Below, piece after piece: positions 1-64,000 of a stretch of 64,000 bases of DNA. The position numbers were made by a program, and so were the translations under genes. Every line of letters starts with the position of its first letter. Positions within the stretch are counted from its first letter, which is position 1. Source of the stretch: Thermoplasmatota archaeon (lineage in GTDB: Archaea > Thermoplasmatota > JAKEGO01); the NCBI GenBank assembly GCA_028279595.1, contig JANQNK010000003.1:1-64000 (forward strand). The letters run 5' to 3'. The notes beneath the pieces are model-generated. The model did no database searches, had not been told where the DNA came from, and was given only the letters and a program-made list of their open reading frames with translations.

Positions 1-1
1 C

Positions 2-3000
2 AACCTGTCCTTCGTACCGAACGACGGCGCCTACGTTCACAACGGATCGGCGGCGCTCTTCGTTGGCGATGACGGCGACGCCGTGCACCTGGGGACCTCG
101 GTCGAGACCCTCTCCGGCTTCAGCGGAGACCTCAGGTCCGTCGCGATGCACCCCGAAGGAGAGTACGCACTCGTTGCAGGAAGCAGCGGCCTCTTCAGAT
201 GGTCGCCATGGTCCGGGGTCCAGAAGGTGTCGTCAGGAGATCTGAAGGACGTGTCCTTCGGCACTGACGGGAGGGCGACCGCCGTCGGCGACGGCATCGT
301 TGTCCGGTATCCCGGTGTCAGGGAGGTAGTGCTCAACGACACATGCGATTCATCCACGGGATGGACGACGGGAGGGACCAACGACGTATGGGAGCTCGGT
401 GTTGCGGACAGCGGTCAGGCATTCCCCCGGAGCCACAGTCCATGGTCGGTCTGGGGTACCGACCTCGACGCGGACCATCCCTCGGATTCCGACATGACGC
501 TCCGCCGGGACGTGGACCTCACCACGTACGACAATCCGGTCCTGTCGTTCTGGCATTACCGCGACTTCGAGATCGACTACGACGGCGGCCTCGTGGAGGT
601 CCTCGGCGCGAGCGACTGGGAGGTGGTCGTGCCGGAAGGCGGCTACGACAACCAGGTCAGCGCCCTCGATCGGACAGGGTTCAGCAATCTCACGGGATGG
701 AAGCGCGAGATGATATTCCTGGACGAATACGGCGGCGGCCTCCTGAGCTTCAGGTTCCGGTTCTCGAGCGACGCGTTCGTCGAGAACCCGGGATGGTTCA
801 TCGATGATGTCAAGATAGTCGACTGGAACGCGAGCTCCGAGGCGGTGGCCTACGATCTCATCGCCGTCGAACACAATGCGACGGGCGCCCTTGCTGTCGG
901 GACCGAAACTGTCTATCATGTCGACACTGGAACGGCGGGGAACGGTACCGGACTCTTCCCTCTCGGCCTCTGGTGGGACGAGGGATGGTACATCATCGAG
1001 CACGACGGCGACGTCAAATCCTACGACGGCGAACTGTCGTGGCTTGAATCGGTCGGCAACGCGACGGACATCGAGAGCTGGGACGGAGGATGGATCGCCG
1101 GCGATTACGGGATCTATCGATACGATGGCTCTTTCCAGCAGGCAAGTTGGTATGACGTCGATCAGGTCGTCCCTGACGGTCATCTGCTCTCGGCATCCAT
1201 CATCGGTTCCGAGGTCCATGACCTCGCCTGGATGAGGGACTCCCCCGAGGTCAAGGTGTGGGCAAACGGCGACCTGATCTCATCGGGAAGCCCCGTTGAC
1301 GGTTTCTTCAATCTCTCCTGGACCCCGTCGGACATCGGCATAATCAGGATCTCGGTCGCGATCAATCCCTCAGGTCCATCGTCCATCCCCGAGGCCAACC
1401 GGTCGGACAACAGGAGGGACCTCGACGTGGTCGTCAAACCTCCCGGGCAGTTCATTCTGATCGTGGACGACGATGCCGGACGCGACGATGAGGCCCTGGT
1501 CGCGAGCAATGTGGAGGACTGCCACGTTCACAATTCAACGAACGGCACGCTCAATGCCTCGATCATGGGTGAGTTCGACGCTGTCATCTGGATCGTCGGA
1601 GAGGACTTCGACGAGACCCTCAACGACACCGAGCGGGCGGAGCTGGGCGACTACCTCGACGCCGGAGGCAGGCTGTTCATCTCGGGCCAGGACCTCGGCT
1701 ACACATCGATCCGAGACGGATGGAACGCATGGTACGAGACATATCTTCACGCCGACCTCGAGGACCATGACGTCGAGTACTACGACATCAACGGGTCCGG
1801 CCTCTACGGAGGCATGTCGTTCGAGATCGACGCCGAAAGGCCCGGAGCGGTAACTCCGATATCCGGAGCGGTATCCGGAATGGAATACATCGACGGCAAC
1901 TCGTCCGCAGTGCTCTACTCCGGCGCCTACAGGATGGTCTACTGGTCCATCGGCGTACATCAGATCAACGACACGGTGGCCGCCATGTCCGCGGTGAATC
2001 TGACCCTTTCCTACCTGCTCGACGTAACGCCTCCATATGTCCACTCCGACGATTCACCGGACAACACCTCGACCGGCGCTTCCTATCCGGTCAACGTGAC
2101 CGTCTATGACGACACCGGCGTGCTCAGCGTCGATGCTGTATATGACTTCGGGTCCGGTCCCGTCGTCATGTCCCTTGACGAATGGAACGGGACGTGGATC
2201 GGGAACATCTCGGTCCCGACCGACGCGTCGATGATGAACCTGTCGTACTCGTTCGAGGACCATTCGGGCAACTCGAACGCGACAGGGACGAGGAACATAA
2301 CGATCATCGACAACGATCCTCCGACCGCTTCCGTCCAATCCTACGCCCTGGTCACAGGTGGGAACGGAACGGTCACGATCATAGCCTCCGACAACATGGG
2401 GCTCGCGGACGTCAGGCTCGTCTACGAATTCAGGCCTATCGGCGGTTCCGACAACGTATCCGCCAACGCCACCGTCGACATGGTGGTGCCGTTGAACGCG
2501 TCCGAGCTCAACGTCACGATATACTGCATCGACACGTCCGGGAACTGGGTCATGATAGAGGCTGGAAACCTCCCGGTCGTGGATACCATACCTCCCGACG
2601 GTGAGATGGTTCTCACCGACGAGACCTACGAACCAGGGAATAACGTCACGCTCAGGGGCAGGTTCACCGACAACATAGGGGTGGTCGGTGGTCATGCCGT
2701 CGTCTACCTCGGAACTAACCAGACAGAGGTCAATCTCACCGCCGACGGAGACGACTTCATCGCCGTCTTCGATCCGGGCACCTTCACCGGAGTGATAAAT
2801 TACACGTTCGTCCCGGAGGACGCATGGGGGAATTCGAGGTCGTTCGACCTTCACAACGTCACACCAGTGGATTCGATACCTCCGGAGATCATCGACATCT
2901 TCCATTTGCATTTCGCGACAAATAGCGAGTCGTACATTTACGTTACCGTCAGTGACAACGTCGAGGTCGGATACGTCAATGCATATGCCGAATTCGATGA

Positions 3001-3922
3001 CGAGATACAGTTCAACAACCTCTCGTTAGTCCATAACTGGACTGGATATTTCGATGTTCCCTCGAACGCAACATCCGTAACGATAAGGATAATCGCTGTC
3101 GACCTCGCAGGCAACTCCAACATGACCAATCTAACCTTGGATGTTAATGACACCGTGAAGCCCCAGATCCAGCTGTCCTATGGCGCGGCGCGGACAGGGG
3201 AGTCATTCAATATCTCGTTCACGATAACGGATCACAACGATGTGTCTGCTGCTTGGCTGAACTATACGTTCATCGGGGGCGGCACCTACACAACCCACCT
3301 GGGTTCCGGAACCCCGCTCTCGGGCAGCCAGCCTATATCGGTACCGATCACCGCGACCTGGATCAGCGGCACCATCGAGGCCGTCGACGATACGGGGAAC
3401 ATGGGGAACAAGAGCTTCTCCCTCGACGTCGAGGACATCATCGACCCTGTCATCGACGTGACCTCACCGATCACGTATTCTGCTGGTTACTACCAGTTGA
3501 CCTTCAGCGCGACAGACAACCACGCTGTGGATACGGTCAAGATCGTGTTCACACACAAGGACATCGTTGGCAAGGAGAACATCACGTTCACCGGCGATGG
3601 GCTCCATTCCTTCCAGGTCACCGAGGCAAGGGGGATCATCGAATTCGAGTTGATCGTCGAGGACGATGCCGGCAATATAGCCACCCTCAAGTTCAACGTC
3701 CGGCCGGAGAAGGAGGAATCGAAGGCTGACGAGAACATCGAGGGCACCCTGATGATCATCGTCGGGGTCCTCGCGGCCGCGTTCGTCCTAGGCCTCCTGT
3801 TCACAATGCGGAAGGCCAAGCCCGTGATGTTCGAATGTCCGATATGCAGCGCTTCGCTCAGGGAGGGGACGGAGGACTGTCCCATGTGCGGGGCCGTCAT
3901 CGACTGGAGCGATGAGGAATGA
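2..3922 (+). CDS. Large secreted/surface protein, 5' end outside the window. Beta-sandwich (MAM/immune-inhibitor-A-like) module, CARDB-like module, DxxPP-linked Ig-like repeats, C-terminal TM helix and zinc-ribbon tail
   Basis: Frame is open from position 2 (NLSFVPNDGAY...) into ORF 83..3922. Motifs: FWHYRDFE..YDGG..FRFRFSSD..GWFIDDV, PEANRSDN, ILIVDDD, repeated D-x-x-PP, TM IIVGVLAAAFVLGLLF, then CPIC...CPMC. Confidence 0.75.
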   Translation, partial: NLSFVPNDGAYVHNGSAALFVGDDGDAVHLGTSVETLSGFSGDLRSVAMHPEGEYALVAGSSGLFRWSPWSGVQKVSSGDLKDVSFGTDGRATAVGDGIVVRYPGVREVVLNDTCDSSTGWTTGGTNDVWELGVADSGQAFPRSHSPWSVWGTDLDADHPSDSDMTLRRDVDLTTYDNPVLSFWHYRDFEIDYDGGLVEVLGASDWEVVVPEGGYDNQVSALDRTGFSNLTGWKREMIFLDEYGGGLLSFRFRFSSDAFVENPGWFIDDVKIVDWNASSEAVAYDLIAVEHNATGALAVGTETVYHVDTGTAGNGTGLFPLGLWWDEGWYIIEHDGDVKSYDGELSWLESVGNATDIESWDGGWIAGDYGIYRYDGSFQQASWYDVDQVVPDGHLLSASIIGSEVHDLAWMRDSPEVKVWANGDLISSGSPVDGFFNLSWTPSDIGIIRISVAINPSGPSSIPEANRSDNRRDLDVVVKPPGQFILIVDDDAGRDDEALVASNVEDCHVHNSTNGTLNASIMGEFDAVIWIVGEDFDETLNDTERAELGDYLDAGGRLFISGQDLGYTSIRDGWNAWYETYLHADLEDHDVEYYDINGSGLYGGMSFEIDAERPGAVTPISGAVSGMEYIDGNSSAVLYSGAYRMVYWSIGVHQINDTVAAMSAVNLTLSYLLDVTPPYVHSDDSPDNTSTGASYPVNVTVYDDTGVLSVDAVYDFGSGPVVMSLDEWNGTWIGNISVPTDASMMNLSYSFEDHSGNSNATGTRNITIIDNDPPTASVQSYALVTGGNGTVTIIASDNMGLADVRLVYEFRPIGGSDNVSANATVDMVVPLNASELNVTIYCIDTSGNWVMIEAGNLPVVDTIPPDGEMVLTDETYEPGNNVTLRGRFTDNIGVVGGHAVVYLGTNQTEVNLTADGDDFIAVFDPGTFTGVINYTFVPEDAWGNSRSFDLHNVTPVDSIPPEIIDIFHLHFATNSESYIYVTVSDNVEVGYVNAYAEFDDEIQFNNLSLVHNWTGYFDVPSNATSVTIRIIAVDLAGNSNMTNLTLDVNDTVKPQIQLSYGAARTGESFNISFTITDHNDVSAAWLNYTFIGGGTYTTHLGSGTPLSGSQPISVPITATWISGTIEAVDDTGNMGNKSFSLDVEDIIDPVIDVTSPITYSAGYYQLTFSATDNHAVDTVKIVFTHKDIVGKENITFTGDGLHSFQVTEARGIIEFELIVEDDAGNIATLKFNVRPEKEESKADENIEGTLMIIVGVLAAAFVLGLLFTMRKAKPVMFECPICSASLREGTEDCPMCGAVIDWSDEE

Positions 3923-4509
3923 CGTTCAGGATCGGCGTTCTGGCGTATCAGGGCGACGTCTCCGAGCATCTGGCTGCCATGAGGAGGGCTCTTTCTGACG
4001 GCGAAGTGATACCTGTCAGGAGTCCCGATCAGATCGAGACCATTTCTGGACTAGTCATCCCCGGAGGCGAGAGCACCGCGATCTCCGAGGTACTCGAGAA
4101 CTTCGCGACCGCGATATCCGATCATGGCGACTCGATGGCGATATGGGGCACCTGCGCCGGTGCCATCACGCTCTCGACCGAGGTCATCGACCCGGACGGG
4201 TCCATCGACAGGAAGGTAACTCCTCTCAGGCGCATGTCCATCGCAACCGTGCGGAACTACTACGGAAGCCAGAAGGACTCCTTCCAGGTCCCGCTCGAGT
4301 TGAAGGGGGTCGGGCGGTTCCCCGCCGTTTTCATCAGGGCGCCCGCCATCGAGAGGGCGTGGGGCGACGCCGAGGTCCTGGGATCGTTCGATGACAAGAT
4401 AATCATGGTCCGCGAGCGGAACATGCTCGCGACAACGTTCCACCCCGAACTCGTGACCGACACGGGCGTCCACGACTACTTCATCGGAATGGCCCGCGAG
4501 ATGATGTGA
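3919..4509 (+). CDS. pdxT: Pyridoxal 5'-phosphate synthase glutaminase subunit
   Basis: GVLAYQGDVSEH, IPGGEST, GTCAG, FIRAP and FHPEL motifs. ATGA overlap with the upstream stop. Confidence 0.96.
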   Translation: MTFRIGVLAYQGDVSEHLAAMRRALSDGEVIPVRSPDQIETISGLVIPGGESTAISEVLENFATAISDHGDSMAIWGTCAGAITLSTEVIDPDGSIDRKVTPLRRMSIATVRNYYGSQKDSFQVPLELKGVGRFPAVFIRAPAIERAWGDAEVLGSFDDKIIMVRERNMLATTFHPELVTDTGVHDYFIGMAREMM

Positions 4510-4562
4510 GGGCGCGTCAACCTTATACCGTGCAAGGCGATTACCCGGTCTGAGGAAATGGG

Positions 4563-5117
4563 ATGATCGGACTCGACCAGGCCATCGACATCATCGAGGA
4601 GGGACTTCTCGTCGTATACCCTACCGAGACGGTCTACGGCATCGGAGCTTCCATCAAGAGCCTCGAGGCCGTCAACTGGGTCTACGAGGTCAAGGGCACA
4701 CCCGACGGGACCCCGTTCCCCGTTGCGGTCTCGAGTCTGGAGATGGCCAAGGAGATCGCCGTGCTCAACCACGAGAACGTCCTTCGAAGGTATCTCCCAG
4801 GTCCATTCACGTTCATACTTCCATCCGCCGGCGAGTTCGGATGGCAGGGCACCATCGGCCTAAGGATGCCGGATTCGGCGCTCGCACTGAAACTGATAGA
4901 CTCCGTCGGCCCGATAACCTCGACGAGCGCGAACAAGCACGGATCGCCTCCGCCGAAATCGGTCGGCGAGGTGACGGTGGAACTGCCGGTTATGTCCGGT
5001 CCACCGTGCAGGTTCGCGAAACCCTCGGGCGTTATCGACCTACGGGGTGATGAACCCCAGGTCCACAGGGAAGGACCGATCGGCTTCGAACTGGGTCATT
5101 GGGAGATTGGGACATAG
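4563..5117 (+). CDS. tsaC: YrdC-domain threonylcarbamoyl-AMP synthase (TsaC/Sua5 family, no SUA5 C-terminal domain)
   Basis: YPTETVYGIGA, PGPFTFIL, IGLRMPD, TSTSAN motifs. The KxR motif reads KGT. Confidence 0.85.
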   Translation: MIGLDQAIDIIEEGLLVVYPTETVYGIGASIKSLEAVNWVYEVKGTPDGTPFPVAVSSLEMAKEIAVLNHENVLRRYLPGPFTFILPSAGEFGWQGTIGLRMPDSALALKLIDSVGPITSTSANKHGSPPPKSVGEVTVELPVMSGPPCRFAKPSGVIDLRGDEPQVHREGPIGFELGHWEIGT

Positions 5118-5147
5118 TGAAAGATCGATTGCTTGGCGAATAACAAT

Positions 5148-5786
5148 TCAGGCATATTCGCCATGCCAATCAAAATTGAAATGTTGCCATCCTTCGATCA
5201 GGAGAGTATTGTTTGTACACCTTTCTTCTGACCAGTAGGTGGTAACCTCATAGTAATATCTGAAACTGCCATTGATCGATGAGTAAATTGTGTACACATC
5301 TGGGCCCCTTCTATCGATCCTTAAACTCGGCATCGGTCCTCTACGATAAAGAATTCCTGAAAATGTCAAACTAGCCGTACTATCACTGGTCATGTTCAAT
5401 CCGATACCGTACGGCGTCTCTTCGAGATGATAACCGCTTCTGATATCATTGAGACGTTTTGTCAAACGATTTTTCGTCTCGTTCTCACGCATTGGATAGG
5501 GGACGATGATAGTGTATTCGATTCCCTCCTGGTCCGGTTCGAATCGGATCTCCAATCTGTACTCGATACGGTCGACAGTAATTATCTCGACTGCGATCGT
5601 CCAGATGTTGATGATCATCACTATACATAGGAAAGCGAACAATGCCTGCAACTTTCCATGTGTTCTTTTCGGTCGAATCTTACGTCTAATCCGGGATATT
5701 AGGTATACGACGAAAAGGTTGAGTGGGAGTAGGAACGTGTTCCAATAGGCGAATTTAACCCACAGCGGTGGATCGTACACTACCAT
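5148..5786 (-). CDS. Hypothetical membrane protein (two N-terminal TM helices), paralogue of 5843..6484
   Basis: 212-aa ORF in an AT-richer stretch. Shares the blocks IIVP, GIGLN, IYS..NGS and GWQ with its neighbour. Confidence 0.7.
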   Translation of the reverse strand: MVVYDPPLWVKFAYWNTFLLPLNLFVVYLISRIRRKIRPKRTHGKLQALFAFLCIVMIINIWTIAVEIITVDRIEYRLEIRFEPDQEGIEYTIIVPYPMRENETKNRLTKRLNDIRSGYHLEETPYGIGLNMTSDSTASLTFSGILYRRGPMPSLRIDRRGPDVYTIYSSINGSFRYYYEVTTYWSEERCTNNTLLIEGWQHFNFDWHGEYA

Positions 5787-5842
5787 TGTGACTGGATGGC
5801 TTCAAGGTACTAAATTCCTTTCGAGGACCAGTTCCGGATGAA

Positions 5843-6484
5843 TCAATCTGATTCGTAGCCCCCCTCAATGAACTCTACCTGTTGCCATCCTTTCATCAAT
5901 GTAGTATTCGCTGTGTAGACACTTTCAGACGCTCGGGGGACCTCCGTCCGGAAACGATACCTCAAACTGCCGTTGACGGTGGAATAAATCCAATGGTATT
6001 GCCGAGGCCTGGTTTCATTTCGCAGAGTTGGGCGGTAATGACCTACTCCGTGCTCGAGTCTTCCACTGAAATCTATCTCTATTGGACCATTTGAAGAAAT
6101 ATTCAATCCAATGCCGAATAGGGTGTCCTCGATCGCATAGTCTATCTTTGTTTTATCAAGTCTCGACGTCAAGAAATTCGATCTTTCTTTCCCGTGACTT
6201 AGGAATGGTACTATAATCGAACAATTACTCCCCTCATCAGGTACGAAGTCAAGCTCAAAATGGTAGTCAGCACGACTGTATTCATAATCTCCAAAGAGGT
6301 AAAGGCCACTATCGATCAACACTAGAATTATCAGTAGGGGAATGATCCTTATCATCTTCGCAGTGTTCAATCTGTAATACGCTTTCAGTAGCATCAACAA
6401 CGCTACAAGAGTCAACGACAACGAACAGTAAAGGGAATATTTGATGAGAGGTGGCCACCAGTGTGGTATTATTATGAACATCAC
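5843..6484 (-). CDS. Hypothetical membrane protein (two N-terminal TM helices), paralogue of 5148..5786
   Basis: 213-aa ORF with the same block order as its neighbour. Confidence 0.7.
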   Translation of the reverse strand: MMFIIIPHWWPPLIKYSLYCSLSLTLVALLMLLKAYYRLNTAKMIRIIPLLIILVLIDSGLYLFGDYEYSRADYHFELDFVPDEGSNCSIIVPFLSHGKERSNFLTSRLDKTKIDYAIEDTLFGIGLNISSNGPIEIDFSGRLEHGVGHYRPTLRNETRPRQYHWIYSTVNGSLRYRFRTEVPRASESVYTANTTLMKGWQQVEFIEGGYESD

Positions 6485-6533
6485 TACAGAATTGGATGTG
6501 ACTACTTATTGATTGCTAGCTGCCGGTATCTTC

Positions 6534-7430
6534 TCAGATCCCGCGGTCCTGTAGCCGGACCTCGAGCTTGTCCACCTCTAGCCCGGGCATCGCGTCGCCG
6601 AGTCCCCTGGAGACCTCGGCAATGACATCCGCTTCGGTGAAGTGGTGAACGGCCTCGACGATGGCCCTCGCCATCATCTCGGGCTGCGAGGATTTGAAGA
6701 TACCGGACCCGACGAAGACGCCGTCGGCTCCCATCTGCATCATCATCGCCGCATCCGCGGGGGTCGCGATGCCACCTGCGGTGAAATTCACGACGGGAAG
6801 CCTCTGCAGTTCGGCGGCCTCGATGACGAGTTCTGCCGGAGCGTTGATGTCCCTGGATATGTGCACGAGCTCGGCCTGTTCCTTCCCCTTCAGTTCCCTG
6901 AGGGTCCCGATGATCGCGCGCATGTGCCTCGTCGCCTCGATGACGTTACCCGTACCGGCCTCACCCTTCGTCCTTATCATCGCGGCTCCCTCGTGGATGC
7001 GCCTGAGCGCCTCACCGAGGTTCCGTGCCCCGCAGACGAACGGGACCGTGAACTTCGACTTGTCGACGTGATAGAAGGGATCGGCGGGGGTCAGGACCTC
7101 GGACTCGTCGATCATGTCGACGCCGATGGACTGGAGCACCTGCGCCTCGGCGAAGTGACCGATGCGGCACTTGGCCATGACAGGGATGGAAACGGTATCC
7201 TTGATCTCGGCGATCTTGGTCGGATCGGCCATCCTCGCGACGCCGCCCGCCGCACGGATATCCGCCGGAACTCGCTCGAGCGCCATCACGGCGACGGCTC
7301 CGGCGTCCTCGGCGATCCTCGCCTGGTCCGCATTGGTGACGTCCATGATTACGCCGCCCTTCTGCATGCTGGCGAAGCCTCGCTTAATCAGTTCGGTGCC
7401 GTGTCTCAACTCGGACAGTTCTACATCCAT
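6534..7430 (-). CDS. pdxS: Pyridoxal 5'-phosphate synthase lyase subunit
   Basis: [53 protein letters not shown]. Confidence 0.98.
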
Positions 7431-7479
7431 GTCATTTCCCCCATTCGGTTATCGACTTGAGAGTGGGATCGTATGAAGA

Positions 7480-8070
7480 TTACTTGCCCTTGCCCTGGTG
7501 GGCCCGGATCGACGGGCGGACCTTCTCGACGCCGCGCCCCTTCTGATGGAGGCCGCGTCCGCGCTTCCCGGCGGACGTGAGTCCCCTGTTCGCGCGTCCC
7601 CTGTGCTGGGGCTCGGTGATCCACTTCATGTCGTCGTCCTTGGCGATGGCCGGGTGGTGCGGATCGACGAGTATCACCTCGTAGTACTTGTGACGACCGT
7701 CCTCGGCAACCCAGTAGGAGTTCAGGACCTCGAGGTTCGGGAACTTGCGTGCCGTCCTCTCCTCCGCGATCCTCTGGATCGACTTGGCCATTGTTATCTT
7801 GTTGATACCCTTGGCGCGGGGTTTCCTTCCGCCCTTGATCATCCGCTTGCGGAGACCGCCCCTGCGGACCCTTGTCCGCGCCATGACGAAGCCCTGCTTG
7901 CGCTTGAAGCCGAGGCTCCTGGCCCGGTCTATCCTGGTCGGACCTTCGATCCTCGTGACGGCCTCCTCGCGTCTCCACTCGAGCATCCGCTCCCTGTAGA
8001 GCGCTTTCATGTCGCCGTCGTTCGGCCTCTTCCACTGGTCGGCCATGTGGCCGTACATGCTCTTCGCCAT
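7480..8070 (-). CDS. rpl15e: 50S ribosomal protein L15e
   Basis: [47 protein letters not shown]. Start placed at ATG 8070 (MAKSMY), downstream of a GGTGA SD. Confidence 0.97.
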
Positions 8071-8106
8071 GGGTATCACCCCGGTAGCGTCCCCATTCCC
8101 TTCCAT

Positions 8107-8119
8107 GATAAAAGGGTTT
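8107..8119 (-). promoter_or_regulatory. Archaeal BRE/TATA promoter of rpl15e
   Basis: Minus strand reads AAACCCTTTTATC, nearly identical to the element upstream of metG. Confidence 0.6.
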
Positions 8120-8183
8120 CGGAATGAAAAAGGACCGTAAGTGGTCTCTCGATACCTCGTATTCCCCTAGTGGGAATGCGGAT

Positions 8184-9953
8184 TCAACCTTCGTTCACTG
8201 GCTCGTACGGATTGAATGCCGGATCGCCGTAGCAGTGGTACTCCCAGGCGACGCAGAGGTTGATCGCCTGCTCCTCGTCATTGAACTCCTCGTCCCATTC
8301 CTCGGAGTTGACCAGGTCGTTGTGGGCGAGCCGGTGTGCCTCGCCGACGGTCAGGTCCTCGTTGATGATCTTCTCGAAGAAGAGACGGCACAGTCCGTTG
8401 CCGGCCTTGTTGTCGTCCTGCTCGATCTCCGGGTCGAAGGTGGCCGTCGATATGACCCCATAGGTCACCCTTGTCGGCGCGACGTAGGTCAGGAGCCCCA
8501 TCTCGAGGAACGTGTAACATATCGATTCGTCGACGCTGTAGCCCCGGTTCTCCAGGTCGTCTATCCGTCCGAGGTTGCACGAGACCGCGAAGGTCACTCC
8601 CGGGTGCAGCGGCATCAGGTCGTCCGCGTTGAACGTGACCGTGCTTCCGGGATTGCCGTGGTCCGCATTGATCGCGATGAAGTTGGCACGGGTGAACTCG
8701 TTTACGACTGGGTTGACCGCATTGGGCATCCCGCTGTACGCTGCATGTGCTGGGGCGCTGTCGTCGGCGGAGTTGAACTCGCCGTCGAAGTAGAAGTCCT
8801 TCCATACCTCGTTCAGGGACCTCGTGTCGAACTCGGCGGCGAGCGCACAGTAGACCATAGCATTGTTGTTCCACTGATGGGTCTGCTGCGGAGCGGGTTC
8901 GATCGGCCCACTGGTGGTCGCCCAGTACTGCTCGTAGAAGAGCAGTCTCTCGAAGTACCGGCTCATGTCGGGCAGCGACTTGGCGATCATCCTGCCTGTA
9001 GCGACCTCCATGGTCCACTCGTTGCCATCCAGGTCTGCGCACCAGTCGTCCGCCGGTACCGGGTTCTCGCCGGGGAGCCCGTCCTCCTCGTAGTTGTCGA
9101 AGTGCTTGTACATGTATCCGAGGGCGAGGGCGTCGCCGAACATGCAGAGGTATTCGGGATCGTATCCCGCGAGTCCCATGTACTCGTATGCGTCGTGGAC
9201 GCTGACATTGATGTCCGTGCCGTTCGCGCTCTCGGGTGTGAGTATCAGGGCGTTCCTGTGGACCGCCAGAAGGCTCGAGAACGCTGAAAGGTGAGGTACG
9301 TCGGCCTTCCCCTCGACGTCGTCAGGGTTCGTGACTATCAGGTAGTTCGTGTCCATCTCGAGGTCGTTGAAGGTCTCGAGGGTCCAGAAGAAGTAACTGG
9401 TCTCGTCGAGGACCGTCAGTCCGCGGTCCCGGTGCTTGTTGAGCGGGGTATCACCGCAGACGATGACCTCCTTGGGCATCACGGTTCCCAGGGCCCATAA
9501 CGCCTCGGCGGTCGTGTCTCCCCAGAGCAGGATCGGAGCGTCCAGGGCAGCCGCTGCGGGCACCATCCTGACCGCATGTGAGTAGTTCTCAGCGACGATC
9601 GTGTATTCGGGCTCGTCCCAGTACGAAACGGCGATCTCGCTTGAGATGATAGACGGATCGTCGGTCGGGACACTGCCAGTGGTCAGTCCGAGCTCGGACT
9701 CGCCGCCGATGTTCGTGGAGATCCCGGCCTTCCTCCAGAGCAGCGAGGCAGACGGAGCGGCCTCGTAGGCTGCCTCCGACAGGACGATGATCTCGATGTC
9801 GACCGCGTCCCCTATTAGGACCTCCGAGCTGGGCCGGCCGATGATCGGACCGGAGTCCCCATCGTCCTCTCCAGTGCTGAATGTCAGGGCCAGGCCTCCT
9901 ATCAGTAGGATGGCGACCGCGGCTAACGCATACATCTTGCTCGACATCGGCAT
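8184..9953 (-). CDS. Secreted or membrane-anchored C25 (gingipain-like) cysteine peptidase
   Basis: N-terminal hydrophobic anchor. MFGD, D.WCADLD, VATGRM, catalytic NADHG and AVSCNLG, C-terminal YGDP motif. Confidence 0.8.
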   Translation of the reverse strand: MPMSSKMYALAAVAILLIGGLALTFSTGEDDGDSGPIIGRPSSEVLIGDAVDIEIIVLSEAAYEAAPSASLLWRKAGISTNIGGESELGLTTGSVPTDDPSIISSEIAVSYWDEPEYTIVAENYSHAVRMVPAAAALDAPILLWGDTTAEALWALGTVMPKEVIVCGDTPLNKHRDRGLTVLDETSYFFWTLETFNDLEMDTNYLIVTNPDDVEGKADVPHLSAFSSLLAVHRNALILTPESANGTDINVSVHDAYEYMGLAGYDPEYLCMFGDALALGYMYKHFDNYEEDGLPGENPVPADDWCADLDGNEWTMEVATGRMIAKSLPDMSRYFERLLFYEQYWATTSGPIEPAPQQTHQWNNNAMVYCALAAEFDTRSLNEVWKDFYFDGEFNSADDSAPAHAAYSGMPNAVNPVVNEFTRANFIAINADHGNPGSTVTFNADDLMPLHPGVTFAVSCNLGRIDDLENRGYSVDESICYTFLEMGLLTYVAPTRVTYGVISTATFDPEIEQDDNKAGNGLCRLFFEKIINEDLTVGEAHRLAHNDLVNSEEWDEEFNDEEQAINLCVAWEYHCYGDPAFNPYEPVNEG

Positions 9954-10090
9954 GGTGTCTCACTCTCCCGTGAAAGGCCCGACGCACGATCGGCAGAAAT
10001 GGGTCTGCATCATTCGTGCTAGGCCATGTGAACGAATGACAATGTTCTATTTATCGTTTACTTTCCTCTTTTCCTCGTAATCGAGAGAGA

Positions 10091-10127
10091 ATGCGCTCGC
10101 CGACGACCCGGTGGGTCGGCAACGCAT
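10091..10127. repeat. GC-rich intergenic inverted repeat (possible terminator or dispersed palindrome)
   Basis: ATGCG..GCCGAC/GTCGGC..CGCAT just downstream of metG. The core CGACGACCC..GGGTCG recurs at 30940-30958. Confidence 0.5.
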
Positions 10128-10161
10128 GTCGGGAGTGATGGTCCAGGTCAGGGTCGTGGGG

Positions 10162-12183
10162 TCAGTGGATCTCCGCGCCTGACTTGATCTCCTTGCTAGG
10201 ATCCGGCATCAACATCGAGACGACGCCGTCCTTCTGCGCTGCAAGGAGCATCCCTTCGGACTTCACACCCCTAAGCTTCGCCGGTTTCAGGTTCGCCACA
10301 ACGATGATCTTCTTTCCGACCATGTCCTCGCGCTGATAGTACGGCTTCATCCCGGCAACGATCTGGCGTTCCTCGCCGCCGATGTCGACCTTCATCACGT
10401 AGAGCTTGTCCGCATCCGGGTGCTTCTCGACGGAGAGGATCTCCGCGACCCTCAGGTCGAGCCTGTTCAGGTAGTCCATGCTGATCATTTCCTTCTCCTC
10501 CTTCTCTTCCTCAGGCTCCTTCGGCTCCCCGCCGCCATCCCAGTTATCGAGGACCTCCTCGAGGTCTATGACATTGAAGAGTATCTCCGGTTTCTCCATC
10601 GCTGCCGTTTCGAGGTCCACGAGACCGTCAGACCATGTGTCCTCATGGATCGACCCCTCTCCGCCCATCATAGCGTACAGACGGTCGGCGGAATGGGGCA
10701 GGAACGGTGCCATCAGGTAGTTCAGGGCCTTCACGACCCGACACGCGGTGTGGACAACGGTCGATGCCTCGTCCATGTCTGTCTTGACGAGCTTCCATGG
10801 CTCCCTGACCATGAGGTACCTGTTGCCCTCCTGGGCCAGGGCCATCACCTCGCGCATCCCGTCCTTGAACCTGCACTCGGTCAATGCGGATGCCGTGAGC
10901 TCGTATGCCTTCTCTATGGCAGCTAGCATTGCGTCATCGTCCCCTGTCGGGGGAGCGGCGACGGGCGGTATCCCGTTGAAGTTCGCGACAGCGAACGTCA
11001 GCGTCCTGTTGATGAAGTTCCCGAGGGTCCCGACGAGCTCGTTGTTGTTCTTCGCCACGAAGTCCTCCCAGGTGAAGTCTGTGTCCTTCCGCTCCGGCAT
11101 GTTCACGGAGAGATAGTAACGCAGAGCGTCCACAGAGAACTGCTCGAGGAAGTCGTCGACGTAGATGACGTGGCCCCGGCTCTTCGAGAACTGGAGTCCG
11201 CGGAACGACAGGTATTCGTTGGCCGGTACGTCATAGGGGAGGTTGAGACCGCCGTAGCCCATGAGCTCCGCCGGCCAGATGATGGTGTGGAACGGGATGT
11301 TGTCCTTGGCGAGGAAGTAGTAATGGCGGCACTCGGGGTCCTGCCAGAAGCGCTTCCAGGCCTCCTCGTCACCGGACCTGCGGGCCCACTCCTTCGCGGT
11401 CGATAGGTACCCGATGACGGCCTCGAACCAGACGTAGATCCGCTTGGTCTCATACCCCTCCAGGGGGACCTCTATGCCCCACTTCAGGTCGCGGGTGATC
11501 GCGCGGTCCCTGATGCCCTCGTTGAGCCAGTTCCTGGTGAAACCCATGGTGTTAGGCCGCCAGTGGTCCTTGTCCTTGACCCACTCCTCCAGCCTGTCCT
11601 GGAACCCGCTGAGTGCGAGGAAGAAATGGCTCGTCCTCCTGATCTCGGGCGTTGCGCCGCAGAGCTTGCACCTGGGATCGATGAGCTCGTCCGGATTGAG
11701 CGGCCGGCCGCAGTTGTCGCACTGGTCGCCGCGAGCATCTCCGTAGCCACAGTGGGGACACTCGCCCTCCACATACCTGTCGGGGAGGAACTGGTCGCAC
11801 GCGACGCAGTAGAGCGCGTCGAGCTCCTTTTCGTAGACGTGGCCGTTCTCCTTCAGTCTCAGGAATACGTCCTGGGCGACCTCGGCGTGGTTCGGATGGT
11901 GGGTCTGGAAGAAGAGGTCGAAGGTCACTCCGAGGTCGTTAAGGATCCTCGTGTTTAACTGATGGTATCTCTCGGCGATGACCTCGGGCTCCACACCTTC
12001 AGACTTTGCCGTGACGGTGATCGGAGTACCATGCTGGTCGCTCCCGGACACCATCAGGACCTCGCTGCCGGACATCCTGTGGAATCTCGCGAATATGTCG
12101 CACGGCAGGTAACAGCCGGCGACGTGGCCCAGATGCAGCGGACCGTTGGCGTAAGGCCAGGCTACCCCGATGAATATCCTCAT
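10162..12183 (-). CDS. metG: Methionine--tRNA ligase with C-terminal tRNA-binding domain
   Basis: PYANGPLHLGH (HIGH motif), zinc knuckles, KDNIPFH, QFSKS (KMSKS), C-terminal HPDADKLY..NLKPAKLRG.KSEGM. Confidence 0.98.
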   Translation of the reverse strand: MRIFIGVAWPYANGPLHLGHVAGCYLPCDIFARFHRMSGSEVLMVSGSDQHGTPITVTAKSEGVEPEVIAERYHQLNTRILNDLGVTFDLFFQTHHPNHAEVAQDVFLRLKENGHVYEKELDALYCVACDQFLPDRYVEGECPHCGYGDARGDQCDNCGRPLNPDELIDPRCKLCGATPEIRRTSHFFLALSGFQDRLEEWVKDKDHWRPNTMGFTRNWLNEGIRDRAITRDLKWGIEVPLEGYETKRIYVWFEAVIGYLSTAKEWARRSGDEEAWKRFWQDPECRHYYFLAKDNIPFHTIIWPAELMGYGGLNLPYDVPANEYLSFRGLQFSKSRGHVIYVDDFLEQFSVDALRYYLSVNMPERKDTDFTWEDFVAKNNNELVGTLGNFINRTLTFAVANFNGIPPVAAPPTGDDDAMLAAIEKAYELTASALTECRFKDGMREVMALAQEGNRYLMVREPWKLVKTDMDEASTVVHTACRVVKALNYLMAPFLPHSADRLYAMMGGEGSIHEDTWSDGLVDLETAAMEKPEILFNVIDLEEVLDNWDGGGEPKEPEEEKEEKEMISMDYLNRLDLRVAEILSVEKHPDADKLYVMKVDIGGEERQIVAGMKPYYQREDMVGKKIIVVANLKPAKLRGVKSEGMLLAAQKDGVVSMLMPDPSKEIKSGAEIH

Positions 12184-12205
12184 CTAGACCCTTTACCATC
12201 GAATC

Positions 12206-12220
12206 GATAAAAAGGGTTTT
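12206..12220 (-). promoter_or_regulatory. BRE/TATA promoter of metG (probably a leaderless transcript)
   Basis: Minus strand reads AAAACCCTTTTTATC, ending 23 nt before the ATG at 12183. Confidence 0.6.
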
Positions 12221-12284
12221 CGGTGACGCCCTCCGTATGGTTTCTGGATAAAACTCATATTCCAGAACGACCCTCTAACCAGCG

Positions 12285-13547
12285 ATGGCAGAGGTCAGGC
12301 GCGGTGGCTTCCACAGGATCGTTCTTCTAACTGTAGTCCTGATGCTCCTGGTGACGTTCTCTTCCGAGGCGGACCCTGAGGACGAGGACTGTGCCGAATG
12401 CCATGGACGGTTCACCCCCCCCACTATCGTCGCCCAGGGGCCATCCGAGGTACCCGTGGACGAGCCCTTCGAGGTCAGCATCGTCATCTTCAACCATGAG
12501 GCACGTGGTATCCACTACGATCTCCGGGACATAGAGGCCAGCATCTCGATTCCGGACAATTCAAGTGTCATTCTGGCATCGGGGGAGAATGGAACCAAGA
12601 CCCCCGACAACATCCCCCGCGCGGATACCGGAACGGTGATGTGGTCCCTGATATCCAACGAGACCGGACCCGCCGAGGTGGAATTCGAGATGGCCGGGAT
12701 CGCCTACTACAAGCACGATTCCAACTCGCCCGATGAGGCCCTCTACCGACGGGAGACCACTCTCGCCTTCGAGGTCAAGGACATCGGGATCTCCCTGACC
12801 GACTATTCCCTCACTGCCTTCGAGGGTGATGCCCTCTCGCGGGACATCACTCTCACCACCACCTACAACATCACCAACGTCACCTTCACAACGTCCAGCT
12901 CCTTGATCGATGTCGTGACGATATCCTCCGAAGAACCGGGATGGTCCGACGGTTTCCCGACCATTCCTGCGAACGGGACCAGGACCTTCACGATCACCGT
13001 CTCATCGGGAAGTCCAGTGGACGGTTCCATACTCGTCTCCTGGGACGATTCACACGGCGAGATGCGGCAGATCAACATCACCGTGTCCGTCCTCGATAAA
13101 CCCGAGAAGAGCGAGGCCGAGATCGACTACCTTAGATGGGCGGGCCGGATCTCCGGGATGATCGAGATACCTCTAGCCGCGTTCGTGATAGTCCTTGGCG
13201 GATTCCCACCACAGGTCAAACCCTGGTTGAAGAAGCTCGGAAGGAAACGGATAACGTATCATTGCAACGTCTCGTATCTGATCCTGGCGATCGCACTGTT
13301 CCACCTGGCCGTTCTCCTCGGCGGCCCGTTCGCCGGAGTCCTCTTCTCCACCGGAATGGTCTGGGGATTCCTTGCGCTCGCATTCCTGATAACCCTGGCG
13401 ATCAACGGTGCGGCCATGAAGCCGCTGATCAAGCGGTTGGGACGAAAGTACTGGATACGAATGCACCAGATATCATCGATCGGGTTCGTTGTATCGATGG
13501 CGATACATGCATATATGCTGGGAACGGAGTTCGCATTCCTGAGGTGA
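12285..13547 (+). CDS. Putative monoheme c-type cytochrome fused to Ig-like domains and a C-terminal 4-TM di-heme cytochrome b / ferric-reductase-like membrane domain
   Basis: Signal peptide followed directly by CAECH (12390-12404) and a beta-rich middle. C-terminal TM helices carry four His (ITYH, ALFH, IRMH, MAIH) in two pairs about 13 residues apart. Confidence 0.7.
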   Translation: MAEVRRGGFHRIVLLTVVLMLLVTFSSEADPEDEDCAECHGRFTPPTIVAQGPSEVPVDEPFEVSIVIFNHEARGIHYDLRDIEASISIPDNSSVILASGENGTKTPDNIPRADTGTVMWSLISNETGPAEVEFEMAGIAYYKHDSNSPDEALYRRETTLAFEVKDIGISLTDYSLTAFEGDALSRDITLTTTYNITNVTFTTSSSLIDVVTISSEEPGWSDGFPTIPANGTRTFTITVSSGSPVDGSILVSWDDSHGEMRQINITVSVLDKPEKSEAEIDYLRWAGRISGMIEIPLAAFVIVLGGFPPQVKPWLKKLGRKRITYHCNVSYLILAIALFHLAVLLGGPFAGVLFSTGMVWGFLALAFLITLAINGAAMKPLIKRLGRKYWIRMHQISSIGFVVSMAIHAYMLGTEFAFLR

Positions 13548-13551
13548 TATC

Positions 13552-13935
13552 ATGACCGAGGTCCTCTTCTGGTTCCATCCCGTCCTTGCCATCGCCGCCT
13601 ACTTCTTCATCTTCCTCAACACAGTCCAGACGAACGTCGGCGCGAATCAGCGATGTCTCTTCAGAACAGCCGCCATCGGGTGGTTCCTCCTGCTGGGCGG
13701 ACTGATATCCGGGATGGTCTGGGCGCAGGCCGAATGGGGTTCCTACTGGAGCTGGGACCCGAAGGAGACGGCTACCCTTGCATTGTTCCTCTCCCTCTCC
13801 GCATATCACATCGTGCTCGAGAAGGAGTATGGCTGGAAGATCCTCCGTTTCCTTTCGCTGACGAACGGTGCGTTGATATTCGTTACCCTGATGATATCGA
13901 AGATCATGGAGAGCCTTCACTCCCATTACGTTTGA
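13552..13935 (+). CDS. ccsA: Minimal cytochrome c biogenesis protein, CcsA type (WWD domain)
   Basis: GMVWAQAEWGSYWSWDPKET, His in FHP, AYH and SLHSH. The SD GAGGTGA overlaps the upstream stop codon. Confidence 0.85.
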   Translation: MTEVLFWFHPVLAIAAYFFIFLNTVQTNVGANQRCLFRTAAIGWFLLLGGLISGMVWAQAEWGSYWSWDPKETATLALFLSLSAYHIVLEKEYGWKILRFLSLTNGALIFVTLMISKIMESLHSHYV

Positions 13936-13938
13936 ATT

Positions 13939-16900
13939 TCAGGGATCGACGAGCTTCCGACATTCGTCGCAGGCCCAGCTGTCGTACTTCTTGTCAAAGC
14001 GGATCGGAGAACCGCAGTCGGGGCATCTTCGTTCCGGAGCTTTGCTCTTCCTCGATGGAGGTGCCTCCCGGACTGGCGTCCTTCGTACCGGTTCCTCGAA
14101 CGTCGCTTTCGGGATCCTCTGCGACCTACGGGGCTCCCTTTCCCCCCATCCCGATGTATCGAAGGGTCCGACGTCACGTGGTGGAGGACGTCTGTATCTC
14201 TCCGGTTTCTCGATCCCATCATGATACAAAGCTGTACGATTCGTTGGTCTTGCCGGAGCCTCTCTCCTCGAAGGTGGGTCCTTCTTTTTCCGGGTGAGGA
14301 GGATAGCGACCAATACGACCAGTAGCACGATCAGCGATATCGCACCCAGGACCTCCGTCGGGAGAAACGCTTCATCCCTGGATTCTCCTTCGCTATCGGG
14401 TTCGGTCGGGGACGGGTCCGGGTCCTCTCCAATAGGATCTTCTCCTATTGGATCCTCACCCGTGGGATCCTCGGGATCCGACCTTTTATCCGTGAAAGGA
14501 TATCTGTCATAGATCTTCCTACCTCTTGTGTACGGCTCCTCCCCTATTCCATCGCCGTCATCGTCTGTTCCGTTATAGTTAGCCCAGTAATTGCCTTCAG
14601 AACCGTCGTCGAATGTACAGTTTCCATAGTTGACTGCATATGAATCAGTGGTGTTCCCTCTGAACGTATTGTGATGTACGGTGTTCCAATGAGAATGTCC
14701 TTTGATCTGGATCCCATGACCAATATCCACGACGAATGAATTGCTGTACACATCGGTATCACTGGCCGCTACGTAATCCTGTTGGCCGTAGATGGTCAAA
14801 TGGACATGCGCCTTCAATCCCTCATCGTAATACGTACCTGTAAGCCTGTAATTCGGCGATGAGTACCCATCGATCAACAATCCATTGACGTTGCAGCCCT
14901 TGATCACATTCGACGACACCGTCGCGTAACTCGAAGCGAAGATGTGGATGCCTGACGAGCCGTTGATGATGGTGTTACCCGCTATCTCTTCCCGGTGTGA
15001 GAACTCGATGTGAATCCCATGTATCCTGCTTTCGATCGTATTGTTGGACATGCGGTTCCGACCCGTGGTCGCTGAGTACCTCTCATGATTTGGCGACGGT
15101 TGCATGTTCCTGTAAAAGGGGATGGTCACCCGATTATCGATGTGGATGCCGGTCGAGCTGCCGCTGATGTGATTCCCATCGATGATGTTCTCAGTTGAAT
15201 CCTCCAGTTCGATGGGATGACTGACATTGAACGAATTGTTGAAGATATGGTTGCCATTTCCGCGAACGATGCTGATACCATACTTCAGACCGCGACCATC
15301 CCTGCCGTCGAAGTGGCAATCCATGATCGAGCAATCATCAGTGGTCAATTCGATCCCCGTTGATAGGAGATCCCCGGTCAAACTCACACCTGAGATCTTC
15401 GCACCTGGTTCCTTGAACCTGATGACGGTGTCTCCCTCGTATCTTGCATCGATGGTCGTCGTGTACGTACCGTTTCCGATTATCTCGACCCCGGCCGGGA
15501 CCTTTATCTTCTCGTAGTAGGTCCCGTCATGCACTCGGACGACGTCGTCTGGGCCAGAGGATTTCAATGCATCCTCGATGGTATCGAAATCCGCACCAAT
15601 CCAATCATCATCCACGATCCAGGTCATCGGGATCCGTGAACCGTTCGGTTCCATTACGGGATGATGGTCCTTTGAATCCTGGGCACCATCGATATTGTAG
15701 GCCTTCTCGCCGGTTCCGTCCCCATCCAGGTCGGATCCGGAATAGTCGGACCAGAAATTTCCAGAAAGGTACCTGTCCCAGTAATTTTCGGCCGATCCGT
15801 CAAAGGCTTGTTTTTGAGTTCCGTTCCCATTGGCTATCAGTGTGTTTCCGGTGATATGGTTCATGTAACTGTGCTTGTTCACCCAGATGGCGAAATCGGT
15901 GCTATTGAAGACTGTGCATTTGGTCAATTGCCCCATGTCACTACTTTCGATCTTTATCCCGTATTCACGATTGTTGATGAACCGGGATCCATCGACGTCG
16001 ACCATCTGGGAATATCTGATCGAGAGCCCGTTTCTCTGCGATCCCCGGACCACACTGTCCTCGATCGTGATGTTGTTTGAGAATGTGAGCAGGATCCCGG
16101 ACCCAGTTGAATTCAACACCCGGCAACCGACTATCGTGATATCCCATGCGTATATGGTCCTGATACCCCTATAATGCCCAGTAAATGTGCAATTTCGAAT
16201 AGTAATATTGCCTAGATTATCAACGACCGCTCCTTCGCTATCGGCATGGCCCAGTACATGAAGATCGCTTATGGTAACGTTCTCAGACAAGATCTCAAGG
16301 CAAGATCCATTGGGTATGTACAGAACGGTGGACCCGGATCCATTTCCCACGATGGATATCGATGAATTGATGGTCAATAGATCGGTGTAATTACCCGAGT
16401 AGAGTCGGATCGTATCCCCCGGCTGCACCCATTCTAACGCTTCCGTAATTGTGGTAAAATCGACTCCCCGCCCTGGTTCCTCGGCAACGGACCAGGTATT
16501 AAGATCAGAACCTCCCCAGATAATGATCGCATCCGGCTCGCTCCAGAGACTCCCATTGTCCATGACCCGCAGGGATATCGTCGTGACCCCGTCGGGGAAT
16601 GGCCCCGCCTCGACGGTGGAATTCGTCCCATTATAGAATTCCCCGTCTCCTGATGAACTCCATGAATAGAGAGCTACGGATCCATCGATATCCGTTGCGT
16701 TCGCTGAAAGGATCAACGTGGAGTTCGTTTCCACCACTGTCCTTTGAGGGAATTGAATGAAACCCGATGGTTGATGGTTGATGATCCGACGGGTAGCGTT
16801 CGGTCTGGAGTATGGGAACCTATCCTGGGAACCTGCTGAACCTTCAATTTCGTAAGGGACATCGAACACACGATCGTTGTCCTTGTCCTCCCCTGTCGCG

Positions 16901-18156
16901 TCTGACCAGAAGTTCCCCTCCCAACCGTCATCCCAGATGTTGTCGGGTGAATCATCGTATCCCTGCCGGCCTGACCCGTTACCGTTGTCCCAGACCTGGT
17001 TGGCCAAGAATGAATTGTTCTTACAATACATCGATTCGCTCCCACCGAGGATCATCATCCCATGTCCGGCGTTATTTGAGATCAAGTTCGATCGGACCTC
17101 GTTGTGGCCCGACCCATCGAACAGCTGGATCCCGTGTCCGAGATTGTGCGAGAATGTATTGTTCTCGATCCGGTTCTGACCGCTACCCTCGATGGCGACA
17201 CCTGACCAATCGTTGAATGAACATGAGTTGTCGGTTATCACATTGTTATAGTTCGTACCGGACAGATAGATGCCGTTCTTGTGACATTCCCTGATGACAT
17301 TGCCATTTATCGTAATACCACTCGAATGGCGGATCATTATCCCATGCCTGCCACAGGATGAGATTGAGTTGTTCGATATCTCGATCCCCGTGGAGTTCCC
17401 GAGGCGTATGCACCTCGATTCCATTCCTGTGAAGTCACACCCGGATATCTCGATATCCTCCGATCCATCAAGTCCTATTGCTCCGTTGGACATGTCTTGG
17501 AAAGTACTCATCCGAACGTGCGAAGACTCAGAATTCTCGAATGAGATACCCCATAGCAAGCAATTCCTGAACTCGTTTCCGGAGGTCTTGATGGTGTTTG
17601 AATCGACTATTCGTAATCCCTTCTCAGTGATGTTTTCGAACATGTTTCCTGTGATGCTCACTCCGTAGGTCTCATCGACCTCGATTCCCGTTCTGTTGCA
17701 GTTCCGGAAAACGTTGTCGATATAGCTATGTGAGGAAAAGACCGTTCGAGATCCCTTCCAGCAGTTGTAGAACAGGTTGTTCGAGATCGTACATGAGTCC
17801 GTCATCATGTGAATCCCACAGAATTCATCCATATTACCTGTAGTGATGGCCAGGTTCGATACTGTCGAGGGCTTTGTGATCCTGATCGCATTCCATATTC
17901 CCTGACCATCGATCAGGGATGCATCCGTTCCATTTCCATTGAGCGTGACGGAATTGTTGATCCACAGGTTCTCGTAGTAAACGCCCTCGTAAACGAGGAC
18001 AGTGTCACCATCCGCGGATGCATCGAGGGCGTCCTGAATGGAAGTGTAATCCGCCCATGAACCTCCGTCATCATCCACTATGAAGGTGTCCCCCGCCGCG
18101 GAGATCGTCATGAACACGAAAGCAATTACGAACCCGATGGTGGCCAGTGCTCTCAG
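13939..18156 (-). CDS. Large surface protein: three NosD/pectin-lyase-like beta-helix modules, a PKD-like domain, TM helix and cytoplasmic zinc ribbon
   Basis: VDDDGGSWADYTSIQDA start, three GN(F/Y)W..D..D.DG..PY ends, TM near the C-terminus, CPDCG..CDEC. The frame is open upstream of the tracked GTG (18117) to a CTG at 18156, which gives a full signal peptide. Exact start uncertain. Confidence 0.8.
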   Translation of the reverse strand: MRALATIGFVIAFVFMTISAAGDTFIVDDDGGSWADYTSIQDALDASADGDTVLVYEGVYYENLWINNSVTLNGNGTDASLIDGQGIWNAIRITKPSTVSNLAITTGNMDEFCGIHMMTDSCTISNNLFYNCWKGSRTVFSSHSYIDNVFRNCNRTGIEVDETYGVSITGNMFENITEKGLRIVDSNTIKTSGNEFRNCLLWGISFENSESSHVRMSTFQDMSNGAIGLDGSEDIEISGCDFTGMESRCIRLGNSTGIEISNNSISSCGRHGIMIRHSSGITINGNVIRECHKNGIYLSGTNYNNVITDNSCSFNDWSGVAIEGSGQNRIENNTFSHNLGHGIQLFDGSGHNEVRSNLISNNAGHGMMILGGSESMYCKNNSFLANQVWDNGNGSGRQGYDDSPDNIWDDGWEGNFWSDATGEDKDNDRVFDVPYEIEGSAGSQDRFPYSRPNATRRIINHQPSGFIQFPQRTVVETNSTLILSANATDIDGSVALYSWSSSGDGEFYNGTNSTVEAGPFPDGVTTISLRVMDNGSLWSEPDAIIIWGGSDLNTWSVAEEPGRGVDFTTITEALEWVQPGDTIRLYSGNYTDLLTINSSISIVGNGSGSTVLYIPNGSCLEILSENVTISDLHVLGHADSEGAVVDNLGNITIRNCTFTGHYRGIRTIYAWDITIVGCRVLNSTGSGILLTFSNNITIEDSVVRGSQRNGLSIRYSQMVDVDGSRFINNREYGIKIESSDMGQLTKCTVFNSTDFAIWVNKHSYMNHITGNTLIANGNGTQKQAFDGSAENYWDRYLSGNFWSDYSGSDLDGDGTGEKAYNIDGAQDSKDHHPVMEPNGSRIPMTWIVDDDWIGADFDTIEDALKSSGPDDVVRVHDGTYYEKIKVPAGVEIIGNGTYTTTIDARYEGDTVIRFKEPGAKISGVSLTGDLLSTGIELTTDDCSIMDCHFDGRDGRGLKYGISIVRGNGNHIFNNSFNVSHPIELEDSTENIIDGNHISGSSTGIHIDNRVTIPFYRNMQPSPNHERYSATTGRNRMSNNTIESRIHGIHIEFSHREEIAGNTIINGSSGIHIFASSYATVSSNVIKGCNVNGLLIDGYSSPNYRLTGTYYDEGLKAHVHLTIYGQQDYVAASDTDVYSNSFVVDIGHGIQIKGHSHWNTVHHNTFRGNTTDSYAVNYGNCTFDDGSEGNYWANYNGTDDDGDGIGEEPYTRGRKIYDRYPFTDKRSDPEDPTGEDPIGEDPIGEDPDPSPTEPDSEGESRDEAFLPTEVLGAISLIVLLVVLVAILLTRKKKDPPSRREAPARPTNRTALYHDGIEKPERYRRPPPRDVGPFDTSGWGEREPRRSQRIPKATFEEPVRRTPVREAPPSRKSKAPERRCPDCGSPIRFDKKYDSWACDECRKLVDP
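14420..14472 (-). repeat. 15-bp degenerate coding tandem repeat (EDPTG-EDPIG-EDPIG-EDP stalk linker)
   Basis: Visible in both the DNA and the translation, just before the TM helix. Confidence 0.7.
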
Positions 18157-18209
18157 AGTATCCCCTCATCGGTCCTATCGATTGACGGATAATAAGGATT
18201 ACGATATCT

Positions 18210-19907
18210 TCAGATCTGATCCGGATGCGGGATCCCGAGCAGGTCCAGGCCGTTCCCCAGCACTGTCCTGGCGGCCTTGACCAGTACGAGTCGTTCCTCT
18301 TCCCTGTCCGATCCGATCACCTTACAGTCACGATAGAATTGATTGAATGCGACGGCGACGTCATGGACATATCCCGCCATCCTGTAGGGGCGTCTGGTCT
18401 CGGCGCAGTCACGGACGACAGATGGGAACCGGGATATGACCTCGAGGAAACGAGCCTCTTCATTGTCGGGTTCGAATACCTTCCATGAGACATCCTTTCC
18501 GCCCTTCGCGATTATGCTCGATGCCCTGGCGAATGCGTACTGGGCGAATGGCGCGCTGTCCCCGTCGAAGTTGAGCGCCTCCTCCCACTTGAAGACGATC
18601 TTCTTCTCGGACTGGACCCGGATCATGTTGTATCGTATTGCACCGACCCCGACGGCCTCCGCGATCTCCGCCTTCTTCGTCTCGTCGATGTCCGGTCTCC
18701 GGGATTCGACCTCCTCCCTGGCGAGCTCAACAGCCTCGTCGATGAGGTCGTCCATGTAGACTACGACGCCCTTCCTCGTCGACATCTTCCCCTCCGGGAG
18801 CGAGACGAACGAGTAGAAGACGACCTCTGGCCGCCGCTCCTCTCCGAGCTCTCCGAGGGCGTGGCCGAGCTGCGTCGCCTGTAACTTATGGTCCTCGCCC
18901 AGGATGTCGATCAGGGCCTCGGCCCTCGCAAGCTTGTCCTTGTGGTATGCGATGTCCCGTGTAGTGTAGAGTGACGTTCCCGACGACCGCGCGAAGACGA
19001 ACTTAGTCGAACGTCCGTGGACGAGCCCTTCCATATCGAGGAACCAGGCTCCGTCCTCCTCTGCCGCGATCGGGCTCTTCTTCAGCCCGTTGACGACGTC
19101 GACGACATCTCCGTTGACGATGAACTGGGACTCGTTGATGAAGGAATCGTAAGTGATGTTCAGTCGAGCCAGGCTCTGGAGCATACCGTCCAGAACGGGC
19201 TTGACGATCCCCGCGAAATGGGAGATCGTGCCGGCGTCCCCGGCCTCCACTCCGTCGATCAGGGACTCGATCTCCGAGGCGACCGCTGGGTCATCCTCCA
19301 TCCGCGAGTTCGCCCACTGATATGCCCTGACCCGTACGTGGTCCGCCTTGTCGGTCTCCGCCGGTGGCAGGTCGGAAGGTGCATTGTCCGTCCCCCAGAC
19401 CAGGATAGCTACCTGCTTGCCGACGTCGTTGACGTAGTACTCCGTCGTGACGTCATCACCGGCGAACCGGAGGATACGCGCCATCGTATCGCCGATGATC
19501 GGGTTCCTTGTCCTGCCCACGTGGAGCGGTCCGTTGGGATTCGCGCTGGTGTGCTCGAGGAGGATGCTCATTCCGGTGGAAGGAAGTGAACCGTATCTCG
19601 GACCCATCCCTTCCAGGCATTCGAGGGTCTTCCGCCCAAGTGCGGTCCCCCCGATGGAGAAGTTGACGTAAGGTCCGGCTGTCTCAGAGATGGTCATATC
19701 ACCGGAGTATCTTCCTGCGATGTCGGAGGCGATCTCCCCGGGCGCCTTCTTCAGGGCGCTAGCCAAAGGAAAACAGGGAAGAGCACGGAACCCCATTCCT
19801 TCCGGAGGAACCTCGAGGACCCATTCCCCCGAGTACCCGATGTCGGCCATTATCCGTCCGACTCCTTCCTCGATCTCCTCTACGAACGCCTCCTGGGGGT
19901 CGTGCAT
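18210..19907 (-). CDS. argS: Arginine--tRNA ligase
   Basis: EHTSANPNGPLHVGRTRN, YYVNDVGKQ, LYTTRDIAYH, KMSTRKG, QYAFARASSI. Confidence 0.98.
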   Translation of the reverse strand: MHDPQEAFVEEIEEGVGRIMADIGYSGEWVLEVPPEGMGFRALPCFPLASALKKAPGEIASDIAGRYSGDMTISETAGPYVNFSIGGTALGRKTLECLEGMGPRYGSLPSTGMSILLEHTSANPNGPLHVGRTRNPIIGDTMARILRFAGDDVTTEYYVNDVGKQVAILVWGTDNAPSDLPPAETDKADHVRVRAYQWANSRMEDDPAVASEIESLIDGVEAGDAGTISHFAGIVKPVLDGMLQSLARLNITYDSFINESQFIVNGDVVDVVNGLKKSPIAAEEDGAWFLDMEGLVHGRSTKFVFARSSGTSLYTTRDIAYHKDKLARAEALIDILGEDHKLQATQLGHALGELGEERRPEVVFYSFVSLPEGKMSTRKGVVVYMDDLIDEAVELAREEVESRRPDIDETKKAEIAEAVGVGAIRYNMIRVQSEKKIVFKWEEALNFDGDSAPFAQYAFARASSIIAKGGKDVSWKVFEPDNEEARFLEVISRFPSVVRDCAETRRPYRMAGYVHDVAVAFNQFYRDCKVIGSDREEERLVLVKAARTVLGNGLDLLGIPHPDQI

Positions 19908-19988
19908 CGTATCGAGAATATCGTCTTGCCCATAAAAGGACTGCTGTCTTCTCGATAATTATTAGAATCGGCGACGCGATGGAATGTC

Positions 19989-20522
19989 ATGGGACCACAC
20001 AGGATGGCATCTCGGTCTACGATCATCATCGTCCTGTGTCTGCTGGTCCTTTCTTCGAATATGATCATTCCAAACACCGCGGGTGGTCCTGTGGTCATGG
20101 AACCCGAGGACCTCCGTGCAAGGGTCGTACAAGGCGGATCTACCCGAAAGACCTTCACTGTGTCCAACACGGGGAATGAGACCATCAACGGTACCGTTTT
20201 CGTCCTTAAACACAAATGCGGGAACAGTTGCCCGAACTTCATCCTGGAGCGCTGGATCTCACTGGGACCCAATCAGTCCGTCAAGTTGACTGGGAATGTC
20301 AGATCCCACCTGGAGAACGATGTGAGGACATCCAGACATCCAATGGTCTTCGAACCAGACGATGGAGGACTGGACATCATCGGAAACATCTCAATCACCG
20401 TGGAAAGGAACCTGCTCCGGAACTTCATCATCCCGGTGGCCCTACCTCTTGTCGCCGTCGCCGCGGTGGCGATCACTGCGGTCCTAGTATTCTCGAGAAG
20501 GAGATCGGACAGACAGGCTTGA
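19989..20522 (+). CDS. Hypothetical exported protein, Ig-like, with C-terminal TM anchor
   Basis: Signal-like N-terminus, FTVSNTGNE motif, C-terminal hydrophobic helix followed by RRR. Confidence 0.65.
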   Translation: MGPHRMASRSTIIIVLCLLVLSSNMIIPNTAGGPVVMEPEDLRARVVQGGSTRKTFTVSNTGNETINGTVFVLKHKCGNSCPNFILERWISLGPNQSVKLTGNVRSHLENDVRTSRHPMVFEPDDGGLDIIGNISITVERNLLRNFIIPVALPLVAVAAVAITAVLVFSRRRSDRQA

Positions 20523-20592
20523 GGCTCTACTTTCACCGGACTTCAGGCGAAATGATAATAACCAGAAGACGATAGGCGTAAACGGTGACCCG

Positions 20593-22059
20593 ATGAGAAC
20601 TCCGGAGGAGTACAAGGAGAGCCTCAGGGAGATGCGTCCCAACGTCTACAAGTTCGGCAACCTGATAGAGGACGTCACGGCGCACCCGGCGACCAGGCGG
20701 ATGATCGAGGGGCATGCGCGGATATTCCAGGCCGCCTTCGAGGAGGAGCACAGCGACACGGTCACCACGATGTCGACCCTCACGGACGAGACCATTAGCA
20801 GATACCTTTCGCTCATCACCGGTCCCGGCGACATGATCGCCAACAGCCGTCTGAAGAGGCTGATGTTCAACCTCACGGGAACCTGCACTGGCGGACGCTG
20901 CGTCGGATGGAACGCCCTGAACGCGATGTGGGCAGTGACCTACGAGATCGACGCCAAGTACGAGACCAATTACCACGCCTCCATCAGGAGATGGCTCGGC
21001 AACTCCCAGGCCAGGGACATTGCTATCGCCGGAGCACTCACGGATCCCAAGGGGAACAGGAAGCTAGGGCCGTCGGAACAGGCTGACCCGGACGCCTATC
21101 TTCGAATAGTCGACCGGACCGAGAGCGACATCATTGTCAGGGGCGCCAAGGTGATGATCGCCGGCGTGACAGCGTCCAACGAACTGTTCGTCGTTCCCGG
21201 AAGCGCCTACAAGGAGGAGGACGCCGACTACGCCGTCTCCTTCGTCATACCCCGGGACGCCGAGGGGATCACGATAATCGAGGCGAGGCATCCGAGCGAT
21301 ATGCGCGAGATGGAGGAGGGTCCGGACAATCCCGTAAAGGGAGGCGGGATCACACAGGGGTACGTCCTGTTCGACGACGTGAAGGTCCCGAGGGACCGCG
21401 TATTCATGGCCGGCGAGTGGGAGTTCACCGGAACCGCGATCCTGTCGTTCATCGGACCGTACAGGTCCGCCATCGGCGGTTGCGTCGCCGGCCAGGGCGA
21501 CCTGATGATGGGCGCGTCGACGCTCATGGCCAGGGCGAACGGGCTGGACGAGAAAGCGATCCGCGACAAGCTGACGAGCATGGCCATGAACAACGAGACG
21601 ACGTTCGGACTCGGCATAGCCGCGGGAGTGCTCGGACGCCAGCATCCATCGGGCGTATGGCAGCCGGACAAGCTCATGGCGAACGTGAACAAGGTCTACG
21701 TCGCGACCCTGCCGTACGAGACGAAGCGCCTCGCACAGGAGGTCGCCGGCGGGATCGGCGAGACCGGATGCATGCCATCGTGGACGGACCTGCAGGACCC
21801 TGAGTACGGTCCTCTGCTCCGGAAGTACCTCACTGCCGAGGTCCCCGGCGAGGAGCGCTACGTGCTCGCCCGCCTCATCGAATGGCTGACCGTAGGCGGA
21901 GGCATCCCCGGCACCATGCACGGAGGCGGCTCTCCGGACGGTGCGAAGATGCTGATATCGAGGATGGTCGACCTCGAACACGACATCGACCTTGTGAAGG
22001 ACCTCCTCGAGATGCGCGAGGAGCCGGAGGAGGAAGAGGGGGAGGAGACCGAGGAATAG
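20593..22059 (+). CDS. 4-hydroxybutyryl-CoA dehydratase / 4-hydroxyphenylacetate 3-hydroxylase family flavoprotein (divergent)
   Basis: MRTPEEYKESLR, GTCTGGRCVG, GALTDPKGNR, VRGAK, VLFDDVKVP, MHGGGSP. Confidence 0.85.
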   Translation: MRTPEEYKESLREMRPNVYKFGNLIEDVTAHPATRRMIEGHARIFQAAFEEEHSDTVTTMSTLTDETISRYLSLITGPGDMIANSRLKRLMFNLTGTCTGGRCVGWNALNAMWAVTYEIDAKYETNYHASIRRWLGNSQARDIAIAGALTDPKGNRKLGPSEQADPDAYLRIVDRTESDIIVRGAKVMIAGVTASNELFVVPGSAYKEEDADYAVSFVIPRDAEGITIIEARHPSDMREMEEGPDNPVKGGGITQGYVLFDDVKVPRDRVFMAGEWEFTGTAILSFIGPYRSAIGGCVAGQGDLMMGASTLMARANGLDEKAIRDKLTSMAMNNETTFGLGIAAGVLGRQHPSGVWQPDKLMANVNKVYVATLPYETKRLAQEVAGGIGETGCMPSWTDLQDPEYGPLLRKYLTAEVPGEERYVLARLIEWLTVGGGIPGTMHGGGSPDGAKMLISRMVDLEHDIDLVKDLLEMREEPEEEEGEETEE

Positions 22060-22179
22060 ACCCGCGGTCGTTCGTTAGGACCGCTTTCCGCCCGCCCGGT
22101 GGAGGTACATGGCCCGGGAAAATTGCGCCCGTTCGCACGTTCGAGACACGAACGAAATCGCCTTCGGGATCGCGATACT

Positions 22180-22198
22180 CCGCCCCGTAGGGGCGGGA
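22180..22198. repeat. Perfect hairpin CCGCCCC-GTA-GGGGCGG upstream of the rpo promoter
   Basis: Read directly from the sequence. Confidence 0.55.
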
Positions 22199-22234
22199 TA
22201 GCAAAAAGTTCTTATAGTAGAAATTACCCGAATT

Positions 22235-22250
22235 CAAAACCTTTAAATAT
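22235..22250 (+). promoter_or_regulatory. BRE/TATA promoter of the RNA polymerase operon
   Basis: CAAAACCTTTAAATAT about 145 nt upstream of rpoH. Confidence 0.65.
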
Positions 22251-22394
22251 AAGTTGCTTATAGTCCAGAAGGCGTTCGTGAGGCTCATCTGGATGTATTG
22301 TTACGGCGATGGGGAGCACCCGGTAGGTTCCGAGCGGGATTCCGCATGTGATATCAACGGTTGCAGCGCCGAATAGTTCCAGGGGGGAGTAGAT

Positions 22395-22658
22395 ATGGCA
22401 AGGAAGGGTAGCAAATCGAAGGTAGACCTCGATGTCAGTGATCATCATCTCGTACCCGTGCACGAGATACTCCCCAGCAAGGAGGGGCTGAAGGCAGTAA
22501 AGGAAGCAGGGTTCACCCCTGCCAACCTTCCGAAGATATTCTCGGACGATCCGGCCATCAAGCGTCAAGGCCCCGAGGCCGGGGACATAGTCAAGATCAT
22601 CAGGTCCAGCCCTACGGCTGGCAAGCTTGTCATCTACAGGCTAGTTGTGGAGAGGTGA
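22395..22658 (+). CDS. rpoH: DNA-directed RNA polymerase subunit H (Rpo5)
   Basis: [37 protein letters not shown]. Confidence 0.97.
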
Positions 22659-22662
22659 ACGT

Positions 22663-25600
22663 ATGAGGGAATTGGTAGAGGCCTTCTTCAAGGACAGGAG
22701 CATCGTCAACCATCACATAGCGTCGTTCAACGCGTTCCTGCCGACGATGGACAATCAGAACAGCTGGATGCAGCGCATCGTCGACGGCGTGAGGATGGGA
22801 CAGGAGGGAGAGCGCGGACTCATCCGGCTCGAGATCCCCGACGAGGAGCTCATTATCAAGCTCGGCAAGATCACTGTGGGCAAGCCGGAGGTCAAGGAGG
22901 CCGACGGTTCCACCCATGAATTGACCCCCATGGAGGCCACCCTGAGGAACCTCACCTACAAGGCCCCCATCCATCTGAAGGTCACCGTGATCCACAACGG
23001 CATCGAGCGCGAACCCGAGTCGATATGGATCGGCGACCTCGCCATCATGTGCAAGTCCAAGAAGTGCAACCTCCACCAGGACAACCTGAAGGACTCCCGC
23101 GTGATAACGCCGGAGGACTACAAGCGAAAGCTTTCCGAGAACCTCGCCGACCCCCTGGACCCCGGCGGCTACTTCATAATCAACGGTTCAGAGCGCGTAC
23201 TGATATCCATCGAGGACCTGGCCCCCAACAGGATCCTCGTCGAGTACACCGAACGCTACGACCAGCTCTCCCCGGTCGCCAGCATCTTCTCGCAGAAGGA
23301 GGGCTACAGGGCCCTCACGACCCTCGAGAAGAAGAAGGACGGCATCCTCGTCGTCTCCATCCCGGTCGCTGGCGGGCAGGTCCCGCTCATCGTCCTGATG
23401 AAGGCGCTGGGAATGGAGCAGGACTCCGACATCTTCAACGCGATAGTATCGACGTCGGAGATGGAGAACATCGTCAACGCGAACCTCGAGGAGTCGCTGA
23501 ACGACACGACCTATCCGCCCGCAGGGATAATAACGACCGAGGACGCGCTGAACTTCCTCGAGAAGAAGTTCGCCACCGGTCAGGCGAAGATCTACAGGGA
23601 GAAGAAGGTCGCGTCGATCCTCGACAAGTCGCTCCTTCCCCATCTCGGCGACGAGCCGGAGGACAGGATCAAGAAGGCAGTGTTCATCGGCCGTGTCGCG
23701 CGGACGGTCCTCGAGCTAGCCCTCGGACAGAGGAAGCCGGACGACAAGGACCACTACGCGAACAAGCGCCTAAGGCTGGCCGGAGACCTGATCGAGTCCC
23801 TATTCAGGGTCGCATTCACTAATCTCCTGAAGGACCTCAAGTACCAGCTCGAGCGCCAGTACATGAAGAAGCGCGACGTCAACAAGCTCAACATCCAGTC
23901 GGCCATCAGGCCCGACGTCCTCACGCAGAGGCTCCTCCACGCCCTCGCCACCGGCGAGTGGGTCGGCGGACGCTCCGGAGTGTCGCAGCTGCTCGACAGG
24001 ACCTGCAACATGGCCACGCTCAGCCACATGAGGCGTGTCACATCCCCGTTGACGAGGTCCCAGCCACACTTCGAGGCCCGTGACCTTCACTCGACCCAGT
24101 GGGGCCGTCTCTGTCCGAACGAGACACCCGAGGGTCAGAACTGCGGCCTGGTGAAGAACTTCGCCCTGGTCGTCGACATCTCGGAGGGTGTTGACGAGGA
24201 GGGCATCCAGAAGTTCCTCATGTCCAGCGGTGTGGAGTCCGTCGAGGGCCAGCGCTTCTCGGGGACCCGGGTGTTCCTGAACGGCGACCTCGTGGGGATC
24301 ATCGACGACGCCGTTGCGCTCGTCGACCGCATCCGCAGCCTCAGGCGCCAGGGCCGGATATCCGACCAGGTGAACGTGAGGCATGACACCTACATGAAGG
24401 AGATCATAATCAACTGCGACGAGGGACGCCTGAGGAGGCCGCTGGTCGTCCTCAAGGACGGCAAGACCCTCATCACCGACGCGAACCGCCAGATGCTCCG
24501 CGAGGCGAAACTCAACTGGAACGACCTCATCCGCAACGGCATGGTCGAGTGGATCGACGCCGAGGAGGAGGAGGACCTGTTCATCGCTCTCAAACCGAAG
24601 GACGCGACCGCCGAGCACAGCCATGTCGAGATCGACCCCATGGTCATCCTCGGCGTCTGCACGGGGCTCATCCCTTACCCGGAGCACAATTCCGCCCCGA
24701 GGAACACCATGGGCGCCGGAATGGCGAAGCAGTCCCTCGGACTGCCCGCCTCGAACTACCGGATCCGTCCGACAACGAGGGAGCACCTCCTGCACTACCC
24801 GCAGGCACCGATCGTCGCCACCGAGACAGTCAAGTTCGTGAACTACGACCGCAGGCCGGCTGGACAGAACTTCGTCGTGGCCGTCATGTCCTGGGAGGGC
24901 TACAACATGGAGGACGCCCTCATCATGAACCGCGGTTCCATCGACCGAGCCCTTGGGAGGTCCAGCTTCATCAGGACCTACCAGTCCGAGGAGAGGCGCT
25001 ACCCGGGCGGCCAGGAGGACCACTTCCAGATACCCTCGCCGGACGTCATCGGCGCCAGGCCGGACGACGCGTACGCACACCTCGACGAGGACGGGATCAT
25101 CAATCCCGAACTCTACGTCAAGGGCGGCGACGTGCTGGTCGGCAAGACCTCGCCCCCGCGTTTCCTCGAGGAGTCCCCCGACTTCCTCGTGCCCCAGAAG
25201 CGGAGGGAGTCCAGCGAGACCATGAGGCCGAACGAGAAGGGCTTCGTCGACTCCATCGTCATGACCGAGTCCGAGAACGGCTCCTGCCTCGTGAAGGTCC
25301 GCGTCAGGGACCAGAGGACCCCCGAGCTCGGGGACAAGTTCGCGTCCCGGCACGGACAGAAGGGCGTCATCGGACGTATCCTGCCACCGCAGGACGTTCC
25401 GTTCACATGTGACGGTGTCACCCCAGACCTCATCGCAAACCCCCACGCTATCCCGTCCCGTATGACCGTCGCCCACGTTCTGGAGATGATCGGGGGCAAG
25501 ATGGCATCCATGGAGGGCCGCTTCATCGACGGAACCGCGTTCAGCGGGGAGGTCGAGGAGGACCTGAGGGGCGCGCTCAAGCGTGTCGGATTCAAGCCGA

Positions 25601-26070
25601 ACGGCAAGGAGGTCCTTTACGACCCGATCACCGGGCGCAGGATAAGGGCCGAGATATTCGTCGGCGTCATCTACTATCAGAAGCTGCACCACATGGTCAG
25701 CGGAAAGCTGCACGTGAGGTCCCGCGGACCTGTCCAGATCCTGACCAGGCAGCCGACCGAGGGGCGCGCCCGCCAGGGCGGTCTCAGGTTCGGTGAGATG
25801 GAGCGCGACTGCCTCATCGGGCACGGAGCGTCCATGGTCATCAAGGACAGGCTCCTCGACCAGTCCGACGGGGTCGTGCTTTACATCTGCGGCAACCCGA
25901 AGTGCGGTCACATCGGCATGATCGACAAGCGTGGTATGCTCCGCTGTCCGGTCTGCGGAAACACCACCAACGTCAACCCTGTGGAGACGAGCTACGCATT
26001 CAAGCTGCTCACTGACGAGTTGAAGTCGCTGGGCATCATGCCCAGGTTCCAGCTGGAGGAGTTCCAATGA
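22663..26070 (+). CDS. rpoB: DNA-directed RNA polymerase subunit B (Rpo2, unsplit)
   Basis: [53 protein letters not shown] 22663 follows a GAGGTGA SD. Confidence 0.98.
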
Positions 26071-28727
26071 GGGTCATAGGCATTCCCCGGAAGATAGCCG
26101 GGATAAGGTTCACCCTGCTCTCGCCCGACGAGATCAGGAAGATGTCCGCCGTGAAGATCATCACTCCGGACACCTACGACGAGGACGGTTTCCCCTACGA
26201 GAAGGGCCTCATGGACCTTCACCTCGGGGTCATCGAGCCAGGTCTGCGCTGTCAGACCTGCGGCAAGAAGGTCGACGAGTGCCCTGGCCACTTCGGCCAC
26301 ATCGACCTCGCCATGCCGGTCATCCATGTCGGCTACGTCAGCATGATCAAGGACTCTCTCCGGACGACGTGTCAGGAGTGCGGCCGCTTCCTCCTCTCCG
26401 AGAACAGGAAGGAGGAGTACATGCAGGCGCTGACCGATTACAGGGAGAGCGGTCGGAAGAGCGTTGGCATCGGCCGGATACATTCCGCCATCGTCGGCGA
26501 GGCCTCGAAGAACACCGTCTGCCCCAACTGCGGGACGAAGCAGGAGAAGGTCATGCTCGACAAGCCCACCACGTTCAGGATGGGCTCGACGAAGCTCACC
26601 CCCCGCGAGGTGCGCGAGTGGCTCGAGCGGATCCCCGACGAGGACCTTTCACTGCTGAACATCTCCCCGACCGCGGCAAGGCCCGAATGGTCGGTCCTCA
26701 CCGTACTGCCTGTGCCGTCGGTGTCCGTAAGGCCGTCCATCACGCTCGAGTCCGGTGACAGGTCGGAGGACGACCTCACCCACAAGCTCGTGGACGTCAT
26801 CAAGATCAATCAGAGGCTCCAGGAGAACAGGGACACCGGTGCGCCCCAGCTCATCGTCGAGGACCTGTGGCAGCTGCTCCAGTACCACGTCACGACCTAC
26901 TTCGACAACCAGACTGCCGGGATACCACCCGCCAGGCACAGGTCGGGCAGGCCGCTCAAGACCCTCTCCCAGAGGCTCAAGGGCAAGGAGGGAAGGTTCA
27001 GGTCGAATCTATCCGGTAAGCGCGTCAACTTCTCGTCCCGTACCGTCATCTCCCCGGACCCGTACATCTCGATCAACGAGGTAGGGATACCCTGGGAGGT
27101 CGCACGTGAGCTCACCGTACCCATCCGCGTCACCAACCACAACCTCGAGGTCCTGAGGCAGATGGTGCTCGACGGACCAGTGCCCGAGGCACCCGGCTAC
27201 AAGGCCGGCGTCAACTACGTCATCAGGTCCGACGGCCGCAGGGTCAGGGTCACGGACAAGAACGCCGACACGGTCGCCGAGGCGCTGTCGCTCGGTTCGA
27301 TAGTCGAGAGGCAGCTCCAGGACGGCGACGTCGTCCTCTTCAACAGGCAGCCCTCGCTTCACAGGATGTCCATGATGGCCCACAATGTCAAGGTCATGCC
27401 CTACCACACTTTCAGGCTCAACCTCCCCGACTGCCCGCCCTACAACGCGGACTTCGACGGGGACGAGATGAACCTCCATGTGGTGCAGGGAGAGGAGGCC
27501 CGGGCCGAGGCAATGATTCTCATGCGTGTCCAGGAGAACGTCCTCTCGCCGAGGTTCGGGGGTTCCGTCATCGGGGCCATCCACGACCACATCTCGGGAG
27601 GCTTCCTACTGACCCACAGGGACCAGCGCTTCACCAAGAGCGAGGTCATCTACCTGCTCACTCCGATCGACTACGACCGCGAGTGGCTTCCTCCCAACGT
27701 CGATGACGACGGCAACGAGTACTGGACCGGCAAGCAGGTGCTCAGCATGGTCCTTCCGGACGGCCTGAACCTGCGGTTCAGGTCCTCGATCTGCGAGAAC
27801 TGCGACACATGCAAGGAGGAGGAGTGCGAGTACGACGCCTTCGTGACCATCGAGAAGGGAGTGGTCCTCACCGGGACCGTGGACGAGAGGTCCATCGGCG
27901 CCTTCAAGGGAAACATCCTCGACAGGATCGCAAGGAAGTACGGTCCGGACCGGGTCAGGCACTTCCTCGACAACGTGACGAGGCTCTCCATCCGTGCTAT
28001 CATGCTCAAGGGCTTCACCACCGGTATCGACGATGAGGACATACCGGAGGAGGCGAAGGTCCAGATCGCAGACACGCTGGACGAGGCTACATCCGACGTC
28101 GAGCGCCTGGTCAAGGCCTACGAGGCGGACGAGCTCCAGCCCCTTCCGGGACGATCGATCGACGAGACCCTGGAGGTCGAGGCCATGCGCATCCTTGGTA
28201 AGTCCCGTGACGCTGCGGGACGCATAGCAGGACGACATCTCGGTCTCGACAACTCGGCCGTCATCATGGCCCGCTGCGGTGCGAGGGGGTCCATGCTCAA
28301 CCTCAGCCAGATGGCCGCCTCCCTCGGTCAGCAGGCCGTAAGGGGCGAGCGGATCCAGCGCGGTTACAAGGGACGGACGATATCCCACTTCCAGTGGAAC
28401 GACCTCGGAGCAGGCGCGAAGGGATTCGTCGAGTCCTCTTACAAGAAGGGACTGACCCCGACCGAGTACTTCTTCCACAGCATGGGCGGGCGTGAGGGTC
28501 TGGTCGACACGGCCGTCAGGACATCGAGGTCCGGTTACATGCAGAGGCGTCTCATCAACGCTCTCGAGGACCTCAAGGTCGACCATGACAGGAGCGTCAT
28601 CAACACCGCCGGAGTCGTCATCCAGAGCAAGTACGGCGAGGACGGGACCGACCCGTCCAGGTCCATGGGAGGCGAGGCGGTGAACATCGATCTCGCGATC
28701 GACACCGCGCTGGGAGGGGGTGACTGA
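26067..28727 (+). CDS. rpoA1: DNA-directed RNA polymerase subunit A' (Rpo1N)
   Basis: [39 protein letters not shown]. Confidence 0.99.
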
Positions 28728-30460
<1,733 letters not shown>

Positions 30461-30877
30461 ATGAAGCTGGACGGCGACGACCTCCGAGCGATGGCCCTTT
30501 TCGAGAGCATCACCGGAGCCAGGGTGATCGACTTCATGCCCACCGAGGAGTCCTTCCATTTCCTCATAGACGCCGACGGAGCCGGTAAAGCCATCGGCAA
30601 GGGCGCCGAGAACCTGAAACGCTTCAGGGAACTGACCGGCAGGAGGGTGAACGTCTACGTCCACTACAAGGACGAGAGGAAGTTCGTCAAGGCACTCTTC
30701 CGGCGGTTCGAGGTCGAGAGCATCGAGTTCACCGAGGACGAGAACGGCCGCGTTGCCGTCGTGAAGGTCGCGCCGAAGGACAAGGCACGTGCGATCGGTC
30801 GCAAGGGCCGGAACATCTCCATCATCGCCGAGATGGCCAAGAAGCACTCCGAGCTCGACAGCGTCCGGATAGCCTGA
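30461..30877 (+). CDS. nusA: Archaeal NusA (two KH domains)
   Basis: FESITGA, AIGKGAENLK, AIGRKGRNI. Usual operon position. Confidence 0.93.
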   Translation: MKLDGDDLRAMALFESITGARVIDFMPTEESFHFLIDADGAGKAIGKGAENLKRFRELTGRRVNVYVHYKDERKFVKALFRRFEVESIEFTEDENGRVAVVKVAPKDKARAIGRKGRNISIIAEMAKKHSELDSVRIA

Positions 30878-30928
30878 TCGCACCCCACATCTACGATTTT
30901 CGGCTCAATTATTTACTGTAATACGGTG

Positions 30929-30970
30929 GAGGCGCGCGACGACGACCCCGTCGGGTCGTCCATGCGCCTC
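30929..30970. repeat. GC-rich inverted repeat after the rpo operon (possible terminator or dispersed palindrome)
   Basis: GAGGCGCG..GACGACCC-cgtc-GGGTCGTC..TGCGCCTC. Confidence 0.55.
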
Positions 30971-31047
30971 GCTTGCACTGGCTCAAGCTTCTGGCTGTAA
31001 GCCAAAACTTTTATACGGTCCTCCGGTTAGGACTCAAAGTGGTAGCC

Positions 31048-33033
31048 ATGGCCAGGCGACGCAAGATAACCAGTGACGGCAGCGGTGTATCGAAGAAGGC
31101 CAAATCGGAGCCGAAGGCACCGAAGGGAAAACCTAGGACACCTGTAAGGAACATCCCGTGGGGCGCAATAGCCTTCGCGGTCATCATAGCACTCGTGGTC
31201 GCCCTCTTCGTCGCGATGCGTCCCGTCGACGACAGCGACGATGATGACGAGCCAATTGTCCCGACCGAGCTCGTCCGTTCATACGAGGCTTCCATTTCCA
31301 CGGATTCCGTGTTCCTCCTGACTGACAGGAACGATACGATCCAGATCGTCGTGAACAACACTGGTGAACTGGATGACGATTACAACATCACGGTCGACCA
31401 TTCGGACCAACTGGACATTCACGTATCGGACAGCCTCTCCCTCGACCCCGGAGAGAACGAGACATTGAACCTCACCGTCGAATCCATCGGCACCTTCGGC
31501 CTGTACGAGGTCTACATCAACGTTACCGTGGTCATTCCGGTCGATGAGGCGAACACTACGGCGGAGAACACCGTCATCGTCAACCGGACCACGCAGGTCC
31601 AGCTCGAGTTCTCCGTATACGTCTCCCAGTTCAACCTGGACATCCGCGTCCTCGACGACGCGGAGACCGCGGCCCCGGGCGAGTCGGTCATCTTCGTCAT
31701 CGAGATCGAGAACAACGGCACCCTCGACACTAACGTCGACCTCACCATATCGAAGCTGAACGTGGACAACGGCGGAAAGGAAAAATGGACCGGAGCCGCC
31801 CAGCTCGATGCGCATCAGCTGGCGATGTTCGAGAACGACATCACCCATGTGCGCATGAACGTCACCGTTCCACAGAATGCGAACCCGGACGGCGAGGTTG
31901 CCCATTTCACGATAACCGCGGAATCGGTGGATGCCATTGCAGCCGGAGTTCCTCTTGCTGTATCGACCCAGGTGCATCTGACGATATCCAACATCGGATT
32001 CTACGCAACCCCCGACTCCTACGAGAAGGAGGTCCAGGAGGAGCACTGGGTGGAGTTCGATTGCGAGATACGCAACTCGGGGGGAACTGACGTCTACGTC
32101 AAGTACCGGGTGTCCGAGATACCTGCGGATTGGATGCGTGACCTAGATCCCTACCCTGAGGACGGCTGGTTCCTCGGTGACACTCCAGTCACATTCTCCA
32201 TCGCTATGAGGCCCGAGAACGTCGATATCGGTGATTTCCACCGCTTCATCGTCGAGATCTACTCCGACGACCACAACGAGACGAGCTTCTTCTCCGTCAA
32301 CGTTACCATAGCCGAACCGAGGTTCGATCTGGTCGCGCAGAGCCAATATGTCCCGATAGACCTCGAACCGTTCGAGCGAGGGATCGCGTACGAGCACGAG
32401 ATAATCATATCCAACCTCGGCCTCCTCGAGTACCAGGTGAACCTGACCCTGGAGCATCCCCCCACGTGGGACATGGACATCGATCCGGGTTGGATCTGGC
32501 TCGAGCAGTATTCAGGCACAGAGTGGGAGACAGCCACCCTCCGTTTCCTGATGCCGACCAACACCTCGGCCGGTGAGCATCCGTTCCTGGTAGTCGGCGA
32601 GGCATGGGGCATCGAGGTGGAGCTGAACCTCATCGCCGTAGTGGAGGAGTACCTGAACGGGACCCTCCATCTTCCGGCTGTAGTGCCTGAGCTCAACCTC
32701 TCCCAACCGCCGATCAACGGTTCCTCCCAGGAGTCCCTCGAATTCGTCATTACCAACACCGGGAATTCGGCGGCAACCTTCGAGATCGTCATCGAGAACT
32801 ACCAGGACCTTGACCTTCCAGGATGGAAGATCAATCTCACATCGGGACAGCACGAGGGCGACGAACGCATCGTCATAACGATCAATCCCGGGAAGAACAA
32901 ATCGGTATTCCTGAATGCCAAGGTCAATGATGAGCACGAGGAGGAGGTACTGCACCCGAGCCTATCATTCCTGGTGCACCGGGACCCCATATGGCAGATC
33001 GACCGTATGGACGCGATCGTTCAGATCCAGTAG
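31048..33033 (+). CDS. Membrane-anchored protein with tandem Ig-like (NEW3/CARDB-like) repeats
   Basis: Basic N-terminus, one TM helix, repeated (I/V)xN.G motifs. Start placed at ATG 31048, downstream of AAAACTTTTATA. Confidence 0.75.
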   Translation: MARRRKITSDGSGVSKKAKSEPKAPKGKPRTPVRNIPWGAIAFAVIIALVVALFVAMRPVDDSDDDDEPIVPTELVRSYEASISTDSVFLLTDRNDTIQIVVNNTGELDDDYNITVDHSDQLDIHVSDSLSLDPGENETLNLTVESIGTFGLYEVYINVTVVIPVDEANTTAENTVIVNRTTQVQLEFSVYVSQFNLDIRVLDDAETAAPGESVIFVIEIENNGTLDTNVDLTISKLNVDNGGKEKWTGAAQLDAHQLAMFENDITHVRMNVTVPQNANPDGEVAHFTITAESVDAIAAGVPLAVSTQVHLTISNIGFYATPDSYEKEVQEEHWVEFDCEIRNSGGTDVYVKYRVSEIPADWMRDLDPYPEDGWFLGDTPVTFSIAMRPENVDIGDFHRFIVEIYSDDHNETSFFSVNVTIAEPRFDLVAQSQYVPIDLEPFERGIAYEHEIIISNLGLLEYQVNLTLEHPPTWDMDIDPGWIWLEQYSGTEWETATLRFLMPTNTSAGEHPFLVVGEAWGIEVELNLIAVVEEYLNGTLHLPAVVPELNLSQPPINGSSQESLEFVITNTGNSAATFEIVIENYQDLDLPGWKINLTSGQHEGDERIVITINPGKNKSVFLNAKVNDEHEEEVLHPSLSFLVHRDPIWQIDRMDAIVQIQ

Positions 33034-33053
33034 GACTGTTCAACCTGGCGACA

Positions 33054-33349
33054 CTCCCGACGGGACCGGGTGCTTAGGACCTCATTGATAGGTAATTCTA
33101 ACACCCGGGCCAGTCGGGAGCACGGTAGCTAGAAGGAATGAAGAGGAGTGCTCCCGACGGGATTCCGGTGGACACACCGTGCCCACCTCTCCCTTAACTC
33201 TATCCAATCAGTTGAATAACGTTCAGGGATCGAACTTCGTTCGAATCCCGTATGGCCCCGACGGGACCGGTGTATTAAGAACCCAAAGATCTGTCAGATT
33301 AATCACCGGGCCAGTCGGGAGCACATTAGCTAGAGGATAATGAAAGGAG
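33054..33349 (-). repeat. Two tandem tRNA-Glu-derived hairpin elements (period 201 bp)
   Basis: AGGAGTGCTCCCGACGGGATTC at 33144-33165 and 33345-33366. CACC(C)GGGCCAGTCGGGAGCAC at 33102-33123 and 33304-33324. CCCGACGGGACCGG at 33056 and 33257. Confidence 0.85.
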
Positions 33350-33424
33350 TGCTCCCGACGGGATTCGAACCCGTGTCCCCAGCTCGAAAGGCTGGAATGA
33401 TTGGCCGGGCTACACTACGGGAGC
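33350..33424 (-). tRNA. tRNA-Glu (anticodon TTC), CCA not encoded
   Basis: Reverse complement GCTCCCG TAGTGTAGCCCGGCCAATCAT T CCAGC CT TTC GA GCTGG GGAC ACGGG TTCGAAT CCCGT CGGGAGC A folds as a cloverleaf. TATA box TTTATATA at 33451-33458 on the minus strand. Confidence 0.97.
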
Positions 33425-33524
33425 ACGTCGGGGGACACATTCACCAGCCGTATATAAACGTTTTAGATGTACAGAACACACGAAATCCTTAAATCGCCTA
33501 CGGGATATCGCCCAATCCCATTGT

Positions 33525-33611
33525 GTGGGGATAGCCAAGCCTGGTATGGCGATAGCCTGCTAAGCTATTGGCGGTTACGCCTCGGGGGTTCAAATCCCCC
33601 TCCCCACGCCA
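33525..33611 (+). tRNA. tRNA-Ser (anticodon GCT), long variable arm, CCA encoded
   Basis: Acceptor GTGGGGA/TCCCCAC. Anticodon arm ATAGC CT GCT AA GCTAT. Variable arm GGCG GTTA CGCC. T arm GGGGG TTCAAAT CCCCC. Ends in G CCA. Confidence 0.97.
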
Positions 33612-33769
33612 TTTATCAGTAATCTATTCCGAAGGCGTGGGGAGTTGGGTCTCGAACCCCGGAATGGGCGGGGTTGTTTCGAAATTGATAGCAGTATTCT
33701 CAAACCAATTTCGAAACCCAGGTGGCGCGTAGCGTCACCATGGCAAATCCCCCTCCCCACGCCATTTAT
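33612..33769 (+). repeat. tRNA-Ser-derived 153-bp element bounded by a 26-bp direct repeat of the tRNA 3' end
   Basis: CAAATCCCCCTCCCCACGCCATTTAT at 33591-33616 and 33744-33769. Inverted copy GGCGTGGGGAG..GAACCCC at 33634-33660. Internal hairpins at 33671-33719 and 33721-33739. Confidence 0.85.
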
Positions 33770-33817
33770 AATAATATTCAGAAAACGGTTAAGTAAACTC
33801 CTGTATCTACCGAAGCG

Positions 33818-34837
33818 ATGGACCTTGTGTTCCTTTCGGTATCGGTCGGTTTCCTTGCGTTCCTTCTCTACCTCTCGGCATGGTTCGCGGGGTCCGAGAC
33901 GGCATTGACCCATCTCACGGTCGGACAGGTCGCAGAGATGAAGAGGGACCGGGTCAAAGGCTACAGGTACATCGAATGGCTGAAGCTCGAGATGGACAGG
34001 AGCATCATCGCTATCCTGATCGGTAACAACATCGTGAACATTCTGATGTCTGTGGTGGCTGCCCTGATCGCTGACTCACTGTTCTCCACTGTCGGCGTAA
34101 CCATAGCGGTCGGCGTCATAACTTTCCTCATCATCGTCGTCGCGGACATCACACCGAAGTCGATAGCGATACTGGACACTGACAGGATAGTCCGGAGGAA
34201 TGCACGGAGCATCTACTTCATGGTGAGAGCGTTGGGGCCTTTGGTGACCGTCTTCTCGCGATTGTCGATGGGGCTCATCCGGCTTCGCGGGCACAAACCT
34301 CGCAGGAAGAACCTCGTCGTCTCCGAGGAGAGGATAATGGCCCTAGCCACCCTGAGCGAGGAGGAGGGCGTCATCAAGGAGATCGAGAGGGAGATAATCC
34401 ACAAGGTGTTCAAGTTCGGGGACAAGCGCGTCGCGGAGGTCATGGTACCGATCTCCGACGTCTTCAGCATCCCGTCCGGAACATCGCTCGAGGATTCTGC
34501 GATCAAGGTCTCGGAGAGCGGCTTCACCCGGGTTCCGGTGGTCAAGGACGGCCGCATCGAGGGGATCCTCTACGGAAAGGACCTCCTTGTGGCGGATAGC
34601 CAAACCGCCGACGACCTCGCAAGGGAGCCGATGACCGTCGGTGCTGCCGACGAGATAACCGATGTCTTCGACAGGATGAGATCGAGTCACGTGCACCTGG
34701 CCGTCGTGATCGGCAAGGCCGGTGCACAGGTGGGGATAATCACCATGGAGGACATCATCGAGGAGCTTGTCGGCGAGATCGAGGACGAGTTCTCCGAAGT
34801 TCAGAGCGGGAAGACCCCTGCACGAACCGGACAATAA
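33818..34837 (+). CDS. CNNM/CorB-type (DUF21 plus CBS pair) Mg2+/Co2+ transport or hemolysin-family protein
   Basis: FAGSETAL, ILIGNNIVNI, DITPKSIA, GFTRVPV, GIITMEDIIEELVGEIEDE. Confidence 0.92.
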   Translation: MDLVFLSVSVGFLAFLLYLSAWFAGSETALTHLTVGQVAEMKRDRVKGYRYIEWLKLEMDRSIIAILIGNNIVNILMSVVAALIADSLFSTVGVTIAVGVITFLIIVVADITPKSIAILDTDRIVRRNARSIYFMVRALGPLVTVFSRLSMGLIRLRGHKPRRKNLVVSEERIMALATLSEEEGVIKEIEREIIHKVFKFGDKRVAEVMVPISDVFSIPSGTSLEDSAIKVSESGFTRVPVVKDGRIEGILYGKDLLVADSQTADDLAREPMTVGAADEITDVFDRMRSSHVHLAVVIGKAGAQVGIITMEDIIEELVGEIEDEFSEVQSGKTPARTGQ

Positions 34838-34946
34838 GGATCATCATCCGCTTGATGTGGAGGGAACTCCCAATAGGTCCCTCAAGCCATTTCTCAACAC
34901 AAACGATTATTTCCCAATGGTCCCTTAGGGAAGATGGAGGCCTCGA

Positions 34947-36098
34947 ATGGGACGAAGGTACGCCATTATCGGAGCGGGAAGGATCGGCATCGCTGCAGCA
35001 TACGATCTTGCCATCAACGGGAATGCGGATGAAGTATCATTCATCGATCAGAACGTACAGATGGCCAGCGACGCCGCTGAACGTCTGAACAGGCTCTTGG
35101 ACAGGGACGTCGGACAGATGGTGAAGATCGACGTCGAGGACATCACGAAGTTGAGGGGCGTTCTCCGCGGTGTGGATGCCATCGTCTCTGCTGTCCCATA
35201 TCATCTGAACATGACGGTACAGCGGGCGGCCATCGATGTTGGGGCGCACATGTCAGACCTCGGAGGAAACACCGGCATCGTGCGGGCACAACTGGCCCAG
35301 TCCGGGGAAGCCAAGGATGCCGGCGTGACGATCGTTCCCGATTGCGGCATGGGACCGGGAATGAACGTATCTCTCGCCATGCTCTCCACGACCCACGTCG
35401 AGAAGCCTGAGATTGTCCAGATCTGGGACGGCGGCCTGCCCCAGGATCCTGTTCCCCCATGGAACTATGAACTCACGTTCAACGTCGGCGGACTGACCAA
35501 CGAGTACTACGGAAGCGCTACCTTCCTGAAGGACGGAAAGGTGACCAACGTACCTGCATTAAGCGGTTACGAGGTCGTGGACATCCTGCCGCTCGGAGAA
35601 CTCGAGGCCTTCGTGACCAGCGGCGGCCTGTCGACCATGCCCTGGACCATGGAGGGACGGCTCCAGCGACTGGAGAACCGGACCCTTAGATACCTCGGTC
35701 ACCACGAGCGGATGGTCGCCTACGAACAGCTCGGCATGCTGGAGCTTGAGCCTGTCGAGGTAGGAGATCTTGAGATCGTTCCGAGGGACGTCTTCCACTC
35801 ACTTCTGGAGCCGAGGGTCACCCGACCCGACACGAGGGACATCTGTTTGATCAAGGTGTTTTGCCAGGGGAAGTCGAGTGAGGCCACGATCACACTGGTG
35901 GATCGCTACGACGAAGCCACGGGATTCACCGCAATGCAACGTCTTACGGGATGGCATGCCTCACTTGTCGCCCTCATGGCCGTCGACGGGAGGATCGATC
36001 GGGGTGCCGTATCGGTGGAGAATGTTGATCCTGAGGGAGTTCTGAAGGAGGCAAGGGACAGGGGATTCCAGATCGACATCGTAGTTGAGGACACCTGA
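34947..36098 (+). CDS. Saccharopine dehydrogenase family protein (lysine 6-dehydrogenase-like)
   Basis: IIGAGRIG, DLGG, DCGMGPG, GGLPQDP, GLTNEY, AMQRLTG. Confidence 0.85.
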   Translation: MGRRYAIIGAGRIGIAAAYDLAINGNADEVSFIDQNVQMASDAAERLNRLLDRDVGQMVKIDVEDITKLRGVLRGVDAIVSAVPYHLNMTVQRAAIDVGAHMSDLGGNTGIVRAQLAQSGEAKDAGVTIVPDCGMGPGMNVSLAMLSTTHVEKPEIVQIWDGGLPQDPVPPWNYELTFNVGGLTNEYYGSATFLKDGKVTNVPALSGYEVVDILPLGELEAFVTSGGLSTMPWTMEGRLQRLENRTLRYLGHHERMVAYEQLGMLELEPVEVGDLEIVPRDVFHSLLEPRVTRPDTRDICLIKVFCQGKSSEATITLVDRYDEATGFTAMQRLTGWHASLVALMAVDGRIDRGAVSVENVDPEGVLKEARDRGFQIDIVVEDT

Positions 36099-36194
36099 GC
36101 CGGCGGCGAATGGAATAACACAACGCCTCCCTACGCCTACTCTACAATGCCAGTTATCTTAACGAATGTGATGACTTGCTCAGACCTTAACATA

Positions 36195-36749
36195 TCATTT
36201 TGTAACAGCGTCCCACAGGACGTCGAAACTATCTTCCAATTCCTTTTCATTGATCTTCTTTCGTTTAGAAAATTCCATTATGAAGACCTGATGCAGTGTA
36301 AACAGAATATTACCGAACATTTCATACGAATATTCTTTCAGGGTACCCTTCTTCATTTCCTCTTCATATGCAACCCGATATTTCTTCAGCATTGCTGCAG
36401 ATGCCAATTGGCTCTCCTTTGAGATGTATTTGGAATTCAGAAAGAGGGTAAAGAAGAGGTTGTAATCCATATTCTTCAAGGACCACTTGGTATATCCTAT
36501 CCAGAATTTCTTCAGTTTCAATTCAAAATCATCTTCTTCAACGTAATATGAGTTCATATCTTCGAGCATATCATTTTTAATGTGCATATACGCTGCATTC
36601 ATCAGGGCTTCCTTTGTCTTATAATGGTAGAATAGCGTTCCTGAGGCTACGCCCGATTCTCTGGTGATTTGAGCTGTGGGGGTGTTCTCGAATCCTTGTT
36701 CGACGAATAGTCTGATCGCGGTTTCCAGGATTTTCTGTTTATTATTCAT
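36195..36749 (-). CDS. TetR/AcrR family transcriptional regulator
   Basis: ILETAIRLFVEQGFENT..I..ESGVASGTLFYHYKTKEAL. Very AT-rich. Confidence 0.92.
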   Translation of the reverse strand: MNNKQKILETAIRLFVEQGFENTPTAQITRESGVASGTLFYHYKTKEALMNAAYMHIKNDMLEDMNSYYVEEDDFELKLKKFWIGYTKWSLKNMDYNLFFTLFLNSKYISKESQLASAAMLKKYRVAYEEEMKKGTLKEYSYEMFGNILFTLHQVFIMEFSKRKKINEKELEDSFDVLWDAVTK

Positions 36750-36785
36750 TCAAGCACTTCAACGATTATCATTGATGTATTCCGT

Positions 36786-37682
36786 TTACTTCATATACTT
36801 ATCGAACCAGCCAAGAATGGGTTTTGGATTGGTACCAATCCAGTCGTAAGCAGCCATTCGGTTGAAGTTGGCATTCTTCAACTTGGGAATCTCTATCCAG
36901 AGCATTTTCTTCTCTACCTTCAGGTCATTGTAATATGTGTTAACAAATTTCTCATCAAGGTAGCCATCGTTCTTGTTCTGAATTACTAATGTTGGAATAT
37001 TGATCGTCTTCACATTATGCATAAATGTATTTGTCGAGTAATCGATCCCTGTTCGGTTTTTGATCTTTTTATTAACACTTTTAATAAATAATTTAGGCAA
37101 TGCCCCAGCTTGAATGAACGTCTGATAATCCAGGGGTTGGACAGATACCATGGCTTTCAGATTCTTGTACTCCCTCAAGCCATCTTCATCCCCGAAAGCA
37201 TTGGTGGATGCAGCCTGTCCCATACAGATGCTAAATAACCCGATCTTGGCATTTTCATATTCCTTATGGTTCGATATGAATTTTACAGCGGCGATGATAT
37301 CTTTCCTTTCTTCAAGACCCCAGGTGACCCAGGGAATGGTCCCCAAACCACTATTCCCGTGTGCTCTGAAATCATACATTAGAACGGAATATCCAGAATC
37401 ATTGAGGTATTTCGCCTGTCTTAGGAAATGTACATCCTTGTGGTATCCTTTAACCATTCCCTTTCCCTCAAGCGTATAACCTGATCTGCTGCATTGAATC
37501 CCGAAATGAGATTGTATTATTACTTTATCCTTGGCGCCTTTGATCAACCATCCTGAAAGTTTTACGCCATCCGAAGTATCAAATTTGACGTTCTCATAAT
37601 CAAGACCATACTCCTTTGGATCATCGAACACTTGACCCTGATAAGGTTTAATCATCGCATCTGTCAGTAAATTCGCAATCAT
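36786..37682 (-). CDS. Alpha/beta hydrolase with Cys at the nucleophile elbow
   Basis: DGVKLSGW, GYSVLMYDFRAHGNS, elbow IGLFSICMG, IPTLVIQ..D. Confidence 0.8.
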   Translation of the reverse strand: MIANLLTDAMIKPYQGQVFDDPKEYGLDYENVKFDTSDGVKLSGWLIKGAKDKVIIQSHFGIQCSRSGYTLEGKGMVKGYHKDVHFLRQAKYLNDSGYSVLMYDFRAHGNSGLGTIPWVTWGLEERKDIIAAVKFISNHKEYENAKIGLFSICMGQAASTNAFGDEDGLREYKNLKAMVSVQPLDYQTFIQAGALPKLFIKSVNKKIKNRTGIDYSTNTFMHNVKTINIPTLVIQNKNDGYLDEKFVNTYYNDLKVEKKMLWIEIPKLKNANFNRMAAYDWIGTNPKPILGWFDKYMK

Positions 37683-37713
37683 TTATTCACTTCCTGGAAT
37701 CACATCTACAACT

Positions 37714-37740
37714 TAACTGAGTACTCAGTCAGTATTTAAA
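37714..37740 (-). promoter_or_regulatory. TetR operator (TAACTGAGTACTCAGTCA) next to a TATA box (TTTAAATA on minus strand)
   Basis: Perfect palindrome ACTGAGTACTCAGT at 37716-37729. Matches the operators at 41.1 and 45.0 kb. Confidence 0.75.
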
Positions 37741-37872
37741 CTTTATCCATAACTCCTGCACTTTCTACGTTGAGAACTGTAGTAATTTACCTCGCACGGT
37801 ATATAGTCCGATAGAACCGAGCTGAAGTCCCCACACTCTATACCAGTTTCATTGATTCATGGTGCAGTTCGA

Positions 37873-38439
37873 TCACTTCTTGATCATATCCCACAAGGTA
37901 GGGAAGAACTTCTCAATCACCTTCGGGTCCTTGAGCTTCCTTGACGATAGGTAGAGTATGGTAAAATTGACGTGTGACATTATCGCCTCCGATAGATAAT
38001 CCATCGGGAGGTCCTTGATGAGTCCCTCGTCGACAGACCTTTGATAAATGTCTCCCATAAGGTCAAATTCCGCAGAGAATTCATCCATTGTGAGCTTGGT
38101 GATATATGGCGATGACTTATACATCGCTAGAAATTTCATCTGATTCGGATTCTTTATCCCCCAGGCGATGCCGATATCCCAGAATGTTTTCACAGCCTCC
38201 TCGTTCAACAAGGAATCCTCGGTCAATTGCGGGAAAATGCCCATGAACTCCTGCTTCGTCCCGAGGTAGAGTTCATTGATCAGTGCCTCCTTGTTCTCGA
38301 AGTAGGAGAAGAGTGTCCCAGTACCGACGCCAGCGTCCTTTGTGATACTGGTTGTGGACGTATTGTCGAATCCTCTTGTCACGAAGAGCTTCAGTGCGCT
38401 CCTCATGATGGCATCCCTCTTATTCATCTTTTCACTCAT
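37873..38439 (-). CDS. TetR/AcrR family transcriptional regulator
   Basis: AIMRSALKLF..RGFDNTST..I.KDAGVGTGTLFSYF..KEAL. Close paralogue of 43492..44058. Confidence 0.93.
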   Translation of the reverse strand: MSEKMNKRDAIMRSALKLFVTRGFDNTSTTSITKDAGVGTGTLFSYFENKEALINELYLGTKQEFMGIFPQLTEDSLLNEEAVKTFWDIGIAWGIKNPNQMKFLAMYKSSPYITKLTMDEFSAEFDLMGDIYQRSVDEGLIKDLPMDYLSEAIMSHVNFTILYLSSRKLKDPKVIEKFFPTLWDMIKK

Positions 38440-38452
38440 TGTACCACTTAAC

Positions 38453-41068
38453 TCACTTATTGTATTTTTTTCTATTGCCCGACCTCTGCCTTCGAGATGA
38501 GGATCGAGTCCTAGCGATTTTCTTGCGAGCTAGCGGATGGATACGACGTCCCTTCGCAGTAGTCCTAGCCCATACGACCAGTATGCTTGGCTGTATGAAC
38601 ACCGAGGCCAGTAACGAATAGAGGATCATAAGAGCGGTCAGAGTGCCGAACTGCTGCATCATTCCCTGCGGGGATAGCGCAAGGATGCCAAAGCCTACCA
38701 TCGTGGTCACAGCTGCGCCGAAGAGTGCTGTGCCGGTGTGGCTAACTGTAGTGATCACAGCCTTCTCTATTCTACCATGGTCCTCGAGCTCTTCCGTGAA
38801 TCGGTGGGTAACATGAATTGCATAGGTCACTCCGAGACCGATGCTGAGTGATCCGATGAGAAGCGTCATTACATTCAGAGATATGTCGAGGAGGAACATG
38901 GTGCCATGGATCCATATGAGTACTAAAATGACCGGGAGTGTGGTGATGATCCCCAAGCTCTTCGATTTTACCGAGTTCCAGAATACCAGGGAAAGTACTA
39001 CAGAGGAAACGACCACAGTGATAATGATCGATGTCAGCATAGAATCATTGATCGCTCCGAGAACGAGGTTCATTATCACTGGTTCTCCAGTAAGTATCAC
39101 CCTGTTCACGGTACTCTTCGACTCGAGTCTCTCCAAGGGCGCGGCGTCATCTTCAATGTACGAGATTATTTCATCGGTCTTGGAATGTCCCTGTGAGTCT
39201 ACCCTGATCCGGATCAAGGCGACAGTATATTTTCCGCTATCTTCATCGAAGTACAGGACATTGTCGAGTTCTCCTGGGTGGTTCTCTGTGATGTACTCGA
39301 ATAGAACGCTAACATTCGAATCCGGAACATTGTCATCATCAAGATCCTCTGCTCGATACATGGCCTCGAAATCGGGATCGTAGAGGTCCCCATCGGATAC
39401 GGTGGACACGTTGGCGAGGTCTCTCATGACCGTAAGCGGGGATTCCACACCATTCCCACCTTGAAAGAGTATTATCTCTCTATCATCGTTCTCGATGTTC
39501 GTATGTGTGGCATCCATGGCCTCGAGCACCTCCGTGGTTGCTACGTTTTCACCTTCGACATAGATGATCACGGATTCCTCGGAGAAGTCGAACTCGGTCT
39601 GCATGTACTCGAACTCGTCTCTGACCTCGCTACCCTCAGGCAATCCTGCCTCGACGAAATTGAATGTTGTGGATACCATAGTTGCCAATACCAGCAATAT
39701 CAGGGTTATTGCAGTCGCTGCCGTCAGTGTCCATTTGGGATGGGATCCCGCAATCTTCCCCCCAAAACCCATTGCTTTCGTAAATCCAACCGAGATCGGA
39801 TTTCTGGTACCGATACCGGAAGCCCTGTCCTTGTTAGACGGTGAGAGGAGATCTTTCCCCTTCTTAACTCTGTATGTGTCAATAAGAACCCTACAGGCTG
39901 GAACGAAGGTGACGAACACGATATAGGCCGCTAGGATACCTACTGCGACCGTGATCCCGAACTCGCGGATTGGACCTATATCGGATGTTCCGTTCGATAG
40001 GAAACCGATCATACTGGTGAAGGCAGCGAGGAGGAGGGCTGCTCCGGCGGAGACAATGGAGATATCCGCAGCCTTTCTCACTGTATCACCTTGGGCGATC
40101 CGTTCCCTGTATCTCATAGTAAGATGTATGCTGTAGTCCACCCCAAGTCCGATCAGCAAGATGGGGACTATGGTGGCAGCCTCGGATGTGTAACCCATGT
40201 ATATCATGAAGCCTTGGATCCATATCAGAGAGAAAACCAGAGCGAGCAGGCCTATCATCAGATCGCTTATCGTGCGGAACGTGATCCATAGAACGACGAT
40301 GATCATTCCAAATGCAATGGGGAACAAGGTGTTCATGGTATAATCCCAACCCTCTTCCATCGTATCGTTGATCTTCGTGTTCGTGAGCGCGAATGGCCGA
40401 ACGGAGGAATATTTCCTCTCGGAGACCACCTTGTCAATTCTCCGCTCGATGCGCTCGATCCTATCATCTCGATCTTCAGATGTCTCACCAGGCAATATTG
40501 TCTTATCAACAGTGACCATCATGAGTGCAGAACGATATTGGCCACCATTTTCTGAGGATGTCAGAATATGAATTAATGCTCCAAGGTCAGGGATCTCCAG
40601 AGAATCGTTGAATACGCTCCTCAATTCGCTGTTGGTCATATTTCCGTATGATGAGACCAGTGATGAATGGTTCCCAGCTTCAGGAAACGCTAGAGGTGCG
40701 AGGAGTCGGGGAAGGCTGATGATCCCATCCTGGGAAAGGTTTCCAGATATGACGTCATCCTCTCTCAATGAAGATTCTAGCTCGAGCATACCGATGAAAC
40801 AATCAGTCGAAATGATGTCCAGATCCTTATCGGGGGAATTCTCGTGAACCAATACAATGACGTTGTGGCTCTGGCTGAATTTCTCATCGATATCATCCCT
40901 CGCGTCAACCGCCTCATCCCCAGGTATCCATGCATCTTCACCCTGCAAGTCGGCGGCGGGAACGGTCAAGATGATACCCATCATTATCATCGTGACCAGT
41001 ACTACGGCCCCGATCGTCAATTCTGGTCTTCCTGTGACCATCTTGCTGACGTTTTTCAATATCTTCAT
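38453..41068 (-). CDS. RND superfamily (MMPL/HAE3-like) transporter
   Basis: Two-fold repeated TM architecture. LIGLGVDYSIHL..RY and IGLGVTYAIHV.HRF motifs. Confidence 0.92.
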   Translation of the reverse strand: MKILKNVSKMVTGRPELTIGAVVLVTMIMMGIILTVPAADLQGEDAWIPGDEAVDARDDIDEKFSQSHNVIVLVHENSPDKDLDIISTDCFIGMLELESSLREDDVISGNLSQDGIISLPRLLAPLAFPEAGNHSSLVSSYGNMTNSELRSVFNDSLEIPDLGALIHILTSSENGGQYRSALMMVTVDKTILPGETSEDRDDRIERIERRIDKVVSERKYSSVRPFALTNTKINDTMEEGWDYTMNTLFPIAFGMIIVVLWITFRTISDLMIGLLALVFSLIWIQGFMIYMGYTSEAATIVPILLIGLGVDYSIHLTMRYRERIAQGDTVRKAADISIVSAGAALLLAAFTSMIGFLSNGTSDIGPIREFGITVAVGILAAYIVFVTFVPACRVLIDTYRVKKGKDLLSPSNKDRASGIGTRNPISVGFTKAMGFGGKIAGSHPKWTLTAATAITLILLVLATMVSTTFNFVEAGLPEGSEVRDEFEYMQTEFDFSEESVIIYVEGENVATTEVLEAMDATHTNIENDDREIILFQGGNGVESPLTVMRDLANVSTVSDGDLYDPDFEAMYRAEDLDDDNVPDSNVSVLFEYITENHPGELDNVLYFDEDSGKYTVALIRIRVDSQGHSKTDEIISYIEDDAAPLERLESKSTVNRVILTGEPVIMNLVLGAINDSMLTSIIITVVVSSVVLSLVFWNSVKSKSLGIITTLPVILVLIWIHGTMFLLDISLNVMTLLIGSLSIGLGVTYAIHVTHRFTEELEDHGRIEKAVITTVSHTGTALFGAAVTTMVGFGILALSPQGMMQQFGTLTALMILYSLLASVFIQPSILVVWARTTAKGRRIHPLARKKIARTRSSSRRQRSGNRKKYNK

Positions 41069-41104
41069 TCAGATCACCACGGTGACTGTTATTCATATCC
41101 ATTT

Positions 41105-41166
41105 CGAGTGACTAATCACTCAATAACATTGGGAGTATATATAATTATTGATTGAGCAGTCACTCA
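41105..41166 (-). promoter_or_regulatory. Paired TetR operators flanking a TATA box
   Basis: CGAGTGACTAATCACTCA (41105-41122) and TGATTGAGCAGTCACTCA (41149-41166), with GTATATATAA between them. Confidence 0.8.
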
Positions 41167-41234
41167 ATAATTCGGGTCGTATCAAATCTGATGAATGATC
41201 TCAGCGATGTCCATTCGATCCAACGGGTCTTGCT

Positions 41235-42227
41235 CTATGGGACGTTGAGCCTTTCCAATCCGACTATACCATAACTGGAATCGACCAGTTTGTTTGCCTT
41301 TTCAATATCCCGGGCATTTGGATTGGGGGATTCCATCGGCCAACCGCCTTTCTTACATTGCTTGTCCCTGTAGAGCACACTCTGTTGGCTGAAATAGGCT
41401 CCCGAATGCCTCGGTGCGTCATCAGAGAGCAGACAGTGAAGTGACGTCTGAGCGGACTCCTCGTTGCTGTTGGTCCAGAAGGGATAGATCGGTGCCATCA
41501 GCACCCTCATGATCGTCATCAACAGACCTTTGCCACCGAAGTTCGACCTCGCCCAACCCGGATGTACGGAAGCCGTTGTTACACCGGTACCCTCGAGCCG
41601 ATTGGCAAGTTCTAAAGCGTATAATACATTCGCGACCTTTGCCTCTCCATAAGCCGCGAAGTTTTTGAATTTCCTTGATTGATAGTTCAGGTCTTCAAGG
41701 TGGACATCATGCCTGTTCTTTGGGCTGCCTGCATGAACGACGGACGAAAGAATTACTATCCTCGAAGGAGCGCTCTTCTTCAATACATCAAGCAGCAGTT
41801 CCGTCAACAGGAAATGGCCGAAATAGCTGACCCCTATGGTCATCTCTAGGTCATCCTTCGTACGCTGGATCTCCCGACCCATCGTCACAAGCCCTGCATT
41901 GCATGCTAGACCGTCCAGTCTGTCATATTTCTTCAAGAATTCAGCGACGAAATCCCTCACCGATTGGAGGTCGGCAAGATCTATCCTCATCACATCATAA
42001 CTCCCTTTCAGTCCCTTGAAGCTCTTGGCCACCTCCTCTCCCGCTTCCGTTCTCCTACATGCCATGACCACATGTCCACCCTGCTTCACAAGCTGTCTTG
42101 TCGTCTCAAGACCTACTCCCGAATTGGCCCCGGTTACGATGTACACCTTTCCGCTCATATCTTTAGCGAGGGTCTTCTCATCGACCCATATGACATCCTT
42201 TCTACCCATTCTCATCACCACTTTCAT
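41235..42227 (-). CDS. SDR family oxidoreductase (retinol-dehydrogenase-like)
   Basis: VTGANSGVG, CNAG, YGEAK, SVHPG. The true start may be 42215 or 42209. Confidence 0.9.
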   Translation of the reverse strand: MKVVMRMGRKDVIWVDEKTLAKDMSGKVYIVTGANSGVGLETTRQLVKQGGHVVMACRRTEAGEEVAKSFKGLKGSYDVMRIDLADLQSVRDFVAEFLKKYDRLDGLACNAGLVTMGREIQRTKDDLEMTIGVSYFGHFLLTELLLDVLKKSAPSRIVILSSVVHAGSPKNRHDVHLEDLNYQSRKFKNFAAYGEAKVANVLYALELANRLEGTGVTTASVHPGWARSNFGGKGLLMTIMRVLMAPIYPFWTNSNEESAQTSLHCLLSDDAPRHSGAYFSQQSVLYRDKQCKKGGWPMESPNPNARDIEKANKLVDSSYGIVGLERLNVP

Positions 42228-43491
42228 TTCTCCGATTGACAGTCAATTCATCCATTTCTTCTGGGATCAGGCCTCTCATCCAAGTCATCATTGCCGCGAT
42301 TATTGGTAGGAAGAGAAGTACGTTGGTGATTACGAGTATTTGGGTCGCCCCCAGGTCCAGAAGGCCGAAGGGGAGCAGCAGGATTGCCGCGATGGGTAAT
42401 ACCTTCCTGCCCACAGCCAACGGTCGTTCGAATTCTCTAGCTATCTGCAGGGTCTTGACCAAAAGAGCGATCGATACAAGAACAATGGAAAGGGATACGA
42501 TTATCGACCAACGCACCCCATCGGGAAGATGGTCTCCCTCGTGTTCTATCATGTAAAGGATCGAGGCTCCGATGACGGTTATCCCTGCGGTCATTGGGAG
42601 ATGGAGGTAGAACCATCTCATCGTGTTTGACATCCCCGGGCGGGGCAGTCGACTAGAGACCGTGTCGAAGTATGTCCACCAGATACCGACCGCCAAAAGG
42701 GTACCAAGCATCACCTTGGTGCCGAGCTCCCACGTGATATCATGGTGATCTGCAGCTCCGCTGACAACGCTGAACACTATCTCTCCGAGGACGATGATGG
42801 TTAGGAGACCAAACCTTTCACTCAGTGAAGGGCTGACACTTGAACCGATCTCGAGCTGTTTCCGGGCTTCAGGATTCCTCCGACCGATCGCAATGAGCAT
42901 GGTCGGAAGTATGAGGGAAAGGACGAAAGCGAGAGCCCAGAGATAGAACCGGGCCGGTGGTGCAATGAAGATCGAACCCGCGAACAGGACGGTATTGAGT
43001 AGGAATACCGCTGAATACGGACCCGACAATGGACGGTGATCCGGGTCATGTACTCCCGTCCTCCACCAGAGGAACGTCAGGATGAGCTGGAAACCGGCGT
43101 AGGAAAGGGCGAATCCCCGCGACGTATCACCCATGGCATCGTGCGCGAAGATCGCCATCATCACGACAGTTGCCATCTGGAGGAAGGTGAAGACCCTCGT
43201 CCGGATGTCGTCGTTACCATGTACATCGTGGTACAGGGATCCGTTCAACCACGCCCACCAGACTAAGACGAACAGGAAGGAGAACTCACCGATGCCTACC
43301 CAGGTTATGTGGTGAACCAGCGCATGGGAGAGTTGAGCGATGAGTGCCACGTAGACGAGGTCGTAGAACAGTTCGAGGAACGTCACTGTTCGATGCTCGG
43401 GACGATCCCCTGCCCTTCTTGGTGGTTGCCACCAATGATGTAAGGTCCTAGGACGGGTCCTCATACGCCGATGTCCCCCCTGTCGATCCAT
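42202..43491 (-). CDS. ltrA: Low temperature requirement protein A (LtrA) family membrane protein
   Basis: VTFLELFYDLVYV, VWWAW, ERFGLLTIIVLGE. Confidence 0.88.
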   Translation of the reverse strand: MDRQGGHRRMRTRPRTLHHWWQPPRRAGDRPEHRTVTFLELFYDLVYVALIAQLSHALVHHITWVGIGEFSFLFVLVWWAWLNGSLYHDVHGNDDIRTRVFTFLQMATVVMMAIFAHDAMGDTSRGFALSYAGFQLILTFLWWRTGVHDPDHRPLSGPYSAVFLLNTVLFAGSIFIAPPARFYLWALAFVLSLILPTMLIAIGRRNPEARKQLEIGSSVSPSLSERFGLLTIIVLGEIVFSVVSGAADHHDITWELGTKVMLGTLLAVGIWWTYFDTVSSRLPRPGMSNTMRWFYLHLPMTAGITVIGASILYMIEHEGDHLPDGVRWSIIVSLSIVLVSIALLVKTLQIAREFERPLAVGRKVLPIAAILLLPFGLLDLGATQILVITNVLLFLPIIAAMMTWMRGLIPEEMDELTVNRRNESGDENG

Positions 43492-44058
43492 TCACTTCCG
43501 GATCATATCCCATCCGGTCGGAAAGAGATCCTCTATGACCTTCGGGTCCTTGATCTTCCTGGATGTGAGATAGAGTATCGTGGCATACATGTGAGAGGTC
43601 GTTGCCTCCATCAGGTAGTCGATGGGCAGGTCCTTTATCAGACCCTCCTCGATCGATCTTTGATACAGGTCTCCCAGTAACTCCATTTCATCGGCGATCT
43701 CGGATTGCGTGAGCTTGGTGATGTAAGGTGAGGACTTGTACATCACGATGAACTTCATCTTGTCAGGATTCCTGATCCCCCAGTTGATGCCCAGGTCCCA
43801 GAACGTTCTGACGACCTCCTCGGTCAGTAGGGTATCGTCCGACAACGGCGGGAAGATTCCCATGAACTCCTTCTTGGTCTCAAGATAGAGCTCGTTGATG
43901 AGCGCTTCCTTGCTGTCGAAGTAGTTGAACAGCGTCCCTGTCCCCACCCCGGCATTCTTGCTTATGTTGGCCGTGGACGTGTTGTCGAAGCCCTTGGTCG
44001 TGAAGAGCTTCAATGCGCTCCTCATGATCGCTTCCCTTTTGTCCTTTGGCTTACTCAT
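43492..44058 (-). CDS. TetR/AcrR family transcriptional regulator
   Basis: HTH AGVGTGTLFNYF. Start placed at MSKPKDK after an AGGAGG SD, by alignment with the paralogue. Confidence 0.93.
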   Translation of the reverse strand: MSKPKDKREAIMRSALKLFTTKGFDNTSTANISKNAGVGTGTLFNYFDSKEALINELYLETKKEFMGIFPPLSDDTLLTEEVVRTFWDLGINWGIRNPDKMKFIVMYKSSPYITKLTQSEIADEMELLGDLYQRSIEEGLIKDLPIDYLMEATTSHMYATILYLTSRKIKDPKVIEDLFPTGWDMIRK

Positions 44059-44116
44059 CGCTACCGTATCCTCCTGAACCATTTATTACTTGCTCCATAC
44101 TCGAACATCCTGAGCT

Positions 44117-44941
44117 TCACCTGAAGGCCCGCCGGATCATCCGGTCGTATCCTCGGTCGCCAAAGAGCCTTCTCATCCAGATCATCGTCCTTGCCATCTG
44201 GCCCTTGACATATCTGGTCTTTGGTTTCCTCACGGTCGCAGCCTTAGCGATCGTCTCTCCAAGAACCTCCGGATCGGTACCCATCGTTTGCATCCTCGGG
44301 CTGTCCATTAACTTGAGGTATGGATCAATCTGACCTTTGTATGCATTTCCATTATCGTACTTTTTCAACTGTTCTCCGACGACAGCACCAAAGTTCGTCC
44401 TTATCGCTCCCGGCTCGATGACCACTACGTCGATACCGAACTCCTTGACCTCGATCCGCAGGCAGTCAGAGAATCCCTCGATCGCGTGCTTGGTGGCATG
44501 GTACCACGCGCCAAGCGGCGTATAGATCTTGCCTCCCATCGAGGATATATTCACTATCCTTCCGGACTTCTGCCTCCTCATGTGGGGAAGCACCATCTGG
44601 GTCAGCTCGACGAGGCCGAAGTAGTTCACATCGAACTGGTATCTACCATCCTCCATGGGAACGAGTTCCACGGGACCGTAGAGGCCGAAGCCGGCGTTGT
44701 TTATCAGTATGTCGATTCGACGGTCCTTTTCAAGGATCATATCCACCGCTCGCCTGTTGTCTTCGGTCTTTGAAACGTCCATGCCTATTGGTACGATCCC
44801 GAATCTCTTCAGGTCCTCCATCTTGTCGACGCTTCTCGCTCCTGCGTAAACCTTGTGTCCCTGTTTCGCGAGGATTTTGGCAGCTTCCTTCCCCATTCCG
44901 GAGGAGGCTCCCGTAATCAACACAATCTTCTTTTCCATCAT
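44117..44941 (-). CDS. SDR family oxidoreductase
   Basis: ITGASSGMG, INNAG, WYHATK, IEPG. Confidence 0.92.
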   Translation of the reverse strand: MMEKKIVLITGASSGMGKEAAKILAKQGHKVYAGARSVDKMEDLKRFGIVPIGMDVSKTEDNRRAVDMILEKDRRIDILINNAGFGLYGPVELVPMEDGRYQFDVNYFGLVELTQMVLPHMRRQKSGRIVNISSMGGKIYTPLGAWYHATKHAIEGFSDCLRIEVKEFGIDVVVIEPGAIRTNFGAVVGEQLKKYDNGNAYKGQIDPYLKLMDSPRMQTMGTDPEVLGETIAKAATVRKPKTRYVKGQMARTMIWMRRLFGDRGYDRMIRRAFR

Positions 44942-44958
44942 TTCCTCAACCTCCTTAT

Positions 44959-45019
44959 TGATTGACTAATCAGTCATGTATGGGCTAGTATATATAGTTA
45001 TTGATTGAATAGTCAGTCA
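44959..45019 (-). promoter_or_regulatory. Paired TetR operators flanking a TATA box
   Basis: TGATTGACTAATCAGTCA (44959-44976) and TGATTGAATAGTCAGTCA (45002-45019), with GTATATATAG between them. Confidence 0.8.
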
Positions 45020-45092
45020 ACAATTTGTATAGGTACTGGCTCCCTATCAACCATAGAAAAATACTTGTAAATTGTCCTGAAATTCGCTTCAC

Positions 45093-46601
45093 TCAAGTAT
45101 GTCGCCGCTTTCTCCGGTCGACTGCGATGAAGAGTGTTATGATCGCCAAGGCCACCGGCAGGATAGGCAGTTCAGGAACCTTCTGAGGTGCGCTGTTCTC
45201 GGTGTAGTTAATCAATGGATATCGATCCTCCGCACCTGCACTTCCATCGATAGAATATTCGGTCTCTCCGATGCCATCTCCGTTGCTGTCCGTTCCGTTA
45301 TAATCTGACCAGTAGTTACCGTGGGTCCCGTTGTCCCAGGTGTTCTTACTGTTGTTGTCGTACCCTTGCGAGGTGCTCTCACCATTGCTGAGGAAGTTGT
45401 TGTGATGGATGACATTATCATAGCTGTCGGCGATGACGCAACCGTAGTCGGTATTGTTGAAGATCTCATTGTAAGAGACGGTGTTGTTGTTCGAGAAATC
45501 ATCCAGATCGATCCCATGGATACCGTTCGAATTAACTGTATTGTTACCAATGTCGTTCCTGTAAGATGAATCAGAATAGATCCCAGTTTCGTTGTTTGAG
45601 CTCACGATGTTATGTAGAAAAATATTGTTCCCGCCCTGATTGATATGGATGCCGTCACCGCTGTTCATGCACACAGTGTTGTTCGAGACGTTGTTTCTGA
45701 ATGCTTCGTAGAAGTATATCCCATACTCACCGTTGGAAATCGCGTTGTTATTACTTATTGAGTTGGGACCAAAAATGTATCTTAAGTATATTCCATATCG
45801 ACCGTTCGAGGTCAAATCGTTATCTTTGATGATATTATTGTCACTTGATCTGCTGTAATTCGTTTTCACACTAAAAGTAGAAATGAGCTTGATACCCAGG
45901 TCAGAATTCGCACTTGCATTATTGTCCTTTATTGTGTTGTATGTCGAGGCATCGAGGTATATACCAAAATAATTTGAACTGACACTATTGTTCTCGATCA
46001 CAGTGGTGTTGCTGTCGCGTTTAAGATAGATTCCAACATTATTGTGGGTAACGACATTGTTGGAAATCGAATTGTTGTTCGAGCCCTTTTGGAAGATACC
46101 CGAATCAGTGTTCGAACCGATCAGATTGTACTCAACGGTATTGAAATTGCTCGAGGAGTTCAGGAAGATGCCATCTCCGCCGTTCCAGCTGATGTTACAA
46201 TTGACGATCGTGCAGTTCTCTACAGAGGTTAGTAGGATGCCAGAATCAAGGTAGGCTGATCCTGATCCAGTAATTTGAAGATGAGATAAATTGACATTAT
46301 CCGCAGTTATGTTGAGCGTGATCCCACTACCAGTCGCATTTACTATGGTGTTCGAGGAACCATTCCCGATCAGTGAAAGACTCTTGTTCACAAGAACGTT
46401 CTCGAGATACGTCCCATTGAACACGTAGATCGTGTCCCCGTCCGATGATGCGTTAATAGCGTCCTGTATCGAAGAATGATCGGCCCAACCACCATCATCA
46501 TCGACGGTAAAGGTCTCTGCTTTGATAGTTGGAAGCGCTTGAAGTGCTATCACGAGGACCATCATCGTGATCAGCAACCTGGCAATGAATTCCGTCGCCA
46601 T
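45093..46601 (-). CDS. Secreted NosD-like beta-helix protein with a PEF-CTERM-like sorting signal
   Basis: Signal peptide, VDDDGGWADHSSIQDA, many N..GI.L..S.NN.I repeats, GNYWSDY. Ends VPELP-TM-RRKRR. Confidence 0.85.
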   Translation of the reverse strand: MATEFIARLLITMMVLVIALQALPTIKAETFTVDDDGGWADHSSIQDAINASSDGDTIYVFNGTYLENVLVNKSLSLIGNGSSNTIVNATGSGITLNITADNVNLSHLQITGSGSAYLDSGILLTSVENCTIVNCNISWNGGDGIFLNSSSNFNTVEYNLIGSNTDSGIFQKGSNNNSISNNVVTHNNVGIYLKRDSNTTVIENNSVSSNYFGIYLDASTYNTIKDNNASANSDLGIKLISTFSVKTNYSRSSDNNIIKDNDLTSNGRYGIYLRYIFGPNSISNNNAISNGEYGIYFYEAFRNNVSNNTVCMNSGDGIHINQGGNNIFLHNIVSSNNETGIYSDSSYRNDIGNNTVNSNGIHGIDLDDFSNNNTVSYNEIFNNTDYGCVIADSYDNVIHHNNFLSNGESTSQGYDNNSKNTWDNGTHGNYWSDYNGTDSNGDGIGETEYSIDGSAGAEDRYPLINYTENSAPQKVPELPILPVALAIITLFIAVDRRKRRHT

Positions 46602-46771
46602 ATGAATCCCGAACCTGGGTATGGATTTCGCTTAGTTAACAATGTCCATTTGGCCATTGAACCAGTCAATTTCACAAATAGCTGTATAATTATCTAAACA
46701 TGGTTATATGACGGAAATCCGGTGATAACCCCACCAAGCATTATAAACGTCAACGAACGATATCGGAGACT

Positions 46772-49700
46772 ATGCGAGCCGTTGCAGTCGACCGCGCGCT
46801 CTGTATATGTATGTGTTTTGGGATCGTTCTCCTATTCCTGGGAACCGTCACAGCGGTTACCCGTATAGTGGACGATGACGGTGGTGGATGGGCCGACTTC
46901 ACGACTGTCCAGGACGCTGTCGACGCGTCCAGCAATGGCGATAGGATCCGTATCTTTACTGGCACATACGTCGAGAACGTCGATGTCGATGTTCCAGTAA
47001 CGATCATCGGGAACGGAACGGGTGCAGTCACCATCGATGGTGACGGGTCCGGCGACTCACTCCTGCTTTCCGCCGACTGGATCAATGTCAGCGGTCTGCG
47101 GACGTCACAGGCGGATGGATACCCGAACGCCGGCATACACATCACGGGTGACAACTGCAACGTGTCCGGCGTATTGACCCGCGACAACTATTTCGGTATA
47201 TTCATCGACGGCGCAACCGATTGCGCCATCCACTCCTGCGAGGTCAGGGACAACTATGGCAGCGGGATCCACCTCCAGGAGAGTCATGGCAACACGATCT
47301 GGGGCAATACCATCGTGGATAACAATCTCGTTACACCCTCGGACGCTGACCTTATCGGCGAATGGTCCATGGACGAAGCCTCATGGACAGGGACCCCCGA
47401 TGAGGTCACTGATACTTCCGGCTCGGACCTGCACGGAACCTCGTCCGGCGGAGTGGACACCTCGGCGACATCGATAGCCGGCCGGTCCGGCCGGTTCGAT
47501 GGCTCCGACGACCTGGTCACTGTGGGCGACGATCCGGCCCTCGACATCACCACGGAGATGACCCTGGAGGCCTGGATGTACGCCGAAGGTGATGTCGCAT
47601 CCGGGGATATCCATTTCCCTTACTTCGAGTTCGACTACTCGAGCTCTGCCTATCCCGACATCCTGCATCTCGATGGTAGACTATATGCCGTTCTCTACAC
47701 GGGTCCAGGGTCGGATGGCTTCGTCAGGACCCTGTGGCTGTCCGACAACGGTGTCATCGAGGTCGCTGACAGCTACGAGTTCGACAACTCCTATGGCGGT
47801 TATCCCTCTGCGGTGAAGGTCACCGATGGGATCATCGCCGTGGCCTATCAGGGGCCCGGGAACGATGGGTTCCTCGCGACCATCGGCTACTCTTCGGACG
47901 GTACGATAACGACCCCCGTCATCAATTCAGTCGAATTCCACACCTCCGACGGCAGAACGCCCGACATCATCCACGTATCGGGCGACGTCTACGCGATCGC
48001 GTTCAGAGGACCCGGTTCCGACGGCTTCATAATCACCTACGAGATCGCCTCGGACGGGACCATAACCACGCCTGCCATCGACCAGTACGAGTACGACACC
48101 TCCAGCGGTGAGTACCCTGACATGGTCCATGTGGCGGGTGACGTCTTCGCGGTGGTCTATCAGGGTGCCAGCGACGACGGATTCGTCAGGACCATCGAGA
48201 TCGCGAGCGACGGGACGATCACAACGCCTTACATCGACTCCTACGAGTTCGATACCACTTATACGGGACTTCCCCGGATCGTCCAAGTGTCGGGAGATAC
48301 GTTCGCGGTCACCCACAGGTCGTCCTCCCTCCAGGGATACCTGAGGACACTGGACATCGCTTCGAACGGGACGATCTCAGGCCAGCTCGACTCCCTCGTG
48401 TTCGACAGCAACATGTGTTACGCTCCAGTGCCCATTCACATGACCGGGGATATCTTCGCGGTCGTCTACAGGGGGCCCGGCGACGATGGTTGGACCGTTA
48501 CCCTAGATATCCCGTCGAACGGGGACCTCTCCGCCGGACTTACCGACAGGTTCGAGTTCGAACCGTCCACCGCCATCTATGGTGAACCGATCCGACTGGC
48601 GGACGGCATGGTCGCGGTCGCGTTCCGCGGTCCTGGTTCCGACGGCTTCATCAGTACGTTCGCAATCGACGGGAGCGGGACCATGTCCGGTCACAGGGCG
48701 GTCCTCGAAGCCTCGAGCGCATACGAATCGAGCGCCGTTCACGTCAGCGGAGAGGTCTACGCGGTAGCATTCCGCGGTGCCTTCTCCACTGGACGTCTGG
48801 TGACTGTGACGATAGCCGACAATGGCACGATGGGAGCCGTGGTCGACACCGTCTTCTTCCAGGACGAATACGCGGTGAATCCGAACCTCATCCACATCTC
48901 CGGTACCACGTACGCCATCGCCCACACCGGACCGGGGAACCTGGGCGACCTGATCACCATCGACATCGCAGCGGACGGGAACATCGGTGCCAGTCCACTG
49001 GACTCATACAGGTTCGACACCTCCTACTGCTACAAGCCGGACCTCCTCCACGTCTCCGGGGACATATACGCCGTCGCCTACGAGGGGCGGAGCAGCGACG
49101 GATACGTCAGGACCCTGGAGATCGCATCCAACGGCACGATCGCACAATCTGCGGTGGACTCCTACGAGTTCCACACCTCGAACGGCAGGGACCCATCGAT
49201 AGCCCATGTCTCCGGAGACGTCTACATCCTTGCGTTCAGGTCGGGCGGCAACGACGGTTTCGTCAGGACCTTCGACATGGCGTCCGACGGGAACATCGGA
49301 GGGACCATCGACACCTACGAGTTCGACACCTCCAACGGTTACGACCCTGACATCATCCACATCGCTGGAGATACATATGCCGTGGCCTACCAGGGATCTG
49401 GATCGGACGGCTTCATTCGGACGATCGAGGTGGAGACCGATGGTGACATCGATACTCCCTACAACGACAGCCTGGAATACGACACATCGGCCGGCAGGAC
49501 GCCGGACATCTTCCGGATCGACGGAGATACCTTCGGGATCGCCTACAGGGGCTCCAGCGACGACGGGTTCGTCCGGACCATGGACATCGCGGTCGATGGG
49601 TCGATCAGTGCGGTCGTAGATACCCTCGAGTTCGACACGAGCGACGGAGGCGAGCCCTGCGTTCTCATGCTTTCCAGCGGGGTCTACGCAGCCTTCTACA

Positions 49701-52700
49701 GGGGCGGCGACATCGACGGCAAGGTAGCCTCGATGGACATATCGGATGCGGGAGCCGTGGGCGGGGTCATCGACACCCTGGCCTTCGAGGCGGACTCCAT
49801 GAGGATGCCCAGGTTCATCCACATTTCCGGTGACGTCTACGCCATTGCCTACACCGGTGCGAACTCGGCCGGATTCGTATCGACGATCACCATGGACAGT
49901 GACGGAAAGGTATCCTCGGGTCCCATCGACAGATTGATGTTCGAGGCTGGGACCTGCTACGAGCCGTCCATTGTTCATGTTTCTGGAGACCATTTCGCAA
50001 TCGCATACCGCGGACCCGACAACGACGGATTCGTGACTACCGTCGAGATATCCACTGATGGTTCCATCCCGGGGATGGACGACGTCCTCGAGTTCACGAC
50101 CGCCGAATGCTACGAGCCATCCATTGTCCACGTGTCCGGCGAATACTTCGCGGTCGCCTTCCGCGGGAACGGCAACGACGGCTTCATCGTGACCCTCGAG
50201 ATCTCATCGACAGGAATGATCCTCAGTACCGTGGACATCCTCGAGTTCGACACCGTCGACGGCTACTGGCCGGACATCGTCCATGTCGCCGGCGACACCT
50301 TCGCCGTAGCCGCACGGGGCCAGGGCGGGGACGGCTTCGTCACCACGGTCGGTATCGCCACCGATGGGACCATCAGCGGCGTCATCGATGCCCTCGAGTT
50401 CGATACATCGGAGTGCAATTACCCCGATCTGTTCCACGTCACAGCGAACCTCTTTGCGGTTGCATACCGGGGGTCGGGGAACGACGGTTTCATCCGCTCG
50501 TTCACGATCTATCCGAACGGGACCCTGGGGCCGACATTGGACACCTTCGAGTTCGATACGTCGGAGTGCGCCCACCCCGAGGTCGTACTGATGTCGGGAT
50601 CCCTGTTCGCGATAGCATATCAGGGTTCAGGATCCGATGGTTTCGTGACCACCATCATGATCTCCTCGGATGGCGCCATCAGCGACCCATATCTCGACAG
50701 GTTCGAGTTCGACGTGTCAGAGGGAAGGGAACCGTGCATCGTCAGACTGTCATCCTCGAACTTCGCCGTGGCATACCGCGGGTCATACATGGTCGGCTAC
50801 GTGATCTCCGGCGGGCTCATCGACCTTACAGGCATCAAGGGCATCACCAAATCGGAGGCATACGGGATCCATACCGATACCGGACTCGCCTACTGCACAC
50901 TGAACGGAAACACACTGAGCGGACCCGTCGTACCCGGATGGAACCATGTCGCGATGACCTACGACAGGACGGCGCTATCGGACCAGCACAGGCTCTACAT
51001 AAACGGTATCCTGGTCGACACAGCGAACGGGAACGACCCGATCGACACCAACTCCGCCGACCTGAGGATGGGAGACAGTTTCTGGGGATACATCGACGAG
51101 GTTAGGCTGCACGACGCGGCGCTCGACCCGGACGTCCTCAGGGCGGACGTTTCCGCCGGTATCCATCTCTGGCTTTCGGAGAACAATACGATCGCCTTCA
51201 ACGACATCGACGGCAATCGGTTCGGTATCCGCTCCGAGGGGTCGTGGAACGAGGTCGTCAGGAACAACAACATCACCTCCAACACCTACTCGGGAATACT
51301 GTATACCAGGGATTGCGGCGACAACTCGGTCCTGTACAACATCATAGACGGGAATGGTGACGGGATCGTCGTCAACGGAACCGGCAACGTCAATGCGACC
51401 CGTAACTACTGGGGATCGCCGGGCGGCCCCTCGGGGTCCGGTCCAGGATCGGGCGACAGCGTCAGCGGCAATGTGGACTACGGCCCATGGTATGCGACGG
51501 TGACGACCACTCCTTCGCGGGAATTCCACAACCTTTCGAAGGGATCCACGGACATCGCACTCTCCGACTCCATTTCAGGGGTCATGTCCGCTGCGGAAGC
51601 TGGGGACGTCCTCACGATAGGAGCTGGTACGTTCTCCGAGAACATCGTCATCAGCGTATCGATGACGGTGAGGGGCGGGGGATCCACAGTGTCAACGATA
51701 TCCCCGGCAGCAGGCGACACCGTAACGGTATCAGCAGCAAATGTCAGAATAGACAACCTCACCCTCTCCGGGTCCGGAGACACGATTGTCGCCGGAAGCC
51801 AACCGGGGCTCGTCATCAGGGATTCGGTCATCACCTCGACCGGCGGGTTCGCGGTCAATGTCACCGGAGCCCAGGACGTGAATGCCAGCTACAACCACTG
51901 GGGGACCATCTCGCAGTCCGTCATCGAGAGCGGCATTTACGATTCCAATGACAATCCTGTGCTCGGGACCGTATCCATTGCGCCCTGGTACAATGCGGCC
52001 ATGGACACGCTCTTCACTCCGGACGGAGACCCGCCGACGACCTCGATGACCATCGGAGACCCGAACTTCGGGACCGATCCGATCCTCGTCCTGCCGACCA
52101 CCAGGTTCACCCTCACCGCCGACGATGGTGCGGGAAGCGGAGTGAACATCACGGTCTACCATCTTGACGGCGGCGCACCGGTCACATACACGAATCCCTT
52201 CGCTGTCGCAGCCCTCGGCGACCATACGATCGGGTATTACTCGATCGACCTCCTCGGGAACGTCGAGGCCGTCCACACGTTGAACATCACGGTCGACGAC
52301 ACGGTGCCCTCATCGATCTATCCCGATCTTCAACTATCGATCGCCACCACTCCTGAATACGTCACGCTAATAGACAGGAACATAACCGTCATCGCAGGAG
52401 TGTACAACTATGGCAACTTCACACGGACGGGCGACTACACCTACACCGATCCCGAGACCGGGGGCGTCGTCTCGGCGACGACAGACGACATCTTCATCAT
52501 CTTCGAGTACAGCGACGACGGAGCGGTATGGACGGAGTTCGCATACAGACGTATCGATTCCTCTGATGTCAGGCCCGGAGGGACCGGCGTCGGAATGGCG
52601 AACCACATGGTGACCTCAGACGACCGGTTGGAGTTCCGGGCAACGATCTGGTACGAGCCCAATGACGCCACAGGGCAGTACGAACCGACGAACGCGCTCG

Positions 52701-52858
52701 GAGCCCGGATCCATCCTGATACCGAGGATGTCAATGTCGCGCTGATCGCAGAGAAGACCCAGACAGGCACCTCGTTCATGCCCGGGACAGCAGCCCTTGC
52801 CGTGGCGGCCGTCGCTGCCTCTGCAGTGATATGTCATGTCAGAAAGGATGAGGACTGA
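46772..52858 (+). CDS. 2028-aa surface protein: beta-helix, LamG, 21 propeller-like repeats, second beta-helix, Ig-like domain, C-terminal anchor
   Basis: Signal peptide and VDDDGGGWADFTTVQDA. LamG halves LIGEWSMDE..FDGSDD..TLEAW and WNHVAMTYD..LYING..IDEVRL. Repeats EFDT...P.I.HVSGD.(Y/F)AVAYRG...DGF. Ends SFMPG-hydrophobic-RK. Confidence 0.85.
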   Translation: MRAVAVDRALCICMCFGIVLLFLGTVTAVTRIVDDDGGGWADFTTVQDAVDASSNGDRIRIFTGTYVENVDVDVPVTIIGNGTGAVTIDGDGSGDSLLLSADWINVSGLRTSQADGYPNAGIHITGDNCNVSGVLTRDNYFGIFIDGATDCAIHSCEVRDNYGSGIHLQESHGNTIWGNTIVDNNLVTPSDADLIGEWSMDEASWTGTPDEVTDTSGSDLHGTSSGGVDTSATSIAGRSGRFDGSDDLVTVGDDPALDITTEMTLEAWMYAEGDVASGDIHFPYFEFDYSSSAYPDILHLDGRLYAVLYTGPGSDGFVRTLWLSDNGVIEVADSYEFDNSYGGYPSAVKVTDGIIAVAYQGPGNDGFLATIGYSSDGTITTPVINSVEFHTSDGRTPDIIHVSGDVYAIAFRGPGSDGFIITYEIASDGTITTPAIDQYEYDTSSGEYPDMVHVAGDVFAVVYQGASDDGFVRTIEIASDGTITTPYIDSYEFDTTYTGLPRIVQVSGDTFAVTHRSSSLQGYLRTLDIASNGTISGQLDSLVFDSNMCYAPVPIHMTGDIFAVVYRGPGDDGWTVTLDIPSNGDLSAGLTDRFEFEPSTAIYGEPIRLADGMVAVAFRGPGSDGFISTFAIDGSGTMSGHRAVLEASSAYESSAVHVSGEVYAVAFRGAFSTGRLVTVTIADNGTMGAVVDTVFFQDEYAVNPNLIHISGTTYAIAHTGPGNLGDLITIDIAADGNIGASPLDSYRFDTSYCYKPDLLHVSGDIYAVAYEGRSSDGYVRTLEIASNGTIAQSAVDSYEFHTSNGRDPSIAHVSGDVYILAFRSGGNDGFVRTFDMASDGNIGGTIDTYEFDTSNGYDPDIIHIAGDTYAVAYQGSGSDGFIRTIEVETDGDIDTPYNDSLEYDTSAGRTPDIFRIDGDTFGIAYRGSSDDGFVRTMDIAVDGSISAVVDTLEFDTSDGGEPCVLMLSSGVYAAFYRGGDIDGKVASMDISDAGAVGGVIDTLAFEADSMRMPRFIHISGDVYAIAYTGANSAGFVSTITMDSDGKVSSGPIDRLMFEAGTCYEPSIVHVSGDHFAIAYRGPDNDGFVTTVEISTDGSIPGMDDVLEFTTAECYEPSIVHVSGEYFAVAFRGNGNDGFIVTLEISSTGMILSTVDILEFDTVDGYWPDIVHVAGDTFAVAARGQGGDGFVTTVGIATDGTISGVIDALEFDTSECNYPDLFHVTANLFAVAYRGSGNDGFIRSFTIYPNGTLGPTLDTFEFDTSECAHPEVVLMSGSLFAIAYQGSGSDGFVTTIMISSDGAISDPYLDRFEFDVSEGREPCIVRLSSSNFAVAYRGSYMVGYVISGGLIDLTGIKGITKSEAYGIHTDTGLAYCTLNGNTLSGPVVPGWNHVAMTYDRTALSDQHRLYINGILVDTANGNDPIDTNSADLRMGDSFWGYIDEVRLHDAALDPDVLRADVSAGIHLWLSENNTIAFNDIDGNRFGIRSEGSWNEVVRNNNITSNTYSGILYTRDCGDNSVLYNIIDGNGDGIVVNGTGNVNATRNYWGSPGGPSGSGPGSGDSVSGNVDYGPWYATVTTTPSREFHNLSKGSTDIALSDSISGVMSAAEAGDVLTIGAGTFSENIVISVSMTVRGGGSTVSTISPAAGDTVTVSAANVRIDNLTLSGSGDTIVAGSQPGLVIRDSVITSTGGFAVNVTGAQDVNASYNHWGTISQSVIESGIYDSNDNPVLGTVSIAPWYNAAMDTLFTPDGDPPTTSMTIGDPNFGTDPILVLPTTRFTLTADDGAGSGVNITVYHLDGGAPVTYTNPFAVAALGDHTIGYYSIDLLGNVEAVHTLNITVDDTVPSSIYPDLQLSIATTPEYVTLIDRNITVIAGVYNYGNFTRTGDYTYTDPETGGVVSATTDDIFIIFEYSDDGAVWTEFAYRRIDSSDVRPGGTGVGMANHMVTSDDRLEFRATIWYEPNDATGQYEPTNALGARIHPDTEDVNVALIAEKTQTGTSFMPGTAALAVAAVAASAVICHVRKDED
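47621..50830 (+). repeat. 21 tandem coding repeats of about 51-52 aa (about 153-156 bp)
   Basis: Counted by eye in the translation of ORF 46772..52858. Confidence 0.85.
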
Positions 52859-52862
52859 CTAT

Positions 52863-53645
52863 TCACGAATCGATACCGTCGATGAACTCCCGCAGGGCAT
52901 CGGCCGTCTCAACGGGCCTCTCGATGGACGGTGAATGGCCGCAGTCCTCCATGACGACCCTTCTGGACCCCTTTATCCCCTCGAGCAGGGCGTCCGAGTG
53001 GTAGAACCTGAGCATCCTGTCCTCAGTTCCGTGAATGATCAGTGTCGGTGTCTCGATCTCATTCAACCTGTCGTTCGTGGACCATCTGACCATTCCCTTG
53101 ATGCAGCCCCTGAGCCTGGTCTTCCTGTGGTTCACGACGATCTCGTCCAGGAGCTTGAGTCCCCGTTCGGGCGTCCTGGCTGCATTGACCGCATAGCGCC
53201 TCCCGAACCATCTCATGCACGGTTTGAAACCGAATACATACATGAGCGGCGACAGGGGGACCAGGACCCACCAGTTCTTCTCCCTCTTCGGCACAGAGGT
53301 GGTGTCCATCAGGACGATGCCTGCTGCGGCCCTGGGGTGCGCGAGGACGATCTCCTGCGTCGTCATCCCTCCCATCGAGTGGCCGCAGATCACCGGTCGG
53401 ATGTCGAGCTCCACAATGAGGTCGTGGACCGTGTCGGCAAGGTCCGGGGGTCTGCATGGCACCTCCTTCCCGAGCTCCATCGACTCGCCGAAACCTGGCA
53501 GGTCCACCGCCACGCATCTGTAACCGTCAAGGAGTTCCGTCACCTCTTCGAAATAACGGGTACACGCGCCCCATCCATGGATGAACAGGATGACAGGGCC
53601 TTCGCCACCTGTGTCCGTGTAGAACATGCCTGAACGTGCTCGCAT
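52863..53645 (-). CDS. Alpha/beta fold hydrolase
   Basis: FIHGWG, DLPGFGES, GHSMGG, GTED, CGHSP. Start placed at ATG 53645. Confidence 0.92.
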   Translation of the reverse strand: MRARSGMFYTDTGGEGPVILFIHGWGACTRYFEEVTELLDGYRCVAVDLPGFGESMELGKEVPCRPPDLADTVHDLIVELDIRPVICGHSMGGMTTQEIVLAHPRAAAGIVLMDTTSVPKREKNWWVLVPLSPLMYVFGFKPCMRWFGRRYAVNAARTPERGLKLLDEIVVNHRKTRLRGCIKGMVRWSTNDRLNEIETPTLIIHGTEDRMLRFYHSDALLEGIKGSRRVVMEDCGHSPSIERPVETADALREFIDGIDS

Positions 53646-53773
53646 GTTGTCGGGTACTGTCAATGCAATGAAAAGGGTTCCGCTCCTGCGGGACCGAAGC
53701 GGGAATGCCTGACTGCCTGACATGTCATCGATAACCCTTTAAAACAAGGTCTCCATTGCACGGCGGGGTATCG

Positions 53774-55147
53774 ATGGACTTGGATATCGACAGGACGATG
53801 AACGCCGCCCTGAAGGCGGATGTAGAGTACTGCGACGTCAGGATGGAATCCACCTCCGGACTGAACATCGAGATGCGCGACAGGACGGTCGAGAAGGCCG
53901 TCCACGGGATCCAGGAGGGCATGGCCATCCGGGTCCTCAAGGGAGGCGCATGGGGCTTCTTCTCGACGAACCTTCCAATGGACGGCGGGGAGATGGTCGA
54001 GAGGGCGGTCATGAACGCCGAGGTCGTGCAGAACGGCGACGCGATCATCGCCGAGGTGACGCCCGAGACCGGCGAGGTCAGCCTCCCGGTGAAGGTCAAC
54101 CCGTTGGACGTACCGATCGAGGAAAAGCTCTCGTTCCTCAACGACCTCGTGGGATCGGTCCTCGGTGTCGAGAAGGCTTCGTCCGTCCAGATCACCTACG
54201 ACGACGGTGTGAGGAACGTCCATATCGCAAGCACCGAGGGTACAGACGTCCGGAGCCAGGTCACAACGACCATGGCGCAGGCGAACGTCACCGCAAGGGA
54301 CGGCTCGGAGATGGTAGGCTACCGCCTCCGCGTCGGAGGGACCCAGGGCTTCGAGATGCTCGACGACTCCGTGATCCAGGCGGGAGAGGAGACCGCAAGG
54401 AAGGCGGTATCCCTTCTGTCGGCCGGACATCCTCCATCAGGTTCATTCCCTATGATCACCGACCCGGAGCTCACCGGGGTCTTCGTCCACGAGGCAGTGG
54501 GACACGCGGTCGAAGCGGACCTCGTCGCCACTGGTGGGTCCATACTCGACGGCCGCCTCGGAGAGATGATCGGCCACGAGTCCGTTTACATCTACGACGA
54601 CCCCACCATTCCCGGGGCCTTCGGCAGCTTCCCCTTCGATCACGAGGGTGTTCGCAGCAAGAGGAAGGACATCATCGTTGACGGCCAGTTGATGGATTTC
54701 ATCAACAACAGGGAGACCGCCGCAAGGCTCGGCATACCCGTCAACGGAGGTTCCCGCGCCATGAGCTACGGCGTCAGACCCATCGTCAGGATGAGCAACA
54801 CGATGATGGGACCGGGCGATATGACCCTCGAGGAGCTCATCGAGGGCGTCAAGTACGGCGTTATCGCCAAGGGCACCCGCGGAGGTCACGTCGACACGGA
54901 GAAGGGCACCTTCCAGTTCAGCGCCTCGGAGGCTCATCTCATCGAGAAGGGTGAGCTCACCGAGGTCCTGCGCGACGTCTCCCTGACGGGGGACATCCTC
55001 AGCACCCTGAAGGACATCGACGGGATGACGAAGGAGACGATCCTCGGTCAGCCAGGGTTCTGCGGGAAGGGCGACATGCAGATCGTCCCCGTCGGCGACG
55101 GTGGACCGTTCGTCAGGTTCAAGAACGTCATGATAGGGGGTCGATAG
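53774..55147 (+). CDS. tldD: TldD family metalloprotease
   Basis: VHEAVGHAVEAD zinc motif, FDHEG, VRMSNT, CGKG..Q.VPVGDGGP. Confidence 0.95.
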   Translation: MDLDIDRTMNAALKADVEYCDVRMESTSGLNIEMRDRTVEKAVHGIQEGMAIRVLKGGAWGFFSTNLPMDGGEMVERAVMNAEVVQNGDAIIAEVTPETGEVSLPVKVNPLDVPIEEKLSFLNDLVGSVLGVEKASSVQITYDDGVRNVHIASTEGTDVRSQVTTTMAQANVTARDGSEMVGYRLRVGGTQGFEMLDDSVIQAGEETARKAVSLLSAGHPPSGSFPMITDPELTGVFVHEAVGHAVEADLVATGGSILDGRLGEMIGHESVYIYDDPTIPGAFGSFPFDHEGVRSKRKDIIVDGQLMDFINNRETAARLGIPVNGGSRAMSYGVRPIVRMSNTMMGPGDMTLEELIEGVKYGVIAKGTRGGHVDTEKGTFQFSASEAHLIEKGELTEVLRDVSLTGDILSTLKDIDGMTKETILGQPGFCGKGDMQIVPVGDGGPFVRFKNVMIGGR

Positions 55148-55148
55148 A

Positions 55149-56513
55149 ATGCCCCTGTACACGATCGATGAGCTGATCGGGACCGCCGACGATGTCATTG
55201 CCAGATGGAGGGACAGGCTGGACGGCCTCGAGCTCTTCATGCTCAGACATCACGGCAATTCCGTATCCGCCGAGAAGGACAACATAGTGCGCTCGACGGG
55301 CAACGATGAGTTCGGCATCGGGATCCGGGCCGTGTCCGACGGCAAGCTCGGATTCTCCTACTGTACCGATCCAGGAACGATCGACGCTGCTGTCGATTCC
55401 GCCATCTCCCTGTCACGGCTTGGACCCGAGGTCTCGGACCCGTTCAGGCCCTCCAGCGAGACCGACGTGCCGGACCTGTTCGACAATCGGACGTCGGAGA
55501 TCGGTGTCGAGGAGTTGAGGGACACGGTCCAGTCGCTCATCGACGGCGCGAAAGGGATCGACAGCGAGGTGATAGTGACCTCTGGCGGAGCGAGCGCATT
55601 CGTCGAGGAGATAGTGATCGCGAACACCGCTGGCCCCGCGGTCTCGCACAAGGGTACGTACGCCTCCGTGGGACTGGGCACCCTCTACAAGAGCGACCCC
55701 CCGGCGACAGGTTTCGACGGTACAGTGTCCCGAAGGGCTGACGCTGATGCAGCGGAGCTCGCCGAGAGGGCGGTCGAGATGGCCCGGATGAGCATGGACC
55801 CCGTCAAGGACAAGGGTGGTGCGAGGACCATCGTACTGAGGCACTCCGCCCTCTCCGACATCCTCGAGTTCACGCTCTATCCTGCACTGATCGGGGGTAC
55901 CGCCCTCAAGGGCAATTCGATATTCAGCGAGAGGATCGGCCATAGCATCGGATCCGAGGTCCTGACGATCACCGATGTCCAGGACATGCCCGGGGGATGC
56001 GGAGCCTCACCCTTCGATGACGAGGGAATGGCTTCGAGGAGACTGCCCCTCATCGAGAAGGGCGTTCTCAAGGCATATCTGCACGACCAGGGGAGCGCAC
56101 AGGAGCACGGGGAAGAGAGCACCGCGAGCGCCAAGAGGAGCGAGAGATGGTCGTCCTCCAGGTCGTTCAGGGCGCCTCCGGCGCCGCGGACCAGGAACGT
56201 GTTCGTCGACGGCACTGTTGACGACGTCGTGGCCGAGGTCGACGACGGCATCTTCGTCGTTGCGGTCATGGGGGCACACACCTCCAACCCGGTGTCGGGC
56301 GACTTCTCCCTGAACACGAACATAGCTTTCAAGATCGAGAAGGGTGAGATCACGGACGCGCTGAGACCCATGATGATCGCCGGGAACATCACCGATGTCC
56401 TGAATGGGACGTCTATGGTCGGAAGTGACCACCATTTCCACGCTGGCTCCATGTCGGCCGTGGGTGGATACCTCCCTTCGATCGTCGTCGACGGACTGAA
56501 CGTCACAAGCTGA
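55149..56513 (+). CDS. tldE: TldE/PmbA family protein
   Basis: FDDEG, HTSNPVSGDFS, IAGN. No HExxxH motif. Adjacent to tldD. Confidence 0.92.
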   Translation: MPLYTIDELIGTADDVIARWRDRLDGLELFMLRHHGNSVSAEKDNIVRSTGNDEFGIGIRAVSDGKLGFSYCTDPGTIDAAVDSAISLSRLGPEVSDPFRPSSETDVPDLFDNRTSEIGVEELRDTVQSLIDGAKGIDSEVIVTSGGASAFVEEIVIANTAGPAVSHKGTYASVGLGTLYKSDPPATGFDGTVSRRADADAAELAERAVEMARMSMDPVKDKGGARTIVLRHSALSDILEFTLYPALIGGTALKGNSIFSERIGHSIGSEVLTITDVQDMPGGCGASPFDDEGMASRRLPLIEKGVLKAYLHDQGSAQEHGEESTASAKRSERWSSSRSFRAPPAPRTRNVFVDGTVDDVVAEVDDGIFVVAVMGAHTSNPVSGDFSLNTNIAFKIEKGEITDALRPMMIAGNITDVLNGTSMVGSDHHFHAGSMSAVGGYLPSIVVDGLNVTS

Positions 56514-56527
56514 GGAGGAATGTTAAC

Positions 56528-57241
56528 ATGACAGAATGGAAGAGGGACCGCGAGGCCGTGGACAAGTGCATGGGCGACATCAACGAGCAGCTCGGCCTCT
56601 GGGTCAAGGGCGGAAAGGTCCTGGACCTCGGAGGCGGAAAGGGATGGTCGCTGAACAGGATCGAGGCCGAATCGAAGGTGATCGTCGACCTGGACCTCGA
56701 CGAGCTGGTACAGTCCAAGTTCGAGACGGTCCACGGGAACGTCCTCGACCTTCCATTTTCGAACGGGACCTTCGACAGTGTCATCGCTCGCGGGGTGCTT
56801 CACCACGTCCCCAACGACCTCGAGAAGGCTCTGGACGAGGCCAGCAGGGTGCTCGTGGACGGCGGGATGCTGTTCGTGCAGGACCCAGGCGGGCTAAATC
56901 CTCCGGCATACTTCGCCCGCAACCTCTTCCCGACGGACATCCACGTCCCGGACGAGAAGCCCTTCGATCCGAGGTACCTGAGGGGCGAGATGGCCAAGCG
57001 GTTCGCCATCGTCGACGAGAGATATCACCATATCACGGGCTACCTTCTTCCGCATATGATCCCGCGGCTCGGACCGCTCGGTCCTGTCGTCCGGAGGAAC
57101 GCGGACCAGATCAGGATGATGGAGGACGCCCTCCTGAGGAGGTCCTCCCTTCTCCAGCCATACGCTGGATACGTCCAGTTCGTGGGCATCAAGAACCCCA
57201 TCTTACCTAACCCGCCCGTGGATGACGGAGGAGGGCTCTGA
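56528..57241 (+). CDS. Class I SAM-dependent methyltransferase
   Basis: VLDLGGGKG, LPFSNGTFDSV, VLHHV, RVLVDGG. Confidence 0.9.
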   Translation: MTEWKRDREAVDKCMGDINEQLGLWVKGGKVLDLGGGKGWSLNRIEAESKVIVDLDLDELVQSKFETVHGNVLDLPFSNGTFDSVIARGVLHHVPNDLEKALDEASRVLVDGGMLFVQDPGGLNPPAYFARNLFPTDIHVPDEKPFDPRYLRGEMAKRFAIVDERYHHITGYLLPHMIPRLGPLGPVVRRNADQIRMMEDALLRRSSLLQPYAGYVQFVGIKNPILPNPPVDDGGGL

Positions 57242-57763
57242 ATGCCGGAGCCCGGAATGGTCCACGTCTACACGGGTGCCGGCAAGGGGAAGACGACAGC
57301 CGCCCTCGGTCTTACGGTGAGAGCCCGCGGTCGAGGTCTGTCAGTGCTAATCGTCCAGTTCATGAAGGGGAACGTCGAGTACGGAGAGCTCGATCCCCTC
57401 AGGGACATCGGTGTCGAGATAGTCCAGTTCGGCAGGCCGGACTTCGTCGACCAGCACGATCCGGACCCCGTCGATGTCAAGATGGCCCAGGAAGGTCTGG
57501 ACTACGCCATCGACAGGATAGGCAGCGGCGATTACGATATGGTCGTCCTCGACGAGATCAACGTCGCGACATCGTGGAAACTGGTTTCCGTCGAGGACGT
57601 CCTGGACCTCATCGAGGGCAGGCCTGAGAAGGTCGAGCTGGTCCTGACCGGACGTTATGCACCCGAGGAGTTCATCGAGGCCGCCGACCTCGTCACCGAG
57701 ATGGTCGAGGTCAAACATTACTTCAGAAAGGGTACCGAGGCCCGGGACGGCGTCGAGCGCTGA
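57242..57763 (+). CDS. cobO: Cob(I)yrinic acid a,c-diamide adenosyltransferase (CobO/BtuR)
   Basis: VYTGAGKGKTTAALG, VQFMKG, VVLDEIN, VLTGR, ADLVTEM..VKH. Confidence 0.95.
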   Translation: MPEPGMVHVYTGAGKGKTTAALGLTVRARGRGLSVLIVQFMKGNVEYGELDPLRDIGVEIVQFGRPDFVDQHDPDPVDVKMAQEGLDYAIDRIGSGDYDMVVLDEINVATSWKLVSVEDVLDLIEGRPEKVELVLTGRYAPEEFIEAADLVTEMVEVKHYFRKGTEARDGVER

Positions 57764-57764
57764 A

Positions 57765-58538
57765 CTAGTTGATCACCATCAACAGGATGAAGGCCATTAT
57801 CGCGAAGAACGTTATCAGGACCACCGCCAGCCCCCACGCCGACTTGTTCGACACGCGGTCTATGACCCCGTCAGCCCAGTCGTCCATCATGGAGTCGTCC
57901 GACGGTGTGAACTCGTCCTCACCGTGGTAGGCGTAGCTCCTCTTGACGATCCCGGAATGCCCGGTGGACCCGTGCCTGTCTCGGTGGATGCTGTCGTAGT
58001 GCTTGAACTCCACCCGCTCGGTCTGTCTCTGGTACTTGGGTCCGTGGGGCGAGAACCTCTGCTTCTTGTACGTCGGGATGCGGCTGTACCGCTCGCCGTA
58101 CTTCTTCTTGACGCCCTCGGTGTAGGACGGGCTCTGGGAGACGAACCTGTCGTACCAGATCTGGGACAGCTCGCCGAACTTGTCGAAGTCGGTGTCCCGT
58201 CGGCGCCCTCTCTCCTTCCGTAGATCGGCCCTTCCCCCGACCCTCGTCACCCGTCCCGTGCCGGCCTTCGAGAACTTGGTCGGGTACTTCATCTCCTGGA
58301 ACTCATCGCCCGCCTTCTTCCTCTCCTCGCGGACCTTCCTGTCGTAGGCTCGCCTCTTGATGGGATCGGACAGTACCTGGTAGGCGTCGGAGACCTCGTC
58401 GAATCGGAGTTCTGCGTCGGCGCCCTTGTAGATGTCGGGATGGTATTTCCTGGCGGCCTTCCGGTATGCCTTCTTGATGGCATCCCGGGTGGCATCAGGC
58501 TTCAACCCGAGCACGGCGTAGTAGTCCTTCAGAAGCAC
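57765..58538 (-). CDS. J-domain (DnaJ class C) protein with C-terminal TM helix
   Basis: [33 protein letters not shown]. No zinc-finger or G/F region. Hydrophobic C-terminus. Confidence 0.85.
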
Positions 58539-58602
58539 ACCCTCATCCTTTCGTGGATTACGAATGGGATGAAGTCTATAAAAACTGTGTGCCGTCGATG
58601 GA

Positions 58603-59052
58603 TCAGACCGAGAGTTCCGTGGTTCCCCTCATCTCCTCCGCGAGCTCCTCCAGCTTCTCAAGGATATTCCCGTCGGTCAGTGCGAGGATCCTTGCCGCCA
58701 GGATGGCGGCGTTCTTGCCATTGTCGAGCCCGACCGCTCCCACTGGTATCCCAGGGGGCATCTGGACGATGGAGAGGATAGAATCCATGTTGACCTTCCC
58801 AGAGACGGGGATCCCGACGACAGGCTTATGGGTGTGGGCGGCCACGACTCCGGGGAGCGCGGCGGAAAGCCCGGCTATCGCTATGAAGACGTCTGCTTCC
58901 GATCCCGTGACAATGGCATGGACGGAACCAGGGTCCCTGTGCGCTGACGCGACCGACACCTGGTATCCTATACCCAGACGGTCCAGCATGGCCGTGGCCT
59001 TCTCTGCGACCTTCATGTCCGATTTGCTTCCCATGATTATGTGTACGCCCAT
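58603..59052 (-). CDS. purE: AIR carboxylase / N5-CAIR mutase
   Basis: [32 protein letters not shown]. Confidence 0.95.
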
Positions 59053-59062
59053 GGCAAACACC

Positions 59063-60013
59063 TCAAGCGACCCTCATGACCATCTCCGGGGTCAGTCCCT
59101 TCTCCGTTATCGAGTAGAATAGGATGGCGTTCTTGTCCGGTCTGTTCCTGACCTTCTTGATGATGAGACGGTTCTCGAAGGTGGAACCGACACGGGAGAT
59201 CTCCAGTTCGACGACGATGTCGCACGCTGCCTGGAGCGCGTGCTCGATCCTCGTTTCCCAGGAGTCCTTGACGGATGTCAACAGGAGTGTCCCTCCCTGG
59301 CTCTGGACGTAGGCCTTCAGGGACCTTAGCCCCGCGATGACCTCCTCGTGCGGATAGTGCTCCAGGAAGAAATCGACCGAATCGATGATTATCCTGAACG
59401 GCGGCTGGAGGGATGTGGCGTCGTAGAGGAGCTCGTCCAGGAAGTTGATGCTCCTGTACTCGTCGAGCTCGATCTCCTCTGTCATGTCCATCTCGGCGAT
59501 GTCCGATATCGTGATGCCGTCCCTCTGTAACTTTGCGACCTCCAGCTCCTTCTGGAGGACCTTCTCGTAATACTGGGTGAAGATGTCGACGATGGTCATG
59601 TTGGTCGGCCAGTCGAAGTACTTCATCGTGGCGATGACCTCTCCGGCGCTCTCGTTGGTAGCGTAGTAGATGACGTTCTCAGCACCGATCCCTGCCATGG
59701 CGAACTGCTTGGCCAGGAGCTCGAATCCGGATCCCGGGGTACCCATGCCAAGCATCGAGTATCCCCTCGGTATGCCGTTCATGAGCAGGTCGTCCAGCTT
59801 CTCGATGCCGGTCGGAAGTACGTCGTCGAGGTCGAGCTGGGGAAGGGGTTTCGACTCGCCCTCCTCCTCGTCGGAGGGAGCGACATCCGTAGAAAGCGCG
59901 GTCTCCTCTGCCTGCTTCTCGATATCCTCACCCGAGACCCTCTCGAGCTTTCCCTTGCCACGCTTCTTCCATCGCTCGAGAATCTCGCTTATGTCCTTCT
60001 TGCTGCTGGACAT
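59063..60013 (-). CDS. KaiC/RAD55-like RecA-superfamily protein with degenerate Walker A
   Basis: PTGIEKLDDLL.NGIP, GTPGSGFE, IIIDS, IKKVRN. Confidence 0.85.
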   Translation of the reverse strand: MSSSKKDISEILERWKKRGKGKLERVSGEDIEKQAEETALSTDVAPSDEEEGESKPLPQLDLDDVLPTGIEKLDDLLMNGIPRGYSMLGMGTPGSGFELLAKQFAMAGIGAENVIYYATNESAGEVIATMKYFDWPTNMTIVDIFTQYYEKVLQKELEVAKLQRDGITISDIAEMDMTEEIELDEYRSINFLDELLYDATSLQPPFRIIIDSVDFFLEHYPHEEVIAGLRSLKAYVQSQGGTLLLTSVKDSWETRIEHALQAACDIVVELEISRVGSTFENRLIIKKVRNRPDKNAILFYSITEKGLTPEMVMRVA

Positions 60014-60022
60014 CGGACCACC

Positions 60023-60832
60023 TCATTCGTCGTCTTCGTCCTCGTCATCATCGTCCCCGCCGCGCCTGAACAATCCGAAGATAGTCTTCAGGATGGTCAC
60101 AGGGATCCAAAGGATGATCCTGATGATCCAAAGGACGAGGTCGATGACGGTCAGAATCAGCTTGAGTATGATGTTGGTCGGAGGTTTCCTGCTCTGCAGG
60201 AACTTCCACTGCTTGATCTCGAAGAATCCGACGGGCTCCATCTCCTCGGGCTCTGGCTTCGCCGCCTTCTTCTTCTTTTTCTTCTTCTTCTTTTTCTTGC
60301 CCTTCTTCGGCTTCTTGGGCTCCTCGGCCGCGACCTCCTCCACCTCCACCACCGGCTCTACGTCCGGGGTGGTCTCGGGTACATCCGGTACCGCAATGGA
60401 TTCGGGCTTTCCGACCTTGACCTTGGGGGCCACCGGGACTCCGAGTGACTCGCCGTACTTCTCCTTGAACTTCTTCTGGACGCCGGACTCGCCGCCCATC
60501 AGGTAGTCCATCTTGCGCTCGATCTCGGGGACCCTGGATGTGTCGACGGGAAGGTCGGGGACCTCGATCTCCTGCTCGACGACCGTGACGTCCTCGCTCA
60601 CGACCTCGAACTCCGGGACCTCTCCCTCCTCTTCTGTAACGGTCTCGAACTCCGCTGGCTCCGAGTCGCCGAGGGCGCGGGACAGTCTCGCCTCCTTCTT
60701 CTGGAGCTTGCGCTGTACCTTGGTCATCTTCTTCTCGAGCTTGCGATGCTTCTTGGAAGACTTCCGCTCACGCTTGAGAACCTTCTTCTCGTGTTTACGC
60801 TCCTTTTTCGCCTCTTTCCAGTTCTCTGCCAT
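60023..60832 (-). CDS. Hypothetical highly charged protein with a C-terminal membrane segment
   Basis: Start at MAENWKEAKK. K/R-rich coil, acidic middle, poly-Lys run, hydrophobic segment and acidic tail. Codon usage matches the core genes. Confidence 0.7.
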   Translation of the reverse strand: MAENWKEAKKERKHEKKVLKRERKSSKKHRKLEKKMTKVQRKLQKKEARLSRALGDSEPAEFETVTEEEGEVPEFEVVSEDVTVVEQEIEVPDLPVDTSRVPEIERKMDYLMGGESGVQKKFKEKYGESLGVPVAPKVKVGKPESIAVPDVPETTPDVEPVVEVEEVAAEEPKKPKKGKKKKKKKKKKKAAKPEPEEMEPVGFFEIKQWKFLQSRKPPTNIILKLILTVIDLVLWIIRIILWIPVTILKTIFGLFRRGGDDDDEDEDDE

Positions 60833-61037
60833 CGGAGTTTCCTCCCCAATCCAGATAGCCTTTCCGTACTTAATGCTTTTTGAGATTGACCGTACGATGC
60901 ACCATATGAAAAGATGCAGAAAGTTGCATTTCTCATCCGGTTTTTTCACATGCCTGGCCAATGATGATGGGTTCGCCTGACATCCCTGTCGAATCCTTAT
61001 ATATGTGCGCCGGGATATCCAACCCGAAGGTGCGACC

Positions 61038-61412
61038 ATGATGCCGGGAATGGGCAGGATGAATCCCCGCCAGATGAAGAAGATGCTCAAACGTCAGGGC
61101 ATCGACATCGACGAACTGGACGACGTGATCGAGGTTATCATCAGGATGCCCGACCGGACCCTCGTGTTCGACGCACCAGCAGTCACGATCATGAAGGTTC
61201 AGGGCCAGGCCACGTACCAGATAGTCGGCGACCCCAGGGAGTCCGCCGGCGGAGGAACGCCATCCGAGGCCGCCCCAGAACCGCCCGAGTTCCCCGAGGA
61301 CGACATCAGGCTCGTCGTCGACAACACCGACGCCGACCGCGAGAAGGCGATCGAGACGCTCCGCGAGTGCAACGGGAACCCGGCCGACGCAATCATCAAG
61401 CTGACGGGATAG
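61038..61412 (+). CDS. nac: Nascent polypeptide-associated complex protein
   Basis: MNPRQMKKMLKRQGID, V.EVII, YQIVG, EDDI.LV, UBA-like A..TL....G.PADAI. Confidence 0.95.
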   Translation: MMPGMGRMNPRQMKKMLKRQGIDIDELDDVIEVIIRMPDRTLVFDAPAVTIMKVQGQATYQIVGDPRESAGGGTPSEAAPEPPEFPEDDIRLVVDNTDADREKAIETLRECNGNPADAIIKLTG

Positions 61413-61413
61413 A

Positions 61414-64000
61414 ATGGTCTTCGATGTCATAGCCAGGTTCATTGAGAAACACGCGAGGGAGATCCTCGTCATAGAGGTGCTCTTCACTGCGCTACTCGTT
61501 GTCAAGATCACTGAACCAGAGGCATTCCAGTTTGAGAGCGATCTCAACAAATTTCTGCCGGAGAACGAAGAGACCCAGGCTCATGAACGTCTTCAGGACA
61601 GATTTGGGCATGATCCCTCTACTTACTTCGTTCAAGTCGAACCAAAGAACGGTGATGATGTAATTACCGTTGATTCTGTCCGGGACCAATATCGAATCCA
61701 AGCTCTGATCGGCAGTGAAGATACCTCCTATATCAGGAATGGAAAGGTGACAGGCGTTCTCAGCTTCGCAACCCTCGTCGAGGCAATCCTTCAATTGAAC
61801 AATTCGGAAGCTTCATTGCTCGAGGCCTCAGATGAAGATCTCGCGAACGCCATACATAATACATGTTCATTTCTGAACTCGAACGATCCAGACAATTATC
61901 GAAGCAAATGGAAACATCTCAATGCCCAATCGGAGGATAGCAACAACGCAGCGAAAACGATGTCTCCGGAGGACCTGATGGTCCTGAGGAACATACTCTT
62001 CTCAAAGGATTTCTATCATAGCGATAGCAACAGGATATCAGAGGCCTCCTCCACCTTGATACTGATATGGATCAATGGATCTCATGATCCCACTGAGCGG
62101 CGGGAGGTCGCCGTCTCAATAAGAGACGATCTCGATGGTCTCTCACTGCAGCACGTAACCATCAAAGAGACCGGCGCTGACCTCCTGGCTCATGATGTCG
62201 ATGAAATGACAAAGATATCCAATATGATCCTTGGTGTCGGCATCCTGTTGATCATCCTTGTCGTCCTCTACCTGTCCTTCAGAAGCATATCCTACATGCT
62301 GCTTCCCGTCCTAACGATGCTCCTTGCTATCGTATGGACGATTGGAACCATGATACTCATCGATGTTACCTTCACCGCTATCGATGTCGCTGCGATCCCA
62401 CTTATCGTGGGTTTAGGCGTCGATGACTCCGTCCATCTATCCAAACGTTATCAAGAGGAACTGAAGAAGAGCGGGAATCCAGCCGTAGCGCTGGTCACAT
62501 CGATAGACAAGATCGGTACAGCAATATTCCTCACGTCACTCACGACCGCTCTCGCCTTCATGTCGAATCTAGTATCCCCTGTAGGTCCGATCCGTGATTT
62601 CGGTCTGATCTGCGCTACTGGCATCGCATATGCATTCATCCTCACGATCACTTTCCAAGCTGCACTCAGATATGAATTGGACAGGTATGAGGCCAATGTC
62701 CTTGAGACACAGACCAATAAGGCCCCAAAGCTTGAGTCCGGGATGCACAAGTTCGGTGCTAAGGTCATCGACAATCCGAAACCCGTCGTTGCGATCGTCC
62801 TATTGCTTACCGTCTCCTCGTTATGGGCATCAGGATATGTCAGAACCGATTTCCGGGTCGAGGATTTCCTCCCGGACGACTGGGAGACAGTGGAGACCTA
62901 TCAGGACATTGAATCTTCGTATACAGCCGCAAGCCAGAGCCGGGTCTATTACGTCATCGAAGGTGATGTCGAAACGGTGGATATGGCATGGACGCTCTTA
63001 AGACTCGAGAACGAAACGGAGAACGATAAACGGATCGTTAGCGTCGATATGGATGCGAATAATTCACTCGATGACGTTTACCTGATGGAATCCATTCTTG
63101 ACTACGTCGAACTTGCATTCTGGCTCAACAATTCAATGGCTGACGAATACAATTGGGAATATCGGGAGAACGATAGTACAGGTCAGACCATAATGTATCC
63201 CCAATCCGATTGCACGGACGAGGACATCTCGGACCTGTATGACTATCTTCGCAATAACGACACTTTCAAATATCTGACGAGAAAGGTTCTTCGAGGCCGT
63301 AATATCGGCAACGGTGAGTGGGAGTTCAGGATAACCATCGTTCGTATGTTCGTCGACGCCAGATCGGAGACCTCCAAGGCGAAGGATGTGGTCGATGACC
63401 TGGATCGCAATTTCGAGGTCATCAATTTCCCATCCGGTGTCAAGGTCACCAAGGCCGGCTACGTCATATCCACAATTTCGACCATCGAAGCCATCCAGAG
63501 GAGCCAGATCGAGTCCACCATCATCTCGATCATCGTCTCCGCGCTCATCCTGATGTTCATCTACCGGTCGGCAACGGTCGGCATCCTCGCCGCCTTACCC
63601 GTAGCCATCTCCGCCTCATGGGTCCTGGGAACGATGGCATTCACGGAATACATGTATGCCAACGTCTCGACCACTTTCCCTGACATCAGTCTCAACGTTC
63701 TCACTGTCATGGTGACTGCGCTAACGATAGGTCTAGGCATAGACTACTCGATCCATATCATTCAAAGGTTCAAGGAGGAGCGCGAGGAGCAGGGCGCCGA
63801 GGTGAGGGAGGCGATGCTGACGTCGATCTCTCACAGCGGGACAGCGATCTTCATCTCGATGATAACGACGGTCCTCGGATTCGTCGTTCTGCTGTTCTCG
63901 CCGATGCCGATAACCCAGCACTTCGGGCTCATAACATCCGTGACGATGATATTTGCCTTCTTCCTGTGCATATTCTTCCTGCCGATATTCCTGATGATAT
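61414..64000 (+). CDS. RND superfamily (MMPL/HAE3-like) transporter, 3' end beyond the window
   Basis: Missing from the ORF track because there is no stop in the window. ATG 61414 begins MVFDVIARFIEKH. Contains VGLGVDDSVHL..RY and IGLGIDYSIHI..RF, and is still in frame at the window end (FLCIFFLPIFLMI). Confidence 0.88.
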   Translation, partial: MVFDVIARFIEKHAREILVIEVLFTALLVVKITEPEAFQFESDLNKFLPENEETQAHERLQDRFGHDPSTYFVQVEPKNGDDVITVDSVRDQYRIQALIGSEDTSYIRNGKVTGVLSFATLVEAILQLNNSEASLLEASDEDLANAIHNTCSFLNSNDPDNYRSKWKHLNAQSEDSNNAAKTMSPEDLMVLRNILFSKDFYHSDSNRISEASSTLILIWINGSHDPTERREVAVSIRDDLDGLSLQHVTIKETGADLLAHDVDEMTKISNMILGVGILLIILVVLYLSFRSISYMLLPVLTMLLAIVWTIGTMILIDVTFTAIDVAAIPLIVGLGVDDSVHLSKRYQEELKKSGNPAVALVTSIDKIGTAIFLTSLTTALAFMSNLVSPVGPIRDFGLICATGIAYAFILTITFQAALRYELDRYEANVLETQTNKAPKLESGMHKFGAKVIDNPKPVVAIVLLLTVSSLWASGYVRTDFRVEDFLPDDWETVETYQDIESSYTAASQSRVYYVIEGDVETVDMAWTLLRLENETENDKRIVSVDMDANNSLDDVYLMESILDYVELAFWLNNSMADEYNWEYRENDSTGQTIMYPQSDCTDEDISDLYDYLRNNDTFKYLTRKVLRGRNIGNGEWEFRITIVRMFVDARSETSKAKDVVDDLDRNFEVINFPSGVKVTKAGYVISTISTIEAIQRSQIESTIISIIVSALILMFIYRSATVGILAALPVAISASWVLGTMAFTEYMYANVSTTFPDISLNVLTVMVTALTIGLGIDYSIHIIQRFKEEREEQGAEVREAMLTSISHSGTAIFISMITTVLGFVVLLFSPMPITQHFGLITSVTMIFAFFLCIFFLPIFLMI

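What the first reader, a model, noticed from the sequence alone, without database searches (positions are those of the whole stretch)
12285..13935. Self-contained two-gene cytochrome c system: CxxCH/cytochrome-b fusion plus a 127-aa minimal CcsA with no CcsB
Seen: gene 1 has a signal peptide, CAECH right after the cleavage site, Ig-like spacer domains and a 4-TM domain with two His pairs. Gene 2 starts 4 nt later, with its SD overlapping the stop. It encodes little more than the WWD core WAxxxWGxYWxWDPKET plus three His (FHP, AYH, SLHSH). Established: the DPKET ending is typical of System II CcsA (CcmC has DxRLT, CcmF has DPVEN). CcsA is normally about twice this size or more and works with CcsB/ResB, which supplies one transmembrane heme ligand. 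Characterised archaeal cytochrome c maturation relies mainly on System I. No ccsB or ccm genes occur in this 64 kb. Inference: a dedicated, stripped-down heme-attachment system. The substrate's own b-heme membrane domain may replace CcsB or supply reductant, yielding a trans-membrane electron wire (b hemes to an external c heme on a stalk) in a lineage not known for c-type cytochromes.
Basis: partly seen in the sequence, partly recalled or inferred. Interest (0 to 1): 0.85.

Follow-up and report, generated by a model that had tools for sequence, protein, structure and literature searches.

The report
Minimal archaeal cytochrome c maturation pair
Two tightly coupled genes in an uncultured Thermoplasmatota archaeon encode a membrane cytochrome with one outward-facing covalent-haem site and a half-size haem-handling protein; in many archaeal genomes this small protein sits beside or is fused to such cytochromes and takes the place of the usual multi-protein maturation machinery, so it may be the simplest prokaryotic cytochrome c assembly system seen so far.

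Summary
Gene 1 (12285-13547, 420 aa) has a signal peptide, an invariant CxxCH, two beta-sandwich domains and a 4-helix membrane domain with two invariant H-x13-H pairs. Gene 2 (13552-13935, 127 aa) starts 4 nt after gene 1's stop. It is a 4-helix core of the haem-handling (WWD) family.

Gene 2 is not a remnant. It belongs to a monophyletic family of 120-180-aa proteins. In all 11 genomic cases examined it lies directly downstream of an exported N-terminal-CxxCH protein. In metagenomic proteins it is fused to that domain.

In 401 genomes of the phylum, 26 carry only the short form, 160 carry only canonical CcmF/CcmC-type proteins, and none carries both. Short-form genomes, including a closed Bathyarchaeia genome, gave no ResB or CcmE hits. 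One relative has the same cytochrome beside ccmF-ccmC-ccmE.

Only the two external His ligands and the WWD motif are conserved. The 'AYH' histidine is not. The idea that the substrate's b-haem domain replaces CcsB is not general, because Bathyarchaeia versions lack that domain.

c-type cytochrome machinery is in fact common in this phylum. HemB and HemC were not found, which suggests haem is scavenged. An earlier scan note reports a similar module in an Asgard archaeon; I did not test it. No biochemistry exists.

The parts
12285..13547 (+). Gene 1: exported monohaem c-type cytochrome candidate fused to a di-haem-b membrane domain (420 aa)
   Evidence: ORF. Homologues at 21-67% identity keep CxxCH and four membrane His. 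AlphaFold2 mean pLDDT 84.
12285..12389 (+). Signal peptide region (residues 1-35); hydrophobic core at about residues 12-25, likely cleavage after SEA a few residues before the CxxCH
   Evidence: Read from the sequence. The same layout, with CxxCH 2-10 residues after an AxA-like site, is seen in all homologues. Cleavage itself is inferred.
12390..12404 (+). CAECH haem c attachment motif (residues 36-40)
   Evidence: Invariant C36, C39 and H40 in 11 homologues. Present in 21 of 23 N-terminal domains of different architectures, with one CxxxxCH and one CxxYH variant.
12411..12785 (+). Beta-sandwich domain 1 (residues 43-167), which carries the haem site; conserved His144 is the candidate sixth ligand
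   Evidence: AlphaFold2. VIA-align: macroglobulin/CARDB-like sandwiches, Z 11-12. His144 is nearly invariant. The ligand role is inferred.
12786..13100 (+). Beta-sandwich domain 2 (residues 168-272), a spacer of MSP/PapD-like fold
   Evidence: AlphaFold2. VIA-align Z about 10-11 to MSP/ASH domains.
13122..13544 (+). Four-helix membrane domain with H326/H340 and H394/H408 (two H-x13-H pairs): a ferric-reductase-like di-haem-b core
   Evidence: Pfam PF01794 26.8 bits, homologue 36.8. The four His are invariant. VIA-align: CybB Z 10.6, NOX5 TM Z 9.9 at 18% identity, STEAP1 Z 9.2.
13541..13547 (+). GAGGTGA Shine-Dalgarno-like motif overlapping the gene 1 stop codon; a 4-nt spacer precedes the gene 2 ATG
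   Evidence: In ten other pairs the gap ranges from an overlap of about 16 nt to 9 nt (coordinates).
13552..13935 (+). Gene 2: minimal 4-TM haem-handling (WWD) protein, 127 aa
   Evidence: PF01578 60.9 bits. AlphaFold2 pLDDT 89, four helices. Aligns to CcmF 164-292 (Z 13.5, rmsd 2.0), CcsBA 753-893 (Z 12.2) and CcmC 52-187 (Z 11.8).
13576..13578 (+). His9 codon, equivalent to the external ligand P-His1
   Evidence: Invariant. Aligns with the HP/HV histidine of CcmF, CcsBA and CcmC (H60) in the PDB profile search.
13720..13770 (+). WWD motif (residues 57-73, WAQxxWGSYWSWDPKET)
   Evidence: Invariant W57, A58, W62, W66, W68, D69, P70, K71, E72.
13918..13920 (+). His123 codon, equivalent to the external ligand P-His2
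   Evidence: Invariant. Aligns with the (L/M)HSY/HAF histidine of CcsBA and CcmF.

Best explanation
Gene 2 encodes a stand-alone, minimal cytochrome c synthase or haem-presenting protein of the haem-handling (WWD) superfamily. It consists of four membrane helices. These place His9, the WWD loop and His123 on the outer face, forming the external haem-binding site that CcmC, CcmF and CcsA all share. It lacks the transmembrane histidine site of CcsBA and CcmF.

Its client is the protein encoded just upstream. The CxxCH of that protein lies a few residues after the signal peptide. While still tethered, the motif is therefore held at the membrane surface next to the WWD site, where haem is joined to the two cysteines.

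The product is a three-haem membrane protein. Two b haems sit between the H-x13-H helices, and one bis-His c haem (His40 plus probably His144) sits on an external beta-sandwich. It would carry electrons across the membrane to or from an external partner.

A thioredoxin-CcdA fusion elsewhere in the genome probably keeps the cysteines reduced.

What is shown: the anatomy, the conservation, the synteny, the fusions, and the mutually exclusive distribution with Ccm.

What is inferred: covalent haem attachment, haem loading without a transmembrane channel, the sixth ligand, and the direction and partners of electron flow.
For: 1. Family membership and ligand mapping:
- PF01578 scores 60.9 bits.
- A profile of the short family aligns His9 with P-His1 and His123 with P-His2 of CcmF (6zmq), CcsBA (25vk, 7s9y) and CcmC (7f02).
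- The model superposes on exactly those segments.

2. Not a remnant:
- 46 short or fused sequences form one clade with support 0.987.
- 20 columns are invariant.

3. Linkage to the client:
- All 11 short genes examined in 9 genomes lie within an overlap of about 16 nt to a 9-nt gap downstream of an exported N-terminal-CxxCH gene.
- Natural fusions join CxxCH, sandwich, linker and short WWD in one chain (P0023, P0025, P0026, P0032). P0044 and P0049 add a further two-H-x13-H membrane domain.
- The fusions attach an exported domain to the N terminus of the WWD protein. This fits the N-out topology that places H9, WWD and H123 outside.

4. Replacement of Ccm:
- In 401 genomes of the phylum, 26 have only short forms (at least 98 bits, ORF at most 180 aa). 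160 have only canonical forms (at most 64 bits, ORF at least 223 aa). None has both.
- Short-form genomes at 90-99% completeness gave no ResB or CcmE hit.
- The closed Bathyarchaeia genome has a single PF01578 hit and no ResB or CcmE hit.
- G005 and G016 belong to the same family and have syntenic cytochrome genes. G016 has ccmF-ccmC-ccmE beside them, while G005 has the short gene instead.

5. In this genome gene 1 is the only ORF with a signal peptide directly followed by CxxCH.

6. A thioredoxin-CcdA fusion is present.
Against: - No biochemical evidence exists for covalent haem on any member.
- No structure of the complex is available, and a multimer prediction could not be run.
- How haem reaches an external site through a 4-helix protein without transmembrane His ligands is unknown.
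- The c-haem domain is separated from the membrane domain by a second beta-sandwich. Model pTM is only 0.63, so direct b-to-c electron transfer is not shown.
- An unrecognised partner protein cannot be excluded, because absence was tested only for known families.
- The genome is 86% complete.
- Related genomes are not independent samples, so the 0-of-26 overlap overstates statistical weight.
- HemB and HemC were not found here, so the haem source is itself unexplained.
Confidence: 0.6

Rival explanations
1. The short WWD protein is a synthase core that cannot work alone. It needs a b-haem membrane domain, either the ferric-reductase-like domain of gene 1 or the C-terminal extension in P0044 and P0049. 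That domain would keep the WWD-bound haem iron reduced, as the b haem of CcmF does, or would pass haem to it, as the CcsB part of CcsBA does. Some other unrecognised partner is also possible.
For: - All ten Thermoplasmatota pairs have the di-haem domain on the client.
- P0043, P0044 and P0049 fuse the WWD core directly to a membrane domain with two H-x13-H helices and weak Ni_hydr_CYTB/DUF4405 matches.
- Tight translational coupling suggests 1:1 stoichiometry.
- CcmF and CcsBA both combine a WWD site with a transmembrane haem. This is established knowledge, reviewed in PMC10663686, which appeared but was not opened here.
Against: - The pair in the closed Bathyarchaeia genome (client of 268 aa with a single anchor helix) has no b-haem domain. 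Neither do fusions P0023, P0025, P0026 and P0032.
- No sequence homology links the two kinds of di-haem domain.
- CcmC works with an external-only site and no transmembrane His.
Confidence: 0.2
2. The short WWD protein is not a lyase. It is a permanent haem-binding subunit. It could be part of the electron path between the outer b haem and the c haem. Alternatively it could be an outer-face haem receptor that captures environmental haem for a haem-auxotrophic cell.
For: - HemB and HemC were not found in this genome. They were also missing from all seven other short-form Thermoplasmatota genomes tested, which are 78-99% complete. Haem must therefore be acquired from outside.
- Only the external haem site is conserved.
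- Permanent fusions to the client exist.
Against: - Exclusivity with Ccm means the CxxCH proteins of 26 genomes would be left with no attachment system.
- Nine of 11 Ccm-type relatives tested also gave no HemB or HemC hit, so auxotrophy does not track the short form.
- The Bathyarchaeia genome with the short form does have HemB and HemC.
Confidence: 0.12
3. The CxxCH of gene 1 is not a haem c site (for example a metal or disulfide motif), and the neighbouring WWD gene handles haem only for the b-haem domain.
For: - No biochemical proof of haem c exists.
- The N-terminal domain matches no known cytochrome c fold.
- One family member has CxxYH (P0048).
Against: - CxxCH is invariant next to a signal peptide across several architectures.
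- Clients without any b-haem domain still pair with, or fuse to, the WWD protein.
- Homologues lie beside ccmF-ccmC-ccmE.
- All characterised WWD proteins serve covalent haem attachment (established knowledge).
Confidence: 0.05
4. Gene 2 is a truncated, decaying remnant of a full-length ccsA.
For: It covers only profile positions 116-200 of 212 in PF01578 and scores far below the CcsA equivalog cut-off (58 against 188 bits).
Against: - It belongs to a monophyletic, length-conserved family in at least 10 families of the phylum and in Bathyarchaeia.
- The functional residues are invariant.
- The 4-helix model is confident.
- The first helix, with the HP histidine, is intact. The protein is therefore a complete P-His1-to-P-His2 unit and not a C-terminal fragment.
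Confidence: 0.01

Closest known systems
CcsA/ResC of System II cytochrome c synthase (CcsBA; PDB 7s9y/7s9z and 25vk; NCBIfam TIGR03144)
   Same: - It is the best family-level sequence match (TIGR03144 58 bits against CcmC 33 bits).
- It has the WGxYWxWDPKET form of the WWD motif.
- The two external His ligands align.
- NCBI names relatives 'CcsA'.
- The model superposes on CcsBA 753-893 (Z 12.2, 22% identity).
   Different: - It is half the size, with 4 helices.
- The transmembrane histidine (TM-His2) is not conserved.
- No CcsB/ResB partner was found in any short-form genome tested.
- It scores far below the equivalog cut-off.
- It forms its own clade, separate from the 240-300-aa CcsA-type proteins.
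- It is fused or adjacent to its own substrate.
CcmC of System I (PDB 7f02, 8ce1)
   Same: - It has the same ligand logic: only an external site (two periplasmic His plus WWD) and no transmembrane His.
- The short protein corresponds to CcmC residues 52-187.
- CcmC chains are the top two Foldseek hits.
   Different: - CcmC has 6 helices.
- CcmC hands haem to CcmE rather than to the apocytochrome.
- CcmC works with CcmD, CcmA and CcmB, and has a WDxR(L)T-type motif.
- CcmE and CcmB were not found here.
CcmF haem lyase (PDB 6zmq)
   Same: - It is the best PDB profile hit (41 bits).
- It is the best homologous structural superposition (Z 13.5, rmsd 2.0 A over 116 residues).
- It attaches haem directly to CxxCH.
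- It combines a WWD site with a membrane b haem. This arrangement is echoed by gene 1 plus gene 2, and by fusions P0044 and P0049.
   Different: - CcmF has 600-1300 aa and needs holo-CcmE and CcmH.
- Its b-haem ligands lie within the same protein.
- It has a DPVEN/DPIE motif.
- Canonical CcmF-type genes are never found together with the short form.
Ferric-reductase-domain haem proteins (NOX, STEAP, MsrQ/YedZ; Pfam PF01794) and 4-helix di-haem cytochromes b561/CybB
   Same: - Two H-x13-H pairs sit on alternate helices.
- Pfam match.
- Fold matches to the NOX5 TM domain, STEAP1, CybB and Dcytb.
- There is no cytoplasmic NAD(P)H/FAD domain, as in MsrQ (from my own knowledge).
   Different: - Four helices are predicted instead of six.
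- The external partner is a covalently linked c-haem beta-sandwich in the same chain. I found this architecture described nowhere in the library searched.
Archaeal System I variant (Kletzin et al. 2015, PMC4429474; Methanosarcina Ccm, PMC9084895)
   Same: It serves exported archaeal CxxCH proteins. In relative G016 this system sits next to the same cytochrome family.
   Different: - It is a multi-gene CcmABCEF system.
- The 2015 survey reported System I as the only system in Archaea. It probed System II only with ResB, so the short form would have escaped it.

Membership tests
Haem-handling protein superfamily (Pfam PF01578 Cytochrom_C_asm) | Profile match above the curated cut-off | tested here: met
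   60.9 bits against a cut-off of 29.9. Whole-genome scan gives 56 bits.
Haem-handling protein superfamily (Pfam PF01578 Cytochrom_C_asm) | Tryptophan-rich WWD motif flanked by two conserved external histidines | tested here: met
   The WWD residues, H9 and H123 are invariant. They align to P-His1 and P-His2 of CcmF, CcsBA and CcmC.
System II CcsA/ResC (TIGR03144 equivalog) | Equivalog-level profile score | tested here: not met
   58.4 bits against a cut-off of 187.6. Only profile positions 159-250 of 252 are matched.
System II CcsA/ResC (TIGR03144 equivalog) | Conserved transmembrane histidine (TM-His2) after the WWD motif | tested here: not met
   H85 is I, M, V or A in relatives and lies off the canonical position.
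System II CcsA/ResC (TIGR03144 equivalog) | Partner CcsB/ResB encoded in the genome | tested here: not met
   No PF05140 hit in G000 (86% complete), in five short-form genomes (90-99% complete) or in the closed genome G061. The controls did detect the family.
System II CcsA/ResC (TIGR03144 equivalog) | DPKE(T) form of the WWD motif | tested here: met
   WSWDPKET in the window protein. The nearest long relatives are 240-300-aa PKE-type proteins.
System I CcmC (TIGR01191) | Profile score, and partners CcmE and CcmB | tested here: not met
   33.4 bits against a cut-off of 186. No CcmE or CcmB hit.
System I CcmF/NrfE | CcmF C-terminal domain and transmembrane b-haem histidines in the same protein | tested here: not met
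   No PF16327 hit in the genome. The protein ends at P-His2. No conserved transmembrane His.
Ferric reductase transmembrane domain (PF01794), gene 1 | Profile match, and two bis-His pairs on two helices | tested here: inconclusive
   26.8 bits, just under the cut-off of 28, while homologue L092 scores 36.8. The four His are invariant with H-x13-H spacing. Four rather than six helices are predicted.
c-type cytochrome (covalent haem on CxxCH, exported) | Signal peptide plus conserved CxxCH on the outer side | tested here: met
c-type cytochrome (covalent haem on CxxCH, exported) | Haem covalently bound in the mature protein | not testable with these tools
   Needs haem staining, pyridine haemochrome or mass spectrometry.

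The most novel reading that the evidence does not exclude
The 4-helix WWD protein alone is a complete cytochrome c synthase, a further and simplest prokaryotic maturation route. It needs no transmembrane haem channel because it loads haem at the outer face. In these apparently haem-auxotrophic archaea that haem would come from the environment. The protein may also preserve the ancestral core from which CcmC, CcmF and CcsA were elaborated.
Probability: 0.3. Interest if true: 0.92.

Novelty: new variant of a known kind. Interest (0 to 1): 0.78.

Why it matters
Cytochrome c maturation is a textbook case of unexpectedly complex machinery: eight or nine proteins in System I, and a 900-aa or two-protein synthase in System II. 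How haem is moved and attached is still debated.

A 125-145-aa protein keeps only the external haem site, yet appears to be the sole haem-handling protein in dozens of archaeal genomes. If it works as proposed, it would:
- define the minimal catalytic unit of the whole superfamily;
- give a small, tractable target for structure and mechanism;
- provide a compact tool for making c-type cytochromes in heterologous hosts.

It would also revise the view that Archaea use only System I (PMC4429474). It points to an undescribed three-haem transmembrane electron conduit in uncultured Thermoplasmatota and Bathyarchaeia. Finally, it raises the question of how cells that gave no HemB or HemC hit obtain haem for it.

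Tried and rejected
**Explanations rejected**
- Truncated remnant: rejected on monophyly, length conservation and invariant ligands.
- A second exported cytochrome in the genome: the only other signal-peptide ORF with CxxCH (C9:47777-49000) carries the motif after its membrane helix, in a zinc-ribbon-like CxxC...CxxCH repeat. It is therefore cytoplasmic.
- H85 as the transmembrane haem ligand: rejected, because it is not conserved.
- Homology between the C-terminal extension of P0043, P0044 and P0049 and the gene 1 membrane domain: an HMM comparison gave only 0-5 bits. Only the H-x13-H spacing is shared.

**Searches that gave little**
- Foldseek on the whole gene 1 model returned only generic Ig-like tandem matches. 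No cytochrome-like fold appeared for the N-terminal domain. This does not show that the fold is new.
- NCBIfam 'choice_anch_V' matches the N-terminal domain weakly (24 bits against a cut-off of 42). I could not interpret this.
- A scan of genome contigs with the family alignment was swamped by ordinary CcsA. Only one short-type locus (L002) appeared among the 80 returned.
- A word-index search with the N-terminal domain alone found just one relative.
- Eight literature searches found no description of a short archaeal CcsA-like protein or of this cytochrome architecture. The library omits most subscription journals, so prior description cannot be ruled out.

**Tools unavailable**
Expression and co-transcription could not be examined, and read laying could not be used.
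Full report
**1. What is in the window**

Two co-oriented ORFs lie between a divergent methionyl-tRNA synthetase gene (10162-12183, minus strand) and a convergent 1392-aa NosD/beta-helix surface protein gene (13939-18117, minus strand).

Gene 1 runs 12285-13547 (420 aa) and gene 2 runs 13552-13935 (127 aa). Gene 1 ends in TGA at 13545-13547. A GAGGTGA string overlaps that stop, and gene 2's ATG follows after 4 nt.

**2. Gene 1**

- After a hydrophobic leader comes CAECH at residues 36-40.
- AlphaFold2 with an 11-sequence alignment (mean pLDDT 84, pTM 0.63) gives two beta-sandwich domains (about 43-167 and 168-272), then four long membrane helices.
- Across 11 homologues down to 21% identity, C36, C39, H40, H326, H340, H394 and H408 are invariant. 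H144 is nearly so.
- The four membrane histidines form two H-x13-H pairs on alternate helices. This is the classical di-haem arrangement of the ferric-reductase domain.
- Pfam PF01794 matches at 26.8 bits (cut-off 28), and at 36.8 bits in a homologue.
- The membrane domain superposes on CybB (Z 10.6), the NOX5 membrane domain (Z 9.9, 18% identity) and STEAP1 (Z 9.2).
- The first sandwich resembles macroglobulin/CARDB-type domains. The second resembles MSP/PapD-like domains. Neither resembles a known cytochrome c fold.
- An alignment of N-terminal domains from all architectures shows the CxxCH and a conserved histidine (YYxH or NxH, His144 here). This histidine is the obvious candidate for the sixth haem ligand. 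That role is inferred.

**3. Gene 2**

- Pfam Cytochrom_C_asm scores 60.9 bits but covers only profile positions 116-200 of 212.
- NCBIfam ranks CcsA (TIGR03144, 58 bits) above CcmC (33 bits) and CcmF/NrfE (21-30 bits). All are far below their cut-offs.
- The AlphaFold2 model (pLDDT 89) is a four-helix bundle.
- A profile of the short family, searched against PDB sequences, aligns His9 with the first external histidine and His123 with the second external histidine. The targets are T. thermophilus CcmF, two CcsBA proteins and E. coli CcmC (H60).
- The model superposes on exactly those segments: CcmF 164-292 (Z 13.5, rmsd 2.0 A), CcsBA 753-893 (Z 12.2) and CcmC 52-187 (Z 11.8). Four-helix bundles score highly in general, so the weight lies in the agreement with the sequence alignment.
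- The histidine that CcsA and CcmF carry in the helix after the WWD motif is not conserved. The window's H85 (AYH) is I, M, V or A in relatives.
- The basic residues sit in the two loops opposite the WWD loop. This fits an N-out, C-out topology that puts H9, WWD and H123 outside.

The protein is thus the bare P-His1 - two helices - WWD - two helices - P-His2 unit common to the whole superfamily. Its ligand set is that of CcmC.

**4. It is a family, not a remnant**

- A full HMMER search of 1.84 billion representatives found about 30 clusters of 120-185 aa scoring above every ordinary CcsA, CcmC or CcmF.
- In a tree of the core region of 160 sequences, 46 short or fused members form one clade with support 0.987.
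- NCBI labels such proteins 'cytochrome c biogenesis protein CcsA [Thermoplasmata / Candidatus Thermoplasmatota archaeon]'.
- The ESM Atlas places gene 1 in a Thermoplasmatota cluster of hypothetical proteins.

**5. Linkage to the CxxCH client**

- In relatives G002, G005, G007, G029, G038 (two loci), G052 (two loci) and G058, and in a closed Bathyarchaeia genome (CP170178, locus L002), the short gene lies directly downstream of a gene for an exported protein. That protein's CxxCH follows its signal peptide. The spacing ranges from an overlap of about 16 nt to a 9-nt gap.
- In Bathyarchaeia the client is only 268 aa: CxxCH sandwich, Thr/Pro-rich linker and a single anchor helix. It has no b-haem domain.
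- Metagenomic proteins fuse the parts. P0023, P0025, P0026 and P0032 are CxxCH sandwich - linker - short WWD.
- P0044 and P0049 add CarboxypepD_reg repeats. After the WWD core they carry a further membrane domain with two H-x13-H helices and weak cytochrome b561/DUF4405 matches.
- These fusions link the parts functionally. Because they attach an exported domain to the WWD protein's N terminus, they also support the predicted topology.

**6. Replacement of the canonical machinery**

| Test | Result |
|---|---|
| Own genome (2.29 Mb, 86% complete), PF01578 | one hit, gene 2 |
| Own genome, ResB, CcmE, CcmB, CcmF_C | no hit |
| 401 genomes of the phylum, short form only (at least 98 bits, ORF at most 180 aa) | 26 genomes |
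| 401 genomes, canonical CcmF/CcmC-like only (at most 64 bits, ORF at least 223 aa) | 160 genomes |
| 401 genomes, both forms | 0 genomes |
| Five short-form genomes (90-99% complete), ResB and CcmE | no hit |
| Three of five Ccm-type relatives, CcmE | found |
| Closed Bathyarchaeia genome | one PF01578 hit (the short gene), no ResB, no CcmE |
| 121 genomes of the Bathyarchaeia class | 12 have CcmF plus CcmC and no short form; only the closed genome has the short form |

The scores for the short and canonical forms are cleanly bimodal.

The most telling comparison is within one family. G016 carries ccmF - ccmC - ccmE followed by a 723-aa CxxCH protein and the gene 1 homologue. G005 has the syntenic 742-aa CxxCH protein and gene 1 homologue, followed by the short WWD gene and no ccm genes.

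Related genomes are not independent, so I give no P value. The pattern is nonetheless what functional replacement predicts.

**7. Other context**

- Gene 1 is the only ORF in the genome with a signal peptide followed by CxxCH.
- A thioredoxin-like domain fused to CcdA (C18, about 76.6-78.9 kb) could keep the cysteines reduced.
- HemB and HemC were not found in this genome, nor in the seven other short-form Thermoplasmatota genomes tested (78-99% complete).
- They were also missing from nine of eleven Ccm-type relatives. They are present in the Bathyarchaeia genome.
- These archaea therefore probably scavenge haem. This makes an external-only haem site attractive, but it does not distinguish short-form from Ccm-type genomes.

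**8. Mechanism proposed**

- The short protein binds haem at its outer face between H9 and H123 under the WWD loop.
- The apocytochrome's CxxCH is held at the membrane surface by its still-embedded signal peptide (or by a permanent tether in the fusions). It docks there, and the two thioether bonds form.
- The mature gene 1 product carries two b haems in the membrane and one c haem outside. It moves electrons across the membrane.
- Donor, acceptor and direction are unknown.
- The second sandwich may hold the c haem too far from the outer b haem for direct transfer, unless the domains fold back or the protein oligomerises.

I put this reading at 0.6. The main rival (0.2) is that a b-haem domain or an unknown partner is required, as the b haem is in CcmF. 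A non-catalytic haem-binding or haem-capturing role gets 0.12.

**9. Comparison with the literature**

- The 2015 survey of archaeal cytochromes c found only System I. It probed System II with ResB alone, and it listed 17 species with lone cytochrome c candidates and little evidence for maturation proteins (PMC4429474).
- The Methanosarcina Ccm study does not mention System II or CcsA (PMC9084895).
- Eight full-text searches found no description of a short archaeal WWD protein or of this cytochrome architecture.
I could not test that here. If it is correct, the family spans at least three archaeal phyla.

**10. Verdict**

- no transmembrane His ligand is retained;
- the b-haem domain is not a general substitute for CcsB;
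- the phylum is not poor in c-type cytochrome machinery.

This is a new variant of a known kind. It is a member of the haem-handling superfamily but not a canonical CcsA, CcmC or CcmF.

Limits:
- there is no biochemistry;
- no complex model could be made;

Noticed in passing
whole genome G000 and relatives: HemB (PF00490) and HemC (PF01379) were not found in this genome or in 16 of 19 other genomes tested. Several of these are 97-99% complete, yet they encode haem proteins. This suggests tetrapyrrole or haem auxotrophy and dependence on scavenged haem.
   Followed up: partly
window 13939-18117 (minus strand); L002:3725-5059 and L002:9569-10411: A 1392-aa NosD/right-handed beta-helix protein, with a C-terminal membrane anchor and a zinc-ribbon tail, lies convergent to the pair. 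NosD-like beta-helix genes also flank the Bathyarchaeia pair. This could be coincidence or a functional partner on the cell surface.
   Followed up: no
G000:C18, about 76640-78900 (minus strand; loci L094, L095): A 685-aa ORF joins a Pro/Glu-rich N-terminal region, a membrane helix, a thioredoxin-like CxxC domain and a CcdA/DsbD membrane domain. It is a candidate thiol-reduction partner for cytochrome c maturation.
   Followed up: partly
L099:7711-9936 (G005) and L096:8245-10413 (G016): A second client type exists: 723-742-aa exported proteins with the same N-terminal CxxCH sandwich, followed by Big_5 and PKD domains. They are encoded directly upstream of the gene 1 homologue in both genomes.
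   Followed up: partly
proteins P0026 and P0048: P0026 has a CxxxxCH variant (C-S-R-P-G-C-H). P0048 has CxxYH, a degraded WWD motif and no terminal histidine. P0048 may be a decaying fusion or a single-cysteine variant.
   Followed up: no
G038:C353:14327-14713 and G262:C150:6430-6720: Second copies of the short WWD gene in these genomes contain one in-frame TGA each. This could be a pseudogene, a sequencing error or recoding.
   Followed up: no
window 12184-12284: A 100-bp divergent intergenic region lies between metG and gene 1. It contains A/T-rich stretches (GATAAAAAG near 12208, and GATAAAACTCATATT ending about 23 nt before the ATG) that could be archaeal TATA boxes for a short-leader transcript.
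   Followed up: no
G052:C39 (L097:3098-4805) and G007:C20 (L098:3169-4902): Paralogous pairs occur in which the client keeps the CxxCH start and the di-haem membrane domain but has a different middle domain. Each is again followed by a 134-aa short WWD gene.
   Followed up: partly
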